Shown piece by piece: positions 1 to 64,000 of a stretch of 64,000 nt of DNA. The position numbers were made by a program, and so were the translations under genes. The stretch's first letter is position 1, and every line of letters starts with the position of its first letter. The notes under the pieces were generated by a model. The model ran no database searches and was not told the DNA's origin. It was given only the letters and a program-made list of their open reading frames with translations. Source of the DNA: Candidatus Eiseniibacteriota bacterium (GTDB lineage: Bacteria > Eisenbacteria > RBG-16-71-46 > CAIMUX01 > VGJL01); assembly GCA_041946735.1 (NCBI GenBank), contig JBHGAY010000007.1:100504-164503 (forward strand). Reading direction: 5' to 3'.

Positions 1-230
1 AGCAGCCACGCGGCGACCGGTGGGATCAGGAAGCCGTGCGAGTAGTTCGGATTATGAAGCCATACCCGGAACAGTCCCTGGAACGTCGATGCGTACGCGA
101 GCGCGATTCCGATGGTGGCCAGCACGAGCCCCGTGAGCAGGATTCCGCGCGAGAGTGAGCTGCGTGCCGCGCTCTCCTCCCCGCTCCTCCAGCCCGGGAC
201 CTCCATCGCCTGGCCGCCCGGGTCGGTCAC
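1..230 (-). CDS. Exosortase, N-terminal part (runs off the left edge)
   Basis: Manual minus-strand translation reads ...FQGLFRVWLHNPNYSHGFLIPPVAAWL, the W-x4-YSHGFLIP signature of exosortases. In-frame GTG at 230 overlaps the wzc stop (GTGA); alternative ATG at 206. A PEP-CTERM gene lies in the same locus. Not in the ORF track. Confidence 0.85.
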   Translation of the reverse strand, partial: MTDPGGQAMEVPGWRSGEESAARSSLSRGILLTGLVLATIGIALAYASTFQGLFRVWLHNPNYSHGFLIPPVAAWL

Positions 231-2428
231 CGCCCGCTGCTCCTCGCCGTCTGGTAGCCGTAATAGCGATGGTTGTAGTAGTAGGGCATCGTCTCGTCGA
301 CGTTGTTCATCAAGAGCCCGCGCAGATTGCCCGTGAACTGCTTCTGCAGCTCGACCCCGCGCTCCACCATCGCGCGTGGCGTCCGTCCCGCCTTGACCAC
401 GATCAGGACGGCGTCGACGACCTGTCCGATGATGAGCGCGTCGGGGACCGGAAGGTTCGGCGGAGAGTCGATGAGGATCACGCCGTAGCGCCTCGTCAGC
501 TCGGTCACGAGCCAGGCGATGTTCTCGAACGTGAGCAGGTCGTTGCGGGGCTGCGGGTGCCCGCCGAGCGAGAGGACATGGAGATTGGGCACCGGCGTCT
601 TGCGGAAGGACGCGTCGTCGAGCCGCCGCGTCTCGAGAGCCTGGATGAGACCGGGGCCGTGCGGCTCGGCTCCCAGCATCCGCCCGAGAGCGCCGCGCCT
701 CAGGTCGATGTCGACCAGCAGGACGGGGACGCGGGGCTCCTCGGTCGCGATCGCCGAGCCGAGCAGGATGCAGGCGGTCGTCTTGCCTTCCCCGCCCCGG
801 GTGCTCGTGATCAGAAGAGAGCGAACTGGCGCATCCTCGTCGTTGCGCAGCTCGAGCGCGATGCGACGCATCTCCTGATAAGCGGGAGAGTCGCCGAGGA
901 AGCGGTCGAACGCCTGCTGCGTCCAGTGCGGCCGGTCCTTGGCCGCTCCGAGCATGTCGAGCTGCGGCAAGGTGCCGATCACGCGGATCCCGAGCGCGCG
1001 CTCCGCCTCTCGCGAATCGCGGAAGGTCGGATCCTGGCGCTCGACGATGGCGAGCGCGGCGATCCCGAGGAGCAGCCCGATGATCCCTCCCAGGACGAGA
1101 ATGACCGGGCGGTTCGGCTTGATCGGGCTGAGAGGACGGGCAGGCGGCTCCAGGATCGACATGCGCCCCTGCTCCATGCTGCCCACGAACGCCTCGCCGA
1201 TCTTGCTCGACGCCAATTGGTTGACGAACGCGTTGTACAGCGCCCGCTTGTTCTCCACCTCCCGCGTGAGCCGCTGCACCTCCGTCTCGATCGCCGGCGT
1301 TCCGGTCACGGAGGACTCCGATCGGGAGATCGCTCGATCCAGGGCGCCGAGCCGTTCGCGCACTCCCGCCATCCGAGCCTGCGTCACGAGAAGGGCCGCC
1401 GCGTCGGAGCGAACGGAGGCGGGAATCGCGTTGCCCCCTTCCCACTGCTCGATCGCCTCCTGCTGCAGGTCGCCGAGCGCTTGCGCCGTGAGGACGGCAT
1501 ACGTTTCGGCGTCGTTCTGCGATCCATAGGGATCCGCGGCCGCTTCGGCATACTTGCGCTCGAGGTCCTTGACCTGCTCCACGACCCGCGAGTAGGCCGG
1601 GCCGCCCGCGCTGGGCAACGCGGCGAGAGCGCTTGGCGCCTTCGACTGGATGGAGCGCCGGAGCCGCTGCTCCTCGGTCGAGAGACGGGCGCTCTCCGAC
1701 GAAGCCTCGTCGCGCAGGCGCCGGACTTCCGTCAACCCCGCGCTGTTTCCCGAAGCGCGGAGAGCGCCGAGCGCTGCGGAGCGCTTCGCGTCGTCGAGGC
1801 TCTTCTCGGCGTCGGCCAGCTCCTGCTTGTACACCGCCATCTGCATCTCGCTGAAGCGGTACATCTCCTTCACGCGCTCCAGCTGAGCGCTGCTGTTCGC
1901 CTCGATGACGCCGGTCGCTACTCTCTGGGCCAGATCCTGCGCGCGAAGGGGATCGGCGTGGACCACGCGGATCGTCAGAATGTTCTCCGCGATCCTCAGG
2001 CCGATCCAGTGGCGCAACAGCTCAGGAATGCAGATGTTCTCCAGTTCCTCCTGGGAAAGGCCCGGATATCGCCGCGCATTGCTGTTCACCCAGGCTTTCA
2101 CTTCGGGGTCTTCGCGCAGCCGGGACTGGGACGCGACCTTCAGCAGGAAGTCGTTGCTCTGGACGAGAGCGCTCAGCCGTGCGATCTGTTCCTGCATTCC
2201 GGAGCTCGGAAGGATCCCCTGGAGGTCCTTTGTCACCGGGGCGGGAAAGTCGACGAGGATCCGCGCGGTCGATTCGTAGACGGGCGGTAGCACCTTGGGA
2301 TGCCCGATGACGAAACCGGCAAGCAGCCCTGCCAGCACCGGCGCGAGGACCACCCACTTCCTGCGCCACACCATGGTGACCATCCCGCGAAGATCGCGCG
2401 CCTCGCGAACGTTCGGCCTTATTTCCAT
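227..2428 (-). CDS. wzc: Wzc/GumC-type polysaccharide co-polymerase with BY-kinase domain
   Basis: N-terminal Wzz-like TM, coiled coil, second TM, Walker A STRGGEGKTT, A' VLLVDIDLRR, B ILIDSPP, C-terminal Tyr cluster PYYYNHRYYGY. Confidence 0.92.
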   Translation of the reverse strand: MEIRPNVREARDLRGMVTMVWRRKWVVLAPVLAGLLAGFVIGHPKVLPPVYESTARILVDFPAPVTKDLQGILPSSGMQEQIARLSALVQSNDFLLKVASQSRLREDPEVKAWVNSNARRYPGLSQEELENICIPELLRHWIGLRIAENILTIRVVHADPLRAQDLAQRVATGVIEANSSAQLERVKEMYRFSEMQMAVYKQELADAEKSLDDAKRSAALGALRASGNSAGLTEVRRLRDEASSESARLSTEEQRLRRSIQSKAPSALAALPSAGGPAYSRVVEQVKDLERKYAEAAADPYGSQNDAETYAVLTAQALGDLQQEAIEQWEGGNAIPASVRSDAAALLVTQARMAGVRERLGALDRAISRSESSVTGTPAIETEVQRLTREVENKRALYNAFVNQLASSKIGEAFVGSMEQGRMSILEPPARPLSPIKPNRPVILVLGGIIGLLLGIAALAIVERQDPTFRDSREAERALGIRVIGTLPQLDMLGAAKDRPHWTQQAFDRFLGDSPAYQEMRRIALELRNDEDAPVRSLLITSTRGGEGKTTACILLGSAIATEEPRVPVLLVDIDLRRGALGRMLGAEPHGPGLIQALETRRLDDASFRKTPVPNLHVLSLGGHPQPRNDLLTFENIAWLVTELTRRYGVILIDSPPNLPVPDALIIGQVVDAVLIVVKAGRTPRAMVERGVELQKQFTGNLRGLLMNNVDETMPYYYNHRYYGYQTARSSGR

Positions 2429-2497
2429 TCCCAGTCTCCTGCTCGACGCCCCGTGCCGGGCGGCGTCCTTCCGAGTCCCCGGACCGCGACGCCCGGA

Positions 2498-3559
2498 TCA
2501 GTTGTGCTCGTCGATGTAGTCCGAGATGAGAAAGAAGTTCAAGAGATCGCGGGAGGCGCCGAGAAGCACGCGGGTCGCGCCCCACGTCGCCCGCGCGGCG
2601 GTCATCGGGGGCTTCGGAACGTGGATCGCGTCGCCCGCTTGAACGGGAAACGCCGTCCCTCCTTCGTCGAGCCCCTTCTTCACGTCGACCACCACGACGT
2701 AGCTGCTCCCGTTCGCGTCCTGTCCGAGGACTTGCACGTGCCGCAGGTCGCCGGTCGGAAGCGCGCCGCCGGCGAGGCTCAGGACGCGGATCAGGTCGAG
2801 GCCGGGAACCACGCCGTACGCGCCGGGCCGCGCCACCTCGCCCGACACATAGACCGACGTTCCGCTGGGTCCGGCCACTCCCGTCCCGGCGATGGGGATG
2901 GGAGGGACATAGATCACGTCGCCCGCCTGCAAGGCCGGAAGGTTCGTCACGCTTCCCCCCGCCATGGCGGAGGCGACGTCGACCGTGAGCGGAGACTGCC
3001 CCGCGGGAGCGTTCTCGCGGAAGATCTGCACCCGCGATAGGTCGCCTCCCGCTCCGAGCCCGCCCGTCGTCCCCAGCACCTGCACCAGATCCGGCATCTT
3101 CTCGAAGCCGATTCGGCCGGGCGTCGTGACCGCCCCGGAGACGACCACGTAACGGCTGTTGAAGGCGGCGACGCTGACGTTCACCTGCGTCGGGCGCCGG
3201 AGGAAGTCGTTCAGGCGGTTCTCGAGGTCGCGCTCGAGCGCGGTGACCGTCTTGCCGGCGGCCGGCACCTCTCCGATCGGCGGAAAGGTGATCGCCCCGT
3301 TCCCCTGCACCGTCACCGTCCGCGACAGCTCCGGTCGATCCCAGACCCCGATGTTCAGCACGTCCTCGGGGCCGAGGGTGTACTCCCCTGCCTGCTGCGC
3401 GCGAGCGATGTCGGGGTCCCCCCCGGCGAGCAGGAGCGCGAACGAGACGGCGAGCGCCGCGAGGCCGAGGCCTGGGCGGAAGCCGAAGCAGAAGGCGAGG
3501 ACGTGGCGAACGGCGGCCGCGGGGCTCGCGGCCGAAGACGAATGAGAGAGCTGGTTCAT
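2498..3559 (-). CDS. Polysaccharide export protein (Poly_export plus SLBB repeats, Wza-like)
   Basis: YTLGPEDVLNIGVW...GAITFPPIGEV Poly_export motif; SLBB repeats VSGAVTTPG and VSGEVARPGAY. ATG at 3559 overlaps the upstream stop (ATGA); the ORF-track 5' extension is spurious. Confidence 0.9.
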   Translation of the reverse strand: MNQLSHSSSAASPAAAVRHVLAFCFGFRPGLGLAALAVSFALLLAGGDPDIARAQQAGEYTLGPEDVLNIGVWDRPELSRTVTVQGNGAITFPPIGEVPAAGKTVTALERDLENRLNDFLRRPTQVNVSVAAFNSRYVVVSGAVTTPGRIGFEKMPDLVQVLGTTGGLGAGGDLSRVQIFRENAPAGQSPLTVDVASAMAGGSVTNLPALQAGDVIYVPPIPIAGTGVAGPSGTSVYVSGEVARPGAYGVVPGLDLIRVLSLAGGALPTGDLRHVQVLGQDANGSSYVVVVDVKKGLDEGGTAFPVQAGDAIHVPKPPMTAARATWGATRVLLGASRDLLNFFLISDYIDEHN

Positions 3560-6228
3560 CCTTCCTCCCCGGACGATGTGCGGACGAGGGTTCCCGCTCC
3601 CGCAGAGCCGGCGCCGGCGGCGACCGCGGGCCGAGCCGGGCTTCGCTGGGCCGGCCTCTTCTCGCTCAACAGGCGCGGGAGCGCCCGGCGCAGGGCATCG
3701 AGATCGAGCTGCCAGTTCCCGTGGTGCCCGTAATAGCGGTCGTAGACCAGAACCTCCTCCCCCCCGCCTGCAAGCAGCTGGGCAGGGCCGGTCAGACCGG
3801 GCCTGCGGGCGAACGTCCAGGCCCCGATCTCCTCCTGCCTCCACACGTCGCTCTCGAGCAGGTGAGCGGAAGGCCCGACGAGACTCATGTCTCCCCGGAG
3901 GACGTTCCAGAGGTAGAGGACTCGGTCCAGATGAGCGGCCGCGATCCATGCGGCGAACCTCCTCTGGAGCGGGCTGGAGGACGTCGAACGCTCCAGCCGG
4001 AGACGGTAAGTCACGAACGGCCGGCCGGGAAGACGCTTCTTGCGCCGATCGGCGTTGCGCCGGTCGATCCCGACCCGGCTTTCCTGGCTGCGCCGGTCGG
4101 CGCAGCGCCGGTTGCGGCCGATCCGGGTCTCCGCCTCGAAGACCACCTGGCCGGAGCCCGCGAGGTGCAGCAGACCCCACGCAGCCGCGGCGGGGATCGC
4201 GAGAAGCACGAGGCTCGTCGCCGCCGCCATCACGTCGAGAAGCCTCTTCCCCGTCGGCTCGCTCGCGGTGGAATACAGAGGGCTCTCCGCCTCCGTCGCC
4301 TCGGCCGGCGCCAACGACGGAAGCGCGGGCGGCGGAATCTCCCGGAACTCCGGCACGAGCAGCTGGAGACCGGCACGGATCTCCCCCGCCGGCGCATGCG
4401 CGGCGAGCCGGATCAGCTGCTCGACCTCCTTCTCGAAACGGGGCGTGTCGACCGGATCGAGTTCGCAGCGGAAGATCTTCGCGTGACGGGTGGTGCGCGT
4501 CGTCTCCGCCTTCGTCAGGATCTCCTCCTCGAGCTTCTCCCCCGGCCGCAGTCCGACGAAGTCGATCCGCACGTCCCGGTCCGGCTCGAGCCCGCTCAGC
4601 CGGATCAGCTGTCGCGCGACGTCCAGGATCCGGACCTGCTCTCCCATATCGAGGATGAAGATGTCGCCGGACTGCCCGAGCAACGCTGCCTGGATGACGA
4701 GCTGGCTCGCCTCGGGGATCGTCATGAAGTAACGGCGCGCGTGGGGGTGCGTGACGGTTAGCGGGCCCCCGCGGGCGAGTTGCCTGCGGAAGATCGGAAG
4801 GACCGAACCTTCCGAGCCGATGACGTTCCCGAAGCGGACGGCGACGAACGTCGTGCGCGACCGCGACGACAGCGCCTGCAGCAGCATTTCGCACGCCCGC
4901 TTCGAGGCTCCCATCACGTTCGTCGGGTTCACGGCCTTGTCGGTCGAGATGAGGATCATCGTCTCGACGCCGGCCGCCTCGCACGCCCTCGCCACGTTGC
5001 GCGTCCCGAGGATATTGTTCAGGATCGCCTCGCGCGGTCGCGTCTCGAGCAGATTGACGTGCTTGTGCGCGGCGGCGTGAAACACGAGGTTCGGCGAAAG
5101 CTCCACGAGCAGCTCGTGCAGGCCGATCTCGTCCTTGATGTCGCCGACCACGTGCAGGACGTCGAGCGAAGGATGCGCCTCGCGAAGCTCGAGCCCGAGA
5201 TAGGTGAGGTTGTTCTCGTTGTGGTCGAGCAGCACGAGCCGGGCGGGCGCGAAGCGCGCGATCTGCCGGCAGAGCTCCGATCCGATCGAGCCTCCCGCCC
5301 CCGTGACGAGCACCACGCTTCCCGCGATCCTCTGTCGGATGCCGGGCAGGTCGATGCTGATCGGCTCGCGGCCGAGCAGGTCCTCGATCCGCACCTCGCG
5401 CACCTGATCGAGCGCTCCTCTGCCTTCGATGTAGTCGGAGAGCGCCGGGACGGTGCGGCAGGCGATGCCTGATTCGAGGCAGACGCGCACGACTTGCCGC
5501 AGGAGCCGGCCGGGCGCCGAGGGGGCGGCGATCAGAACCTCTCCGACTTCCTTCTCGTGGATCAGCCGGGGAAGGTCGAACGTCGTTCCGAGCACCTGCA
5601 GCCCTTCGATCCTCGCGCCCATCTTGCCGGGATCGTCGTCGACGAACCCGATCGGGTGCCCCGGATACGCGACCGTGCGCTCCAGCTCGCGGGCGACCAT
5701 CGCTCCGATGTCCCCGGCGCCGACGATGAGGATCCGACGGCCTGTCCTCGGTCCTCTCCGAACCGGGCTGACCAGGAGCCGGTAGCTAGCGCGCGTGCCG
5801 AGCACCAGGGCGATCGTGAGGATCCAGGAGAGGATGATGACGCTCCGCGGCAGCGGTTGCGGCTGGATCAACAAGTTGACCAGGTAGAAGACGCCGAAGC
5901 CGAGCGTCAACGCGTTCAGGATCGAGAGCGCGGTGGGCAGGCCGACGTAGCGCCAGAGCGTGCGGTGCACGTGAAAGAGGTTGAGGAAGAGCAGGCCGGC
6001 GATCGTCGCGAAGTAGGAGACCTCGACGTAACGATGCAGATATTCCACCGGGATGCGCCCGTCGAAGCGGAGCAGCAACGCGATCAGCACCGCCCCGTTG
6101 ATCAGCAGCGCATCCAGCAAGTTCAGGAGAAGGATGCGTGTCCTACGGCCCAATCTCCCTGTCCTCCAGCCGTGCGGGGAGTCGATCCCGTACGCAGATT
6201 CGAAGCCCGTGATGCCGCGAGGGCGCAT
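3556..6228 (-). CDS. CapD/PglF/WbpM-type UDP-sugar 4,6-dehydratase fused to a C-terminal degenerate sugar (phosphoglycosyl) transferase domain
   Basis: 4 N-terminal TMs, CoA-binding-like GAGDIG, GAGGSIGSEL, HAAAHKHV, STDKAVNPTNVMGASK, RFGNVIGSEGSV. C-terminal KRLLDV...WNVLRGDMSLVGP...PGLTGPAQ...YDRYY. Start uncertain (6228 or 6276). Confidence 0.9.
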   Translation of the reverse strand: MRPRGITGFESAYGIDSPHGWRTGRLGRRTRILLLNLLDALLINGAVLIALLLRFDGRIPVEYLHRYVEVSYFATIAGLLFLNLFHVHRTLWRYVGLPTALSILNALTLGFGVFYLVNLLIQPQPLPRSVIILSWILTIALVLGTRASYRLLVSPVRRGPRTGRRILIVGAGDIGAMVARELERTVAYPGHPIGFVDDDPGKMGARIEGLQVLGTTFDLPRLIHEKEVGEVLIAAPSAPGRLLRQVVRVCLESGIACRTVPALSDYIEGRGALDQVREVRIEDLLGREPISIDLPGIRQRIAGSVVLVTGAGGSIGSELCRQIARFAPARLVLLDHNENNLTYLGLELREAHPSLDVLHVVGDIKDEIGLHELLVELSPNLVFHAAAHKHVNLLETRPREAILNNILGTRNVARACEAAGVETMILISTDKAVNPTNVMGASKRACEMLLQALSSRSRTTFVAVRFGNVIGSEGSVLPIFRRQLARGGPLTVTHPHARRYFMTIPEASQLVIQAALLGQSGDIFILDMGEQVRILDVARQLIRLSGLEPDRDVRIDFVGLRPGEKLEEEILTKAETTRTTRHAKIFRCELDPVDTPRFEKEVEQLIRLAAHAPAGEIRAGLQLLVPEFREIPPPALPSLAPAEATEAESPLYSTASEPTGKRLLDVMAAATSLVLLAIPAAAAWGLLHLAGSGQVVFEAETRIGRNRRCADRRSQESRVGIDRRNADRRKKRLPGRPFVTYRLRLERSTSSSPLQRRFAAWIAAAHLDRVLYLWNVLRGDMSLVGPSAHLLESDVWRQEEIGAWTFARRPGLTGPAQLLAGGGEEVLVYDRYYGHHGNWQLDLDALRRALPRLLSEKRPAQRSPARPAVAAGAGSAGAGTLVRTSSGEEG

Positions 6229-6353
6229 GCGCCCCTTCTTCCCGTTATCGGCTCTGCACCGTCGTGGATCGAGCACGGGGACCGTACGGCAGGATACGGA
6301 AGGGGGGGAGTCCGAATGTCTCCCCCCTCCCCGTTGCAGCTACAGGATGGAAC

Positions 6354-7040
6354 TTATCTGGGGCGGCGGCGGAACGCAAGCCCGGAGCCGAGAAGCCCCG
6401 AGGCAAGCAGCAGCAAACTGGCAGGTTCCGGAACCGGCTCGATCGCGGCTCGCAGCTGGCCGTCGATCCGGTAGTCGTATCCGGCGGGGATTCCGCCTCC
6501 GGCTCGAGTCGTGCCGCCGAAGGTGAACAGATCGTAGTCATCGAGGTGGGGATAGTAGAGTCCGCCGTCGTACACGCCCGTCCCGGAGAATGTCCCGACG
6601 TTTTGCACCGTGTCCAACAGGAGCGAGAAGCTCTGGAAGTTGCCGCGCAGCCAGAGATCCCCGTCGACGAAGCTCGGCGGTGCTCCGAGCGGGTTCGCGC
6701 CATAGGCGTAGGGACGATCCAGATCTCCTGTGGACTGGAAGATCTGGAAGCTGCCACCCGAGTAGGCGCGAAGCTGAAAGCCCCCGCCCACGTCCTGCTG
6801 GCTTGCGAGGACGAGGTCCGAGAGATAGTAGGTGTACACCTCGCTGGGGTCCTGCACCTGCGGGGTGAAGCCGTCGAGCACCCCGACCGACTCGAGCTTC
6901 ACCTGCCTCGGCTGCGTCATGGTCCATGTGAAGCCGGTGTAATCCATCAAGAGCGGAAGAGCGAACGAGCTGCCCGCCGTTGCGGCGAGAAGCGAGACCA
7001 TCAGGAACGCACTGCGCAAAGTTCCCCGGAATGGATGCAT
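6354..7040 (-). CDS. PEP-CTERM sorting-domain protein
   Basis: Signal peptide (…LLAATAGSSFA), C-terminus VPEPASLLLLASGLLGSGLAFRRRPR (PEP, TM, basic tail); GGAGG upstream of ATG 7040. Confidence 0.92.
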   Translation of the reverse strand: MHPFRGTLRSAFLMVSLLAATAGSSFALPLLMDYTGFTWTMTQPRQVKLESVGVLDGFTPQVQDPSEVYTYYLSDLVLASQQDVGGGFQLRAYSGGSFQIFQSTGDLDRPYAYGANPLGAPPSFVDGDLWLRGNFQSFSLLLDTVQNVGTFSGTGVYDGGLYYPHLDDYDLFTFGGTTRAGGGIPAGYDYRIDGQLRAAIEPVPEPASLLLLASGLLGSGLAFRRRPR

Positions 7041-7186
7041 GCGTTTCGAACCTCCTCGATCGGTTCCCGGGCGAAGAAGCCGCCCGCTCTGCTTTCGAAT
7101 CGGTGTGGCGTGGGTCGCCGTTCTCACCGGCGTCGCCCCTGCCGGCCCTTTCAGCCTTCTGCTCGCTGTGAGCTGCGCCGGCGCCC

Positions 7187-7873
7187 TCATCGGTACAGCC
7201 CCTTGATCGCGCCCCAGCTCGCCGGCCGGGTCGCGACCGGAGCGGGCGCGAGCAGCTGCGGATCCCACGCCATGTCGTACCCCTCCGGCTCCCCGCCGAA
7301 AGGACCGGAGGCGGTGCCGCCGAAGAAGAGCCACTGCGCGGGATCTCCGATCTGATCGAGCTTCGTGCCGCCAGTGAAGTCCACGTGGCCCTGGAAGACT
7401 CCGCTGAGTCCCGGGCCGTTCCAGACGAGGCTGCCGTCGGTGACCCGACCTTCGAGGATCAGCACGCCGTCCTGGAATGTGGCGGGGACCTGCGCGTTCG
7501 GAGGGTTCCACTGCCAGACCGCGTTCCTCGCCGGGTCCTCGAAGACCCGGATCGTTCCACCCGCGTAGGTGACGGCCGTCACGGGTCCCGTGACCTGGAC
7601 GCTCTCGATCACGAGGTCCGAGACCAGTACCGTGTATTCGTTCGTAGCCAGGTCGAGCGGGAGGACCGGCTCCGGCTGGACGGGATCGAACAACATCGGG
7701 ATCGTCGTCACGGTGCCGGCCGTGAAGGCCGGTCCGTCCAGGTAGGAGTAGCCGTAGAAGTCGAAGAATGGATTCCCGTTGGCAGCGCTCCACGTGCCGA
7801 GCGCGGCCGTGATCAGGAGAGTCCAGGCCAGGACTCCCGATGCAAGGCTTGTCTGCTTCCCCTGCGTCCTCAT
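7187..7873 (-). CDS. Exported protein, paralog of the adjacent PEP-CTERM protein, ending in PVATRPASWGAIKGLYR
   Basis: Signal peptide, RBS GAAGGGAG before ATG 7873, visible similarity to 6354-7040. Confidence 0.85.
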   Translation of the reverse strand: MRTQGKQTSLASGVLAWTLLITAALGTWSAANGNPFFDFYGYSYLDGPAFTAGTVTTIPMLFDPVQPEPVLPLDLATNEYTVLVSDLVIESVQVTGPVTAVTYAGGTIRVFEDPARNAVWQWNPPNAQVPATFQDGVLILEGRVTDGSLVWNGPGLSGVFQGHVDFTGGTKLDQIGDPAQWLFFGGTASGPFGGEPEGYDMAWDPQLLAPAPVATRPASWGAIKGLYR

Positions 7874-7940
7874 TTGGCTCCCTTCGTCCGGCGGACGGTT
7901 CGGCACGCGGCGACTACTCATGTATCGCGCGATTGCTGCG

Positions 7941-7969
7941 ATTATCCTCGATCAGAAATCAATCGTCAA
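7941..7969 (-). promoter_or_regulatory. sigma70-type promoter for the PEP-CTERM/EPS locus
   Basis: Minus strand TTGACG-17 nt-GATAAT in an AT-rich intergenic island. Confidence 0.7.
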
Positions 7970-8038
7970 CATTTCTTTACTTCTGTCATCGATCCATTTC
8001 ACCCTCGCCCGGCCCCGGCGAGCTCGTCAGGAATCGCG

Positions 8039-8067
8039 TTGACAGGGGGTTAGGCGGGCGGGATTCT
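8039..8067 (+). promoter_or_regulatory. Divergent sigma70-type promoter for the Yip1 gene
   Basis: TTGACA-17 nt-GATTCT. Confidence 0.55.
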
Positions 8068-8107
8068 GTCGCATCGGCGACCGAACGGTCGCCTCAGGAG
8101 GACAGGC

Positions 8108-8878
8108 ATGGCCGAAACCCCCACCCCTCCCCCGCTCAGCCCGGCCCTCAGTCCGGCCGGTCCAGTCTCCCCGTTCCAGCGTTTCACCCTCGCCCTCGGC
8201 GTTTCCCGCCGGGCTTTCGCGACGCCGTTCCACACCCCGGACTGGCTCATTCCCCTACTCATCGTCCTGGCCGTCCAGATCGCGAGCGGCTTCGCGGTGC
8301 ACGACCTCATCGTCCAGAAGACGATGTCCCAGCAGGAGCAGGTGCGGGCCAAGATCGAGGAAGATCCGAGGATGAGCGCGGAGCAGAAAGAGGAAGCGAT
8401 CGAGCGGATGGAGAGCATGAGCGGCGGGACGATGGTCACCGTCGGCATCCTCGCCGGCGGTCCGCTGACCCTGGCGATCGGCACCCTGGCGATCGCCGTC
8501 CTGCTTCACCTCATCGTGAACTTCGGACTGGGAGGGCAGATCCGGTTCGCGCAAACGTGGCTCGTCGCCGTGCTCGGCTGGGCTCCCAAGGCGGTGGAGT
8601 CCGTGCTCTTCACGCTGCTCGCGCGACTGCGCGGGACCGTAGACATCTCCTTCGGCCCCGCAGCGCTCATCGCCGACCTGAACAGCATGGCGCATCGCCT
8701 CCTGGGGGTGTTCGACCTCTTCAGCATCTGGGTGATCGCGGTGCAGACCGTCGGCCTGATGGGCGTCGCGGCCCTCGCGAAGAACAAGGCCCTCACCGCC
8801 GTCCTGCTGCTCTGGATCCTCTGGTGGGTCGTGCGGATCGTGCTTGCGGTCGCCTTCCGCAACACCCCGGGCATGTAG
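8108..8878 (+). CDS. Yip1-family membrane protein
   Basis: Multi-TM protein, S-x3-F-x7-W-x2-PL N-terminal pattern, FDLFSIW motif, RBS AGGAGG. Confidence 0.75.
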   Translation: MAETPTPPPLSPALSPAGPVSPFQRFTLALGVSRRAFATPFHTPDWLIPLLIVLAVQIASGFAVHDLIVQKTMSQQEQVRAKIEEDPRMSAEQKEEAIERMESMSGGTMVTVGILAGGPLTLAIGTLAIAVLLHLIVNFGLGGQIRFAQTWLVAVLGWAPKAVESVLFTLLARLRGTVDISFGPAALIADLNSMAHRLLGVFDLFSIWVIAVQTVGLMGVAALAKNKALTAVLLLWILWWVVRIVLAVAFRNTPGM

Positions 8879-8950
8879 GGAATCGACGGAGTGCGCGGCT
8901 CTCGGCTTGGCGGGAGTACCGCTCCGGCGGCTTCGCGGAGAGAACCGCTC

Positions 8951-9484
8951 TCAGCCTTGCTGTCGAATGATGCGGTAGAGGATGTCGTGAAGGCTCTTCT
9001 GCTCCGACTCGTCGCGCGCGAGGAGATGGACCTTCGCAAACGGCGCTTCGTCCAGCAACCGGCCGACGAGCGTCTCGAGGATGGGCGCGAGATCCTGCGG
9101 GCGCGCCCCCTTGCCCGCCCCGAGGAACGAATGGACGAGAATCGAGCGCCACGGCTTCGAGGCGGCGAGATCGAGCGCCGCGCGCATCGCGCGCGCGGCC
9201 GCGGCCGGATCGAAAACGAGATCCTGCCCCGCCACCGCCATGTGCACGATCGCGGCGAGCGGGAGATCGCCGGCCGGCGCGGCGACGACCTCGCCGAGGG
9301 AGAGCGGACCGAGGCGCACCGCTTCGGTCTCCGCGGCGGCGCCCGCCTTCTTGCGCAGGTCGAGCGCCGAGCCCGCCGCCATCCAGAGGTAGTCGTTCGT
9401 GGGGAGCAGGAGCGCATCGGCCTCCGGCCAGGGAGCGGAGGCGAGGCCGATCGTGACCTGCGTCCGGACGAAGTGGAATGACAT
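8951..9484 (-). CDS. Divergent macro-domain (Appr-1-p) protein
   Basis: DALLLPTNDYLWMAAGSALDLRKKAG...GEVVAAPAGDLPLAAIVHMAV resembles the macrodomain fold; RBS GAGGGGGAGG before ATG 9484. Confidence 0.75.
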   Translation of the reverse strand: MSFHFVRTQVTIGLASAPWPEADALLLPTNDYLWMAAGSALDLRKKAGAAAETEAVRLGPLSLGEVVAAPAGDLPLAAIVHMAVAGQDLVFDPAAAARAMRAALDLAASKPWRSILVHSFLGAGKGARPQDLAPILETLVGRLLDEAPFAKVHLLARDESEQKSLHDILYRIIRQQG

Positions 9485-10719
9485 CGAACCCTCCCCCTCT
9501 GCCGGAAGACCGAGGACTCGCCACGTGGAGAGCGAACCTCCCGGCACTCCTGCTGCTCGGGGTTCTCGCCCTGATTCTGTGGACCCTCTACCGCGCCGTC
9601 GGCATCCTCGTGCCGCTGCTGGCCGCCGTCCTGCTACTTTGGCCCGAGCGCGACCAGCCGTGGGCACGGAGGATCCTGCAGCTCCTGATCCTCCTTGGAA
9701 CGCTCTGGATTCTCCACGAGACGCGAATGGTTGTCTATCCCCTCGTCGCGGGCCTTCTCGTCGCGTACTGGCTCGACCCGCTCGTCGACCGGATGGAGAA
9801 GCGCCGGATTCCGCGGTCGGTCGGAGCCCTCGTCGTCCTCGTTCCGATCCTCGTGATCGGAGCTCTGTTCGCGTTCTTCGTCGTCCCCCTGTTGCTCCAG
9901 CAGCTCTCCGACCTGATCCGCGCGATTCCCGATCTCTACCTCTCGCTGCGCGAGAAGCTCGAGCCGTGGATCGGCCGCTACCTGCCGGTCGGCGCAAGCC
10001 CGGCCGCAGGAGGCGGCCCTTCGTCGGTCGCGCAGACGCTGGGGCAGCATCTGGAAACGATCCTGACCGGGATCTGGGGAGGAGCAACGAGCGTCACGCG
10101 CGCGATCGGCGCGGTTTTGACATTTCTCGGGATGGTCGTCCTCGCGCCGGTTCTGAGCTACTACCTGCTCGCCGACTTCCCGCGGATTCGCGGATGGTTG
10201 CGCCAGCAGGTCGGCGCTGCGGGGAGGGAGAGATTCCTGAGCGTGTTCGCCGAGTTCGAGGCTGTCGTCGGTCCGTATCTTCGCGGGCAGGTGCTGGTAT
10301 CGCTCGTCGTCGGGATCCTCCTCACCATCGGGTACCTGATCATCGGACTCCCCTACGCCATCCTCCTCGGCTTCCTCGCCGCCGTCCTCGGCCTGATCCC
10401 GATCCTCGGTTTCTGGTCGACGATGATCTTCACCGTTCCTGCGGCGCTGCTCGCGCCCCATCCGGGCACGATGCTCGTGCGCTTGCTGATCGTCATCGTG
10501 ATCGAACAGCTCCTCGAGCAGCAGGTCCTCGTCCCGCGGATCGTGGGCAAGGCGATGGGACTGAACCCCGCCGTCATCCTCGTGGCGGTCCTGGCGTTCG
10601 GCGCGATCCTGGGCCCCGCCGGCGTTCTGTTCGCCGTGCCTGCGGCCGCCCTGTTGCGCGCCTATCTCGGCCGGCGAGCCCGCGCGGGCAAGACGCTGAC
10701 CGAGATTCTGCCTTCCTGA
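9478..10719 (+). CDS. AI-2E (PerM) family transporter
   Basis: AYWLDPLVDRMEK, YLRGQ, LIPILG, EQQVLVPRIVGKAMGLNP motifs; multi-TM. Confidence 0.9.
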   Translation: MTSNPPPLPEDRGLATWRANLPALLLLGVLALILWTLYRAVGILVPLLAAVLLLWPERDQPWARRILQLLILLGTLWILHETRMVVYPLVAGLLVAYWLDPLVDRMEKRRIPRSVGALVVLVPILVIGALFAFFVVPLLLQQLSDLIRAIPDLYLSLREKLEPWIGRYLPVGASPAAGGGPSSVAQTLGQHLETILTGIWGGATSVTRAIGAVLTFLGMVVLAPVLSYYLLADFPRIRGWLRQQVGAAGRERFLSVFAEFEAVVGPYLRGQVLVSLVVGILLTIGYLIIGLPYAILLGFLAAVLGLIPILGFWSTMIFTVPAALLAPHPGTMLVRLLIVIVIEQLLEQQVLVPRIVGKAMGLNPAVILVAVLAFGAILGPAGVLFAVPAAALLRAYLGRRARAGKTLTEILPS

Positions 10720-10750
10720 CGTCCGGAGTATCACCCGGCCTCCTGGGCCG

Positions 10751-11314
10751 CTACACCTCCGCCGGGATCTGAGGCGAGGCGCCCGGCTCCCCGTCCGGTC
10801 CCTCGCGCGTCCTCGCGAGGGCGAGCCAGCCTGCCTCCATCCGCTCGCGGAGCGACGGAGGGGCAAGGTGAGCGATCACGCGGCCGGGAACGGCGAGGAG
10901 GGGAAGCGCCCGGCTCTCGCGAAGGATCGGCCGGTTCGCCGGAACCAGGCCGACGAGCAGCGAGGCGATGGCCGCCACGAGGAAGAGGCCTCGCAGGACT
11001 CCGAGGAGGCCGCCCAGGAGCCGGTCGGCGCCATCCGGCTTGCCCGAGGAGACTCCGAGGAGGAGGCCCAACACCCGGAGGGCGGCGAACGCGACGAGGA
11101 AGAGGAGGACGCCGAGCAGGACCTCGCTCCCTGGCACGCGCTGCACGGCGCGGGGAAGCTGCTCGACGAGGGGACGGGCGCCGTGGAAGGCGGCGAGGAG
11201 CCCGGCGATCCAAGCGAGGAGCGATACGACCGATTCGAGGAATCCGTTGCGGAGCCCCGAAGCGATGCTGAGGAAGAGCAGCAATCCGAGCCCGACGTCG
11301 ATGACAGTCGCCAT
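10751..11314 (-). CDS. cvpA: CvpA family membrane protein
   Basis: ID...GLRNGFLES...DRLLGGLLGVLRG...S motif; RBS AGGAGG before ATG 11314. Confidence 0.85.
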   Translation of the reverse strand: MATVIDVGLGLLLFLSIASGLRNGFLESVVSLLAWIAGLLAAFHGARPLVEQLPRAVQRVPGSEVLLGVLLFLVAFAALRVLGLLLGVSSGKPDGADRLLGGLLGVLRGLFLVAAIASLLVGLVPANRPILRESRALPLLAVPGRVIAHLAPPSLRERMEAGWLALARTREGPDGEPGASPQIPAEV

Positions 11315-11541
11315 CGGCCACCTCCTGGTAACGCCCGAGGACTGTACGACCCATGCGGAGGCCGCACAACAAGAGCTTCGGCGACGGACTCGCTGGGCGA
11401 GGAGCGGGGGCCGCCGGCAGGGGCGCGGAGTGCCGGAAGGTTGCGGGGATCGCCGGACGGCCGGCACCGTGAGACGGCGAAAGCCGGGAGCTGGCGACTC
11501 CCGGCCTTCGCAAACGGAGGGCCTTGCGATTCCGCCCCCGG

Positions 11542-12306
11542 CTAGTTGAGGCTGAATCGCATCGGGATCTGTACCCAGACGGCGACCGGCTTGTGCTGCT
11601 GGAGCGCCGGCTTGAAGACCGCTTTGCGTGCGGCCGCAATCGCCGCGTCATTGAGCATCGGCACCCCTTCGGTGACGAACGCGTCCTGCACCTTCCCGTC
11701 CTTGCCGACCAGAGCGCGCACCATGACCGTCCCCTCGACTTCGGCCGAGCGGGCCATGTCCGGATAGACGGGAGGGGGGATCTGGATCAGGACCGGCATC
11801 TCCTCGACCGCGACGAACTCGTCCGGCGAGGGGTTGTCGTTCTGCGCCGAAGGGATATCGACGATCAGCGAGTCGCCACCGCCCGAATCGAGCGAGGAGA
11901 GGCTCGTCGGAACGAGAGCCTCGGCGAGTTCCGCCTGGCTCGCGATCGTGGACGTCGTCGCCTGGAAGTCGGGCACCGGCTCCGGGATACCGATCGAGGG
12001 CGGAGCGGCGGCGGCCGCGACCTGGACCTGCGTGGCGGTCGCCTCCTGCGCGATCGAGGGAGGCACACCCAGCTCGGTGTACTTCACGATCTTCACTTCC
12101 CGGACGACCGGAGGCGCTTCCCTCTCCAGGCTGCGGGCGATCAACCAGCCGCCGAAAAGCCCCACATGGAACATCAGAGCGATCGACACCGCCCAGTAGA
12201 GGAAACGCGAGTACCGCTTGCGAAGCGGATGCGCGTTTCCGACGACCGGAAGGCGCGCCGCGTCGGGAAAGGCGTAAGGATTGGGCTTCATCGTCGCGGC
12301 TTTCAT
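11542..12306 (-). CDS. tonB: Energy transducer TonB
   Basis: N-terminal TM with S-x3-H (SIALMFH variant), Pro-rich linker, TonB_C YPDMARSAEVEGTVMVRALVGKDGKV. Confidence 0.92.
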   Translation of the reverse strand: MKAATMKPNPYAFPDAARLPVVGNAHPLRKRYSRFLYWAVSIALMFHVGLFGGWLIARSLEREAPPVVREVKIVKYTELGVPPSIAQEATATQVQVAAAAAPPSIGIPEPVPDFQATTSTIASQAELAEALVPTSLSSLDSGGGDSLIVDIPSAQNDNPSPDEFVAVEEMPVLIQIPPPVYPDMARSAEVEGTVMVRALVGKDGKVQDAFVTEGVPMLNDAAIAAARKAVFKPALQQHKPVAVWVQIPMRFSLN

Positions 12307-12797
12307 GACGCCGACTCCAGCACCTTGATGTCTTCGGGCCCCAAGGGGATGAGACTGAAGCGGCTCATGTTCGCGAGCTCCAGCTCGTCCATGACGTCCA
12401 CCATCGTCTTGTACTTCGCCGCCCGGTCGACCTTCACGAGAATGATCAGCTCGGGATTGAGCTTCGCGTTCTCGGTGAAGAGCGTCCGGAGATCCTTCAT
12501 GGAGGTCGTCGACACGCCGCCCGTACCCATACGCCAGTAGAACCCGTTGTCCGGGGTGACGTACAAGGTAAGGACGTTCGACTCCGCGACCTGCACCTTC
12601 GTGTCCGCCGGCGGCAGGTTCACCTCCATCGCCTGCGGCTTGCGAAAGACGGTCGTCACCATGAAGAAGATCAAGAGGAGGAAAGCGATGTCGACCATCG
12701 GCGTCATGTCGATGCGGATCGCCACCCTACGCTTGTGGCGGAGGCCAAAGCCTTTCTTCTTCTGTTGCGGTTTGTCCGCAAAGTCCATCCCGCCCAA
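12303..12797 (-). CDS. exbD: ExbD/TolR family protein
   Basis: IDMTPMVDIAFLLLIFFMVTT with the conserved TM Asp. Confidence 0.93.
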   Translation of the reverse strand: MGGMDFADKPQQKKKGFGLRHKRRVAIRIDMTPMVDIAFLLLIFFMVTTVFRKPQAMEVNLPPADTKVQVAESNVLTLYVTPDNGFYWRMGTGGVSTTSMKDLRTLFTENAKLNPELIILVKVDRAAKYKTMVDVMDELELANMSRFSLIPLGPEDIKVLESAS

Positions 12798-12802
12798 AGC
12801 GC

Positions 12803-13252
12803 CTACCTCCCTTGGTTCTCCCCGCCTGTCGTGCTGGCTGTCTTGAGCTCCGTCATCAGGTTGAACCGGTTCGTATTCGTATGCTGCAGCGCGTCCATCA
12901 CGTCCGCAATGAGACCGTAGTCGGTCTCCTTGTCACCCTTGACGATGACGCGGGCGCCGGGACGGCGGCTTCGCGCCGTGACGATCGCGTTCACCAGCTC
13001 ATCCTTCGGGACCTCTCCGGCCGCGCCCGATTCGTCTCCGATGAAGATCTTCCCGGACTTGTTCGCCGTGATCACGATGATTCCGGTCTCGGGGACCTTG
13101 ATCTCGGAGCTCGACTCCGGCAGCGTGACCGACACCTCCTCGGGCGGCTTGAACTGCGTCGTCGACATGAAAAAGATCAACAGAAGGAACGCCACATCGA
13201 CCATCGGCGTCATGTCGATGCGGATCGCGACCCTGTGCTTAGCCTTGGCCAC
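12803..13252 (-). CDS. exbD: ExbD/TolR family protein
   Basis: IDMTPMVDVAFLLLIFFMSTT; IVKGDKETDYG. Confidence 0.93.
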   Translation of the reverse strand: MAKAKHRVAIRIDMTPMVDVAFLLLIFFMSTTQFKPPEEVSVTLPESSSEIKVPETGIIVITANKSGKIFIGDESGAAGEVPKDELVNAIVTARSRRPGARVIVKGDKETDYGLIADVMDALQHTNTNRFNLMTELKTASTTGGENQGR

Positions 13253-13976
13253 GGGCCGACTCCTTCTGGTGCTCGAGCAACTGGACGACCTCGTAGGTCG
13301 TCTCGTCCATGTTGTAGTTGAAGCTGTCCACGCGGTTCGTGAAGTAGTTGTACATGACGATCGAGATGATCGCGAGGAACAGGCCGCCGGCCGTGTTGAT
13401 CAGCGCCTCGGAGATCCCGATGGCGAGCTGGATGGCGTCGGCCGCGCCGGCATGCCCCATCGCCTTGAACGAGCGGATCATTCCGATCGTGGTGCCGAGC
13501 AGACCGACCATCGTGGCGATCGAAGCGATCGTCGAAAGAGCGATCAGGTTCCGCTCGAGGAGCGGCGTCTCGAGGGCGTTCGCCTCTTCGATGGCGCGGC
13601 GCGTCTCCTCGATCAGCTCGTCCTTCGGAAGGTTCGCGCTCCCCTTGAGGAAGTGGTAGCGCTCCAGCCCGGCGCCGACCACGTTCGCGAGGGAGCCGCC
13701 CTGCTTCTTGCACACGTCGATCGCGGCCTGGATCTGATTCGCGTCGATGTTCTTCTTCAGGTTCCTGGCGAAGGCGTTCATGTCGCCGCGCCCCTGGGCC
13801 CGCTTCAGCGTGATGAGCCTCTCGACGATGAACGTCAGCGAAAGGATCGACAGCGTCATCAGGATCGGGACGAGGTAGCCGCCGAGACGGATGAAGTCCG
13901 GCAGCATGTACTTGTAGATCGCCAGCGATACGAGCACCGCCAGGACGAGGATCGGGAGGAAAACATAGCCTTTCAT
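13239..13976 (-). CDS. exbB: MotA/TolQ/ExbB proton channel
   Basis: LSTIASIATMVGLLGTTIGMIRSF...GISEALINTAGGL. Confidence 0.93.
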   Translation of the reverse strand: MKGYVFLPILVLAVLVSLAIYKYMLPDFIRLGGYLVPILMTLSILSLTFIVERLITLKRAQGRGDMNAFARNLKKNIDANQIQAAIDVCKKQGGSLANVVGAGLERYHFLKGSANLPKDELIEETRRAIEEANALETPLLERNLIALSTIASIATMVGLLGTTIGMIRSFKAMGHAGAADAIQLAIGISEALINTAGGLFLAIISIVMYNYFTNRVDSFNYNMDETTYEVVQLLEHQKESARGQG

Positions 13977-14011
13977 TTCTGCCCTCCGTTGAGGCCCTTC
14001 ATGCGCCCGGT

Positions 14012-14356
14012 TTAGGCGCGGTTGGCTCCCGACAGCGCCTCCTCAACGCTGTCGAAAGTCTCGAAAACGAACGAAAGCTTCGTGATCAAGAAGACGCTGT
14101 TGATGCGCTTGCCGATCCGGGCGAGCCGCAGCCACCCCTCTCGGTTGCGACAGCTGGTGTGCGCCGCCACGAGCGAGCCGAGACCGGCGCTGTTGACGTA
14201 GGAGACCTTCCCGAGATCGATGATGATGTGCGGCGGCCCCTGCGTGAGGATCTCCTGGATCGCGCGCTCGAGCTCGCGCGTCTCCTCGCCGCCGCTCAAG
14301 TCCTTCTTCGGTGTGAGGATGTGGACGTCACCCCGCTTCTCGACATCGACGTTCAT
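14012..14356 (-). CDS. STAS-domain anti-sigma-factor antagonist
   Basis: IIIDLGKVSYVNSAGLGSL (SpoIIAA/RsbV-like, phospho-Ser position retained). Confidence 0.88.
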   Translation of the reverse strand: MNVDVEKRGDVHILTPKKDLSGGEETRELERAIQEILTQGPPHIIIDLGKVSYVNSAGLGSLVAAHTSCRNREGWLRLARIGKRINSVFLITKLSFVFETFDSVEEALSGANRA

Positions 14357-14406
14357 CCTTCGTTCCTCCTGCCCGTGGCGGCCGAGCCCGCCCGCCCAGG
14401 CTGCGA

Positions 14407-16227
14407 CTATTGCTGCCCCTTCTCGAGAATCTGGACGAGCTTCTTCGCGTTCTCGTGCTCCGGGTTGATTTCCAGCGCTTTCTTGATCGCCGCGAGCCCC
14501 GCTGCGGTCTGCCCCTGAACGGCGAGGGCCTGGCCGTAGAGGACCCAGCTGTCCGCGTTCCCAGGATCGATCGTCGTGGCCTGCTTCAGAACGTTCGCTG
14601 CGTTGGCGTAATCCTTCCTCTTGAAGTAGCTGAGGCCCAGCCCGCGCAGAGCCATGGCGTTCTTCGGATCCTTTTCCGTGGCGGTCTTGAACGCCTGGAT
14701 CGCCGCTCCCGTGCTGTCCGCCATCTGTAGCAGATTGCCCAGGTATGACCAGGCGGGAGCGAAGTCAGGCGCCAGCGATGTGGCCTTCCGCAGGTCGGCC
14801 ACGGCGCTCGAGGTCTGTTTCAGCTGCGCCTTGGCGAGGCCGCGGTTCATCCACGCTCCCGAGTTCGAGGGGGCGAGCTCGATCGTCCGGTCGAAATGCA
14901 GCACCGCCGAGTCGGGCTTCTGCTGATAGAGATCGAGCAAGCCGAGGCTGAACCAGGCATCGGCCTGAGTCGAGTCGAGTTCGACCGCGCGCAGGAGATC
15001 CGCCTGGGCGGGGTCGAACTCCTTGTCCTCGAGCTTCATCTGTCCCATCGCCACATAATCGGTCGCCTCGAACTTCGTCGTATCGGGAAGCGAAGCATAC
15101 GCTTTCTTCGCCTGATCCCTGTCTCTGTTGAAGTACAGGGCGCGCGCTCGCAGCAGTCGGGTCTCCACGTTCGTGCTGTCGAGCACGTACGCCTGCTGCG
15201 CCGCGTCGAGAGCGGGGCGGTACATGCGTGCTTTGATGGAGACGTCGGCCAACCCCCGGTATCCCTGCGGGTCGTCCCTCCGAAGGCTCGTATACCGCAG
15301 GTACGCCGAAGCCGCCTCCTCGTTGCGCTTCGCGAGCGAGTAGAGCTGCGCCATGTCCTTCCAGGCCAGCGCGTACGTGGAGTCGATGATGACCGCCTGC
15401 TTGTACTGCTCGAGAGCCTCGTTGTAGCGCTGCTCCTCCTGGTACAGAACGCCGAGCGAATGGCGGACCGGGGCGGTGGCGGTCAGGCCCGGCGTCGCCA
15501 ACGCCTGCTCGTACACCGGAATGGCGAGAGACCGGGCGCCGCGCGCCGTGTAGATCTGCGCGACGAGCGTTCCATAGTCCGGATCGTTCGGGTAGATGAC
15601 GAACGCCGACAACGCGTTCTTCTCGGCCGCCTGGATGTCTCCCTCGGCCTGCTGGACCAGGGCCATGCCGTAGTGGTAGTAGTCGGCGCGCTCCTTGCGC
15701 CCCTTCTTCCTCTCTCCCTTCGCCAGGAGCTTCTTCGCCTCGTCGAGCTTTCCGTCGCGGATCAGGATCCTCGCAAGGCCGTACTGCGCATCCCAGAGAC
15801 TCCCCTTCTGCCGCAGAGCGGTGTCGAACTCCTGTTTCGCCTCTTCGTAGCGCTGGAGCTTGAGAAGGGTGAGCCCCAGTCCGGCGTGAGCTTCAGGGAA
15901 GTCCTCCTTGCCGGTCTCCTTGTTCTTCTCGATGATCGCCTGCCGGTAGAGCGGCTCCGCCTCGGCGTACGAGCCCTGCAAGGCGAGGATCTCCGCCTGC
16001 CCTTGATGGGCGTTGTAGACCTGATGCTCGTTCGCGATCGCTTCCTCGAAGTACTTCCGAGCCTGGTCGATGTCGCCTTGCTCGAGGGCGTTGTTCCCGA
16101 GCCGGATCGGATCGTCCTCGTACCGGTAGCTTTTCTTGGCCGCCTCGGCGACGACCGGAAGCGAGGCCGCGACCAGGAGCAGGACGAGGCCCCCCCGGAT
16201 CCGCTTGCGCATAAAGGAACGCAGCAT
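14407..16227 (-). CDS. Exported multi-TPR protein
   Basis: Signal peptide then many TPR units (AHAGLGLTL, AWFSLG, AWMNRG, AWSYLG); start 16227-16251. Confidence 0.88.
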   Translation of the reverse strand: MLRSFMRKRIRGGLVLLLVAASLPVVAEAAKKSYRYEDDPIRLGNNALEQGDIDQARKYFEEAIANEHQVYNAHQGQAEILALQGSYAEAEPLYRQAIIEKNKETGKEDFPEAHAGLGLTLLKLQRYEEAKQEFDTALRQKGSLWDAQYGLARILIRDGKLDEAKKLLAKGERKKGRKERADYYHYGMALVQQAEGDIQAAEKNALSAFVIYPNDPDYGTLVAQIYTARGARSLAIPVYEQALATPGLTATAPVRHSLGVLYQEEQRYNEALEQYKQAVIIDSTYALAWKDMAQLYSLAKRNEEAASAYLRYTSLRRDDPQGYRGLADVSIKARMYRPALDAAQQAYVLDSTNVETRLLRARALYFNRDRDQAKKAYASLPDTTKFEATDYVAMGQMKLEDKEFDPAQADLLRAVELDSTQADAWFSLGLLDLYQQKPDSAVLHFDRTIELAPSNSGAWMNRGLAKAQLKQTSSAVADLRKATSLAPDFAPAWSYLGNLLQMADSTGAAIQAFKTATEKDPKNAMALRGLGLSYFKRKDYANAANVLKQATTIDPGNADSWVLYGQALAVQGQTAAGLAAIKKALEINPEHENAKKLVQILEKGQQ

Positions 16228-16257
16228 CAAGTTCTCCCTTTCCAGCAACATCTCGTC

Positions 16258-17262
16258 TCAGCCGGCCGTCTGCAGCGGTTTGCTCGTGAGGACGACCTCA
16301 TGGGGCACGTCTCGCGCCGGCAGGAAACCCTCGCTCGCCACGAGCCTCTGTCCCCTCCCGCTATGGAGGAACGTGACGAATCCGGAGGCGCTCGCCGTAC
16401 TCTTAGGCGTACAGGATACATACAAGTAGTGAAAGAGCGGATATTCCCCGGTCGCGATCGCGGTCTCGGTGGGCCGCGCCGCGTCCGGTCCAGCGCCTTG
16501 CCCGTCCGGCCGGATCCGGATCGCTTGCACACCCGATCTCGCGAGATCCGGCGGCAACTCGAGCGTGCTCGCGATGCCGAGACCGTGAGGATCGCGGGAA
16601 ACCGCCTCGATCACTTCCTGCTCCCCGGCGAGGAACACGACGCGCCCGGACGCGGCGCTCGAGAGGCCGAGCTGCGAGAGCAAGGCGTCCCAGAGACCCT
16701 GGTTCGGATCCGGCACATAGAGGTGCTGCGGCGCCTCGAGTTCCTTCGGCTCCTCTCCCTCGAGGAGCGAACGGAGCGTTTGCACCGGCACCGACTCCGG
16801 CACCCCAGGAGATGTTGCGGCGAGGAGCGCGATCCCGCCGAGCGCGATCGGAAAGACGAGCGTCGACTCCCCCGCCTCGTGCACCACCGCCCGCTCCTCC
16901 ATCGTCAGGTCGCGATTCAAGAAGGCTACGTCCGCCCGGCCGTTCAGAAGATCCTCCAGGGCCTGCCGAGTCCCGCCGTGGAGCACCTCGATCGACGTCT
17001 TCGGGTACAACTCGCGATACGCGGACGCCAAACGGGGAATCAGCATCGGTGCGCAGTCGAGACCGGCGAGGACGAGCCGGGCCTCCGCGGGATTCGAGCG
17101 AGGAGGCTCCTTCACCCGCGACCGCCAGTCGGGGACGAACCGCAGGACGACCAGCGCGAGGAGGATCACGAGATAGATCCATATCCTGCCGCCGGCCAAG
17201 AGGTCGAACCCGGGACGCCGTGGCCTCGGCCTCCTCCCCCGCTCCGTGCCCGTCCGGTCCAT
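16258..17262 (-). CDS. PstS-like substrate-binding protein (membrane-anchored)
   Basis: GGTRQALEDLLNGRADVAFLNRDL, IALGGIALL, IATGEYPLFHYLYV, FLHSGRGQRLV. Confidence 0.8.
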   Translation of the reverse strand: MDRTGTERGRRPRPRRPGFDLLAGGRIWIYLVILLALVVLRFVPDWRSRVKEPPRSNPAEARLVLAGLDCAPMLIPRLASAYRELYPKTSIEVLHGGTRQALEDLLNGRADVAFLNRDLTMEERAVVHEAGESTLVFPIALGGIALLAATSPGVPESVPVQTLRSLLEGEEPKELEAPQHLYVPDPNQGLWDALLSQLGLSSAASGRVVFLAGEQEVIEAVSRDPHGLGIASTLELPPDLARSGVQAIRIRPDGQGAGPDAARPTETAIATGEYPLFHYLYVSCTPKSTASASGFVTFLHSGRGQRLVASEGFLPARDVPHEVVLTSKPLQTAG

Positions 17263-17268
17263 CAGCCT

Positions 17269-18249
17269 CTAGCGGCGTCCGACCTGGACACCCAGGAACG
17301 GCACGACCTCTCCATGGTTCGCGCGGGCACCGAGCCCGAGGTGAAGGCGTTCCTTGTAGAACGGCGAGAGGCGAAGGCTTGCGGACGCATACGGACTCTG
17401 ATCGTCCGTCCCCCCCTCTTCCGTGAGCAGCGAGTATCCGGCCGAGAGATCGAGACCGAGGCGGCGGTGGATCAGGCTGCGCGAGACGAGCAAGCCCACC
17501 TGCTTGTTGGAGACCGCTTGATCGGTTCCCAGACCGAAGCCGAGCTCGACTCCGACGTCCACCTTTCCATCGCGAGGCTCCCAGAGGAGCTGCTGCAGCT
17601 GCAGGTTCGTCAGATCGACCTCGTCGCTTCCGACGTCCCGCCGCACCATCAGTCCGGTCTTCTCGGGGAATCGTCCGGTCGGGTCATAGGTCTCTTGCCG
17701 CCGCGCCGCCATCAGATTGGCGGCGACCCGGTCGCGCTCCGCCCTCGTGTCCGTCAGCTGCTTCGCCAGAGCGTCGGCGCGTGTGCGGAGCGAGTCGATC
17801 TCCGCCTGCCGAGACGCCACGTTCATGCTGTCTCGCACGGACTGGGCGACCGCCTCGTCGGTCTGGTCGCGAAGCGAGAGAATCGCATCGGAGAGACCGA
17901 TCACCTGCTGATCGAGCGTCTGCCGGCGCACGAATCCCGCCTCGATGTCGCTGCGTAGCTGCAGCAGGCCGCCGACCGCGTGGACGCTGTCGGCTTTCAT
18001 CTGCTCGAAGGTCGAGAGGGTCGCGGTGACGACGGAGTCGGCTTGAGCGAGCAGACGCTGGCCTTCGAGGGTCGCGGCTTCGCGCTCCTGCTGCTTGCTG
18101 GCGATGATCTCGACCCCTTTGGTGTTCATGTACATCCGGCCCGTGATCAGGAAGATGGCCGCGATCAGGATCAGATCGAGGATGTAGAACGCATGCCGGG
18201 GGCGGAGCCGGAATTTCGGATCGAAGGTCTCTTCGTCTTGGAAACGCAT
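17269..18249 (-). CDS. Hypothetical protein: N-terminal TM, coiled coil, C-terminal beta-strand-rich domain
   Basis: TM at about aa 20-37, heptad region, alternating strands (VDVGVELGFGLG, LGLDLSAGYSL, FLGVQVG); tight operon spacing. Confidence 0.7.
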   Translation of the reverse strand: MRFQDEETFDPKFRLRPRHAFYILDLILIAAIFLITGRMYMNTKGVEIIASKQQEREAATLEGQRLLAQADSVVTATLSTFEQMKADSVHAVGGLLQLRSDIEAGFVRRQTLDQQVIGLSDAILSLRDQTDEAVAQSVRDSMNVASRQAEIDSLRTRADALAKQLTDTRAERDRVAANLMAARRQETYDPTGRFPEKTGLMVRRDVGSDEVDLTNLQLQQLLWEPRDGKVDVGVELGFGLGTDQAVSNKQVGLLVSRSLIHRRLGLDLSAGYSLLTEEGGTDDQSPYASASLRLSPFYKERLHLGLGARANHGEVVPFLGVQVGRR

Positions 18250-18259
18250 CGTTTGCTCC

Positions 18260-18901
18260 TCACCGCTTCGGTAGCGCGTCGCGGTTCGGGAAGTCCCCTT
18301 CCCCGGTCACGAGCGCGGAGTTCTTCCTGTAGGCCTCGGGATGGAGCAGGCGGTCGGCCAGATCGTTGGTCGCCGCGATCTCGGTCTCGAGCTGCGCGAT
18401 GTCGTTCGATCGCTGCTCGATCAGCGCCCGGAGGGAGTCCACGCGAGCCTGCATCGTCTCGAGGCGCCGAGAGTAGGCGTCGCTGTGTTCCGTCGCCGTC
18501 GCATAGACGGTCCGGAGGGAGTCGGACTCGACCTCCATCGTGCGGATCTCCGTCAGGTTGTCATGGATCATCGTCTGGATGGTGTCGAGGATGGCGCCGG
18601 CCTGCTCGCCGCGCACGGCGATCGTGTCTCCCACGGCCCGCAACGCGGAGATGCGGATATTCACCTTCCGCGCCCTCGTGAGCGAAACGTTGCGCGTCTC
18701 CTCGACGCCCTTGCGCTCCTTCGCCATCTCCTCTTCGATCGCCTTCGTCTGCGGATCCACTCTCTGCGCGTCGAACCACCAGACTGCGATGAGCGGGATC
18801 ACCAGGTACCAGCTGCGCGTGTAGAGCTTCCGGAGAAAGCTGCTGAAGGCGCTCCGGTGCTCTCCCGTATCCGACCAGCCGGGCCGTTCTCTATAGGGCA
18901 T
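18260..18901 (-). CDS. Hypothetical single-TM coiled-coil protein
   Basis: SWYLVIPLIAVWWF TM then long E/R/L-rich heptads; RBS GGGAG before ATG 18901. Confidence 0.7.
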   Translation of the reverse strand: MPYRERPGWSDTGEHRSAFSSFLRKLYTRSWYLVIPLIAVWWFDAQRVDPQTKAIEEEMAKERKGVEETRNVSLTRARKVNIRISALRAVGDTIAVRGEQAGAILDTIQTMIHDNLTEIRTMEVESDSLRTVYATATEHSDAYSRRLETMQARVDSLRALIEQRSNDIAQLETEIAATNDLADRLLHPEAYRKNSALVTGEGDFPNRDALPKR

Positions 18902-19603
18902 CGCTCCCGACCTCCTTGGCCGCCCGGTGGGCGGCCCCGACACTTACCGTCCCCGGAGTTGCCGTCCCGTGAGTGATCCGTGCAGGCGCCCGGCGTCCGG
19001 CAAGGGGGAACCGGAGACCGGCCTGGATCCGTTCCGCGCGAGCCCACCCGGCTCTCCCCACACCCGCCACTCCCGCCCCGTCACGATCTCGGAAGCTTCG
19101 AAGCGACGGCTCTGCCGGACGAGGGCGGAGACGGCCGGACGGACAGCGAGACGCGTAGTTCCAGGCAGTGGAAGACGGCACGGACGAGAAGAGGACCGAC
19201 AAGGGATCGAGGGAGATGCGGGAGATGCTCCGACGTCTTCCCATGCGGAAGCCGCTCGGATCTTCCGAGATACCCATCGCGCGCCCATGACACCCCCCCT
19301 CCCGGCATCTCTTAGTTTCAAGGCGTTGGGCCTCTTGTGACAAGAAGAATTTCTGGAGCGAGCGCGGCGGAGTTCGGCGGCTTGCGTCCCATGCGGAAGG
19401 GGCAAAGCGAGCCCGCCGAGCCGCGAGGACCGAGACCCCTCACCTCGCCTGATCGGCGCTCCGACGGCACCGAAAGGCGGAACCGTCTCCGCCCCATCGG
19501 TTCCGGGGGGCGAGAGAGTGATCCGGGTCACGGACGGGAGGGCCGTAGAGGCGGAAAACCGGCCCGTCCACGGAAGCCCGCCAGGGTCCGCGCGATCGCG
19601 TGC

Positions 19604-20410
19604 TCAGGGGTTCTCGGTCAGGACCTGGACCGGATCTCCCTTGCCCGCCCCGATCCGACGGTCGGCCCTGCCTCCGTGCACCGCGATCTCGAGCAGCTCG
19701 AGGCTGCTGAAGATCGCCAGCGCCTTGCCTCGCTCCACCTCCTCGTAGCTGCGGCTGATCCGGTCGATCGCCTTGCCGTTGACGATGACACGAAACCGCT
19801 TGCCCGCCGCCACCATCTCGAACACCTCCCGGGTGATGTTCGTGAGGATGTTGCCGAAGGAGTCGATGTGGATGACCTCGCCTGTGATCTGGTCCTGCCA
19901 AACCGACGGCTGAGGCGGATCTCGGCGCACCGGGTCGTCGACGACGGGACCGACCTCGCCGGGGTAGATGCCGCGGCACAGATGGGCCGCCACCGGAGCG
20001 AAGATGTCGCGCCCGTGAAAGGTGTCGCTGATCTGCGGCAGCATCAGCGAGGGATTGCGGATTTCGAGCACCTCGACCTGGGACTGCGCGGCGTAGATGC
20101 GGGAGAAGACTCCGTTGTCCGGTCCCACGAAGAGATGCGAGGGGGTGTCGATGACGATCGGACGCCGCCGGGTGCCGACCCCGGGATCCACGACGACGAG
20201 ATGCACGGTTCCCTCTGGGAAATACCGGTACGAGCTCTCGAGCACTAGCGAAGCTTCCATCAGATCCTGCGGCTGCACCTGGTGGGTCAGGTCGACGACG
20301 GTCGCCTTCGGATGGATGCGATAGATCACCCCCTTCATCGTCCCGACGTAGTTGTCGCGGGTACCGAAATCGGTGGCGATCGTGATGATCCCGCTCGGCG
20401 GATGGTTCAT
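19604..20410 (-). CDS. SAM hydroxide adenosyltransferase (DUF62, chlorinase/fluorinase family)
   Basis: TDFG..D.YVGTMKGVI, VVDPGVGTRRR, VGPDNG, TFHGRDIFAP, IDSFGN. Confidence 0.93.
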   Translation of the reverse strand: MNHPPSGIITIATDFGTRDNYVGTMKGVIYRIHPKATVVDLTHQVQPQDLMEASLVLESSYRYFPEGTVHLVVVDPGVGTRRRPIVIDTPSHLFVGPDNGVFSRIYAAQSQVEVLEIRNPSLMLPQISDTFHGRDIFAPVAAHLCRGIYPGEVGPVVDDPVRRDPPQPSVWQDQITGEVIHIDSFGNILTNITREVFEMVAAGKRFRVIVNGKAIDRISRSYEEVERGKALAIFSSLELLEIAVHGGRADRRIGAGKGDPVQVLTENP

Positions 20411-20430
20411 CGTTCCCCCTCGTCAGGCGT

Positions 20431-20766
20431 TTAGGCGGTCTCGTCGAAGATCCAGGCGAGATAGGCGGGCGATCCTCCTGCAACGTCGAGGACCAGGAAT
20501 TCCGGCAGCTCGTAGGGATGCGTCGCAAGGAGCCGCTCGCGCAGGGCGTCGAGATGCCGGGAGGAGGTCTTGATCCAGAGAGCGACTTCCGCCTCCTCCT
20601 CGAGGCTTCCCTTCCATCGGTAGAGCGACCGGACGTGCGGAACGAAGCTGACGCAGGCGGCGAGACGCCTCTCGAGAATCTCGCGCGCGAGCAGGCGCGC
20701 TCGCTCCACATCGCCCACCGTCGTCCAAACGACAGCGGCCCTCTCTTCTTCGATCCCCCTCGGCAT
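20431..20766 (-). CDS. cutA: Divalent-cation tolerance protein CutA
   Basis: RLAACV, SLYRWKG, HPYELPE. Confidence 0.93.
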   Translation of the reverse strand: MPRGIEEERAAVVWTTVGDVERARLLAREILERRLAACVSFVPHVRSLYRWKGSLEEEAEVALWIKTSSRHLDALRERLLATHPYELPEFLVLDVAGGSPAYLAWIFDETA

Positions 20767-20820
20767 CGTGCGGGCAGCGTAGGACGGCACGCGAGGCGGG
20801 TCAAGGCGGGTCAAGGCAGA

Positions 20821-22164
20821 TCAAGGAAGCGGACGCGCGCCCTCCAGCCAGCGCGACCAGCTCTCTCGCAGCGCCGGCGGGACCAGCGCCAGTCCCGGCT
20901 GGGCCGAGCTCCACGCGACGCTCCGATCCCCGTGGGGCAGACCGACCGCGAGCGTCTCGCTGTCCCCCCCGGCGAAGCGCAGCACGATCTGCAGCGGCCG
21001 CTCGAGATCCGAACGGGCCCCCGGCCGGAATCCTCCGGCTCGCAAGCGAAGCAGGTTCTGGAGCTGCGCGCGGAACCTCTCCTCGTCCGCCGGCTCCAGT
21101 GCCCCGCCAGCCGGGCTCCATCGCTCTCCCGTCCTCTCGAAGCGGCGCGTCCGGCCGTCCTCGGCGAGCTCGACGCCGGCAGGCGCCTCCCTCCGCTCCG
21201 GGATCAGCAGGTTCTCGCGAAGGCGGGCGGAGCCGTCGACCAGAGTGCGGAAGTTGTCGCTCGGCAGGAGGGCGACGACGTCGCGGCCGGATGGGATCAC
21301 GTACACGGAGCGTTGATCCGCGGTTGCGTGCCCGATGCGCACGAGGAACGGCCGGCCCGATTGATGGAGGGTCCATACCGCTCGGGGAGGATCGAGGCCG
21401 AGGCTCGGAAGGTCCTGCCTCTCGGAGGGACCGAGGAACGACGTGAGGCTCTCGGAGCGAAGCGCCTCGATCGCGCGCTCGAGTTCCGGGGCGGACGCGG
21501 CGGCGCGGACCGGCTCGACGATCGACCAGCTTTGCTTTCCCCTTCGCGCGATCTTCAGCATCTCTTCTCGCGTCTGCACGACGATCGAGTCGGGAGGGCC
21601 GATCGCGAGCGGCGCCGCGATCGGGCTCTGGATCTCTTTCCCCGGAGGGGCGAGGTAGCGCCGCGCGAGGAACGGATCGAGGACGGCGACCGACGGCGAG
21701 CCGGTCCGGATCGCGAACCGGCCTCCGCCCGCTGGAATGGAATCGCCGAGGTCGACGCGGTACGGCGGCCGGCCGTCGAACGAGACGATCAGGCGAGCCG
21801 ACGGCACGCGCAGGCCGAAGGGATCGCGGGTGGTGTCGGGCAGCGTGCGCAGCGGGCGGATCGTGGCGGCGACCTGCAGCGACTGCGCGAGGAAGGCGTC
21901 GTCCGCACGGTCCCGGTACGGCTCGACCATCCAGAAGCCGTCCGCCTCGCGGACGACGCGCGCGCGGAAGCCGCTCGCCGGCCGCTCGTAGACCACCTCG
22001 CGAACGCTCGCGAGGTCGAAGGCGGGCGCCCCCGTTGGGGGATTGCCGGCCGTGTCGGTCGGCGGGCGCGAGGAGGTGCGCAGCCATACCGCGACGAGGC
22101 CGGCGATCGCGAGCAGCAGGAAGATCTGCACGGGAGTCGGAAAGCGGCGCCGCACTCCGCTCAC
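20821..22164 (-). CDS. DUF4340-domain protein (tandem domains)
   Basis: N-terminal TM, repeated W-x2-EP-x3-A...FGL/LGL-x2-P...G units; typical partner of GldG-like ABC systems. Confidence 0.75.
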   Translation of the reverse strand: MSGVRRRFPTPVQIFLLLAIAGLVAVWLRTSSRPPTDTAGNPPTGAPAFDLASVREVVYERPASGFRARVVREADGFWMVEPYRDRADDAFLAQSLQVAATIRPLRTLPDTTRDPFGLRVPSARLIVSFDGRPPYRVDLGDSIPAGGGRFAIRTGSPSVAVLDPFLARRYLAPPGKEIQSPIAAPLAIGPPDSIVVQTREEMLKIARRGKQSWSIVEPVRAAASAPELERAIEALRSESLTSFLGPSERQDLPSLGLDPPRAVWTLHQSGRPFLVRIGHATADQRSVYVIPSGRDVVALLPSDNFRTLVDGSARLRENLLIPERREAPAGVELAEDGRTRRFERTGERWSPAGGALEPADEERFRAQLQNLLRLRAGGFRPGARSDLERPLQIVLRFAGGDSETLAVGLPHGDRSVAWSSAQPGLALVPPALRESWSRWLEGARPLP

Positions 22165-22204
22165 CGCCTCCCCGTCATCCACGCGGAAGGCGTCCGAAGG
22201 CGCA

Positions 22205-23734
22205 TCATCGCTTCCGCGTCCAGATCCAGAGTCCTGCGCCCAGCAGCGCGAGCGGCAGGACGAGCTGGAGCAAGTAGACGAGCGTCCGGATTCCGGTGAG
22301 CGAGATCCGCAGCGGGGTGCCGGTCACGTCGATCGGCGGGATCTTCAGGAGGAACTCCCGGCGCGCGAGCCAATGAACGGCGCGCAGCGCGAGGTCCCGG
22401 TTCGAGAACAGATCGAGGTACTGCCCGGTCAACCAGCCCGAATCGCCGACGACGAAGAGCCGGCCGTATGGCTTCTCTCGCGCGGTCGTTCCGGCGACCG
22501 GCTCCGCAGCCCCGGGCGTTTCCCATTCCTCGACGACGGCGAGCGGCTGAGCGCCTCGGGGGCCCTGCGCGGCCTCGCCTCGTGGAGCGACGAGCCGGGC
22601 GTCCGGCCCGGTCTGGAACAGGGTCGCTCCTTCGATCCCCCAGAGCCCTTCGCGAGAGAGATGGATCGCCCGCGCGCCGGGGAAGACGGTCCAGCCCATT
22701 CCCGCCGCAACGATCGGGTGATTCGCGTAGGTCGTCACGAGGAGGACGCGAGGTCCCATCCCCAGACCGCGAGTCGGCGCGCTCTCGTCCTCGACCTCCA
22801 GGCTGTCGAGTCCGATCCCGCGAGACGCGAGGGTGCCTTCTAGACCGATCGTCGTTCCCGGCTCGAGCGCGAGGAGCACCCGGCCGCCGCGATCGAGATA
22901 GGCGCCGATTCGCTCGACTTCGTTGGACAGAAGCGCACGCTGCGGGCCGACGATCGCCAGTGCGGCCGCTTCGTCCGGAATCGGCTGGTCGTAGAGGGTC
23001 GTCTCGACCGGCTCGTACCCAGCGTCCCGCAGGGTCTTCGCGAACCGCGCCAGCCCTCCGGGCGATCCATCGGTCAGCTTTGGCTCGCCGTGGCCGGTCG
23101 TGAAGGCGATCACTGTCCGCCGGGGATTCTCGACCCGGAGGATCGCCTCGGTGATGTCCGACTCGGTCAGCTCGTCCACTTCCTCCTGAACGGAGCCCGA
23201 GCGGACGAGGATCACGCCGGCCCGGGTGACGCCGAGACCGCGCGCTTCCTCGGGAGAGCGGTCGGGGTCGAGCATGCGGGTGCGAATCCGCGTCGAGGCG
23301 ACGCGATAGACCTCGAGCAGGTCGACCGCGCGCTCGCGGTCCGGGCTGGTCTCGCGGTAGACGCCGATCAGCTCGATCGGCGCCTCCGCCGCCCGCACGA
23401 TCTGCCGGCTCGCCTCGGAGAGACGGTTGAGCCCGCGGGCGGTCAGGTCGGCGCGCACCGGGACCCGCCCGAAGACGACCGACGCGAGGATGAGGACGAT
23501 CGCGGCGAGAAGCCAGGTGCTCGCCGGCCCCGGCTCCGCGGTCCGGCGCGCGCGCCCGAGCAGGAAGAGGATGTCGCCGCGCGCGCGGACGAGGAACAGG
23601 ACGAAGCTGCCGATCGCGCCCAGCAGCAGCAGGCGCGGAAGGTAGGCGCGGGGACCGGCGACCGACGCGAGCGCTCCGGCCAGCGCGGCCAGCAGGAGGG
23701 CGACCAGGAGCAGCGGCAGCAGCCGGCCGCTCAT
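22205..23734 (-). CDS. GldG-like ABC transporter auxiliary component
   Basis: RADLTARGLNRLSEAS, FTTGHGE, YLDRGGRVLLALEP, LFVVGDS, N.DL...VHWL; ATGA overlap at 23734. Confidence 0.85.
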   Translation of the reverse strand: MSGRLLPLLLVALLLAALAGALASVAGPRAYLPRLLLLGAIGSFVLFLVRARGDILFLLGRARRTAEPGPASTWLLAAIVLILASVVFGRVPVRADLTARGLNRLSEASRQIVRAAEAPIELIGVYRETSPDRERAVDLLEVYRVASTRIRTRMLDPDRSPEEARGLGVTRAGVILVRSGSVQEEVDELTESDITEAILRVENPRRTVIAFTTGHGEPKLTDGSPGGLARFAKTLRDAGYEPVETTLYDQPIPDEAAALAIVGPQRALLSNEVERIGAYLDRGGRVLLALEPGTTIGLEGTLASRGIGLDSLEVEDESAPTRGLGMGPRVLLVTTYANHPIVAAGMGWTVFPGARAIHLSREGLWGIEGATLFQTGPDARLVAPRGEAAQGPRGAQPLAVVEEWETPGAAEPVAGTTAREKPYGRLFVVGDSGWLTGQYLDLFSNRDLALRAVHWLARREFLLKIPPIDVTGTPLRISLTGIRTLVYLLQLVLPLALLGAGLWIWTRKR

Positions 23735-24528
23735 ACGCCCCTCCAACGGAGCAGATCGAGCGAGCGGAGGGTGAGGGCGAGGGCGAGGATCGTCCCGCCG
23801 AGGAAGAAGGCGACGTGGCGCAGGTCGATCACCCCCCGCGTGAAGTCCTCGAAGCGGGAGAGAACGGCGACGAACCCGAGAGCGCGCGCCATCGCGGGGC
23901 TCACCGCCTCGGCCACGCCGGGACCGAGGCCGAGGAGGAGGAATAGTCCGAGCGTCAAGACCCCCGCCTCGATCTGGCTCTGCGAGAGGGCCGAGATGAG
24001 CAGGCCGAAGGCGGTCATGAAGCAGCCAAGCAGGACGAGGCCGACGAGTCCCGCGAAGGCCGCCGCCCAGTCGGGCCGGCTCACCGCGCCGAGGATCGCG
24101 GCATGGACCGGGACGATGGCGAGGAGCGAGAGCATCGACAGCACTCCCCCGCCGAACTTCCCGAGCGTCAACTCGACGCCCCGCACCGGGAGCGAGAAGA
24201 GCAGCTCGAGGCTTCCGCCCCGGCGCTCCTCGGCGAAACTCCGCATGGTGAGGAGCGGGACGAAGAAGAGCAGGACCGAGCCGAGGTTGAAGAGATAGGG
24301 GCGCACCACCCAGTCGCTCACGTGGAGCCCGGCCGGCATGCCCGGTCGCGAACCGGCGGTCTGCGCCAGAGTGATCGCCGCCTGCCGCGTGCGGATCAGG
24401 AGCCCGACGAAGACCAGGCCGGCGATGAGGCAGAAGACGGAGAGGACGGTCCACCCGATCGGCGAGGCGAAGAAGCTCCGGATCTCGCGGATCGCGATGG
24501 CGCGCGCGCGCCGGTAGCTTTCCGTCAT
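23731..24528 (-). CDS. ABC-2 permease (GldF-like)
   Basis: REIRSFFASPIGW, PLLTMRSFAEERRGGSLELLFSLP, FTRGVIDL. Confidence 0.9.
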   Translation of the reverse strand: MTESYRRARAIAIREIRSFFASPIGWTVLSVFCLIAGLVFVGLLIRTRQAAITLAQTAGSRPGMPAGLHVSDWVVRPYLFNLGSVLLFFVPLLTMRSFAEERRGGSLELLFSLPVRGVELTLGKFGGGVLSMLSLLAIVPVHAAILGAVSRPDWAAAFAGLVGLVLLGCFMTAFGLLISALSQSQIEAGVLTLGLFLLLGLGPGVAEAVSPAMARALGFVAVLSRFEDFTRGVIDLRHVAFFLGGTILALALTLRSLDLLRWRGV

Positions 24529-25481
24529 TCCTCCTCCACCTCCCCGAGGGTCAAGCGGCGGAACACCTCCTCGAGCCCCACGCTTCCCGTCCGCCACTCC
24601 AGAAGCGCGGCTCCCTGCGAAAGCATTCGCGCGAGCGCCTCCCGTCCCTGCGCGGCGTTCCAGGCCGCCTCCACGCGCCAGACGCCGGCCGCCTCCGGCT
24701 CGACGCGCGCCCGCGGGTCGCCGGGGTCCGGTCGCTCCGTCGAACGCAGGCGCGCAATCACCCGCCCCCCCTCGCCGCGGTCGGTGAGACGGTCGGGCCG
24801 GTCCATGGCCACGAGCTTGCCGCGATGGATGATCATCACACGGTCGCAGACCTCGATCGCCTCCGGAAGGATGTGGGTCGAAAGCAGGATCGCGTGGTCG
24901 CGCCCCAGGCGGCGGAGGAGGCCGCGGAATTCACGGATCTGGTTCGGGTCGAGGCCTGCGGTCGGCTCGTCGAGGACGAGCAGCTCCGGATCGCCGAGGA
25001 GCGCCTGCGCCAGCCCGACCCGCTGGCGGAATCCTCGCGAGAGCGAGCGGGTCGGACGGTCCCAGACGGCTTCCAGATCGAGCCGCGCGCGCGCGCGCTC
25101 GAGAGCGTCGGCGAGCGCCGCGCCGGCTAGCCCTTTGAGGCTGCCGAGAAACCGGAGGTAGGAGACGACCGGCATCTCGCCGTAGAGCGGCATCTGCTCG
25201 GGCATGTAGCCGAGGCGGGCGCGGGCTTGCGGACCTTCGCGCAGGACATCGAACCCGGAGAGCAGGACCTGGCCGCTCGTCGGAACGAGGCTGCCGATCA
25301 GCATCCGCAGAGTCGTCGTCTTTCCCGCTCCGTTGGGACCGAGCAAGCCCACGACCTCTCCCCGCTCGACGCGGAAGGAGAGGTCGTCGACAGCGCGGAT
25401 CGATCCGAAGTTCCTCGTGAGATTGCGCGCTTCGACGGGAGCGGCCGGGGCCGGCGCGGCGGAGTCGACCGTTCGGCTCAC
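24525..25481 (-). CDS. ABC transporter ATP-binding protein (GldA-like)
   Basis: GPNGAGKTT, LSRGFRQRVGLAQAL, LDEPTAGLDP, STH; start approximate (GTG 25481). Confidence 0.92.
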   Translation of the reverse strand: MSRTVDSAAPAPAAPVEARNLTRNFGSIRAVDDLSFRVERGEVVGLLGPNGAGKTTTLRMLIGSLVPTSGQVLLSGFDVLREGPQARARLGYMPEQMPLYGEMPVVSYLRFLGSLKGLAGAALADALERARARLDLEAVWDRPTRSLSRGFRQRVGLAQALLGDPELLVLDEPTAGLDPNQIREFRGLLRRLGRDHAILLSTHILPEAIEVCDRVMIIHRGKLVAMDRPDRLTDRGEGGRVIARLRSTERPDPGDPRARVEPEAAGVWRVEAAWNAAQGREALARMLSQGAALLEWRTGSVGLEEVFRRLTLGEVEEE

Positions 25482-25621
25482 GTCCGCGTCTCGAACGAGC
25501 ACAAGCGCTTGCGGGTCATTCGCTCCCTTCCTAAACTCTACTTGTGTTTCAGGTCCGACCTTTCCGAGCCGATGTTTGTCTCGGGTCCCGTGCAGTCTAG
25601 AAGAGCCTTGTCGGGGGGGCA

Positions 25622-26959
25622 ATGAGGCACCAAGGTCGACGAATTCGCATCACGATTCTCCTCGCGGCCGGGCTCGCCCTGCCCATCGGCTTCACCGCGC
25701 CCGCACGCGCGCAGAAGGTCGAGACCTTCCCCTGCCCTTCGGAGATCGAACCTCTGGTCTCCTTCTGGGTCGAGATCTTCACGCTGCACGACAAGAACTG
25801 GACGATCCTGCACGACGAGGACGATCCGGGGATCCGCTACGAAACGCTCCACACCGAGGGAATGAGCGAGAGCGGACGGCGGGAGCTGATCAGCGACCGC
25901 CGCTCGCATTTCTCGAAAGTGCTCGAGGAGCTGGCGCTGAAGCCTGCGGCGCGATGGGAAGCGGAGGAGAAGCGGGTCGCCGCGCTCTTCCCCAAGGGGT
26001 CGGGGGCGAGCCGGTTCCTGAAGGCGGCCGGGTCGATCCGCTCGCAGCGCGGGATCCGCGATCAGTTCGTCGACGGGCTGGTCCGCTCGGGACGGTGGAA
26101 GCCGACGGTCGAGGCGATCCTCGCGAGCTACGGCATGCCCACCGAGCTGGCGGCGCTTCCCCACGTCGAGTCGTCCTACAACCCGGCGGCCCTCTCGAAG
26201 GCCGGCGCCGCCGGCGCCTGGCAGTTCACCACCGGGACAGGGCGGAAATACCTCCGGATCGACCGGTACGTCGACGAGCGGCGCGACATCTACATCGCGA
26301 CGCACGCCGCGGCGCGATACCTGAAGGAGGCGTACGAGAAGCTCGGCTCCTGGCCCCTCGCCGTCACCTCCTACAATCACGGGGTCGACGGAATGATGCG
26401 GGCGCGCCGGGAGCTGGGATCGCCCGACATCGTCCGACTGATCCGGGAATACGACGGTCCCTACTTCGGCTTCGCTTCGAAGAACTTCTACGCCGAGTTC
26501 CTCGCCGCCATCCGCGTGACCAAGGATCACGAGCTGTACTTCGGGAACCTGCAGCTCGACCCGCCCGAGGAGGTGCAGCGCTTCGTCCTTCCCGGCCCGG
26601 CCCGCTTTTCGTCGCTTGCGAAGGCGTTCGGAACGCCGTCCGTGGAGATGATCCAGCTGAATCCCGCGCTGACGAGCGACGTCCTCCGTGAGAAGGTTTC
26701 GCTTCCCGCCGGGATCGTCCTCAACGTGCCGGCCGGCCGGGTCAGCGATCCGGCGGCCGCCTACGCCTCGCTTCCGGACGCGGACCGCCGGGCATGGGGG
26801 GAGCCGACGCGCTACAAGGTCCGCGCAGGCGATACCCTCGGATCGATCGCCAGGAAGCATGGCGTCTCTGTGGCGGAGCTGCAGAAGGAGAACGAGCTGG
26901 GACGGTCGACGCGGATCCGCACCGGGCAGCGCTTGCGCATCCCGGTCACGCCGCGTTAG
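25622..26959 (+). CDS. Lytic transglycosylase (SLT) with C-terminal LysM, MltD-like
   Basis: LPHVESSYN (catalytic Glu), [33 protein letters not shown]. Confidence 0.92.
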
Positions 26960-27150
26960 CCCGGCCCCTTCGCCTCTCCAGACCTCTCTCGTCCCTCCAG
27001 CCCGTCTCTCGCCGCTCTCGCCCTCGGTCGGCAGGACTGCGCGCTCCGCCGCCCGATCGAACGCGGATCCCCCGGCTGCTTGACAGGGCCGCAGGGCATC
27101 GCGGATCCTCAGAACTTTCTTTCACCCGGCAGTCGCCGAAAGGAGGACGC

Positions 27151-28590
27151 GTGGCCGTCGAGGGCATCACCCCCAGAGCGGAGGACTTCTCGCGCTGGTA
27201 CCAGGACCTCATCCAGCGAGCCGAGCTGGCCGATCACTCCCCGGTTCGGGGCTGCATGGTCATCCGGCCCAACGGCTACGCGATCTGGGAGAAGATCCAG
27301 CGCGGCCTGGACGGGCTCATCAAGGAGACCGGCCACCAGAACGCCTACTTTCCGCTGCTGATCCCCGAGAGCTTCATCCACAAGGAGGCGGAGCACATCG
27401 AGGGGTTCTCGCCGGAGCTGGCGGTGGTCACGCACGCCGGGGGGGAGAAGCTCGAGGAGCCGCTCGTTCTGCGTCCGACGTCGGAGACGATCATCTACAG
27501 CATGTTCGCGAAGTGGGTGCAGTCGTATCGCGACCTTCCCCTCCTGATCAACCAGTGGGCGAACGTGATCCGATGGGAGATGCGCACCCGGCTGTTCCTG
27601 CGGACGACCGAGTTCCTCTGGCAGGAAGGGCACACCGCCCACGCCACCGAGGAGGAAGCGGAGGAGGAGACGCGACGCATGCTCGACGTCTACCGGACCT
27701 TCGCGGAGCAGTGGATGGCGCTGCCGGTCTACGCGGGCCGCAAGACCGACGCGGAAAAGTTCGCCGGGGCGCTACGGACCTACTCGATCGAGGCGATGAT
27801 GCAGGACGGCAAGGCGCTGCAGGCGGGAACCTCGCACAATCTCGGGCAGAACTTCGCGAAGAGCTTCGGCCTGCAGTACCAGACGGCCGACAACCGGATG
27901 GACTTCTGCTGGAACACCTCCTGGGGCGTCTCGACGCGTCTCGTCGGAGCGTTGATCATGGGCCACTCCGACGACAACGGGCTCGTCCTGCCACCGCGGC
28001 TCGCGCCGATCGAAGCGGTGATCGTCCCGATCTGGAAGAGCGAGGAGGAGAAGAGCGCGGTCGCCGAGTACGCCGCCTCCATCCAGGCGGGGCTCAAGGA
28101 TCACGGCTTCTCGGTGCGCACCGACCTGCGCGAGCAGTTCACGCCCGGCTGGAAGTACGCGGAGTGGGAGCTGAGGGGCGTGCCGGTCCGCATCGAGGCG
28201 GGGCCGCGCGACCTCGCGAAGCGCCAGGTCGTCCTCGTGCGGCGGGACAACCGGGCGAAGGAGTTCGTTCCGGTCGACGGGGTCGCCGAGGCTCTTCGCA
28301 CGATCCTCGCCCGCATGCAGCAGGATCTCTTCGACCGCGCGCTCGCCTTCCGCGACGAGCACACGCGCCCGATCGATCGGTTCGACGAGTTCCGCTCGTA
28401 CATGGAAGCGGACAGCGGCTTCGCCACCTCGCATTGGTGCGGCTCGCCCGACTGCGAGGCGCGCGTGAAAGAGGAGATGAAGGTCACGATCCGGACGGTG
28501 CCCGAAGGGGACTTCCTGCTCGAGGAAGGCGCGTGCATCGTCTGCGGAGCGAAGAGCGGCCGCCGCGTGATCTGGGCCAAGGCGTACTGA
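27151..28590 (+). CDS. proS: Proline--tRNA ligase (archaeal/eukaryote-like type)
   Basis: [42 protein letters not shown]-terminal Zn motifs and AKAY; RBS AGGAGG before GTG 27151. Confidence 0.97.
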
Positions 28591-28608
28591 TATCTCGCAT
28601 CGACTCGC

Positions 28609-28641
28609 GGAGGCGCCGTCCCGGTAGGGGGTGGCGCCTCC
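28609..28641. terminator. GC hairpin between convergent genes
   Basis: GGAGGCGCC...GGCGCCTCC stem, no clear U-tract. Confidence 0.45.
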
Positions 28642-28686
28642 GGCATCGCTACGGCTCCTCCCGCCGCGCGCGTGATCGCGCTCGCG

Positions 28687-30924
28687 CTACGGCCTCAGCC
28701 AGGCCCTCTGAACCGCCTCGTTCCCTGCCGCGTCGGCGGCGCGCACCGCCGCCCAGCTTCCGTCCTCGTCCCGATCGAGATCGATCGTCACCTGGAAGGC
28801 CTCCTGCTTGGAATCGAGGAAGCCGTCGGCGGGAACGAGAGGCCGCCAAGGGTTGCCGTCCCAGGAGACCTCGAGGCGCCGGATCGGGGAGGCGTCGTCT
28901 TGCGCGCGCCCCTCGATCCGCAGCTGGCGCGGACCGTCCTTTCTGGCCAGCAGATCGAGAATCTCCGGGGGGCGATGATCGACGCGGAACGGACCGCCGA
29001 CCCGGGTGTCCTCCTTCGCTTCCCCCGGAGGATTCGCCGGGGCGTCGGTCGCGTGGATACGCACCTCGTAGGAGCCGTCGGGCAGAGTCCCCGTATCGAT
29101 CGCGAAGGAAGGCGAGTCGAGATCGCGCGCGAGCGGACGGAATTTCTCCTCGCCCACCTGGCGTATAGCGACGTCGAAGCGCAGCGGATCTCCGTTGGGA
29201 TCCTTCGCCTCCCAGACGACCGCGCGGACGTTGCGCACCCAAGGGGGCGGCCCCTCGCCGGCGGGCTGCGGCTGCGCCTGCGCCCGCTGGATCTGCACGC
29301 GCACGCCTCCCCCAAGATCCTGCGTGTACGCGGCGCCTCCTCCGGCGTCGGAGGAGGCGCCGCCGCCTCCGTCGTCGGAGGCGAAGCGGATGCGGTCGAT
29401 GCGAGGGGCGAGGTTCGGCTCGGTGTACGGGATCCAGATCCGGCGAAGGCGCGCGGGCTCCGCCGAGGCATTCGGCGTCCCGCCGGACGGCTCGTAGCTC
29501 GCCTCGACTTGGAGGAAGCGGGCGGGCGGGCTCGCGACCTGCGACCCTTCGGGATCCTGAAGCAGGCCGCTCCACTCGCTCCATGTCGAGTCGGGCGTCT
29601 CGGTGTAGCCGCTGCGCGTGCGGAGGCGCCAGCTTCCCGCCCCCGGGAGGACTTCCCAGAAGACGCGGCCCCACGAAGCGTTGTTCTTGGCGTCGAGCGG
29701 CTCGGGACGGATCCACGCCTCGCCGTCCCGCTCGGGACCGAGTTTGTAGACGCGCCCGGGATTGCCGGTCGCAGCGAAGATCGCGTCGCGCTCGGGGAGG
29801 ACGGACAGCACCTGCCCCTCCTCGGGACGCCAGAGCAGGGTCGTTTCTCCCTCGCCGCTCACGCGGAAGAGGGCGGCGCGGTTGCCGGTGCCGACGAGCA
29901 GGTCGCCGGTCTGTGGATCGAGGGCGAGGGCGTGGATCGTGGACTCGGGCGAATCCCAGATCGCCCGGATCGTTCCGTCCGGCTCGCGCGCGAAGACCTT
30001 CGACGAGCCCGGACCGGACGTGGACGCCCCCCCCTCCGACGCCTCCTCGTCGCCGCTCTGCACCGCATCGATCGCCTGCGTGACGCCGGTCGGCGGCACG
30101 GGGACTCCCCCGCTGGGCGCCTCCGCTCCGCCCGCCGCGAAGTAGATCGTCCCTGACGGCGCGACGGCGATCTTCGAGATCTCCTGGAACGGGGCGTCGT
30201 AGAGGACTTTCGCCGCCCCGCTCGACGGGTCGATCGAAAGCAGCAGTCCCCGCCCCTCGGTGCCGGCGAGCAGGCGGCCGTCCGGACCCCAGGCGAGCGA
30301 GAGGATGTGATCGTCCTCGACGCGCGCCAGCACGCGAGCCGTGCCGTCCGGCTCGATACGATAGAGGTATCCACGCTCCCCCGTGCCTGCGTAGAGGTCG
30401 CCCTTGGGATCGGACAACAGCGCCCAGACGATCTTCTCGGGAGTGTCGAAGACCGTGCGAACGGTCCCGTCGCGGGCGATCGAGACGATCGTTCCGTTGG
30501 GAGCCCCGGAGGCGTAGACGGTTCCGTCCCTCCCCTGCGCCAGCGCGAACACCTCGTACTCGAACGTCTCCGCCAGGCGTCCCGCCTGGTCGCCGGAGAT
30601 CCGGTAGACCGTCCCGTCGGATCCCGACGCCGCGTAGATCCCGTCGTCCCGCCTACGGAGGAGCGTCCAGACCTGGGCTCCCGCGTCGGGCGCGATCAGG
30701 GTCGCCGCGGGACCGGGCAGAACGGTTCCATCCTCGTGGAGCGCGACGCCGTTCATCCGAGCCTTGTCGAAGTCGCTCAAGCCCTCGAGACGGAACGCCT
30801 GCGTGCGCGCCGCGCTCGCTTCGCGAGCTGCGCCGGCGGTCCAGACGAAAACGATGGCGAGCGTGATCACGATCACACGCCCGCCCGAAAACCCCCGGCG
30901 TACCCCGAACCGTGCTCCCCTCAT
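28687..30924 (-). CDS. Exported beta-propeller plus Ig/FN3-like protein
   Basis: Signal peptide; repeats such as VWALLSDPKGDLYAGTG.RG.LYRI; C-terminal D.NGD.L.F and LPDGSYEVRI.ATD. Confidence 0.8.
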   Translation of the reverse strand: MRGARFGVRRGFSGGRVIVITLAIVFVWTAGAAREASAARTQAFRLEGLSDFDKARMNGVALHEDGTVLPGPAATLIAPDAGAQVWTLLRRRDDGIYAASGSDGTVYRISGDQAGRLAETFEYEVFALAQGRDGTVYASGAPNGTIVSIARDGTVRTVFDTPEKIVWALLSDPKGDLYAGTGERGYLYRIEPDGTARVLARVEDDHILSLAWGPDGRLLAGTEGRGLLLSIDPSSGAAKVLYDAPFQEISKIAVAPSGTIYFAAGGAEAPSGGVPVPPTGVTQAIDAVQSGDEEASEGGASTSGPGSSKVFAREPDGTIRAIWDSPESTIHALALDPQTGDLLVGTGNRAALFRVSGEGETTLLWRPEEGQVLSVLPERDAIFAATGNPGRVYKLGPERDGEAWIRPEPLDAKNNASWGRVFWEVLPGAGSWRLRTRSGYTETPDSTWSEWSGLLQDPEGSQVASPPARFLQVEASYEPSGGTPNASAEPARLRRIWIPYTEPNLAPRIDRIRFASDDGGGGASSDAGGGAAYTQDLGGGVRVQIQRAQAQPQPAGEGPPPWVRNVRAVVWEAKDPNGDPLRFDVAIRQVGEEKFRPLARDLDSPSFAIDTGTLPDGSYEVRIHATDAPANPPGEAKEDTRVGGPFRVDHRPPEILDLLARKDGPRQLRIEGRAQDDASPIRRLEVSWDGNPWRPLVPADGFLDSKQEAFQVTIDLDRDEDGSWAAVRAADAAGNEAVQRAWLRP

Positions 30925-31057
30925 GCGCCCCTCTCCTCTTCCGTGCGCTTCTTTTCGCCTTGGTGCGCCTTGCGGCGCTGCGGCGCTTGCTGCGCTAGCT
31001 GCGCTTGCGCCTCGGGTATGCCCCGCGACTCTCGCCCCGCCACCCTACGGGCACGTC

Positions 31058-33049
31058 TTACGGCTCGACACGGACGCGCACGCCCAGACCGCCCGTGACC
31101 ACGCTCGCAGCGTCGATCCGGCGCTCCTCGATCCGATAGTTCGTGCTCGGTCGCGCCGGCCCCCGCTTGTGAGCGGAGCCGAGCACGCTCTCGATCGATC
31201 CGGGCAGCGGTCCCATCTCGAGGTCGCCCAGGACCACGCCGTCCTCCTCCCCATAGATTCTCACCAGGAGATCGCCCGCGTCGGGGTACTCGCGAATCAG
31301 CCGCTCGAGACCGGCGAGATCCTTCGGCTCATAAATCGACGGCGAGCGATCCTGATCCCATTCGGTCAGATCCCTCGCCCCTCCGGCCACGATCAGCAGC
31401 GACTTGCCCCGCCAACGCTCCGGTACCTGGATCTCGACCGGAATCTCGCGGCGCGTTCCCTGGCGGTCCTGCAGGCGCGCGGTGAGGGACAGCGTTTCGC
31501 CGGGGCGAACCTCGGCGCGCTCCGCCCACAGATCGACCAGGATGGACTCGGCGAGCTTCGGCGCGTAGGAGACGTCGAGCGAAACCGAGTCGAGCGTGAC
31601 CGGCTCGAAGGGGTTCGTCAGCAGCAGCGGGACCGGGGCGAGCAGGACGCCAGCGATTTCCGAGGAGGGAAGGCGCGAAGCGAGGCGGTCGCGCCGCACC
31701 AGCGTGCGGCCGCCGTTGTAGTGGATCGTCAGCGTTCCGTCCATTGCCGCTTCTCCGGTGCGCCATCCCTGGTGCAGGAAGGAGTTCGTCGCGGCCCAGC
31801 CCAGCAGGGTCGGCTCGAGCAGCACCCCACGCGCGATGCGGTAGCGATACTCACGGCGGCCGTCCGGGCCGTCGAGCGTGATCCGCGCCGGAAGCATCGG
31901 CGGCGTCGGGCCGAGGCGCCCGGAGATTCCCGAGCGGAGGTCCTGTCGCAGGGTGCCGATGATCGGCCCGGCGTTCGCCATCTTGAAGGAGGAGTCGTAG
32001 GAGGAGACGATCCCCTGCACGTCGGCGCTCGTGAGCGGCAGCTCTACCGGCCCCGCCTGGAAGAGCGGGTGCCCGAAGGCGACGATCTCCTCTCCCTTCC
32101 GGTAGGTGACTGTGCCGACGGCCGCGAGCGAGGCATCGCCGTCGATCAGGAGGACGCCGACGGCCGAGCCTGGCTGCAGGGAGGAGCGGCCGGCCGGCGC
32201 CGCGGCGCGCGCGGGGGGCGCAGCGGCGGAGCCGGAGCCGCCCTCCTGCCGGCCGGCGAACGCGCGCGAGGAGCCCGGAGCCGGGGTTGGGGCGGACGCA
32301 ACCGGGTCCGCGCTGCCGCTTACGACAGGGGTCGCCGCGCCGAAGCCGCGCGCGAACCCCTCGATCGACGAGCGGACTTCGGGGCTCCAGCCCGATCCGA
32401 CCATCGTGATGAGCGACCGCCGGTCTTCACCGCCGGCCGGCGGCGGGGCGAGCGCCGCCCACGCCTGCGCGTCGTAGGAGTGAGCGAGGAAGGACCGGCG
32501 AAACGGCTCGTAGCCGCCGGCCGGCGCTGCCATCCACGGAGCGGGAGGTTCGTCGATCCTCTCCAGGCCCTCGAGCATCTCGCCGATCGGCGTGATCATG
32601 CCGACCGCGTCCTTGGCGAACGGGAAGGCGAAGGCAATCGCGCCGACGAGCTTCCCGTCGACGTAAACGGGGCTGCCGCTCATGCCCGCGACGATTCCGG
32701 TGTGCGCGAGGCTGTCGCCGAGCGCACGGAAGAGGATCAGGTCTCCCTTGGGCTGCGTTCCCGACACGCGGCCGAGCAGCTCGATCGGGAACGCGCGTGC
32801 CTCCGTCCCCTCGAAGACGGTCTTGGCGTACCCCTGCTGCCCGGGATGGATGTCCTGGGGGGCGAGGATCGCGGCGACGGCAGGCACTTCGGCCGCCGGG
32901 TCGGAGCCGTCCACCGCGGGAGCGGGAAGGCTGGGCGGGGCGGCCGGCTGCGAGCCGGCGAATGCCGAGCCGGCAGCGGCAGCAAAAGCGAGCAAGGCCA
33001 GGCAGAGGAACGCCGCAAAGGCGCCCGAGCCTCGAAATGATCCGGTCAC
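31058..33049 (-). CDS. SpoIVB/peptidase S55-domain exported protein
   Basis: GIVAGMSGSPVYVDGKLVGAIA, GTVTY, AFGHP; RBS AGGAGG before GTG 33049. Confidence 0.88.
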   Translation of the reverse strand: MTGSFRGSGAFAAFLCLALLAFAAAAGSAFAGSQPAAPPSLPAPAVDGSDPAAEVPAVAAILAPQDIHPGQQGYAKTVFEGTEARAFPIELLGRVSGTQPKGDLILFRALGDSLAHTGIVAGMSGSPVYVDGKLVGAIAFAFPFAKDAVGMITPIGEMLEGLERIDEPPAPWMAAPAGGYEPFRRSFLAHSYDAQAWAALAPPPAGGEDRRSLITMVGSGWSPEVRSSIEGFARGFGAATPVVSGSADPVASAPTPAPGSSRAFAGRQEGGSGSAAAPPARAAAPAGRSSLQPGSAVGVLLIDGDASLAAVGTVTYRKGEEIVAFGHPLFQAGPVELPLTSADVQGIVSSYDSSFKMANAGPIIGTLRQDLRSGISGRLGPTPPMLPARITLDGPDGRREYRYRIARGVLLEPTLLGWAATNSFLHQGWRTGEAAMDGTLTIHYNGGRTLVRRDRLASRLPSSEIAGVLLAPVPLLLTNPFEPVTLDSVSLDVSYAPKLAESILVDLWAERAEVRPGETLSLTARLQDRQGTRREIPVEIQVPERWRGKSLLIVAGGARDLTEWDQDRSPSIYEPKDLAGLERLIREYPDAGDLLVRIYGEEDGVVLGDLEMGPLPGSIESVLGSAHKRGPARPSTNYRIEERRIDAASVVTGGLGVRVRVEP

Positions 33050-33179
33050 GCGATGCTCCTCCTGACGAATGCGAGGTGAATGGCTCATTCTAGCGATCGG
33101 CCCTCGTTCTAGAACACAGGAGCTTTCTTCTTGCTGCACGGCGACTTCGAACCTAGACTGCCGCTCCCTGGGGGTGGAG

Positions 33180-34073
33180 ATGCGGGTTTCGGGCTTTTCC
33201 TTCGTACGAGACGCGGTTCGCCTGCACTATCCGATCGCGCAGGCGATCCGCTCGGCCCTCCCCCTCGTCGATGAGTTCGTCGTGGCCGTCGGCCCCTCCG
33301 AAGATGGCACGCTGGAGGCAATCCGCGCGATCGGAGATCCGAAGGTGAAGATCCTCCAGACCGAATGGGACCCGGAGCACTTCGTTCACGGCAGGATCAA
33401 CGCGGTGCAGACCGATCTCGCGATGGACGCCTGCACGGGCGACTGGGGGCTCTACCTCCAGGCGGACGAGGTTCTGCACGAGGAGGACCTCCCCAGGCTG
33501 CGCGAGGCGATGGAGCGCTGGAGCGGCGATCCGGCCGTGGAAGGCTTCCTCTTCGACTATCTCCATTTCTGGGGCGATTTCGAGCACGTCCAATGGACTC
33601 GCAATTGGTACCGCCACGAGGTGCGGATCGTGCGGCTGGGGCAGGGCATCCGCTCCTGGAAGAGCGCGCAGGGCTTCCGGCGGGACGGACGAAAGCTGCG
33701 CGTGCGGCACGTCCGCGCAAGGATCTTCCATTACGGTTGGGTCCGTCCTCCCGAGGTGATGAAGCGAAAGCAGATCGCACTCGACAAACTCCACCACGCG
33801 GCGGACTGGGTGCAGCGGCGCCATCCTGACGGCGGCTCGGTCCCCTTCGACTACGGCTCGCTCGAGAGGCTGCGCCGGTTCGCCGGGACGCACCCGGCCG
33901 TGATGCGGGAGTGGATCGCGGCGAAAGGATGGGATGCCTCGAGCGCGCGCCGCCCTGGGACCGTGCACGAGCACGATCGATCCTCGACGCGGATGTGGAC
34001 CTGGATCGAGGATCGCCTCCTGCGCCGCCAGCTCGGCGTGTATCGCAACTACATACGGATCGGCCCCGCCTGA
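33180..34073 (+). CDS. Glycosyltransferase family 2
   Basis: SEDGT, YLQADE, YLHFWG, IFHYGWVRPP. Confidence 0.85.
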   Translation: MRVSGFSFVRDAVRLHYPIAQAIRSALPLVDEFVVAVGPSEDGTLEAIRAIGDPKVKILQTEWDPEHFVHGRINAVQTDLAMDACTGDWGLYLQADEVLHEEDLPRLREAMERWSGDPAVEGFLFDYLHFWGDFEHVQWTRNWYRHEVRIVRLGQGIRSWKSAQGFRRDGRKLRVRHVRARIFHYGWVRPPEVMKRKQIALDKLHHAADWVQRRHPDGGSVPFDYGSLERLRRFAGTHPAVMREWIAAKGWDASSARRPGTVHEHDRSSTRMWTWIEDRLLRRQLGVYRNYIRIGPA

Positions 34074-34160
34074 CGGGCGGGGCCTCGCTCTCCGGGGCGG
34101 GCCGGCGGCGCCTGCCGCTCGCCGGCCGTTCGTCCGAGTCAGGATTGCGTCAGAACCGCG

Positions 34161-35018
34161 TCAGAAGACGTAGATCCGCAGACCGATCCGCGCAACGACG
34201 CCGGAGAAGTCCTGGTCCAGATTCCCCCGGACGGTCGGCTCCTCGCTTTGCTGCGCCGGCTCGTTGAGGAATCCCCAGAGGTAGGAGGTCTCGGAAAGAT
34301 CGCGCTCGTTCGGGATGCCGTCGTGGTCGTCATCGGAACCGGGATCGCGCAGCTTGCTGATCGTCCAGGATCCGGAGTCGAAGCCGGCCTTCGCGCGCCG
34401 GTAGCCCCCCTCGAACATCAGCGAAAACCGGTCCGCCAGCGTGTACTCCGTCATGACGCCGGCCTCGAAGCCGCTGCCGGATCCCTTGAGCTCCAAGGAC
34501 TCGAGCCGGGGGGCGTTCTTGCTCGTCACCTCGTGGGTGACCTTCGTCTTGACGTCCTTCAAGAGGACCACGCCGCCGAAGGCCCGCATCGACATGTTCG
34601 TCAGAGGCCGCCATGGCAGACGATAGGAGAGCCGCGGAACGAACATCTTCGTGCGCGGCTCGACGGAGATCACCTGGTTGAAATCTACGTCCGACTTCGC
34701 CCAGGACTGCTCGTAGAGCAGGCCGAGCCGGAGATTGGAGGTGAGGTCATATGCGAGATCGCCGCCCGCGATGAATCCCGAATGAATTCGATCAGGGACA
34801 TCCCAGTCTTGGGAGAGCGGCTCCGTGGCAAGGTTGTGGTTGCTTCGGCTGATCGCCGAGTTGACCTCCCCCATGTCGAGCCCGCTCATCCCGAAACGAA
34901 GCGCCACGCTCATCCGGCCGACCGGATCTGCCGCCGTCGCGCTCTGCGGGAGAATCCACGAAAGGGAGACGAAGAAAAGAACCGCCGCACCCTTCCGCCC
35001 CACCAACTTCAACGCCAT
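34161..35018 (-). CDS. Outer-membrane beta-barrel protein
   Basis: Signal peptide, amphipathic strands, C-terminal RIGLRIYVF (terminal Phe). Confidence 0.78.
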   Translation of the reverse strand: MALKLVGRKGAAVLFFVSLSWILPQSATAADPVGRMSVALRFGMSGLDMGEVNSAISRSNHNLATEPLSQDWDVPDRIHSGFIAGGDLAYDLTSNLRLGLLYEQSWAKSDVDFNQVISVEPRTKMFVPRLSYRLPWRPLTNMSMRAFGGVVLLKDVKTKVTHEVTSKNAPRLESLELKGSGSGFEAGVMTEYTLADRFSLMFEGGYRRAKAGFDSGSWTISKLRDPGSDDDHDGIPNERDLSETSYLWGFLNEPAQQSEEPTVRGNLDQDFSGVVARIGLRIYVF

Positions 35019-35092
35019 CGTCCCGACCCCTTCCCGGTGTTGGCATCCCCTTCCCGGCGTCCGTCTCGGACGCGGGAACCCCGGCTGCGGAA

Positions 35093-35121
35093 ACGCTATC
35101 AGGGGGGGATGCGAGTGTCAA
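35093..35121 (-). promoter_or_regulatory. sigma70-type promoter for the OMP gene
   Basis: TTGACA-17 nt-TAGCGT with TG extension. Confidence 0.6.
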
Positions 35122-35306
35122 CGTGCCTCCCCGAAACGGGAAGGCGCCTCCGCCCCGGCCCTCGTCCTGTCCGCCATCGTCCTTCCGTTCCTCGTCCGGT
35201 GGTGTTCGGGAGCCACGGCGGCCGGGTCTGCCTCGTGCCGTTCGCCGAGCACCGGGGTCGGCTGCGGGGTCGGCTGCCGGCTCCCCCGGACCCCGCCGCC
35301 ACCATT

Positions 35307-35351
35307 GGCGGGACGATCAGCGGCGGGACGATCAGCGGCGGGACGATCAGC
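35307..35351. repeat. 3 x 15-bp perfect tandem repeat GGCGGGACGATCAGC
   Basis: Read directly; the rightmost unit holds the stop codon of the nucleotidase gene. Confidence 0.95.
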
Positions 35352-36807
35352 GCTCGTGCGGCATGGGATCGAAGCGCGCCCGGAAGTACTTGTCGACCGG
35401 GTAGTGCAGGAAGTTCGAGACGCCGGCGGTATAGATGCATGCGAAGTCGCGCACCTGCGCGGCGAAGTGGCTCGGAGCGAGGCCGGTGTGGAACATCGGC
35501 CCCCATCGCTCGTTGTGGTCGCGCTCGATCTCGGACTGCAGCGTCCTGATCCGCGCCTCGAGCTGCACGATCTCCCCGCCGACCGACGCGAGGAGCTCGC
35601 CGACCGGCAACCTCCGGCCCCCCTCCAACGGAGGCCGGGCCACTCCCTCCTGCACGCGCTCGAGCAGATCGGAGACTCGCAGGAGGCCGTCGAGACGGTC
35701 CATCTGCCGTCGGAGAACGTTGCGGCGGCTCTGCTGCCTCTCCATGATCTCCAGCTCGCGCTGCAACTCCTGCACGATCATCGCCGTTCTCCAGAGACGC
35801 ACCCGCTTGGACTTGAGAATGTCCCCGTAGGTGTGATCGCCGAAGTACAGGATCTTGTCGCCCCCGCATCCGAGACGTCGCTCGAGGTCGCCGACGCTTC
35901 CTCCCGCGAACACCTTCGCTCCCTCGACCGCTTCTTCGCCGGCGCCCGCAAGCCGGATCGGGCGCGCTTCTCTCCGGCTGCGGAAGAACGCAGGCTTCCC
36001 CGCCCGGACGACGATGATGTCGAAGAAGTCGGTCCAGCGCGGGCGCTCGCGGAGCTTTCCATCCAGAAGGCGCCCGAGGATTTCCGCCGTGTACTCCGCT
36101 TCGGAGTTCGTCAGCAGGAAAAGGCGGAAGCCATGCTCCTTCATGCGATGCAGCGTGGCCGGCAGGTCGGGATCGACTCGCAGGTAGCGCTCCGGCTCGC
36201 GCGCAATCTCCGACTTTATGCTTCCGTCGGCATGGGCCTCGTCGATCGCCCCGCGGACTTGCTGGTACAGCGATCGGTAATCGCGAGGATGGCGTTTCGC
36301 ATCCTGGAGATCGACGAGCTGCGCATAGAGATCGATCTCGGGCAGCGAGAAGGGAGAGTCGACGGTGACGTAGTCACCCCGCGAGAAGCGGATCGGACGC
36401 CTCTGGTAGAGGCGCTTGCGCATCTCGTCGGGAAGAGGGCGTGTTCCATGGAAGGCGCGGGCGACGTAGCGATGCTGGTCCATCTTGAGGATGTTCCCTC
36501 GCGCCTTGTCGAGCACGAGGCCGCGGATGACGAACGAAGCGTCGTAGCGCATCGTGGCCAGCTCCGGATCGAGACCGGCCGTCACCAGCTTCCGCTTCGC
36601 CTCCTCGAACGCGAGTTCCTCGAAGGGAACGGTGTCGTAGAGGGCGAGGGTGTGATCCATGTCGAAGCCGATCGCCTGGATCGCGGAGAGGCGCAGATTG
36701 CGGTTCACGAAGATCCGTCGCGATAGCGGCAGGGTCGCGGCCTTCGCGAACGAATCCCAGGGCACGCGTCGCTTGCGTGAGGAAGGATCGAGTCTCGGCT
36801 GGAACAT
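35347..36807 (-). CDS. HAD-IG family 5'-nucleotidase (cN-II-like)
   Basis: IFVNRNL, GFDMDHTLALY, LLTNS, KPAFF, YFGDHTYGDI, WRTAMIVQEL. Confidence 0.93.
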   Translation of the reverse strand: MFQPRLDPSSRKRRVPWDSFAKAATLPLSRRIFVNRNLRLSAIQAIGFDMDHTLALYDTVPFEELAFEEAKRKLVTAGLDPELATMRYDASFVIRGLVLDKARGNILKMDQHRYVARAFHGTRPLPDEMRKRLYQRRPIRFSRGDYVTVDSPFSLPEIDLYAQLVDLQDAKRHPRDYRSLYQQVRGAIDEAHADGSIKSEIAREPERYLRVDPDLPATLHRMKEHGFRLFLLTNSEAEYTAEILGRLLDGKLRERPRWTDFFDIIVVRAGKPAFFRSRREARPIRLAGAGEEAVEGAKVFAGGSVGDLERRLGCGGDKILYFGDHTYGDILKSKRVRLWRTAMIVQELQRELEIMERQQSRRNVLRRQMDRLDGLLRVSDLLERVQEGVARPPLEGGRRLPVGELLASVGGEIVQLEARIRTLQSEIERDHNERWGPMFHTGLAPSHFAAQVRDFACIYTAGVSNFLHYPVDKYFRARFDPMPHER

Positions 36808-36880
36808 CGTGGCGGATGGTACGGGGCTTCCCGCTCGATGCTCAAGCGGGAAGCCCGGGGTTGGAGGGAGGAGGACTGCC

Positions 36881-37342
36881 TTAGCCGATTGCCGTGATTC
36901 TGTAGATCGAGAAGTGCGCTAGGTACGACGCTCTGCCTTCCGAGGTCGTCAGGCTCGGGATCGCGACGTACGTGCCCGCCGTCGGGTCGTACCACTGGAT
37001 CGTGAACGCGTCGGGATTGCCGGTCGCCTTCAAGCTCAGCGTCACGGGCGTGAGGAACCTCGTTCCGTCCGGACCTAGATCGACCCGGCCGTTGCCGCGC
37101 TGCGTCAGCGAAAGGGTCACCGACTTGCTGAGCGCCCCTGGAGGGACGAGGAGCGACGCGCCCGGAACCTGGAGGAACCCGCCGTCAGGACCGATGACCG
37201 CCGAGTCCGTCTCGACCGCCTCGGCCTCTCCGTGGATCTGGGTCTCTCCGGGGCCGCAGATTGGGGTGATCGAGTCCTGGGAGCAACCCAGCCCGAGGGG
37301 AGCCAACAGGGCCAGGCCTAGCAGCAGTCTCTTCGCCTTCAT
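36881..37342 (-). CDS. Lipoprotein with ZU5-like domain
   Basis: Lipobox LGLGC; IGPDGG.L...L.VPPGAL...LGPDGTRF..PVTL; C-terminal HFSIY; RBS GAGGAGGGAG. Confidence 0.78.
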   Translation of the reverse strand: MKAKRLLLGLALLAPLGLGCSQDSITPICGPGETQIHGEAEAVETDSAVIGPDGGFLQVPGASLLVPPGALSKSVTLSLTQRGNGRVDLGPDGTRFLTPVTLSLKATGNPDAFTIQWYDPTAGTYVAIPSLTTSEGRASYLAHFSIYRITAIG

Positions 37343-37396
37343 CGTTCTCTCCCTCCTCTGGTAAGGCAGAGTCTTCAGATGTTCTGGCCTGGCAGC

Positions 37397-37412
37397 GGCA
37401 GCTTCGGTGCCA
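37397..37412 (-). promoter_or_regulatory. sigma54 (-24/-12) promoter upstream of the lipoprotein
   Basis: Minus strand TGGCACC-GAAG-CTGCC, exact GG-N10-GC spacing. Confidence 0.65.
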
Positions 37413-37781
37413 AGTCATGGCATCTGCGGACGACGCTCGAGAACGGGCGAGGAATGAAGGACTTACGGAATCAAAAGGCCGGGAGTGCGCGCGGTGGGCC
37501 GGGACGATGTGGGGTCTTCCCCCACCTGACCTCCGGGCTCGCGGACGGACAGCCACGAAGCGAACCCGCGAGACCTCAGGAGGATCGCGAGGATGAGCGG
37601 CGGATCTCGGCCATTCGGGGGGACTTCCCCGCAATGAGGAGGCCGCGCTTCCGTCCGGGATGTCCGGTCGTCCGCGCGGCCCCTTGGTCCAGGATCTTTG
37701 GCGCCGGGCCTTGCCCTTCGCCGCGTCCGGGGTCCCCCGGCCAGCGTCCGGCGCCTTGGCTCGTTCTGTTCTTGCCCTCTA

Positions 37782-37850
37782 CTACCAGCCGGCCCGGCCG
37801 AGCGCGAGGTGCAGGAACCAGAACAGGAACATGAGACCTCCGAAGAACAT
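37782..37850 (-). CDS. Putative 22-aa hydrophobic peptide MFFGGLMFLFWFLHLALGRAGW
   Basis: Strong RBS GGAAGGAGGAAAGGAAA directly before ATG 37850; nearly all codons end in G/C; sigma54 promoter about 67 nt upstream. Confidence 0.65.
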   Translation of the reverse strand: MFFGGLMFLFWFLHLALGRAGW

Positions 37851-37916
37851 TTTCCTTTCCTCCTTCCAACCTGGGGGCGCCGCCCCCGTGACTCGATCCA
37901 ACCGCGCACGCATTGG

Positions 37917-37932
37917 AGCAGGCAGCATGCCA
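37917..37932 (-). promoter_or_regulatory. sigma54 (-24/-12) promoter upstream of the small peptide
   Basis: Minus strand TGGCATG-CTGC-CTGCT, exact GG-N10-GC spacing. Confidence 0.68.
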
Positions 37933-38055
37933 GGTCGTGCATTTCGCAACGCCGTCCACGAAGATCGTGCAAGACGCATTGACTTATTGGACTTACGGAA
38001 GGCCGCCACAGCGATCGGCTTCACGGGCGCGGGGCGGGCTTGCGGCAAGCGGAAA

Positions 38056-38089
38056 GCGCAGTTGACACCCGACATGGTGTCAACTGCGC
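38056..38089. promoter_or_regulatory. Perfect 14-bp inverted repeat (enhancer/UAS or terminator)
   Basis: GCGCAGTTGACACC-cgacat-GGTGTCAACTGCGC; a second IR GACAGTG-N8-CACTGTC at 38125-38146. Confidence 0.6.
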
Positions 38090-38173
38090 CAACCCTTGGT
38101 GGCCATTTGAGATGGAGAATCGGTGACAGTGACACGCGACACTGTCGCATATGGTTGACGCGATCGGGTCGAG

Positions 38174-39916
38174 CTACGCGGTCTCGGCCGCGCCTCCGGG
38201 GCGCTGCAAGCCATGCCGCCGGATCCGGTTGTGGAGATGCTGCCGTGAAATGCCGAGTGATTTGGCGGCCTTGCTGACGTTCCAGGAGTTGGAGCCCAGG
38301 GCGTCCACGAGGAGTTGCCTCTCCATATCCTCCCGGAGTCCCCGCAGACCCGCGTCGGGATTCACGGCCGTCCCAGGCGCCGTCCGGCGCTTCCCGGCAG
38401 CGAGCAGCAAATCCTCGACGTCCACAGCGCCGCCCGGTTCCAGGAACACGGCTACCCCCTCGAGAACGTTCCGCAGCTCGCGGACGTTTCCCGGCCAAGG
38501 GTTCTCGACGAGGAAACGGACAGCGGCAGGCGTGAAGCTCGATGGCGGCCGGTGGTGATCCCGGAGCCAGGACTGCAAGAAGTGCTCCGCGAGAAGCAGG
38601 ATGTCTTCTTGGCGGTCGCGCAGGGGCGGCACGGCGAGCGTCACGACGTGAAGCCGGTAATAGAGGTCTTCCCGGAACGTGCCGGATGCGACCGCCGCTT
38701 CGAGGTCCCGGTTGGTGGCCGAAAGGACGCGCACGTTCACGCGCCGCGTCTCGGTTTCGCCGACCCTGCGGATCTCCCGATTCTCCAGGACTCGAAGCAG
38801 CTTCACCTGGAGCGAGAGCGCCATTTCCCCAATCTCGTCCAGGAAGAGCGTTCCGCCCTCGGCCGCTTCGACGAGTCCCAGCTTGTTCTCGATGGATCCC
38901 GTGAAAGCGCCTTTGCGGTGGCCGAACAACTCGCTCTCGAGCAGAGGCTCCGGCAGGGCGCCGCAATGCACGACCTGGAACGGGGCGCTCGCCCGAGCGC
39001 TGCCCATGTGGATCGCCTGGGCGACGAGGTCCTTTCCCGTGCCTGTCTCCCCGAGGATCAGCACCGGGCAGTCGACTTCCTGCAGCTGCCCGATCCTGCG
39101 ACGGACCTCCTCGATCCTGCGGCTTCGCCCGAGAATGGCGCCGAGCCCGGCGGACCCGGGAAGCGCTCGACGCAGATCCCGATTCTCCCGTTCGAGTCCG
39201 GTTCGGGCGTCGACCAGGCGCCGGTGGAGCTGGGCGTTCTCTACGGCGATTGCGGCTTGCGCGGCGAACGCCTCGAGCACGCTCGAGTCTTGCAACGCCG
39301 GTAGGCTCTGCGCACGAGTGCTGTCGAGGTAGAGAACGCCGATCGCCGTCTCCCGCGACATCATCGGGACGCAGACGATCGTGTCGAGACCGAGCGCCGC
39401 GATGCTTTTCTGGTTCCGGTATGCATCGTTGTCGAGCGCCCCGGTGACCTTCTGGGTAACCCCTCGACCGAATGCCGACTGCGCGACAGACAAGGTGAAT
39501 GGGCTGGCAGCCGGATTCTCGATCCTCCCGCCATCGCGCTCGTGGCCGCATACCACCGAGAGCTTCCCAGCGCCGTCGTTGAGGAGGAGCAATCCTCGGT
39601 CGACTCCCGTGAGAGCGACGACTTCCTGGAGGATCTCGCCGAGCAGCGCATCGAGATCAAGGATGGAAGAGAGGGAGCGGGCGCAGCGAATGAGCCGCCC
39701 GAAGATCTCGTTCCTCTCCTCCAGAAGACCTTTCTCGCGGCGCATGCGCTCCACTTCGCGAGCCAGCTCGGTGTCAATGAGGCCGGAGCGCTCCGCGGAT
39801 GTCACTCCTCGGTTCAGACCTTGCAGCAACTCCTGGGCCTTGGAGCTGATCGAGGGAGCCGGCGGCTCCTGGACGGATTCCGGAAGCTTCTTCGTCGGGT
39901 CGGGGATCGGGTTCAT
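38174..39916 (-). CDS. GAF-domain sigma54-dependent enhancer-binding protein (Fis HTH)
   Basis: GAF (IVCVPM...IGVLYLDS...FAAQAAIAVEN), GETGTGKD, ESELFGHRKGAFTGS, LFLDEIGEM, FREDLYYRL, WPGNVREL, NVSKAAKSLGISR; ATGA overlap with the kinase gene. Confidence 0.95.
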   Translation of the reverse strand: MNPIPDPTKKLPESVQEPPAPSISSKAQELLQGLNRGVTSAERSGLIDTELAREVERMRREKGLLEERNEIFGRLIRCARSLSSILDLDALLGEILQEVVALTGVDRGLLLLNDGAGKLSVVCGHERDGGRIENPAASPFTLSVAQSAFGRGVTQKVTGALDNDAYRNQKSIAALGLDTIVCVPMMSRETAIGVLYLDSTRAQSLPALQDSSVLEAFAAQAAIAVENAQLHRRLVDARTGLERENRDLRRALPGSAGLGAILGRSRRIEEVRRRIGQLQEVDCPVLILGETGTGKDLVAQAIHMGSARASAPFQVVHCGALPEPLLESELFGHRKGAFTGSIENKLGLVEAAEGGTLFLDEIGEMALSLQVKLLRVLENREIRRVGETETRRVNVRVLSATNRDLEAAVASGTFREDLYYRLHVVTLAVPPLRDRQEDILLLAEHFLQSWLRDHHRPPSSFTPAAVRFLVENPWPGNVRELRNVLEGVAVFLEPGGAVDVEDLLLAAGKRRTAPGTAVNPDAGLRGLREDMERQLLVDALGSNSWNVSKAAKSLGISRQHLHNRIRRHGLQRPGGAAETA

Positions 39917-42900
39917 GGTAGGAAGACCTCCAGGTCGGTTGCGGCGCGGGGAAGCGAGCCCGCAGGAAGGGCCTCCCCGTTGCACCAGGCCAGGAAACGT
40001 CGCGGCTCCGGCAACAAGATGAAGGACTCACGCAGAGGATCGGACCCCACACGGTCGAGGTGCTCGCGAAGCGCGTCGCGAGCGTGGAGGATCGAGTCGA
40101 CGACCGCATAGTGGTCGCCCGCCCGTTGCTGCAGAGCCGCGTTCGCGGCGTGGATGCGCCACGGCCAGGAACCGAGACCGCTCTCGTTGGCGATGCGAGC
40201 CGCCTTCGTGAGCTTCTCCAGGGCGGCCTGATCCGCGAAGCGACCTTCTGCGGCGAGAATCATGGCTCCCACGAACGACAGGATGAGGGACAGTTCGCCG
40301 CGCTGTTGGGAGGTCATGAGAGAAGCGGCCTCGCCGGCGTCAGCTCTCGCCTGGTCTATGCGACCCAGAACGGAGGCGATCGCCGCGCGGTCGAGTAGGC
40401 CTCTCGCCTTCTCGTCCCAGGCTTCGAGCGCTTCCGCCGCCTCGATCGATTCCGTGAGAGTCTGCAACGCCTTCTCTGGATCGCCTTCGAGCCGGAGGAG
40501 GATGGCGCGCTGGCGGAGGGCGAAGGGACGGTCCAGCCCCGAGGTGGCCCCGTCGATCCAACCGGCGGTCGAGTCGAGAGCGGACCTGGCGGCGTCGAGC
40601 AGGCCGGCGGAAATCAGGATCGACGCCTCCAAGACTTGCGAGCTTGCCACCGCATCGGCATGCGGAGCGAGGGCGATTGCCTGTCTCGCCTGCTCGATCG
40701 CCTCGAGCCATTCGCCTTGCGAGGCCAGGACTGCGGCGAGGTTGTGGTGCCGGATCGAAGCACCAACAGGCGCACTGCTTTCACTGCACGCGGCGCGAAG
40801 AACCTCTGCACTCCTTGCGAGCTTCCCCTGCTCGTACCAGACTCCTCCGAGGTTCACGCGAGCGAGTTGCTGGTTCATCGCGTCGCCCGCCTCATCGGCG
40901 GCCTGGAGACAAAGTTCGAAGCATCGACAGGCTTCCTCGAAATTCCCTCGCTGAAAGGCGACGGACCCGAGGGCCGCAGACCCACGGGTACGCGCGGCAG
41001 GATCGGGAGAGTGAATCGCCTCGCGACAGATCACGCTGGCCTTCTCGACGATCTCCTCGTGTCCGGCCTGGGTGGCGAACGTGCAGAGCTGCGAGGCAGT
41101 AGCCAGGATCAGATGCAATGGTTCGCCAGACCTCCAAGCCCCGAGGAGGCGAGCACCGGCCGCGAAGGCCTCGGCCGATCGTCCGGTTTGAAGAAGGCCG
41201 GAGATCCTCATACCTTCCGCTCGCTGCTGCACCGGCGGATCCTGCTCCGCGACCTCCGCCAGGATCTCCAGCACGTCCTCCCATCTCGCCGCCCGGGCTG
41301 CGAGACGGGCTTCGAGGAGCCGCCGCACGTCCGGGCGAAGACGGGAAGCTTCACGCGCGAGGAGGGGGAAGCAGAGAGCGGGATCGGCGAGATCGATCGC
41401 GAGGAGCGCCTCCTTCTCCAGCAGATCGGCTGCCGCGTGCTCGCCGAGCCACTCGCGCGCTCCGGCGAGAAGCTGAACGGCCTCGCCGAGCCGCCCGGCG
41501 GCGCAGAGACGATCGACGGCCTCGCGCAGGGTGCGCTGCAGCGTGAAGCGATCGCGACCGGCTAGAGCGTGCTCCGCCTCGCTCACGACGTCGGCGCCCG
41601 CTCGCACGGCGAGGTCGCGATGGGCCGCGCGGACCTCCTCCTCACCCGCGACGACTCGCAGGCTTTCTGTATCCCAAGGAGGATCGCCGGGACGGACGCG
41701 ACCGTCACCGCTCGCGCTGCGGATCAAGCTCGCCCGCTCCAGCTCCGCTCGCTCCCCCGATTCGGCGGGCGCGGACGGCATCTCCTCCACGCGCCGCGCG
41801 GCCAGCGCCGAGGCGAGCGCCCGCCTCGCGCCTCCCGACAGGGACGCGCCGCTCGCCGCCGCGAGGCTTCGCCGCTGGCGCCGAGCCGCTCGGACCGCCT
41901 CCTCTCCCCCGCGCCTCTCCTCGATTCGCAGCCGGAGCAGGAGCGGAGTCCAGTCCGCTTCTCCCCCCTCCGGCTCGAGGCCATACGCCTCGAGAGCCGC
42001 GCGCGCTCCTTCCTCGCCGATCGCTCCCCTTTCGACCGTCCACTCGCCAGCGCGCCCCTTCCCGATGCGTGCGAGCAAGCGCCCATCGGAGGCAAGGAGC
42101 CGGCCGTCCTGCTCGACGATCGCATCGATCCCCTCGACTGCCGCCAGGGCTTGCAGCCGCTCGAGAAGCCGGCGCCGGCCGGACCCCTCGGGGCCCTCCA
42201 GCGCCCACGCGCGACCTTGTGCCAGGTCGGCGCGCCACTGCTCCTCGACCGCGACGTCGGGAACGAACGGAAGGTCGAGAGGAGCGGGCAGGACGGCGCG
42301 TTCGAGGTACCGTTCGCGGAAGCCTGCGACCAGATGCAGGGACCGCCACACGTCGAGGGCGCAGGCAGGCCGGCCGGCCGGATCGGGATCGAGCAGCGAC
42401 TCCACGATCCGGTCGCAACCCTCAGGGATCTCCGGAACACGATTGCGCAAACGCAAGCGCGGCCGCTGCTGGAGCTGGCGGATCTGGTCGGCGATCTCGC
42501 CGGTCCCGAGCGGGTTCTCTCCCGTCCAGATCTGCACGATGGTGGCGCCGAGAGCGTAGAGGTCCGCCCTGCGATCCCACGTCGAGTGGGACAGGATCTC
42601 CGGCGAGATGAACCCCCAGGTTCCGCGCGGGACGATCGGCTCGGCGAGCGGGGCGGCATAGCCCGGATCGATCAGGCAGGCCCCTCGGCGCTCGTGATGC
42701 AGGATCTGCGCGGGTTTGAGATCGAGATGCGCCAGCCCGAGCGCGTGAAGGACGGCGAGGGCGCCGAGGATCTGCTGAATCGCGTCGAGGCTGCGCGGAT
42801 CCCACCCGGGCGAATGGATTCCCCCGGGCGGCCCGCCGGAAATGTCCTCCATGCGATAGCCGGCCGCCCCGTCAGGAAGATGCACGAAGCCGAGCGGATG

Positions 42901-43125
42901 CACCCAGTGGGGATGGCGCAGCCTCTCGAGAAGCAGGAACTCCCGCGCGAGTCCCGCTCGTGTCGCCTCGCTCGCGCCCGGCCTCGCGAGCTTCAGCACC
43001 TCCGTGTGCCCGTCGGCGGCGTCGCGCAGGCGGAGCACCTCCCGCTCCTCGTTCTGGTAGATCCTCTCGAGGATCTCCAAGGATCGGGAGCCGGGAAGCC
43101 CGGCCATGGCCGTCCGCGACGCCAT
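39913..43125 (-). CDS. Ser/Thr kinase-like, degenerate P-loop and TPR protein
   Basis: VLK, HLDLKPAQIL, IDPGYA, GTWGFISPE, ADLYALG; GPEGSGRRRLL; C-terminal TPR helices (VNLGGVWYEQGKL). Start ATG 43125 (or 43107). Confidence 0.85.
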   Translation of the reverse strand: MASRTAMAGLPGSRSLEILERIYQNEEREVLRLRDAADGHTEVLKLARPGASEATRAGLAREFLLLERLRHPHWVHPLGFVHLPDGAAGYRMEDISGGPPGGIHSPGWDPRSLDAIQQILGALAVLHALGLAHLDLKPAQILHHERRGACLIDPGYAAPLAEPIVPRGTWGFISPEILSHSTWDRRADLYALGATIVQIWTGENPLGTGEIADQIRQLQQRPRLRLRNRVPEIPEGCDRIVESLLDPDPAGRPACALDVWRSLHLVAGFRERYLERAVLPAPLDLPFVPDVAVEEQWRADLAQGRAWALEGPEGSGRRRLLERLQALAAVEGIDAIVEQDGRLLASDGRLLARIGKGRAGEWTVERGAIGEEGARAALEAYGLEPEGGEADWTPLLLRLRIEERRGGEEAVRAARRQRRSLAAASGASLSGGARRALASALAARRVEEMPSAPAESGERAELERASLIRSASGDGRVRPGDPPWDTESLRVVAGEEEVRAAHRDLAVRAGADVVSEAEHALAGRDRFTLQRTLREAVDRLCAAGRLGEAVQLLAGAREWLGEHAAADLLEKEALLAIDLADPALCFPLLAREASRLRPDVRRLLEARLAARAARWEDVLEILAEVAEQDPPVQQRAEGMRISGLLQTGRSAEAFAAGARLLGAWRSGEPLHLILATASQLCTFATQAGHEEIVEKASVICREAIHSPDPAARTRGSAALGSVAFQRGNFEEACRCFELCLQAADEAGDAMNQQLARVNLGGVWYEQGKLARSAEVLRAACSESSAPVGASIRHHNLAAVLASQGEWLEAIEQARQAIALAPHADAVASSQVLEASILISAGLLDAARSALDSTAGWIDGATSGLDRPFALRQRAILLRLEGDPEKALQTLTESIEAAEALEAWDEKARGLLDRAAIASVLGRIDQARADAGEAASLMTSQQRGELSLILSFVGAMILAAEGRFADQAALEKLTKAARIANESGLGSWPWRIHAANAALQQRAGDHYAVVDSILHARDALREHLDRVGSDPLRESFILLPEPRRFLAWCNGEALPAGSLPRAATDLEVFLP

Positions 43126-43136
43126 CCTTCGACCGT

Positions 43137-44864
43137 CTACCTGCGGATCACCCGCACCGCAGCCGCCTGTCCGGACGGAGCCGTCCAGCGCAGCCAATAC
43201 ACGCCGGCGGCGAGGCGGCGTCCGCCGCGGTCCGCGCCGTCCCAAGAGAGCGTCGAGGCTCCGGCAGTCCACGAACGGATGCGCCGTCCCTGGACGTCGA
43301 GCAGCTCGAGCGAACCGTCCGCCTCCGCCGCGCCCACCCCTTCGAGCAAGATGGTCGCCGCGCCGCTGGACGGATTGGGGGAGACGAGGAGGCGAATCGT
43401 CCCGATCGGAGCGAGTTCCGCGACGAGCGAGGGGTCGCGGTGATTGAGGAAGAGGTACTCCCCTTCCGAAGGATCCCAGTTGGAAAGCGCGAGATCGATG
43501 TCGGCGCTGCTCACGTAGATCGCGCGCACGCTCGCTCCGACGGGCGGCGCGGATGGCAGGACGATCCAGGCGTCGTCGGCGTCCAGCTCGATCTGGTCCG
43601 GATCGACCGGCACTCCGTCGACGGTGAGCGAGACGATCTCCCGCACCGGCCGCTGTGGCAGCGTGAAGAGCTTGCGTGAACCGCTCGCGGTCCAGGTCGC
43701 GTCGAGCGCCGCCTGCAGGCCGTCGTTGTCCACGTCCTCCCAGACCTCGTTCTCGATCACGCTGCTCGTCGCGGTCGTGAAGGCCGGGCTCGTCGCCAGC
43801 GCTCCGCCGAGGTTCTCGTAGATCCGGACCGGCCCCCACCACATGCCGGTCGCGAGATCCAGGTCGCCGTCCTCGTCGAGGTCGATCCAGGAGACATGCG
43901 AACCGTAGCCGGTCTGCGCCGATTGCCAGATCGGCGTGGCGCCGAGCGTCCCGCCGGCGTTGCGGTAGACCTTGAAGTGGCCGCTTCCGCCGAGCTGGTT
44001 GTTGTCGGCGATCGCGAGGTCCACCCATCCGTCGGCATCGTAGTCGCCCGCGGCAGCCGTGTTGGCGTAGAGCGAGGCGTCGCCCGAAGACCAGCCGGCC
44101 GAAGGCTCCAGCGTTCCCTCCTCATTGAAATAGACTCGGTTGGGCCCGGAGGAACCGGCGAAGGCCAGGTCGAGCCAGCCGTCGTTGTTGAAGTCCGCCC
44201 AGGTGACATCGAGCGAGTACTCGATCTCGCTGCTCATCCAGGACGGCATCGTTTCCAGCGCCCCTCCCACGTTGCGGAACAGGCGTCTCCTCTCCGGATT
44301 GCCGTTGTAATCCTCCCCCGTGGCGCAGGCGAGGTCGGGACGTCCATCGTTGTCTACGTCTCCGAAGGCGCACGAGAAGCAGTAGAACGATTCGGCCGAC
44401 TGCCAGACCGGCGTCGCGCTGAACGTCCCGTCCCCGTTGCCCTTGTAGAGCTTCACTCTGCCCGGCTGGCTGAACCCGCCGCTCCCCAGATAGACCGCGA
44501 CCGCGCAGTCGAGCGCCCCGTCGCCGTCCACGTCGGCCAGATCGAGGTGGCCGTGGTAATCCACGTCTTGCGAGGTCCAGGTGGGAGCCGCGGCGTAGGT
44601 GCCGTCCCCCTGGTTGCGGTAGACGGCCACGTTCTGGCGGGCCATGTCGTTGCCGTTGGCGACGACGAGGTCGACCCAGCCGTCCCGGTCCAGGTCGCCG
44701 ACAGCGAAGCCCGTCCCGTATAGGTTGTTGGGGTTCGATTCCCAGTCCGGAGTGGAGGAGAGCGAGAAGGTGGCGGCGGCAGGACCGGCGAAAAGCATCG
44801 CGAGAATCAGGGCGGGGAGCAGGCTTCGGCGGACGGGACACAGCCAAGCGCTCCGGCGCGGCAT
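43137..44864 (-). CDS. Exported FG-GAP/VCBS repeat protein with FlgD-Ig/T9SS-like C-terminal domain
   Basis: Signal peptide; repeats GDLDRDGWVDLVVAN, DVDGDGALDCAV, DFNNDGWLDL; C-terminus VSPNPSSG...LLDVQGRRIR...WDGADRGGRRLAAGVYWLR. Confidence 0.9.
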   Translation of the reverse strand: MPRRSAWLCPVRRSLLPALILAMLFAGPAAATFSLSSTPDWESNPNNLYGTGFAVGDLDRDGWVDLVVANGNDMARQNVAVYRNQGDGTYAAAPTWTSQDVDYHGHLDLADVDGDGALDCAVAVYLGSGGFSQPGRVKLYKGNGDGTFSATPVWQSAESFYCFSCAFGDVDNDGRPDLACATGEDYNGNPERRRLFRNVGGALETMPSWMSSEIEYSLDVTWADFNNDGWLDLAFAGSSGPNRVYFNEEGTLEPSAGWSSGDASLYANTAAAGDYDADGWVDLAIADNNQLGGSGHFKVYRNAGGTLGATPIWQSAQTGYGSHVSWIDLDEDGDLDLATGMWWGPVRIYENLGGALATSPAFTTATSSVIENEVWEDVDNDGLQAALDATWTASGSRKLFTLPQRPVREIVSLTVDGVPVDPDQIELDADDAWIVLPSAPPVGASVRAIYVSSADIDLALSNWDPSEGEYLFLNHRDPSLVAELAPIGTIRLLVSPNPSSGAATILLEGVGAAEADGSLELLDVQGRRIRSWTAGASTLSWDGADRGGRRLAAGVYWLRWTAPSGQAAAVRVIRR

Positions 44865-44947
44865 GGAAGACCTCCTTGCGATGGGCTGCTCGATGTCCTT
44901 CCAGAGCCGACCGGTACGCGCATCGGCTGGACTCGTTGCGCGACTAG

Positions 44948-44976
44948 AGTTTAGTGACGGCGCGGAAATGTGTCAA
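44948..44976 (-). promoter_or_regulatory. sigma70-type promoter for the FG-GAP/kinase/bEBP operon
   Basis: TTGACA-17 nt-TAAACT. Confidence 0.75.
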
Positions 44977-45171
44977 GTCTGCGTTACAGAAGGAAGGTGG
45001 AGAATCGGATCGATGCGTTTCGCTACAACAGGAACGGGCACAGCAGCGCATCGCAGAGGGTCGCGGACGAGCCGGCCGGCCGCCCGGGCAGTGCTGACGG
45101 CTTCCCGGGCCGCCCCCAGCGTCAGCCATCCCCAGCGTCAGCCGCCCCCCGGCGTCAGCCGTTCCCCGGCG

Positions 45172-45852
45172 TCAGTCCAGGAAGCGATAGCGCAGGATCG
45201 CGCCGAACGCGGCGAAGCCGTCCTTCATGCGGATCTTCTTGCCGTCGGCGTACCCCCGGCTGTCGTAGCGAATCGGGATCTCCAGGAAGCGAGCGCGCCG
45301 GCGCGCCAGCTTGGCCGTCACCTCCGGCTCGAATCCGAACCGGTCGGAGCGCAGGGGGATCGACTGCAGCAGCTCGCGGCGGACGCACTTGTAGCAGGTT
45401 TCCATGTCGGTCAGGCGGGTCCGGTTCAGGAGGTTCGCGCATCCGGTCAGGAAACGGTTGGCGAGCGTGTGCCAGAACAGGTGCACTCGCTTTCGCTGTC
45501 CCAGGAAGCGCGAGCCGTAGACCACGTCCGCCTTCCCCTCGGCGATCGGCTGGATGAGCAGCGGCAGCTGGGCCGGATCGTACTCGAGGTCGGCGTCCTG
45601 GATGATCACCACCTCGCCGGTCGCTTGCGGGATCGCCGTGCGGATCGCCGCCCCCTTGCCGCGATTGACCGAATGGCGGGAGACGCGCACGCGCGGGTCG
45701 GCGATGCGGGCGATGCGCTCGCTCGTCCCGTCGGTCGAAGCGTCGTCGACGATCAGAAGCTCCAGGTCGAGTGGCACGGCAAGCACGCGCCGCACGATCT
45801 CCTCGATCGTGCCCTGCTCGTTGTAGACGGGCATGATGACGCTGACCTTCAT
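45172..45852 (-). CDS. GT2 glycosyltransferase (DPM1-like)
   Basis: [49 protein letters not shown]. Confidence 0.93.
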
Positions 45853-47096
45853 CCCGAATCGGTTCTCTCTCTGTGTCTCGCCCCGGAGATGGAGCGCGAT
45901 GCGGCCGATGCTAACAGGCCCACGCCGCGCGAGGCAAAGAGGTCGCGGTAGACCCGGTCGACGGCGCCGACCTGCGCTTCGATCCGGTGATGGGCACGTA
46001 CGCGGCGCCGGCCTTCCTCTCCGAGTCGGCGCATCTCGTCCGGGCGCTCCGCGAGCCCCGCGATCGCGTCGGCCCACGCCTCGGCATTCCCGGGGAGCGC
46101 GAGCCCGCAGGGCGGCGAGCCCCCGACCAGCTCGACGAGGCTCGGGATCGCGCGGACGAGCGGCACGATTCCGCGCTCCATCGCCTCGAGGACGATGAGC
46201 GGTTGCCCCTCCCGGAGAGAGGGGAGCAAGAGCAGGTCGATGGCGGCGAGAAAGGGAGCGGGATCGGGGATCTCTCCGAGGAGCCGCACGCGCTCGCCCG
46301 CTGCGGCGCCCAAGCCGCGCACCCCCGCCTCCAGCGCCGGCGCGAGCGAACCGCCGCCCGCAACGGCGAGCGTCCATGGCAGGCGCGTCCGGACGAGCAG
46401 CGCCGATGCGATCGCGGCGAGAAGCAGGGGATCTTTCTCGGGAGCGAGCCGCCCAAGGAATCCGAGCCGCAGAGGACCGCCCGAAGTCTCCCCCGCGCCG
46501 CCTGGCGGCAGCGCGGCCGACGGCGCAACCGACGCCGCAACGGGCATCGCAACAGGCAGAGCAGCGGGCAGCGCGACCGCAGGAGGATCGCGAAGCGGGA
46601 TCCCGTTGCGCACGAGTCGCACACGCTCCTCCGGGAGTCCGCCGCGTCGCAGCCGTTCCCGCTCCGCTTCGCAGACCGCGATCGTCACGTGCGCGAGGCG
46701 CGCCCGCCGCGCTTCGTCGCGCAGGCGCCGTGGATCCGGCGGTTCTCCCACGTCGCCGAGGCCGTGGCGCGTATCGACGATGGCCGGGACCCGCGCAAGG
46801 TGCCCGCCGAGCGCGGCGAGCCTTCCGCAGTGGGTGTGCAACACCGCGAGGCCGATCCGGCGGGCGAGGCGCGCGATCCGCAGCGGATAGAGCGGGTCCC
46901 TGCGGCCGGCTCGGCGAACCCGGTGCAGCGAGAGCCCGGCCGCCTCCATCGCGGCCCGCATCGGTCCGTCGCGCGTGGCGGCGACATGGACGTCCCACCC
47001 GAGGCTTCGGAGTCCCGCCCCGAGCCAAAGGACATGGCGCTCCGTGCCGGCGCGGTCGAGACCGTCGAGGACGAGGAGCACCCGGGGCGGGATCAT
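45849..47096 (-). CDS. GT4 glycosyltransferase
   Basis: [36 protein letters not shown]. Confidence 0.9.
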
Positions 47097-47995
47097 GGCG
47101 CGAGCGAGATCGGCCGCGGAACGAAGCAAGCGACGAACACGGCGAGGGCGAGGATTCCGAGAAGAACCCTCCCCCGCGAGATCGTTCCGCCAGGGAGCCG
47201 GACGGCGGGATGCGTCACGCCGAGCAGGAGCAGCAGGCCGACCCAGACCCACCAACCGGGGAACTGCGTGATCGCGAGCACCACGAGGGCCCCGACGACC
47301 GGAAACGCCACCCACCGGCTCTTTGCGCCGAGCAGCCCGTAGAGAACGTGTCCGCCGTCGAGCATCCCGGCGGGGATCAGATTCAGTCCGGTCACGAAGA
47401 GCCCGGTCCAGCCGGCGAGGGCGACGGGATGGAGCACCACGACGTCGGTCGGTCCCAGGGGACCGAGAACGGCCCGCTCCAGCAGGCGGAAGAGGAGCGA
47501 TTCGCCGAGCTGGATGCCGGGCGCCAAGCCATTTCCGGGGAGCACGCGCGAGTGCGCGAGCCCCCAGATCGCCACGGGGATCGCGACGATGACTCCGGCG
47601 ATCGGGCCGGCGATGCCGATGTCGAAGAGCACCTTCCGCTGCCCTGTTCGCAGGCGCATGCGGATGACGGCGCCGAGCGTGCCGAGAAACGAAATCTGCG
47701 GCGGCAGGGGGAGAAAGTACGGCAAGGTCGACGGGATGCGGTAGACCCGGCAAGTCATGTAATGGCCCATCTCGTGCACGAGGAGGATGGCGAGGAGGGC
47801 GAGGGCGTAAGCGAGGCCGTTCGCCAGGGTCGTCGTGAGGAGGGTCAGCGCGAAGAGCACCCCTGGCACGACGAGCGGATGCGGAGCGAGGAGCGGCAGC
47901 CGGCGGCGCGCGCGCATCGGCGGGCCCGGCTCATCGGCGGCCTGCTCGAACGGCTCTGCGGGAAGTGGCGAGATCGGCTCGGGGAGATCCAACAT
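47093..47995 (-). CDS. Site-2 protease (M50)
   Basis: [31 protein letters not shown]. Confidence 0.93.
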
Positions 47996-48027
47996 TCCTC
48001 CTGCGGCCCGCGCCGGCGTACGTGGCA

Positions 48028-48067
48028 CGCCTCGGCTCGTGGCGGCGCGCCTCGGCTCGTGGCGACG
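48028..48067. repeat. 2 x 20-bp near-perfect direct repeat in the site-2 protease leader
   Basis: CGCCTCGGCTCGTGGCGRCG twice. Confidence 0.8.
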
Positions 48068-48256
48068 CGCGACGGTTCGCGCCGCAGTATAGCATCGGGG
48101 CTCGCCGCTCCCTCCGAGCCAGGCGGAGCGCGGCGCCACCCGACAAGGCGCTTCGCAGCGCGCCACCCCGCCGTCCCGTAGCCCCTCCGCTGGCGCCGTC
48201 CCGCACCCTCCGCTACGATCCGCTCCGTCGTCCCCGATGCGGACGTGGAGGTGTGG

Positions 48257-49156
48257 ATGGAGGCTCTCTCGCTTCGCGACGTGACGAAGACCTTCCAGTC
48301 GACTCGCGCCGTCGATTCTCTCTCCCTTGCCATCCCGCAAGGGTCGGTCTTCGGACTGCTCGGACCCAACGGGTCGGGCAAGACGACCACCATCCGGATG
48401 GTCCTGAAGATCCTGCTTCCCGACTCGGGGAAAATCGAGGTCCTCGGCCATGAGCTGGACGACGAGGGGAAGCGGCGGATCGGCTATCTCCCCGAGGAGC
48501 GCGGGCTCTACAGGGGAATGCGTGTCGAGGAGCAACTCATCTTCCTCGGCCAGCTTCACGGGATGGCCGGTCCCCTCGCGCGCACGCGCGCGCTCGCCTG
48601 GCTGGAGAGGTTCGAGGCACGCGACTGGGTCGGACGCAAGGTCCAGGAGCTGTCCAAAGGGATGCAGCAGAAGGTGCAGTTCATCGGAACGATCCTGCAC
48701 GATCCCTCCCTCGTGATTCTCGACGAGCCTTTCTCGGGTCTCGACCCGGTCAATACCCGCCTCCTCAAGGAGGTGATGCTCGAGCTGCGGGATCGAGGCA
48801 CCACCGTGATCTTCTCGACGCATCAGATGGAGCAGGTCGAGCGGATGTGCGACCGGATCGCGCTCATCCACAAGGGGCGGCTCGTGCTGGAAGGTCCTCT
48901 CGCCCGGATCCGACGGGAGCACGGAGAGAAGACGGTGAAGATCGAGTACAGCGGGGATCTGACCGCCGAGGGCATCGGCGATCTCGTCGAATCGATTCGC
49001 GGCGAGGGGCAGTTCGCCGAGATCCGCATCAAGCGCGAGGACGCGGCCGGGGAACTGCTGCGGCGCCTCGTCGAACGCGTGGAGGTGCGGCGGTTCGAGC
49101 AGTCCGAGGCGTCGCTCGAGGAGATCTACGTCCGGCTGGTGGAGGGGGGACGATGA
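48257..49156 (+). CDS. ABC transporter ATP-binding protein (NatA/YhaQ-like)
   Basis: GPNGSGKTT, GYLPEERGLY, LSKGMQQKVQF, LDEPFSGLDP. Confidence 0.93.
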   Translation: MEALSLRDVTKTFQSTRAVDSLSLAIPQGSVFGLLGPNGSGKTTTIRMVLKILLPDSGKIEVLGHELDDEGKRRIGYLPEERGLYRGMRVEEQLIFLGQLHGMAGPLARTRALAWLERFEARDWVGRKVQELSKGMQQKVQFIGTILHDPSLVILDEPFSGLDPVNTRLLKEVMLELRDRGTTVIFSTHQMEQVERMCDRIALIHKGRLVLEGPLARIRREHGEKTVKIEYSGDLTAEGIGDLVESIRGEGQFAEIRIKREDAAGELLRRLVERVEVRRFEQSEASLEEIYVRLVEGGR

Positions 49157-50421
49157 GCGGGGCGACCACGATTTTCAAGCGCGAGTATCTCGACCGGGTG
49201 CGGAAGCGCTCTTTCCTGGCGAGCACGCTTCTCGTTCCGGTCTTCCTGATCGCGACATGGGCGCTGCCGATCTGGCTCGTCAACCGCGACAGCGGCAAGC
49301 CGGTCCGACTGCTCGTCGTCGACGAGACGCGCTTCCTTGGCCCGGCGCTGGAGTCCGCCCTGGCCGACACGCTCCCCACCGGACAGCCGCGGCATCAGCT
49401 CGAGTTCGTCCCGCCTCCCGCATCGCCCGAGGGCCGGGAGGAGATCCAGCGCGAGGCGGAGGCCCGCATCGTCACCGGGAACATCGACGGCTTGCTCTGG
49501 CTCGAGCCCGATCTGCTCGTGAACGGCCGCGCCCGTCTCTATGCCGCCTCGATGGGAGATCTGACGGAGCAGGAACGCCTGAAGGCGGCGGTGTCGCGAA
49601 GCATGATGATCCAGAAGCTGGAGGAGCGCGGAATCCCGGCCGCCGCGACCGACTCGATCACCCAGCGCGCGTCGATCAAGATCTTCAAGGTTTCCGAGAG
49701 GGGGACCCGCGAGGGGGGCTTCGAAAGCGACTTCGTGACCACGATCGGCTTCGGGATGCTGCTCTACTTCACGATCCTGCTCTACGGCGTTTCGGTGCAG
49801 CGGAGCGTGCTCGAAGACAAGAACACGAGGATCACCGAGATCCTGCTCTCCACGGCGCGGCCGTTTCAGATCATGCTCGGGAAGGTTCTCGGCATCGGCG
49901 CGGTCGGCCTCACTCAGTACGCCGTCTGGGCGGTGATCGCTCTCGCGGCCGCGACGTATCTTCGGACGACCTATCCGGCGATCGCAGAGGCGAGCCAGGT
50001 GCCGGCGGCGACGATCGTCTTTCTCGCCCTCTACTTCGTGCTCGGCTTTCTGCTCTACGCGGCGCTCTACGCCGCGATCGGCGCGATCGCGACGAGCGAG
50101 CAGGAGGCGCAGCAGATGCAGTGGCCCGTCACGATGCTCGTCGCGATGCCGATGCTGCTGATGATGGCGATCGTCCGGGATCCGGACTCGACGATGAGCA
50201 CGGTGCTCTCGCTGATCCCGTTCTTCACGCCGGTGCTGATGATCATGCGGCTCACGGCGCATCCGCCCGCGGCCTGGCAGCTCGGGCTGTCGGTCGTGCT
50301 GATGGCCGGCTCGGTCATCGGGATGACGTGGCTCGCCGCGCGCGTCTTCCGTGTCGGGATCCTCATGTACGGCAAGCGCCCGACGCTGCCGGAGCTCCTC
50401 CATTGGGTGCGCCAGGCCTGA
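49153..50421 (+). CDS. ABC-2 permease (NatB/YhaP-like)
   Basis: REYLDRVRKRSF, EDKNTRITEILLS, GKVLGIG, ILMYGKRP; ATGA overlap. Confidence 0.9.
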   Translation: MSGATTIFKREYLDRVRKRSFLASTLLVPVFLIATWALPIWLVNRDSGKPVRLLVVDETRFLGPALESALADTLPTGQPRHQLEFVPPPASPEGREEIQREAEARIVTGNIDGLLWLEPDLLVNGRARLYAASMGDLTEQERLKAAVSRSMMIQKLEERGIPAAATDSITQRASIKIFKVSERGTREGGFESDFVTTIGFGMLLYFTILLYGVSVQRSVLEDKNTRITEILLSTARPFQIMLGKVLGIGAVGLTQYAVWAVIALAAATYLRTTYPAIAEASQVPAATIVFLALYFVLGFLLYAALYAAIGAIATSEQEAQQMQWPVTMLVAMPMLLMMAIVRDPDSTMSTVLSLIPFFTPVLMIMRLTAHPPAAWQLGLSVVLMAGSVIGMTWLAARVFRVGILMYGKRPTLPELLHWVRQA

Positions 50422-51497
50422 GGCGGGGTAGCGGCGGCGGCCGTCCGGAATTCGGCGTCGTCGGCGTCGGGCGCTTCGGCCGGCTCGCCGCTGCCCTCCT
50501 CGCGCGGGCCGGGACCGTCGTCGCGTGCGACGCGCGAGCGATCCGGATCGAGGACGCACGGGCGGCCGGCTTCCAGGTGGGGACCCTTGCCGAGGTCGCG
50601 CGGGCGCGGACGGTCCTGCTCTGCGTCCCGATCCGGCGCCTTCGCGAGAGCGTTCGCGCGCTCGCGCCGCACCTGCTTCCCGGGACGCTCCTGGCCGACG
50701 TCGGCAGCGTCAAGATCGGCCCCTGCCGGACCCTCTTGGAGGAAGCTCCGCCGAGTGTCAGACTCCTGGGGACTCATCCGCTCTTCGGTCCCGACACGAT
50801 CGGCGCGGAGGCTTCCGGCCGGGGCGAAGAGGATGCGAGCGGGCGCCACGAGAGCGAAACGGGCGGCGGCGGCCGGGCGGCCGCGACAGCTGCAGGCTCG
50901 GTGGTTCTCTGTCCGCTGCGTGGAGTTCCGCTCCGGACGGTGCGGCGGTTCCTCGACCGGCTCGGTTTCGCCGCGATCGTGCGCACGCCGGAGGAGCATG
51001 ACCGGGACGTCGCGCTGACCCAGGCGCTGGTTCACTGGCTCGGCCGGACCCTCGCGCGGCTGCCGGTCGCGGAGCACGAGGTCGCCACGTCCGGCTACCG
51101 CAAGCTCCTGGAGATCGCGGGCTCGACGAGCCGCGACTCGTGGGAGCTGTTCGAGGATCTGACCCGCGAGAACCCGTTCGCCGCGAAGGTGCGCCGGCGG
51201 TTCCTCGAGGCATGGGCCGAGCTGGAGGAGGCTGCGATGGATGGACTCGAAGTGGTCTACCGGGCATCGGGGATGATCGAGGCGGAGATCGTCAAGGGCT
51301 ACCTCGACGCGCAGGGCATTCCGTCCGAACTGGAGTACGAAAGCGCGGGGAAGGTGTACGGCCTGACGATGGACGGCCTCGGAGAGGTGCGCGTCCGCGT
51401 GCCGGCCGACTTCGTCGAGGAGGCGAGGGAAGCGCTCGCCCGCCGTCCCCGCGACTTCGGATCGACGACCGACGTGCCCCCCACCCCTGCCGCCTGA
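50403..51497 (+). CDS. tyrA: Prephenate/arogenate dehydrogenase (TyrA) in frame with a DUF2007-like C-terminal domain
   Basis: GVVGVGRFG, DVGSVK, GTHPLFGP, EEHDRDVALTQAL; then MDGLEVVY...EAEIVKGYLDAQGIP. Start uncertain (TTG 50403); internal RBS and ATG at 51237. Confidence 0.75.
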   Translation: MGAPGLRRGSGGGRPEFGVVGVGRFGRLAAALLARAGTVVACDARAIRIEDARAAGFQVGTLAEVARARTVLLCVPIRRLRESVRALAPHLLPGTLLADVGSVKIGPCRTLLEEAPPSVRLLGTHPLFGPDTIGAEASGRGEEDASGRHESETGGGGRAAATAAGSVVLCPLRGVPLRTVRRFLDRLGFAAIVRTPEEHDRDVALTQALVHWLGRTLARLPVAEHEVATSGYRKLLEIAGSTSRDSWELFEDLTRENPFAAKVRRRFLEAWAELEEAAMDGLEVVYRASGMIEAEIVKGYLDAQGIPSELEYESAGKVYGLTMDGLGEVRVRVPADFVEEAREALARRPRDFGSTTDVPPTPAA

Positions 51498-51576
51498 TCG
51501 CATCCGAATCGGAGCGAGCGAACCGCCTCCCTGGCCGGCGGCCGCCCCTGCATCCCCCCGTCCGCTCCCGGCGTCG

Positions 51577-51616
51577 AAAACGCAGGCGCCCGCCTGACGA
51601 GGGCGGACGCCTGCGT
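51577..51616 (-). terminator. Rho-independent terminator of maeB
   Basis: CGCAGGCG-CCGCC stem-loop followed by TTTT on the minus strand. Confidence 0.7.
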
Positions 51617-51641
51617 GCTCTCTCCTCGCTCCGCGAGGCGA

Positions 51642-53909
51642 TCAGGACAGCGGGCCGCGCGCTCCCGATGCGCTCTCGGCCACCGCGATCGCGGTCGCGT
51701 GCACGATGTCCATGTCGTCGGACTGCGGCTGCAGCAGCTGGACCGGCTTCGACATTCCCATCAGGATCGGGCCGATCACCTCCGCGCCTCCGAGCCTTTG
51801 CAGCAGCTTGTAGGAGATGTTCGCCGAGTCGAGGTCGGGGAAGATCAGCACGTTGGGCTCCTTCCCCTTCAGCGGGCTGAACGGGAAGAGCCGGTTGATG
51901 ATGTCCCCCACGACCGCGGTGTCGGCCTGGATCTCCCCGTCGACGATCAGATCGGGCTCTTTCTCCTTCACGATCTCCAGCGCGCGGCGGATCCTGCGGG
52001 ACTGCTCGTCCTCCACGGTGCCGAAGTTCGAATAGGAGAGGAAGGCGATCCGGGGTTCGAAGCCGAACTCGCGCGCGAACTCGGCGGCGAGACGTGCGAT
52101 TTCCGCCAGCGTCTCGGCGCTCGGATCGATGTTCACCACCGGGTCGGCGAAGAAGAAGACCCGGTTGCGCAGCATCAGGACCTCCAGCCCGCTCACCCGC
52201 CGCACCCCTTCGCGCATTTGCACGACCTGCAGCGCCGGGCGGATCGTCTCGGAGTAACGGTGGGCGATGCCGGAGACCATGCCGTCGGCGTCTCCCATGT
52301 GGACCATCATCGCGGCGAACAGATCGGGATTCTTCATCGCCGTCCGCGCGCCGTCGTGCGTGATTCCCTTCCGGTGGCGGAGCTTGTAGTACTCCTCCAC
52401 GTAGGCGTCGAGGCGGTCGTCGTGCTCGATGTCGACGATCTGGGTGTTGCCCAGATCGAGCTCGAGCGCCCGGAACCGCTCGGAGATGATTGCCGGCCGG
52501 CCGACCAGGATCGGCTGCGCCAGCTTCTCCTCGCGGACGAGAGCGGTGGCCCGGATGATCCGGTCGTTCTCCCCCTCGGCGTAGACGATCCGCTTCGTCG
52601 TGCGCTTCGCGCGGTTGATGATCCCGCGCATCAGCTCCCGGCTACGGCCGAGGAACGTCTCGAGGTGGTAGCGGTACTCGTCGAGGTCGAGGCTCTTCTG
52701 CGCGACGCCCGTCTCCATCGCCGCCTTCGCGACGGCGCTCGCCTCCCAAAGCAGCACGCGGTAGTCGAACGGCTTGGGGATCAGGTACTCGCGGCCGAAG
52801 TGGAACACCTGATCCTGGTAGGCACGGGACACCTTGTCCGGAACGTCCTCCTTGGCGAGATCGGCCAGGGCGTGCGCGGCAGCTCGCTTCATCGCCTCGT
52901 TGATCGTCGTCGCCCGGCAGTCCAGCGCCCCCCGGAAGATGAACGGGAATCCGAGGACGTTGTTCACCTGATTCGGATAGTCGCTGCGGCCCGTCGCCAT
53001 GATCACGTCCTTGCGCGCGGCGACCGCCTCGGGATAGGTGATCTCCGGATTCGGGTTCGCCATCGCGAACACGACGGGATCCCTCGCCATCGTCTGCAGC
53101 CACTCCGGCTTCAGCAGGTTCGGTCCCGAGAGCCCGAGGAAGAGATCGGCGTCGACGAGGGCATCCTTCAGGGTGCGGCACTTCGTGTCGTTGGCGAACT
53201 CCGACTTGTACGGGTTCATCCCTTCCTGCCGTCCCTTGTAGATCACCCCCTTCGTGTCGCACATGAGGATGTGCTCGGGCTTCACTCCGAGAGAAACGTA
53301 GAACTTCGCGCAGGCGATCCCCGACGCCCCGGCCCCGCTCACGACGACACGGATCTTGCCGACGTCCTTGCCGGTGACCTCGCACGCGTTGAGCAGCGCG
53401 GCCCCCGAAATGATCGCCGTCCCGTGCTGATCGTCGTGGAAGACCGGAATTCCCATCGTCTTCTTCAGCGTCTCCTCGATGTAGAAGCACTCGGGCGCCT
53501 TGATGTCTTCGAGGTTGATCCCCCCGAAGGTCGGCTCGAGGAGCTGGCAGACCTTGATCACCTCGTCGGCGTTCTCGGTCGCGACCTCGATGTCGAAGAC
53601 GTCGATGTCGGCGAAGCGCTTGAAGAGGACCCCCTTCCCCTCCATGACCGGCTTGCCGGCGAGAGCGCCGATGTTGCCGAGTCCCAGGACCGCCGTCCCG
53701 TTGGAGACGACTGCGACGAGATTGCCCCGGGCCGTGTAGCGGTAGACATCCTCGGGGTTCTTCGCGATCTCCAGGCAGGGATCGGCGACTCCCGGCGTGT
53801 AGGCGAGCGATAGGTCTCGCGCGGTGGCGCACGGCTTCGTCGAGACCACCTCGATCTTTCCGGGGCGACCCGTCGAGTGGTACTGCAGGGCATCCTCTTT
53901 CAGGCTCAT
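51642..53909 (-). CDS. maeB: NADP-dependent malic enzyme with phosphotransacetylase-like domain
   Basis: [48 protein letters not shown]-terminal PTA domain. Confidence 0.97.
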
Positions 53910-54464
53910 CGGTCGGATCCTCCTTCGGAGGGACGATGCGGAGTCCGAAGCGCGAGGCTACGCAACGGTCGCTCGCGCTCCTTCGGGGTCTCCATGGCTG
54001 GACTGTCGAGTCGGAAGGCGAACCGGAAGGCGAATCGGGAATCAGCGAGGTCGAGTCGGAAGCGGCGGTCGAGACAGATGCCCGCCGTAGCGCCGGAAGC
54101 GGGAAATGCGTTGATCCGCTCGGCGGCGGATGAAGTCGTGCTCGAAGCACGGCGACCGGCGGCCGGAGGCCCAACCACGCACCACTCTCCCTTCCCCAGG
54201 ATCGCGCGCCGCGATCCATCCCTCACGCGGATTTGTATAGCACTTGTGCGGCCGGCTGGCAAGCGCACGCCCGTGCCGCGCCTCCCCGTACCTCGCACGC
54301 CGGTGCCGTGGGCCTGCGTCGCGGGCGGGATGGCCGCCGGAGCTCGCCGTCCGGCTCGCAGAAGCTGGCCTGCCATGCCTTCCCGGCGGGATATACTCGG
54401 CCGAACGCCGCCGCCGCGCGATGCGGCCGGCGCGAATCCCCGGATCCCACCGAGAAGGAGAGTC

Positions 54465-55508
54465 ATGAAGATCGACGAGATCTTGCGCGCCCTGCGCCAG
54501 GTGCGTTTGCCTGGACAGCAGCGGGACATCGTATCGCTCGGCTACTTGAAGGACATCCGCGAGGAGGGAGGACGCGCGCAGATCGTGATCGACCTGACGA
54601 CCGATGTCCCGCAGGCGGGAGAGGAGATGGAGCGATCGGCCCGGGCGGCGCTCGACCCCCTCGGACTTCCCTACGACCTGAAGCTGACGGTGCGGGCGGC
54701 TCCCCCGCCGCAGGCGGGTGGCGCGCAGGCGATGGCGACGCAGGGCCTGCTGACGCAGATCCCGTGGAAGATCGCCGTGGCCAGCGGGAAAGGAGGGGTC
54801 GGGAAGTCGACCGTCGCGGTGAACCTCGCGCTCGCCCTCGCGCGGTTGCGCGGGCGGGTCGGGCTTCTCGACTGCGACGTCTATGGCCCCAGCATCCCGC
54901 TCATGATGGGGATGGAAAGCGAGCAGCCGCTCGTCCGCGACGACAAGCTGATTCCGCTCTCCCGCTACGACGTCCGGTCGATCTCGATCGGCTACCTCAT
55001 CGACCGCAACACGCCGGTCGTCTGGCGCGGCCCGATGGTGGGCAAGGCGCTCGATCAGCTCATGACCGACGTCGACTGGAGCGGCACCGACATCCTGGTC
55101 ATGGACCTTCCCCCGGGAACGGGGGACATCCAGATCTCGCTGGCCCAGAAGGTCGCGATCTCCGGAGCGGTGATCGTGACGACCCCGCAGGACGTCGCGC
55201 TCGTCGACGCGGGCAAGGGGGTCGCGATGTTCGAGAAAGTGAAGGTGCCGATCCTCGGGATGATCGAGAACATGTCGTCCTTCCGATGTCCGCACTGCGG
55301 CGAGGTCACGGAGATCTTCCGCTCCGGAGGAGGGCGCCGCGAGTCCGAGCGCCTGGGGATTCCGCTGCTCGGAGAGATCCCGATCGATCCGAGAATCGCG
55401 ACGGGCGGAGACCTCGGAGAGCCGATCGTCGCGCAGGCGCCCGACTCTCCGGCCGGTCGCGCCTTCCTCGAAGCCGCGCGCGCCGTGCTGGCGCAGCTCG
55501 GCGCGTAG
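54465..55508 (+). CDS. mrp: Mrp/NBP35 (ApbC) Fe-S carrier ATPase
   Basis: SGKGGVGKST, WRGPM, DLPPGTGD, ENMSSFRCPHCG; RBS AAGGAG. Confidence 0.95.
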   Translation: MKIDEILRALRQVRLPGQQRDIVSLGYLKDIREEGGRAQIVIDLTTDVPQAGEEMERSARAALDPLGLPYDLKLTVRAAPPPQAGGAQAMATQGLLTQIPWKIAVASGKGGVGKSTVAVNLALALARLRGRVGLLDCDVYGPSIPLMMGMESEQPLVRDDKLIPLSRYDVRSISIGYLIDRNTPVVWRGPMVGKALDQLMTDVDWSGTDILVMDLPPGTGDIQISLAQKVAISGAVIVTTPQDVALVDAGKGVAMFEKVKVPILGMIENMSSFRCPHCGEVTEIFRSGGGRRESERLGIPLLGEIPIDPRIATGGDLGEPIVAQAPDSPAGRAFLEAARAVLAQLGA

Positions 55509-55525
55509 CAGGGCGGAGCGAAGCC

Positions 55526-56223
55526 GTGGACGACACGACCCGAGGACTTCCCGGCGTCCTCGACCTGCGGGACCTCGAGCCGCCCTTGCGCTGGGAGGGG
55601 CTTTTCGCCGTCCCGGTCGAGGGAGTCGAGATCGAGATCGGCTCGGGCAAGGGGATGTTCCTGAAGCGCGCGTCGGCCGAGCGACCAGGGACCGGCTTCC
55701 TAGGGGTGGAGCGGGCAGCGAAATGGTTCGCGCTCGGCGCCGCCCGGCTCGCGAAGGAGCCGCGGCCGAACCTCCGCGTCGTGCAGGCCGACGCGTTCGA
55801 CCTCCTCGTTCGCTGGGTCCCGCCGGGCTCCGTGCGCGCCGTTCACGTCTACTTCCCCGATCCTTGGCCGAAGAAACGGCACGCGAAGCGGCGGCTCCTC
55901 GTTCCCGCACTCTTCGACCTCGCCGCGCGCGCGCTCGTCGAAGGCGGATGGTTCCAGATGGCGACGGACGTGGCGCCCTACTTCGAGGAGGCCCGGGAGG
56001 CTCTGCGGGCGCACCCTTCGTTCGCGCGAGCGGAGATTCCCGAGGCCGAGCGAGATCGTGCGGCCACGCACTACGCGGTCAAGTACGCGCGCGAAGGGCG
56101 GAGCTTGCACCTCGCGCGCTTCGTCAGGAACTCGGCTCCTCCGCCGCCGGTGCCACCTCCCCCGTCGCGGCCGCGGAGGAGCGCCAGTAGCGCCCTTCTC
56201 CCGATCCAGCAGGCGGGCCATGA
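55526..56223 (+). CDS. trmB: tRNA (guanine-N7)-methyltransferase; 3' end affected by an apparent frameshift (as assembled it reads through to 56659)
   Basis: EIGSGKG, LGVE, YFPDPWPKKRHAKRRL, ATDVAPY. Confidence 0.88.
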
Positions 56224-56626
56224 CCAGCTCGCGGCGGAGCGTGCAGAAGTCCGGGTGGAATGCGGTCAGGATCTCGTTCACCTCGGCTTCGGTGTAGCGC
56301 CTGTCGGGACGGAACGACTCGGCGAGGATGCGGAGGACCACCGCCCGCTTGGACCTCTGTGCGGGGATCCTCTTCAGCCGGCCGTCCTCGAAGAAGCGCC
56401 GCCGGATTGCCTCCTCGGCGCTCTCGACCGGATCGACGCGCCGGTTGGAGCAGCGCGCGAGCCAGGCCTTGAGCTCCGACTCCTCGATGCGCCAGTCCTT
56501 CCCGATCTTGTAGGCCGGGATCTCCCCCGCAAGCAGCTTTCGCACCAGGACCTGCTGGTTGAGCTTCAGCAGCGACGCCACCTCGGCAGCCGTCAGGAAC
56601 TTCATCTCTCTCAACGGAGTATTCAT
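56124..56626 (-). CDS. Excisionase-type HTH plus DUF2087 protein, apparent frameshift near 56190
   Basis: LTAAEVASLLKL...GEIPAYKIGKDWRI; IPAQRSKR...YTEAEVN...HPDFCTLRRELV; the expected YWR tail lies in the neighbouring frame. Confidence 0.8.
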
Positions 56627-56821
56627 ACTTCTTGCCTCCTCTGGCGGAGTCTATCGTAGGTTTCAGTAGGCACAAGGATTTTCTGAGGGCAACACGGCGA
56701 CCCCTCCGGGCTGAGGAGCGGCGGGCCGGAGAGGCACCGGGGGGCGAGCCGAGGGGGGACTGGGGCGGCGGGCCCGGACGGGACCAGCGAGCGTGGTAGA
56801 CTCGCCCGCCAGGAGGAAGCG

Positions 56822-57997
56822 ATGACGCATCGGATCCGCTGGCACGACTATTTCATGCAGATCGCTCGCGTGGTCGCTTCGCGCTCGACGTGCGATCGCA
56901 AGCACGTGGGAGCCGTGATCGTCCGGGACCGAACGATCCTGTCGACCGGCTACAACGGGTCGATTCGTGGCATGCCCCACTGCGACGAGATCGGGCACAT
57001 GATGGAGGGCGACCACTGCGTCGCGACGATCCACGCGGAGACCAACGCCGTGCTCCAGGCCGCGAAGAACGGCGTCCGGATCGAGGGGGCGGAGGTGTAC
57101 TCGACCGCGAGCCCCTGCTGGAACTGCTTCAAGATGCTCGCCAATGCGGGGGTGCGAACGATCTACTATGGCGAGTTCTACCGGGACGAGAGGATCTTCC
57201 GCCACGCGGAGCTGGCGGGCATCCGGCTCGTCGACCTGAGCGGGACGACTCCCCTCCCCGACGAGGGGGAGGACGAGGACCCTTCAGCGAACGCGACCGA
57301 CGGCCGAAGCATGTACAGCGGGCCCCGGGATGGACCCCGGCTCGCGAAGGAGGTTCGTGTGACCGATCCGATCCGCCCATTCCGATTCGAAGAGGACGAC
57401 GAGGACGAGCAGGAGCAGAAGCCGCAGGGCGGCCGGGATGAGGACGCGAAGATCCTCGAGAAGCTGCTGCGGACCCGGACGATCCTGATCTCCGAGGACG
57501 TGTCGTCGGAGTTGGCCAAGCGGGTCTATCAGAACCTGCTGCTGCTGGAGTCGGAGGACTCGGAGAAGCCGATCACGGTCATCATCAACTCCCCGGGTGG
57601 AGAAGCGGATTCGGGCTTCGGCATCTACGACATGCTGCGCTTCGTGCGTCCGCCGATCCGCACGATCGTGGCCGGCCTGTGCGCCAGCGCGGCGGTCCTC
57701 ATCTTCATCGCTGCGGAGAAGGGGAGCCGGTTCTCCCTCCCCCATTCGCGCTTCCTGCTCCACCAGCCGTCGTCGGCTTCCTTCGGGCAGGCTTCCGATC
57801 TCGAGATCGCGGCGAACGAGATCATCCGGCTGCGCGACCGCTACAACCACCTCATCAGCGATGCGACCGGCAAGCCGGTCGACCAGGTGGCTCACGACGC
57901 CGATCGCGATTTCTGGATGGGCGCAGCGCAGGCGAAGGAGTACGGACTCGTCGACGAGGTGACGGTGCGGCGGGCGGAGACCGACCCCAAGGCCTGA
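56822..57997 (+). CDS. clpP: dCMP deaminase (ComEB-like) in frame with ClpP protease subunit
   Basis: RSTC, TGYNG, HAETNA, PCWNC; then INSPGG, GLCASAA, LHQP, DRDFWM, EYGLVD. Internal RBS AAGGAGG and GTG at 57359. Confidence 0.85.
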   Translation: MTHRIRWHDYFMQIARVVASRSTCDRKHVGAVIVRDRTILSTGYNGSIRGMPHCDEIGHMMEGDHCVATIHAETNAVLQAAKNGVRIEGAEVYSTASPCWNCFKMLANAGVRTIYYGEFYRDERIFRHAELAGIRLVDLSGTTPLPDEGEDEDPSANATDGRSMYSGPRDGPRLAKEVRVTDPIRPFRFEEDDEDEQEQKPQGGRDEDAKILEKLLRTRTILISEDVSSELAKRVYQNLLLLESEDSEKPITVIINSPGGEADSGFGIYDMLRFVRPPIRTIVAGLCASAAVLIFIAAEKGSRFSLPHSRFLLHQPSSASFGQASDLEIAANEIIRLRDRYNHLISDATGKPVDQVAHDADRDFWMGAAQAKEYGLVDEVTVRRAETDPKA

Positions 57998-58044
57998 GCG
58001 GACACGACACCGACATCGGACCGCGACTCGGCGGCGACAAGAGA

Positions 58045-58075
58045 AAGCCCGCGCTCCAAGAAGGGGCGCGGGCTT
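58045..58075. terminator. Probable bidirectional terminator (clpP and the original tRNA 3' side)
   Basis: AAGCCCGCGCTCC-aagaa-GGGGCGCGGGCTT. Confidence 0.7.
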
Positions 58076-58136
58076 CTGGATTTCTGGCGATCCTCACCGC
58101 AGCGGCTCAGCGGCGGCCGCGGCGGGCGTCAAACCT

Positions 58137-58183
58137 TGGAGCTGATCGGGATCGAACCGACGACCTCATGACTGCCAGTCATG
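58137..58183 (-). tRNA. 3' fragment of tRNA-Ala(GGC) = attachment site (not an intact gene)
   Basis: Minus strand CATGA-CT-GGC-AG-TCATG anticodon arm, GTCGG-TTCGATC-CCGAT T-arm, CAGCTCC-A acceptor strand; D-arm and 5' acceptor strand absent. Confidence 0.9.
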
Positions 58184-58313
58184 TTTCTAATACATTCAGG
58201 ACGCTCCACAAGCCGCCACCAACCGCCCGAAAACAATCCTCTTGACCGCTGTTTATGCGGGTCCGATGATCCACTAGGTTTCATGAGGTTTCGGGAGCAG
58301 TACATATCGAGAT

Positions 58314-58334
58314 GCTAGCCACGCGCTAGCCACG
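58314..58334. repeat. Tandem 10-bp direct repeat GCTAGCCACG (candidate integrase arm-type sites)
   Basis: Two copies at 11-bp period, about 130 bp inside the att core. Confidence 0.65.
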
Positions 58335-58450
58335 GACCTCATGACAAACGTCATGCGGTCAGGCCCGAAACCAAAAAGAGGTCGACCGAGCAGGAGCGAC
58401 CCCGCCCGGCCGACCGAGGCGACCGAACCTGTCTAGGAGGATCAGTCACC

Positions 58451-58750
58451 ATGCCGAGAATCGTGAAGGGTTCGACCCGCGACCGCAAGCCCGCTCTGAA
58501 GCTCACCACCTGGCGCCCCCCTACCGTCTCGCAGCTCGAGGAGGCGATCGGCTCCGAGATGCAGACCGTCTCGATCCCCCGGGCCGTGTACGAGTACGCG
58601 CAAGCGGCGGCGACCCTGGACCACCAGCCCGTCGACGAGTGGATCTGGCAGACCGTTCTCATCGTCTCATCCGGCCGCCTCTCGGATGCGTCCGGGGAGG
58701 CTGACCAGCTCGGCAAAAAGATCGACGCGTTCTACGAGGCGAAGCGATGA
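58451..58750 (+). CDS. Hypothetical protein
   Basis: RBS AGGAGG, ATG, 99 aa, coding-like codon use. Confidence 0.65.
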   Translation: MPRIVKGSTRDRKPALKLTTWRPPTVSQLEEAIGSEMQTVSIPRAVYEYAQAAATLDHQPVDEWIWQTVLIVSSGRLSDASGEADQLGKKIDAFYEAKR

Positions 58751-58815
58751 CAACCCCTGACGCACGTCCCGCGCATGCTCACGCCGGGGCGATCGGCCCC
58801 GAGAAGGAGGAGACG

Positions 58816-59226
58816 ATGCAGACCGAACCGAACGTCACGAGCTGGCACACGCCACCGGAGCTGACCGGCCAGGCAATCGCCGTGGCCTACGGCCAGGACG
58901 ACGAAGGCGGATGTTGGGAGAGGACAGCGGACCGAAGCGGACCCGAGACGAGTTACCGGTATCTCGGCCACGTTTCGGAGATCCGTGGCGCGTGGGAGCC
59001 GTGGCAGCGGCAGCCCGACGCGGCGCAGATCGACGCCCGGATCGAGTGGGACGGCCGCGGCTCGTTGGCGATGATCCGCCCGCTCACTGACGACGCGCAC
59101 GATTGGCTCCGCGAGAACCTCGCGGACTCCGCCGTATGGGTTCAGGGAGCTGTTGTCCTCGAGCCGCGGTTTCTCCAGGCGATCGTGAGCGACATGAACG
59201 ACGCCGGCTTGCAGGTTCGCAACTGA
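58816..59226 (+). CDS. Hypothetical protein
   Basis: RBS AAGGAGG before ATG 58816 (alternative ATGA-coupled start 58747). Confidence 0.65.
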   Translation: MQTEPNVTSWHTPPELTGQAIAVAYGQDDEGGCWERTADRSGPETSYRYLGHVSEIRGAWEPWQRQPDAAQIDARIEWDGRGSLAMIRPLTDDAHDWLRENLADSAVWVQGAVVLEPRFLQAIVSDMNDAGLQVRN

Positions 59227-59283
59227 CTGACCCGGGGCGCTCGCCCGCCGGGGCGCCCCGACTCTTACGGGGAGGACAAGGCC

Positions 59284-60510
59284 GTGAAGAAGCGCAAGGA
59301 GTTCACTGACGTTGCCGTCCGCAACCTGAAACCGAAGGCGGAGCGGTACGAAGTGTGGGAGGAGAAGGGCGCCGGCCTCGGGATCCGCGTCTCCCCCCTC
59401 GGGACGAAGACATGGGTCTTCACCTACCGCGCCGCCGGCAAGCCCCGATTCATGACGCTCGGCCGCTACCCGGAGACCACCGTCGAGAAGGCCCACGAGC
59501 TCCACGCGAAGCACCGCCGCGAAGTGGCCGAAGGAGCGGACCCGGGCGCCGCGAAGGTGCGCCAGGCGCAAGCGGAGCGGGGCGCTCCCACAGTGGCAAC
59601 CGTAGTGGAGGAGTACATCGCCCGCTACGCCGAGCCCCGCAAGCGGAGCTGGCAAGGCGATGCTCGCATCCTCCGCGCCGAGGTGCTCGGCATCACCGAG
59701 CGCGAGGACATCGGACCCGCGCAGCCGTGGGGTACGCGCAAGGCGAAGGACATCACCCGACGCGACGTGCTCGAACTGCTCGACGGGATCGTGAACCGCG
59801 GAGCGCCGATCATGGCGAACCGCACCTTCGCAGCTCTGCGCAAGATGTTCGCGTGGGCCGTCACGCGGGACCTCGTGCCCGCGTCTCCATGCGTCGGTAT
59901 CGAGCGGCCGGCCGAGGAGCGGCAGCGGGACCGCGTGCTGACGCCGGCGGAGCTCGCGACGCTCTGGCAGGCCCTCGAGTCGCTCCCTGCTACAGATCGA
60001 GTCCCGCAGGCCCTACGGCTGGCGATCGCCACGGCGCAGCGTATTGGAGAGATCCTAGGAGCGACCTGGCAGGAGTTCGACTTCGATGCCGGATGGTGGA
60101 CGATCCCCGCGGAGCGGTCGAAGAACGGGCTCGCTCACCGCGTCCCGCTCACGAGGACCTCGAGGCGGATCCTGCAAGATGCCCGGCTCGTGCTCACGAG
60201 TGACGAGCTCGTCTTTGCCTCCCCCCGCGGCGGCGCCCTCGATCGCTGCGCCCCGTCTCACTGGACCCGCCGCAACGCCCCGGCCCTCGAGCTCGCCCCG
60301 TTCACGCCGCACGATTTGCGGCGCACCGCGGCGAGCGGGATGACGGCGCTCGGCGTCCCCCGTCTCGTGGTGGGCCGGATCCTGAACCACGCGGAGCGCG
60401 GCGTGACCGCCGTGTACGACCGCTACGCCTACGACCGGGAGAAGCTCGAGGCCCTGACCGCGTGGAGCGATCGCCTCGAGCAGCTCGCCAGGAAGGAGCG
60501 GAGAGCATGA
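59284..60510 (+). CDS. Tyrosine integrase (P4-like, N-terminal arm-binding domain)
   Basis: GLGIRVSPLGTKTWVFTYR...TLGRYP; catalytic QRIGEI, SKNG, HDLRRT, LNH, VYDRY. Confidence 0.95.
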   Translation: MKKRKEFTDVAVRNLKPKAERYEVWEEKGAGLGIRVSPLGTKTWVFTYRAAGKPRFMTLGRYPETTVEKAHELHAKHRREVAEGADPGAAKVRQAQAERGAPTVATVVEEYIARYAEPRKRSWQGDARILRAEVLGITEREDIGPAQPWGTRKAKDITRRDVLELLDGIVNRGAPIMANRTFAALRKMFAWAVTRDLVPASPCVGIERPAEERQRDRVLTPAELATLWQALESLPATDRVPQALRLAIATAQRIGEILGATWQEFDFDAGWWTIPAERSKNGLAHRVPLTRTSRRILQDARLVLTSDELVFASPRGGALDRCAPSHWTRRNAPALELAPFTPHDLRRTAASGMTALGVPRLVVGRILNHAERGVTAVYDRYAYDREKLEALTAWSDRLEQLARKERRA

Positions 60511-61412
60511 CGGACGAGAGCCCCCAACCCCCGGACGCGCCGATCCTCTCGAGCTGGACATACGACCGACGCGAAGCGGACACCGAGAAGATCCTCGCAG
60601 GCTTCCCCGGCGGCGCCGCCGGTCTCCTCAAGGCGGTCTCGATCGCCGGCCTTCGGTACGTCCTCCGTGACGCCTCGCCCCTCGCAGGATTGAGTCCCGA
60701 CGCGTGGGCCGCCTTCATCGCGACCCTCGACGAGTGGCGCCTCGGCTGCCGCGCCCGCGCGAAGTACGCCATCCCCGGCCGCGAAGACCACGTGTTCAGT
60801 CTCGACGAAGCCTTCTATCTGCCGAAGCGTACGGCCCTGCCGGCGCCGGCCGCGCACCATGAGACGATCGAGCGGCGCATCATCAGCCTAGTGGACGCCA
60901 ACCGGAAGCTCCGGCCGGGCGAGAAGCTCGAGGACTTGAACCACTGGCAAGTCTACCAGCGGATCCGGGATCACCTGGACGACACGCCCGCGGATGGATT
61001 GCCCACGCAAGGCAAGGGCTCGGTCTATGCGGCTGTGGCCGCGAAGATCGCCGAGGAGTTCGGAGTCGAGATGAAGCCGCGGACCGTCCGGGCGATCTTC
61101 GAGTCGCAGGACGAGCGACCCCGCCGGCGCCGGCTCGCCGAGAAGCTCGAGGCCACGGCCGGACAGACCACCGAGGAGGACGGACGGAAGATTCTCGCGC
61201 TCGCCGAAAAGCTGGCGCGGTCTCTGCACGTCCCGGATCGGCTACGCGATGAGGCCATCTCCGCCGCGACGGATGCCGCGATCGCCGCCGGCGCGAACTA
61301 CGATCCATCCCGCGGCGACCTCGAGAAGTGGCGCCGCGTCAAGGCGCGCGGGGCCGTGAAAGACGTTCTCCGACAGGATCGCAAGCGGCGCACCCGGGAG
61401 GAGCGGCTCTAA
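60507..61412 (+). CDS. Hypothetical protein with HTH-like segment and C-terminal sigma70 region-2-like segment
   Basis: ATGA-coupled to the integrase; ...AIAAGANYDPSRGDLEKWRRVKARGAVKDVLR. Confidence 0.65.
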   Translation: MTDESPQPPDAPILSSWTYDRREADTEKILAGFPGGAAGLLKAVSIAGLRYVLRDASPLAGLSPDAWAAFIATLDEWRLGCRARAKYAIPGREDHVFSLDEAFYLPKRTALPAPAAHHETIERRIISLVDANRKLRPGEKLEDLNHWQVYQRIRDHLDDTPADGLPTQGKGSVYAAVAAKIAEEFGVEMKPRTVRAIFESQDERPRRRRLAEKLEATAGQTTEEDGRKILALAEKLARSLHVPDRLRDEAISAATDAAIAAGANYDPSRGDLEKWRRVKARGAVKDVLRQDRKRRTREERL

Positions 61413-61550
61413 CCGAACCCGCTCCCGCTCCTCCTGCCCCCTCCTCCCCACTTTCGTGAGTTTGTCAGACACCCCCCCCCACCCCCCTTGCCAAACGACA
61501 GAGGGATAGAACGCAACGCGCCGCCGCGGGCGGCAAGGAGGGAGTGAAAG

Positions 61551-61748
61551 ATGCCAGAGCAGATTCGGCGAGCGGTGCGGCTGGACGAGGTGACCCGCCT
61601 GACCGCCCTATCCAAGTCCTCGATCCGCCGCCTCCGAAAGGAAGGATCCTTCCCCCGGCCGTTCCGGCTCAGCGAGCGAGCAATCGCGTGGGACGAGGCC
61701 GAAGTGCTCGGTTGGCTCGCCGCGCGCAAGGCCGCGTCCGGCCGATGA
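61551..61748 (+). CDS. alpA: AlpA-family phage regulator
   Basis: VRLDEVTRLTALSKSSIRRLRKEGSFPRPFRLSERAIAWDEAEVLGWL; RBS AAGGAGGGAG. Confidence 0.92.
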   Translation: MPEQIRRAVRLDEVTRLTALSKSSIRRLRKEGSFPRPFRLSERAIAWDEAEVLGWLAARKAASGR

Positions 61749-61951
61749 GCGCCGCCCGGCCGCCGGCCTACCTCGAGAAGATCGCGCGGCTCACCCGCGA
61801 TCTGCCGCGCGGGTCGCTCGCTCACGTCGAAGTGCTGCACGATGACGACTGCCCGATGCTCCGCGGCAAGCGCCGATGCACCTGCGATCCTGACGTGCGC
61901 CTCGTGTACCAGGACCCGCTCGAGAGGAGGCGCGACGATGAGCGCCACTGA
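61745..61951 (+). CDS. Small hypothetical protein with an H-x3-C...C-x-C motif
   Basis: ATGA-coupled to alpA; VLHDDDCPMLRGKRRCTCDPDV. Confidence 0.65.
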   Translation: MSAARPPAYLEKIARLTRDLPRGSLAHVEVLHDDDCPMLRGKRRCTCDPDVRLVYQDPLERRRDDERH

Positions 61952-63827
61952 CACAACGACCGGCAACGCTCTGCGCGATGCGGCGCGCGACTACGCCTCG
62001 CGCGGCTGGTCGGTATTCCCATGCGAACCGCGCGGCAAGCGCCCTCTCGCGCGGCTCGTGCCCCACGGACTGAAGGACGCGACCACCGACGAGGAGAAGA
62101 TCCGCGCATGGTGGTCTGCGCAGCCGGACGCGAACGTCGCCGTTGTGACCGGGGAGGCATCCGGGCTGTTCGTGGTCGACGTGGACGCGAAGCACGATGG
62201 CGAGCACGAGCTCGCCCGCCTGATCGACCTCCACGGCTCCTATCCCGACACGGTAGAGGCCGCGACAGGAGGCGGCGGTCGACACTACTTCTTCAAACAC
62301 CCCGGCCCGGCTGGCCGATGCACGACAAGCAAGCTCGCTCCCGGCATCGACACGAAGGGCGAAGGCGGATACGTCCTCGTGGCGCCCTCCATCCATCCGA
62401 ACGGCAACCCGTACCTATGGGTCCTCGAATCGCATCCGAGCGTGCTCAAGCCCGCCGACCCGCCCGATTGGATCCTCGAGCTGCTGCGCGCGCCGGAGGC
62501 GACCGAGACCAAGCCGACGTCCGACCAGAGGATCCCGGCCGGTCAGCGCAACGCAACGCTCGCCAGCATGGGCGGGACGCTGCGCCGCGCGGGATTCGGC
62601 GGCGGAGCGATCGAGGCGGCCCTCCTCGAGACCAACGCGACACGATGCGACCCGGCGCTCGGGGCGCGCGAAGTAGTCGCGATCGCTCGCTCGATCGAAC
62701 GCTATCCGGCCAGAGAGATCCGCGTGGTCGAGACCGAAGCACGCCCGCAGCCGGTCGACTTCGCCTCGATCCTCAAGCATGGACTCCCGCCCGTGCCGTG
62801 GATCCTGCGGGGCTGGCTCGCCGAAGGCGACATTCTCACAATCTCCGGCGCTCCCTACTCCGGCAAGACGACGACGGCCTATGCGCTCGCCCTGGCGCTC
62901 GCCCACGGCACGCCCTGGCTCGGCCTACAACCGACCGCGCGGGTGCGGGTGCTCATCGTCGATGAGGAGATGGGCCAGCGCCGCGCCGCCCGGCTCCTAC
63001 TCCGATCGAACGGCATGAAAGAACCGGACCGGGACTGGCTCCGCATGTTCTGCGAGAAGGGACTCAACCTGACGATCGGAGCCGCGCGCCTCGAGCGTGA
63101 GATCGAGGACTTCAGACCCGACGTCACCATTCTCGACTCGATGACGAAGATGCTCGTCGGCATCGCCAACGAGAACGACGCGATGCAGGTTGCGCCCGCC
63201 TTCAGCCGCATGAAGGATCTGCGAGCCGCCTACGGCACCGGCTTCGCCGTTGTCGACCACTGTGGCAAGCCCCGGGAGGCGACCGTCGCCACCCTCTCGC
63301 CCTCTGATCTGCTCTACCGCGCAACCCGGGGCTCGAGCGTGAAGCAGTCAGAGCCCGATGCGATCTTTCTGCAATCGGGCGCCGGGCTCGGGCTCGCCGA
63401 CTTGACGCAAGTGAAGCGCCGGGAGTCGGGGCTCATCTCCGTCCGCATCGGGTACACCGAGGACGGCGAGGACGGACCGATCGAGCTCTCCAACCGAGGC
63501 ACGCCCGATGCCGAGCTCACCGCCGAGACCCGCGCCGCGCGATGGATCGTCGCGCACCTGGCCGACGTCGGGGAGGCTCGTCGGAGCTCCATCGTCACCG
63601 CCGCGAAGGCAGCCGGCTTCTCTGACGGAGTGGCCGAACGGGCCGTCCGCGGGCTCCGAGACAGAGGCGAAATCGAGCAGCCGCAGAGACGGGCTCCATA
63701 CAGGCTGGCGCAACGGTTGGCGCAACCTGAACCTGGCGCAACGCTGGCGCAACGGGATGCCTTCGATGCCTACGCGGAGCACGAAGAAACCGCCGCAAAG
63801 CCAACGAGAGGCTTTGATTGTGACTGA
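61938..63827 (+). CDS. Bifunctional primase-polymerase, PriCT-1 and AAA_25/RepA-like helicase
   Basis: GWSVFPC, DATTD, VVDVD, TGGGGRHYFF, GGYVLVAPSIHPNG; GQRNATL; GAPYSGKTT, ILDS; RBS GAGGAGG. Confidence 0.92.
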   Translation: MSATDTTTGNALRDAARDYASRGWSVFPCEPRGKRPLARLVPHGLKDATTDEEKIRAWWSAQPDANVAVVTGEASGLFVVDVDAKHDGEHELARLIDLHGSYPDTVEAATGGGGRHYFFKHPGPAGRCTTSKLAPGIDTKGEGGYVLVAPSIHPNGNPYLWVLESHPSVLKPADPPDWILELLRAPEATETKPTSDQRIPAGQRNATLASMGGTLRRAGFGGGAIEAALLETNATRCDPALGAREVVAIARSIERYPAREIRVVETEARPQPVDFASILKHGLPPVPWILRGWLAEGDILTISGAPYSGKTTTAYALALALAHGTPWLGLQPTARVRVLIVDEEMGQRRAARLLLRSNGMKEPDRDWLRMFCEKGLNLTIGAARLEREIEDFRPDVTILDSMTKMLVGIANENDAMQVAPAFSRMKDLRAAYGTGFAVVDHCGKPREATVATLSPSDLLYRATRGSSVKQSEPDAIFLQSGAGLGLADLTQVKRRESGLISVRIGYTEDGEDGPIELSNRGTPDAELTAETRAARWIVAHLADVGEARRSSIVTAAKAAGFSDGVAERAVRGLRDRGEIEQPQRRAPYRLAQRLAQPEPGATLAQRDAFDAYAEHEETAAKPTRGFDCD

Positions 63828-63956
63828 TCGAGCCAACCGAGCCGCCCCGTCCGAACCTGGCGCAACGCTGGCGCCAACACAGGTCATTGCGCCAAACTCC
63901 GCCCCCCTAATAGGGGGGGAGTTGGCGCAACGGGTGGCGCAACCGAATGGCGCAAC
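63706..63956. repeat. Iteron cluster / putative replication origin
   Basis: TGGCGCAAC at 63706, 63718, 63734, 63745, 63858, 63923, 63935 and 63948; variant at 63869; inverted copy at 63887; CCCCCCTA-A-TAGGGGGG palindrome at 63902-63918. Confidence 0.85.
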
Positions 63957-64000
63957 CGAACGAGACAGCAGAACCGACCCGCCGCTCGAGTGCGGCAGCC

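Follow-up and report, generated by a model that had tools for sequence, protein, structure and literature searches.

The same five-residue C-terminal tag, G[RK]AGW, sits on two unrelated carriers, hydrophobic micropeptides and lipoproteins of ZU5 fold, and one such micropeptide gene lies behind a sigma54 activator in the window (the whole 64,000-nucleotide stretch of Candidatus Eiseniibacteriota DNA that was analysed). Because a conserved enhancer and a -24/-12 site precede it, this peptide gene is very probably driven by that activator. We consider it an evenly balanced proposition that the split kinase-TPR/GAF activator would thereby induce a trans-acting ligand, with G[RK]AGW as its tail, for sensors of the MASE9 type, the one concerned in this genome probably being an orphan MASE9 histidine kinase.

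Results

Organization of the cassette

All features listed by an earlier note on this DNA were found on the minus strand by means of sequence, open reading frames and Pfam. A predicted sigma70-type promoter of the regulator operon (44948..44976; TTGACA, 17 nt and a -10 box), the pattern of which was also matched in 6/6 family loci and in four of the eight other loci tested in the order, precedes three genes coding for a secreted FG-GAP repeat protein with FlgD-Ig tail (43137..44864; Pfam FG-GAP_3, E 6.6e-44), a 1064-aa protein composed of predicted Hanks-type kinase, degenerate STAND remnant and TPR (39913..43107; Pfam Pkinase and TPR; alternative in-frame start at 43125), and a 580-aa GAF-AAA+-Fis HTH sigma54 activator (38174..39916; Pfam), the last two overlapping by ATGA (39916 vs 39913). 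Four other genera of the family have kept the gene order, along with the two sigma54 sites and the 22-aa ORF. The earlier note had made its interpretation dependent on conservation of the promoters and the small ORF beside orthologous activators and on the presence of rpoN; the former are conserved in relatives while the spacer DNA has otherwise diverged, and the latter gene is present in the genome. Its picture of a self-contained circuit is not supported, given that peptide loci with the same enhancer lie far from the activator in six genomes, that the FG-GAP gene is an optional member (5/5 family loci, only 5/15 cassette loci outside the family), and that in the window the 369 nt leading up to the lipoprotein promoter, between it and the peptide gene, contain no enhancer motif. 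The kinase-TPR and activator genes occur in either order, being reversed in 8 genomes.

The activator matches Sigma54_activat (PF00158; E 1.3e-67, 227 bits against a cut-off of 20.2) as well as GAF and HTH_8, and its AAA+ domain with GAFTGA-type loop and Walker A and B motifs, followed by a C-terminal HTH, places it among sigma54 enhancer-binding proteins. The loop is intact (GAFTGS) and conserved in the alignment, orthologues of 57–61% are present in four family genomes, and the helix SRQHLHNR is unique to this protein among the 22 activators listed for the genome. Scores for all 25 NCBIfam families listed, including NifA, NorR and FhlA equivalogs, are below cut-off (361.6 vs 528.85 for NifA). 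With GAF-type activators of the NifA, NorR and FhlA class it has in common the GAF-AAA+-Fis HTH architecture, the intact GAFTG and a palindrome about 200 nt before a -24/-12 site; unlike them, it is coupled to a kinase-TPR protein and has a 22-aa peptide as its apparent main target.

Enhancer and promoters

The palindromic GTC-N10-GAC site (38143..38160), situated 211 nt upstream of the first -24 element, is predicted from its conservation to be the enhancer: 31 such sites were observed against 2.6 ± 1.6 expected, and 21/22 peptide loci possess it. This is the conserved element in place of the inverted repeats listed earlier, of which the perfect 14-bp one does exist (38056..38089; sequence and alignment) but is not itself conserved. 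In many relatives the place of this repeat is the position of a second enhancer site. The predicted promoter of the peptide gene (37917..37932, minus strand) has GG and GC columns invariant in 5/5 family members, and a YGGCAY box is located 57–123 nt before the start codon in 22/22 peptide loci; canonical GC at -12 is present, by our own reading, in only 13/22 peptide promoters, which counts against the preferred explanation. Together with rpoN, the conserved -24/-12 promoter and the palindrome upstream of it make up the set expected for sigma54-dependent control. The lipoprotein gene has its own -24/-12 promoter (37397..37412, minus strand), conserved in 5/5 family members and of uncertain activator. 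The strict -24/-12 pattern has 18 matches across the 4.89-Mb genome, two of them here, 520 bp apart; since the pattern is rare in the genome and conserved in relatives with diverged spacer DNA, the pair exceeds chance expectation. With high probability the activator would drive the peptide promoter, and the enhancer-sharing peptide copies elsewhere would constitute its regulon.

Kinase-TPR protein

Residues K39, E56, D129 and D147 of the kinase are invariant in 15/15 aligned rows, the catalytic-loop Asn is replaced by Gln in 13 of them, window protein included, and a Gly-rich loop was not found in the window kinase in this alignment. The former assignment of the gene as kinase-NTPase-TPR agrees with Pfam for kinase and TPR, while the NTPase is degenerate: its region is shortened, has no Pfam match and carries a Walker A reading GxxGxGR (Lys to Arg) both here and in the four orthologues of the family, which rules out an intact STAND NTPase. 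Walker A is intact in a fused 1716-aa kinase-STAND-TPR-GAF-sigma54 protein of genome G036, onto which both window proteins map end to end, the kinase-TPR protein being the N-terminal half. Fused Pkinase-STAND-TPR-GAF-sigma54-HTH proteins, as yet uncharacterised, resemble the cassette in both domain halves and in the small ORF behind; the window differs by having two genes, the degenerate Walker A and a peptide unrelated to the hydrophobic Pro-rich small ORF that follows the G036 gene. The kinase-TPR protein would probably serve as the input half of the activator, gating it by contact or phosphorylation. A kinase, a NOD/STAND-TPR regulator and a small-protein gene activated by the regulator also make up AfsK/AfsR/AfsS of Streptomyces, according to PMC10832544 and PMC10936776; AfsR, however, is a SARP, whereas the window regulator is a sigma54 activator with no SARP/BTAD or Trans_reg_C in the Pfam scan, and AfsS binds AfsR (PMC10832544), whereas the window peptide tracks with a membrane sensor.

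Peptide family

The 22-codon ORF (37782..37850, minus strand), provided with a strong ribosome site and supported by family conservation, encodes the hydrophobic peptide MFFGGLMFLFWFLHLALGRAGW, for which the NCBIfam/family comparison gave no match. It belongs to a phylum-wide family of peptides of 19–25 aa, all hydrophobic and bearing the C-terminal G[RK]AGW. Arg, Ala and the first Gly of the tag use several synonymous codons across peptide loci, and from the sequences the gene is judged to be under protein-level selection. The 12 in-frame hydrophobic matches in 34 metagenome stretches, two of which repeat peptides of genomes G013 and G002, are all placed either in the sigma54/cassette context (9) or beside the gene preceding the HD-GYP operon (3). 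In this operon the tagged peptide is found at 29/29 readable loci, with MASE9-HD-GYP behind it in 28. Peptide cores are repeated in family f15. Some copies are tandem, some stand before terminator-like hairpins or convergent genes, and genome G037 has both peptide contexts, the sigma54 cassette and the HD-GYP operon, all of which suggests action in trans. Gly before Trp is encoded by GGC in 22/22 sigma54 peptides, 43/52 ZU5 tails and 18/26 HD-GYP peptides against 98/237 in window genes, a bias that may reflect some constraint at the level of RNA or translation and so speaks against the preferred explanation. Small membrane proteins MgrB and SafA modulate sensor kinases, and SHP/Rgg, ComS and AgrD are peptide pheromones; the window peptide resembles them in being short and hydrophobic, in having its own promoter and in its proposed action on a sensor, and differs in that its tag is common to a lipoprotein family and no adjacent processing or export gene was seen.

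Lipoprotein and its tagged paralogues

The structure model of the lipoprotein (36881..37342, minus strand; pLDDT 87.5) has the fold of the ZU5/GAIN superfamily, as judged from comparison with ankyrin ZU5 (Z 13.7, rmsd 2.3, 111 aligned) and CD97 GAIN (Z 10.4) and from Foldseek (E 2e-6 to ankyrin-B ZU5, Atlas rows agreeing). Autoproteolysis of ZU5/GAIN domains needs His at -2 and Ser/Thr at +1 (PMC9539791, available part); the HFS motif of the window lipoprotein provides both, as His and Ser, around the predicted cut. G[RK]AGW is lacking here and in all cassette copies (0/10), and is terminal in its paralogues at 21/24 loci and, in a second set, at 18/20, with six loci common to the two sets. 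The earlier note had both the peptide and the lipoprotein in place as outputs and missed this link between them. Among the best 150 ZU5 matches, 146 have HFS, 122 end in [RK][ASGN]GW, 7 in another xGW, and 8 have the tag just inside the end; in tagged lipoproteins it follows HFS by a few residues. HFS is present in 29/29 rows of alignment A4, a selected count leaving out three cassette lipoproteins of family f2 that have lost it. Fold, His at -2, Ser at +1 and a short C-terminal strand that would stay bound are shared with ZU5/GAIN/Nup98 autoproteolytic domains, the known bacterial ZU5 domains being described in toxins and large surface proteins in the available parts of PMC3482391 and PMC9539791. 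We lean towards self-cleavage of the tagged lipoproteins at HF/S with the ~10-residue tail kept as a tethered ligand, for which the micropeptide may be a membrane-anchored shortcut and the tail-less cassette lipoprotein a co-induced decoy or replacement.

MASE9 sensors

Among the top 30 MASE9 loci the tag ends at most 700 nt upstream in 16 (opposite-strand control 0/30), in six others the next gene downstream is a tagged ZU5 gene, and three have variants; once 8 query-feeding loci are dropped, the strict count is 14/22. Family f3 has neither MASE9 (0/15 genomes) nor full-length tagged ZU5 (0/15), its two peptide-pattern matches being read as out of frame or polar; in other families MASE9 is present in 19/20 genomes. 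Counting against the association, the joint loss of tag and MASE9 in f3 is a single event, and a MASE9 neighbour is present at only 3/20 ZU5 paralogue loci in one set and, within 1.5-kb flanks, at 7/24 in the other. The gene that usually adjoins MASE9-HD-GYP stands without it in this order, which leaves as fused MASE9 receptor a conserved histidine kinase with no tagged gene adjoining; located on another contig, it is the likeliest receptor, contrary to the earlier notion of a circuit with no histidine kinase. The pairing of tag and kinase is predicted from co-occurrence only, because none of the 19 loci of long, kinase-type MASE9 has the tag within ~1.5 kb.

The MASE9 model adopts the ECF S-component fold (NikM2: Z 14.5, rmsd 3.2, 188 aligned), and its top 15 structure rows (Z 8.1–14.5) are ECF S components or ECF complexes, Foldseek E-values for S components being weak (best 0.078); a shared fold shows no function. 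Pfam PF20972 is above cut-off in two stand-alone relatives, weak in one HD-GYP copy and without match in the two copies of the genome studied, which join the family via a custom profile only (E 9.5e-48 and 7e-26). W, E, N, N and W are invariant over 14 rows, with no invariant Cys, His or Ser among them. The MASE9 paper (bioRxiv 10.1101/2021.11.05.467447) suggests ligand binding within the membrane and lists HD-GYP and GGDEF-EAL fusions, its available text naming no MASE9 ligand or upstream small gene; the present analysis adds stand-alone forms, forms fused to a histidine kinase, and the S-component fold. By a narrow preference, the tag may enter the outward pocket of MASE9, like the N-terminal loop of NikM in its own pocket, and alter the output domain. 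We infer that the peptide, with no positive charge at its N-terminus and a single Arg near its end, would tend to have its C-terminus in the cytoplasm, on the wrong side for such a pocket.

Discussion

The alternative that survives best, unlikely as it is, assumes an autoinduction loop with the peptide or tail bound by TPR or GAF of its own regulator, in RRNPP-like or AfsS-like manner, and stand-alone MASE9 acting as S-component importers. In RRNPP systems the cognate TPR receptor binds a processed peptide, and in most cassettes the peptide gene stands directly behind the activator, with a TPR partner present (Pfam). The transporter-type fold of MASE9, its occurrence without an output domain and the binding of AfsS to AfsR (available text of PMC10832544) fit the same scheme, but only the long MASE9 form appears in G002, G005, G009, G011, G017, G027 and G029, the majority of the phylum's peptides are encoded in the HD-GYP operon, away from any regulator of this kind, and the ORF behind the fused G036 gene is of the unrelated Pro-rich type.

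Still less probable is a cis-acting role of G[RK]AGW-stop as a SecM-like (RAG) ribosome arrest or leader signal gating the next gene, the lipoprotein versions being secretion monitors. RAG equals three residues of SecM RAGP, in which, as in RAPP-type motifs, Arg is irreplaceable and Pro is at or next to the stall site (PMC12992588, available part); here Lys stands for Arg in 24/52 ZU5 tails and 17/26 HD-GYP peptides (41/78 outside the sigma54 set), and Pro is absent. RAPP/RAGP arrest peptides (SecM, ApdA, ApdP) were rejected as a class for the tag on these two residues. The GGC bias before Trp and the position of the peptide before MASE9-HD-GYP would suit arrest, but MASE9 lies upstream of the tagged gene at six loci, hairpins or convergent genes follow many tagged genes, and no covarying structure was found in 16 sigma54-type transcripts (window leader z 0.33).

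Nearly as improbable, peptide and lipoprotein could be ordinary, unrelated sigma54 outputs, a membrane-active stress or toxin-like protein and a structural surface module. Short hydrophobic peptides of ~22 aa do include type I toxins and stress proteins, and the cassette lipoprotein has neither the tag (0/10 copies) nor its own enhancer; such a reading does not account for the five residues common to both carriers, the repetition of cores in f15, the MASE9 adjacency and the joint absence in f3. Least of all do we favour a C-terminal sorting or modification signal (as PEP-CTERM and GlyGly-CTERM are, or the Trp-modification site of ComX) with MASE9 as processing or anchoring partner: the strictly C-terminal tag on exported carriers, stand-alone MASE9 genes adjoining tagged lipoproteins and the invariant polar residues of the membrane domain agree with it, but most MASE9 domains have an HD-GYP or kinase output attached, none of their Cys, His or Ser residues is invariant over the 14 rows, the lipoprotein tag has no transmembrane helix, and no other cargo type bears the tag among the genome's frames listed.

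The preferred reading, a trans-acting ligand of MASE9 sensors, can be extended, rather tentatively, to a two-gene analogue of adhesion GPCRs: a self-cut ZU5/GAIN lipoprotein might hold a 10-residue G[RK]AGW agonist for MASE9, an S-component-fold receptor with c-di-GMP phosphodiesterases or histidine kinases as its outputs, the sigma54 cassette bypassing the tether via a free membrane micropeptide and co-expressing an empty ZU5 decoy. Adhesion GPCRs use tethered agonists in the Stachel mechanism; in contrast to them, the lipoprotein would hold its tail as a free 10-mer, and a separate protein of S-component fold would be the receptor. Novelty lies in the tag system, which could be assigned to none of the classes tried, rather than in the regulator half. 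The peptide gene has moved out of the HD-GYP operon and come under a sigma54 promoter of its own, which represents a natural experiment favouring a trans-acting product over a cis leader. With a five-residue candidate, and a 10-mer and 22-mer that can be synthesised, the question of the MASE9 ligand becomes open to direct test. Should the ZU5 tails prove to be cleaved ligands, bacteria too would use the ZU5/GAIN fold for tethered-peptide signalling, and the S-component transporter fold would serve as a peptide receptor.

Organization and conservation of the cassette

On the minus strand of the window, part of contig C67 of a 4.89-Mb genome (95% complete), a sigma70 site (44976-44948) precedes an FG-GAP gene (44864-43137), a kinase-TPR gene (43107-39913), the gene of a GAF-AAA-HTH sigma54 activator (39916-38174), a -24/-12 promoter (37932-37917) with a 22-aa peptide ORF (37850-37782) and a second -24/-12 promoter (37412-37397) with a lipoprotein gene (37342-36881). 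All features listed by the earlier note, which had proposed here a self-contained sigma54 cassette with peptide and lipoprotein as outputs, were located where it placed them, and rpoN, whose lack it had named as a ground for abandoning the proposal, is present in the genome. Genome-wide there are 18 matches to the strict -24/-12 pattern, two of them inside the cassette region; PF00158 has 33 matches in this genome (30 of them strong), so adjacency alone is insufficient to assign the promoters to the cassette activator. One homologue of the lipoprotein family carries the annotation Candidatus Eisenbacteria, which is the probable phylum of the host.

The conservation on which the same proposal depended is found: the cassette is complete, between the same flanking genes, in four of the five other family genomes (in the fifth, 75% complete, the sequence ends within the kinase gene), and an alignment of five spacers shows divergence except at the two -24/-12 sites, the ribosome site and, in the small ORF, the start codon together with the five final codons. 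The sigma70 pattern was found in 6/6 family loci and 4/8 others. The FG-GAP gene, counted by the earlier note as a member, is present in the window; outside the family, 5 of 15 loci have it. Order-wide, kinase and activator genes remain together, yet their order is reversed in eight genomes and they lie apart in two; given this reversal and the conservation within the family of the overlap and of both gene ends, a frameshift artefact splitting one gene was rejected. A consensus scan of window positions 36700-38300 gave no intrinsic terminators. Named genomes yielded no cassette, the activator query returning only distant activators (33-51% identity). Genes of a 5′-nucleotidase (36807-35347) and an outer-membrane beta-barrel (35018-34161) follow the cassette within the family only and were treated as flanks; four short direct repeats beginning CTGACG (45175-45115) follow the stop codon of a glycosyltransferase gene.

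Both window regulators map end to end onto a single 1716-aa protein of a class-level relative, in which Walker A is intact. The window kinase retains Lys, Glu and both Asp; its catalytic-loop Asn is replaced by Gln, the Gly-rich loop is missing and the Walker A Lys is replaced by Arg. Neither the kinase-TPR protein nor the activator has a clear membrane segment. Downstream of the fused regulator (locus L354, G036:C171) lie a -24/-12-like site and an ORF of 63 aa, hydrophobic and rich in Pro, with a strong ribosome site. At L045 (genome G008) three -24/-12 sites (10581, 11096 and 11699), spaced by ~500-600 nt, separate activator and kinase, the tagged peptide being tied to the second only.

Promoter and predicted enhancer of the peptide gene

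A pattern combining ribosome site, start and RAGW-stop, run on 206 genomes of the phylum, matched in 40 of them versus 2 for the reversed control. In-frame hydrophobic matches, judged by eye, belong to the window's family, to 12 of 13 genomes of families f2, f4 and f7 and to five class-level genomes; others read as chance. The peptides (19-25 aa) are hydrophobic and vary synonymously within the tail, that is, the C-terminal tag G[RK]AGW. Promoters were compared at 22 loci from 19 genomes, taking the first copy per transcript and excluding five loci of HD-GYP type, a locus lying at the start of its contig and any second copy in tandem. A YGGCAY box lies 57-123 nt 5′ of the start codon in all 22 sigma54-type loci versus 1/5 HD-GYP-type loci, and 13/22 peptide promoters have GC at -12.

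Farther upstream, mostly at ~310 nt and often additionally at ~220 nt from the start codon, the palindrome GTC-N10-GAC recurs in 31 copies over 21 of the 22 loci, compared with 2.6 ± 1.6 in shuffles and at most 10 copies for its halves at other spacings. Conserved across the peptide loci, it represents the predicted enhancer, located in the window at 38143-38160. As to the inverted repeats reported earlier, a perfect repeat does exist, at the second enhancer position, but is not conserved. Enhancer-bearing peptide loci distant from the activator occur in six genomes, and in the window no enhancer lies between the peptide ORF and the second (lipoprotein) promoter. That the activator would drive the peptide gene appears very probable from this arrangement.

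An identical 12-nt stretch (37989-38000 and 37459-37470) lies ~50-60 nt 5′ of both -24 elements and could be a site for a bending protein; in relatives it is not kept as such. IHF sites were found at 4/22 peptide loci with 1.4 expected, a weak excess. Selection on the stop codon was dropped as a candidate: TAA is enriched in the peptides (10/22), but TAG accounts for 219 of 524 stops in the genome's long frames.

The peptide in the HD-GYP context

In more distant genomes the peptide is flanked by an unnamed gene for a two-domain protein and a gene for a membrane HD-GYP protein. Among 30 unnamed-gene loci, 29 have downstream sequence, and a G[RK]AGW-type peptide is present in 29/29, followed by HD-GYP in 28. 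The window's genome has a purM-like frame directly after the unnamed gene, with neither peptide nor HD-GYP there, and one genome (G037) has both sigma54 and HD-GYP-operon contexts. Metagenomes gave 34 matching stretches, 17 in frame and 12 hydrophobic (nine in sigma54 and three in operon context), the five polar in-frame ones being excluded as probable shadow frames, three of them upon inspection; named genomes gave 0/3. In family f15 the peptide core is repeated two or three times; such tandem cores, reminiscent of multi-core precursors and ending in GW or WW, are seen at L191, L193 and L195 of f15 and at L291.

The unnamed two-domain protein, whose gene lies ahead of the peptide gene in the HD-GYP operon, occurs in 147/206 phylum genomes (for example G000:C25:45329-46069, locus L243, and loci L182-L211) and has no Pfam or NCBIfam match; its C-terminal half presumably resembles the LeuA regulatory domain. 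Another HD-GYP protein (G000:C12:160895-162790) lacks MASE9 and contains a long linker of Asn-Gly repeats.

Tagged ZU5 lipoproteins and MASE9

The window lipoprotein is predicted by its model to fold as a ZU5 domain, matching ankyrin ZU5 (Z 13.7), CD97 GAIN (Z 10.4) and UNC5b (Z 10.2). One study unites ZU5, GPS and Nup98 domains in one autoproteolytic superfamily (PMC3482391), and another gives the cleavage site a His at position -2 and a Ser/Thr at position +1 (PMC9539791). Two paralogues in the window's genome (contigs C18 and C71) terminate in HFS-x-Y-A-A-G-R-A-G-W, where HFS is the predicted self-cleavage motif; the paralogue on C18 is followed immediately by a MASE9-like gene of the stand-alone type, and a strict -24/-12 site accompanies the one on C71. 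One tag is borne by two carriers, micropeptides and lipoproteins. It is terminal in 21/24 non-cassette ZU5 loci and in 18/20 of a second set (six loci common to both). A profile search of 1.84 billion representatives gave 2580 matches at E 1e-10; among the best 150, whose ranking favours tagged sequences because the profile includes the tail, HFS is present in 146 and a C-terminal tag in 122, 82 of these with a 10-residue tail. All ten cassette lipoprotein copies are without the tag, and three have lost HFS. Five named genomes contain no tagged ZU5, and one has tail-less matches.

The membrane domain tracked here has a Pfam MASE9 match in two stand-alone copies. Within the literature searched, MASE9 is named only in bioRxiv 10.1101/2021.11.05.467447, the accessible portion of which defines it, suggests binding inside the membrane and names no ligand. 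MASE9 is associated with the tag: at 16 of the 30 top MASE9 loci a tag ends within 700 nt upstream (control 0), and the others have a tagged ZU5 gene directly downstream (6), a variant (3) or nothing (5); excluding eight loci that fed the query, a strict tag is upstream in 14/22. Starting from ZU5 loci the association is weaker, MASE9 adjoining 3/20 and 7/24 of them. Within the order MASE9 occurs in 19/20 genomes of f1, f2 and f4 (the exception is 56% complete) and in 0/15 of f3, a family in which full-length tagged ZU5 and genuine peptide matches are missing too; this joint absence is one single loss. What f1, f2 and f4 all retain is the histidine-kinase form of MASE9, which has a nearby tag in 0/19 loci.

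In f18 loci L226, L229, L267, L268, L270, L272, L274 and L275, a stand-alone MASE9 gene is followed by a tagged ZU5 gene, and two of these eight have one upstream too. A near-identical ZU5-MASE9 pair occupies two places (L252 and L253) in genome G015, a recent duplication or an assembly duplicate.

Possible mechanism and competing explanations

The MASE9 model matches S components of ECF transporters, best NikM2 (Z 14.5), whose pocket is filled by a nine-residue loop (PMC3945884), a precedent for a peptide within this fold. The kinase-TPR protein would probably gate the activator; ZU5 tails would more likely than not be cleaved and act as tethered ligands; and binding of the tag in trans as a MASE9 ligand is slightly favoured. 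All four steps taken together, with activation of the peptide gene, make the best reading, to which we give an even chance; the small share of ZU5 loci with a MASE9 neighbour, the doubtful peptide topology and the GGC codon bias speak against it. The main remaining rival is feedback of the peptide on TPR, which might proceed much as AfsS binds AfsR (PMC10832544). Ribosome arrest in cis at the tag is weakened by Lys in 41/78 tails, MASE9 genes upstream of the tag, hairpins 3′ of tagged genes and the lack of covarying RNA structure around sigma54-type peptides.

Peptide, lipoprotein and unnamed two-domain gene match no NCBIfam family, and the literature searched, with most subscription journals outside its scope, holds no description of such a system. 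What is new is the relocation of the peptide under sigma54 together with its predicted enhancer, the tag common to peptide and ZU5 lipoproteins, the joint absence of tag and MASE9, and the S-component fold predicted for MASE9.
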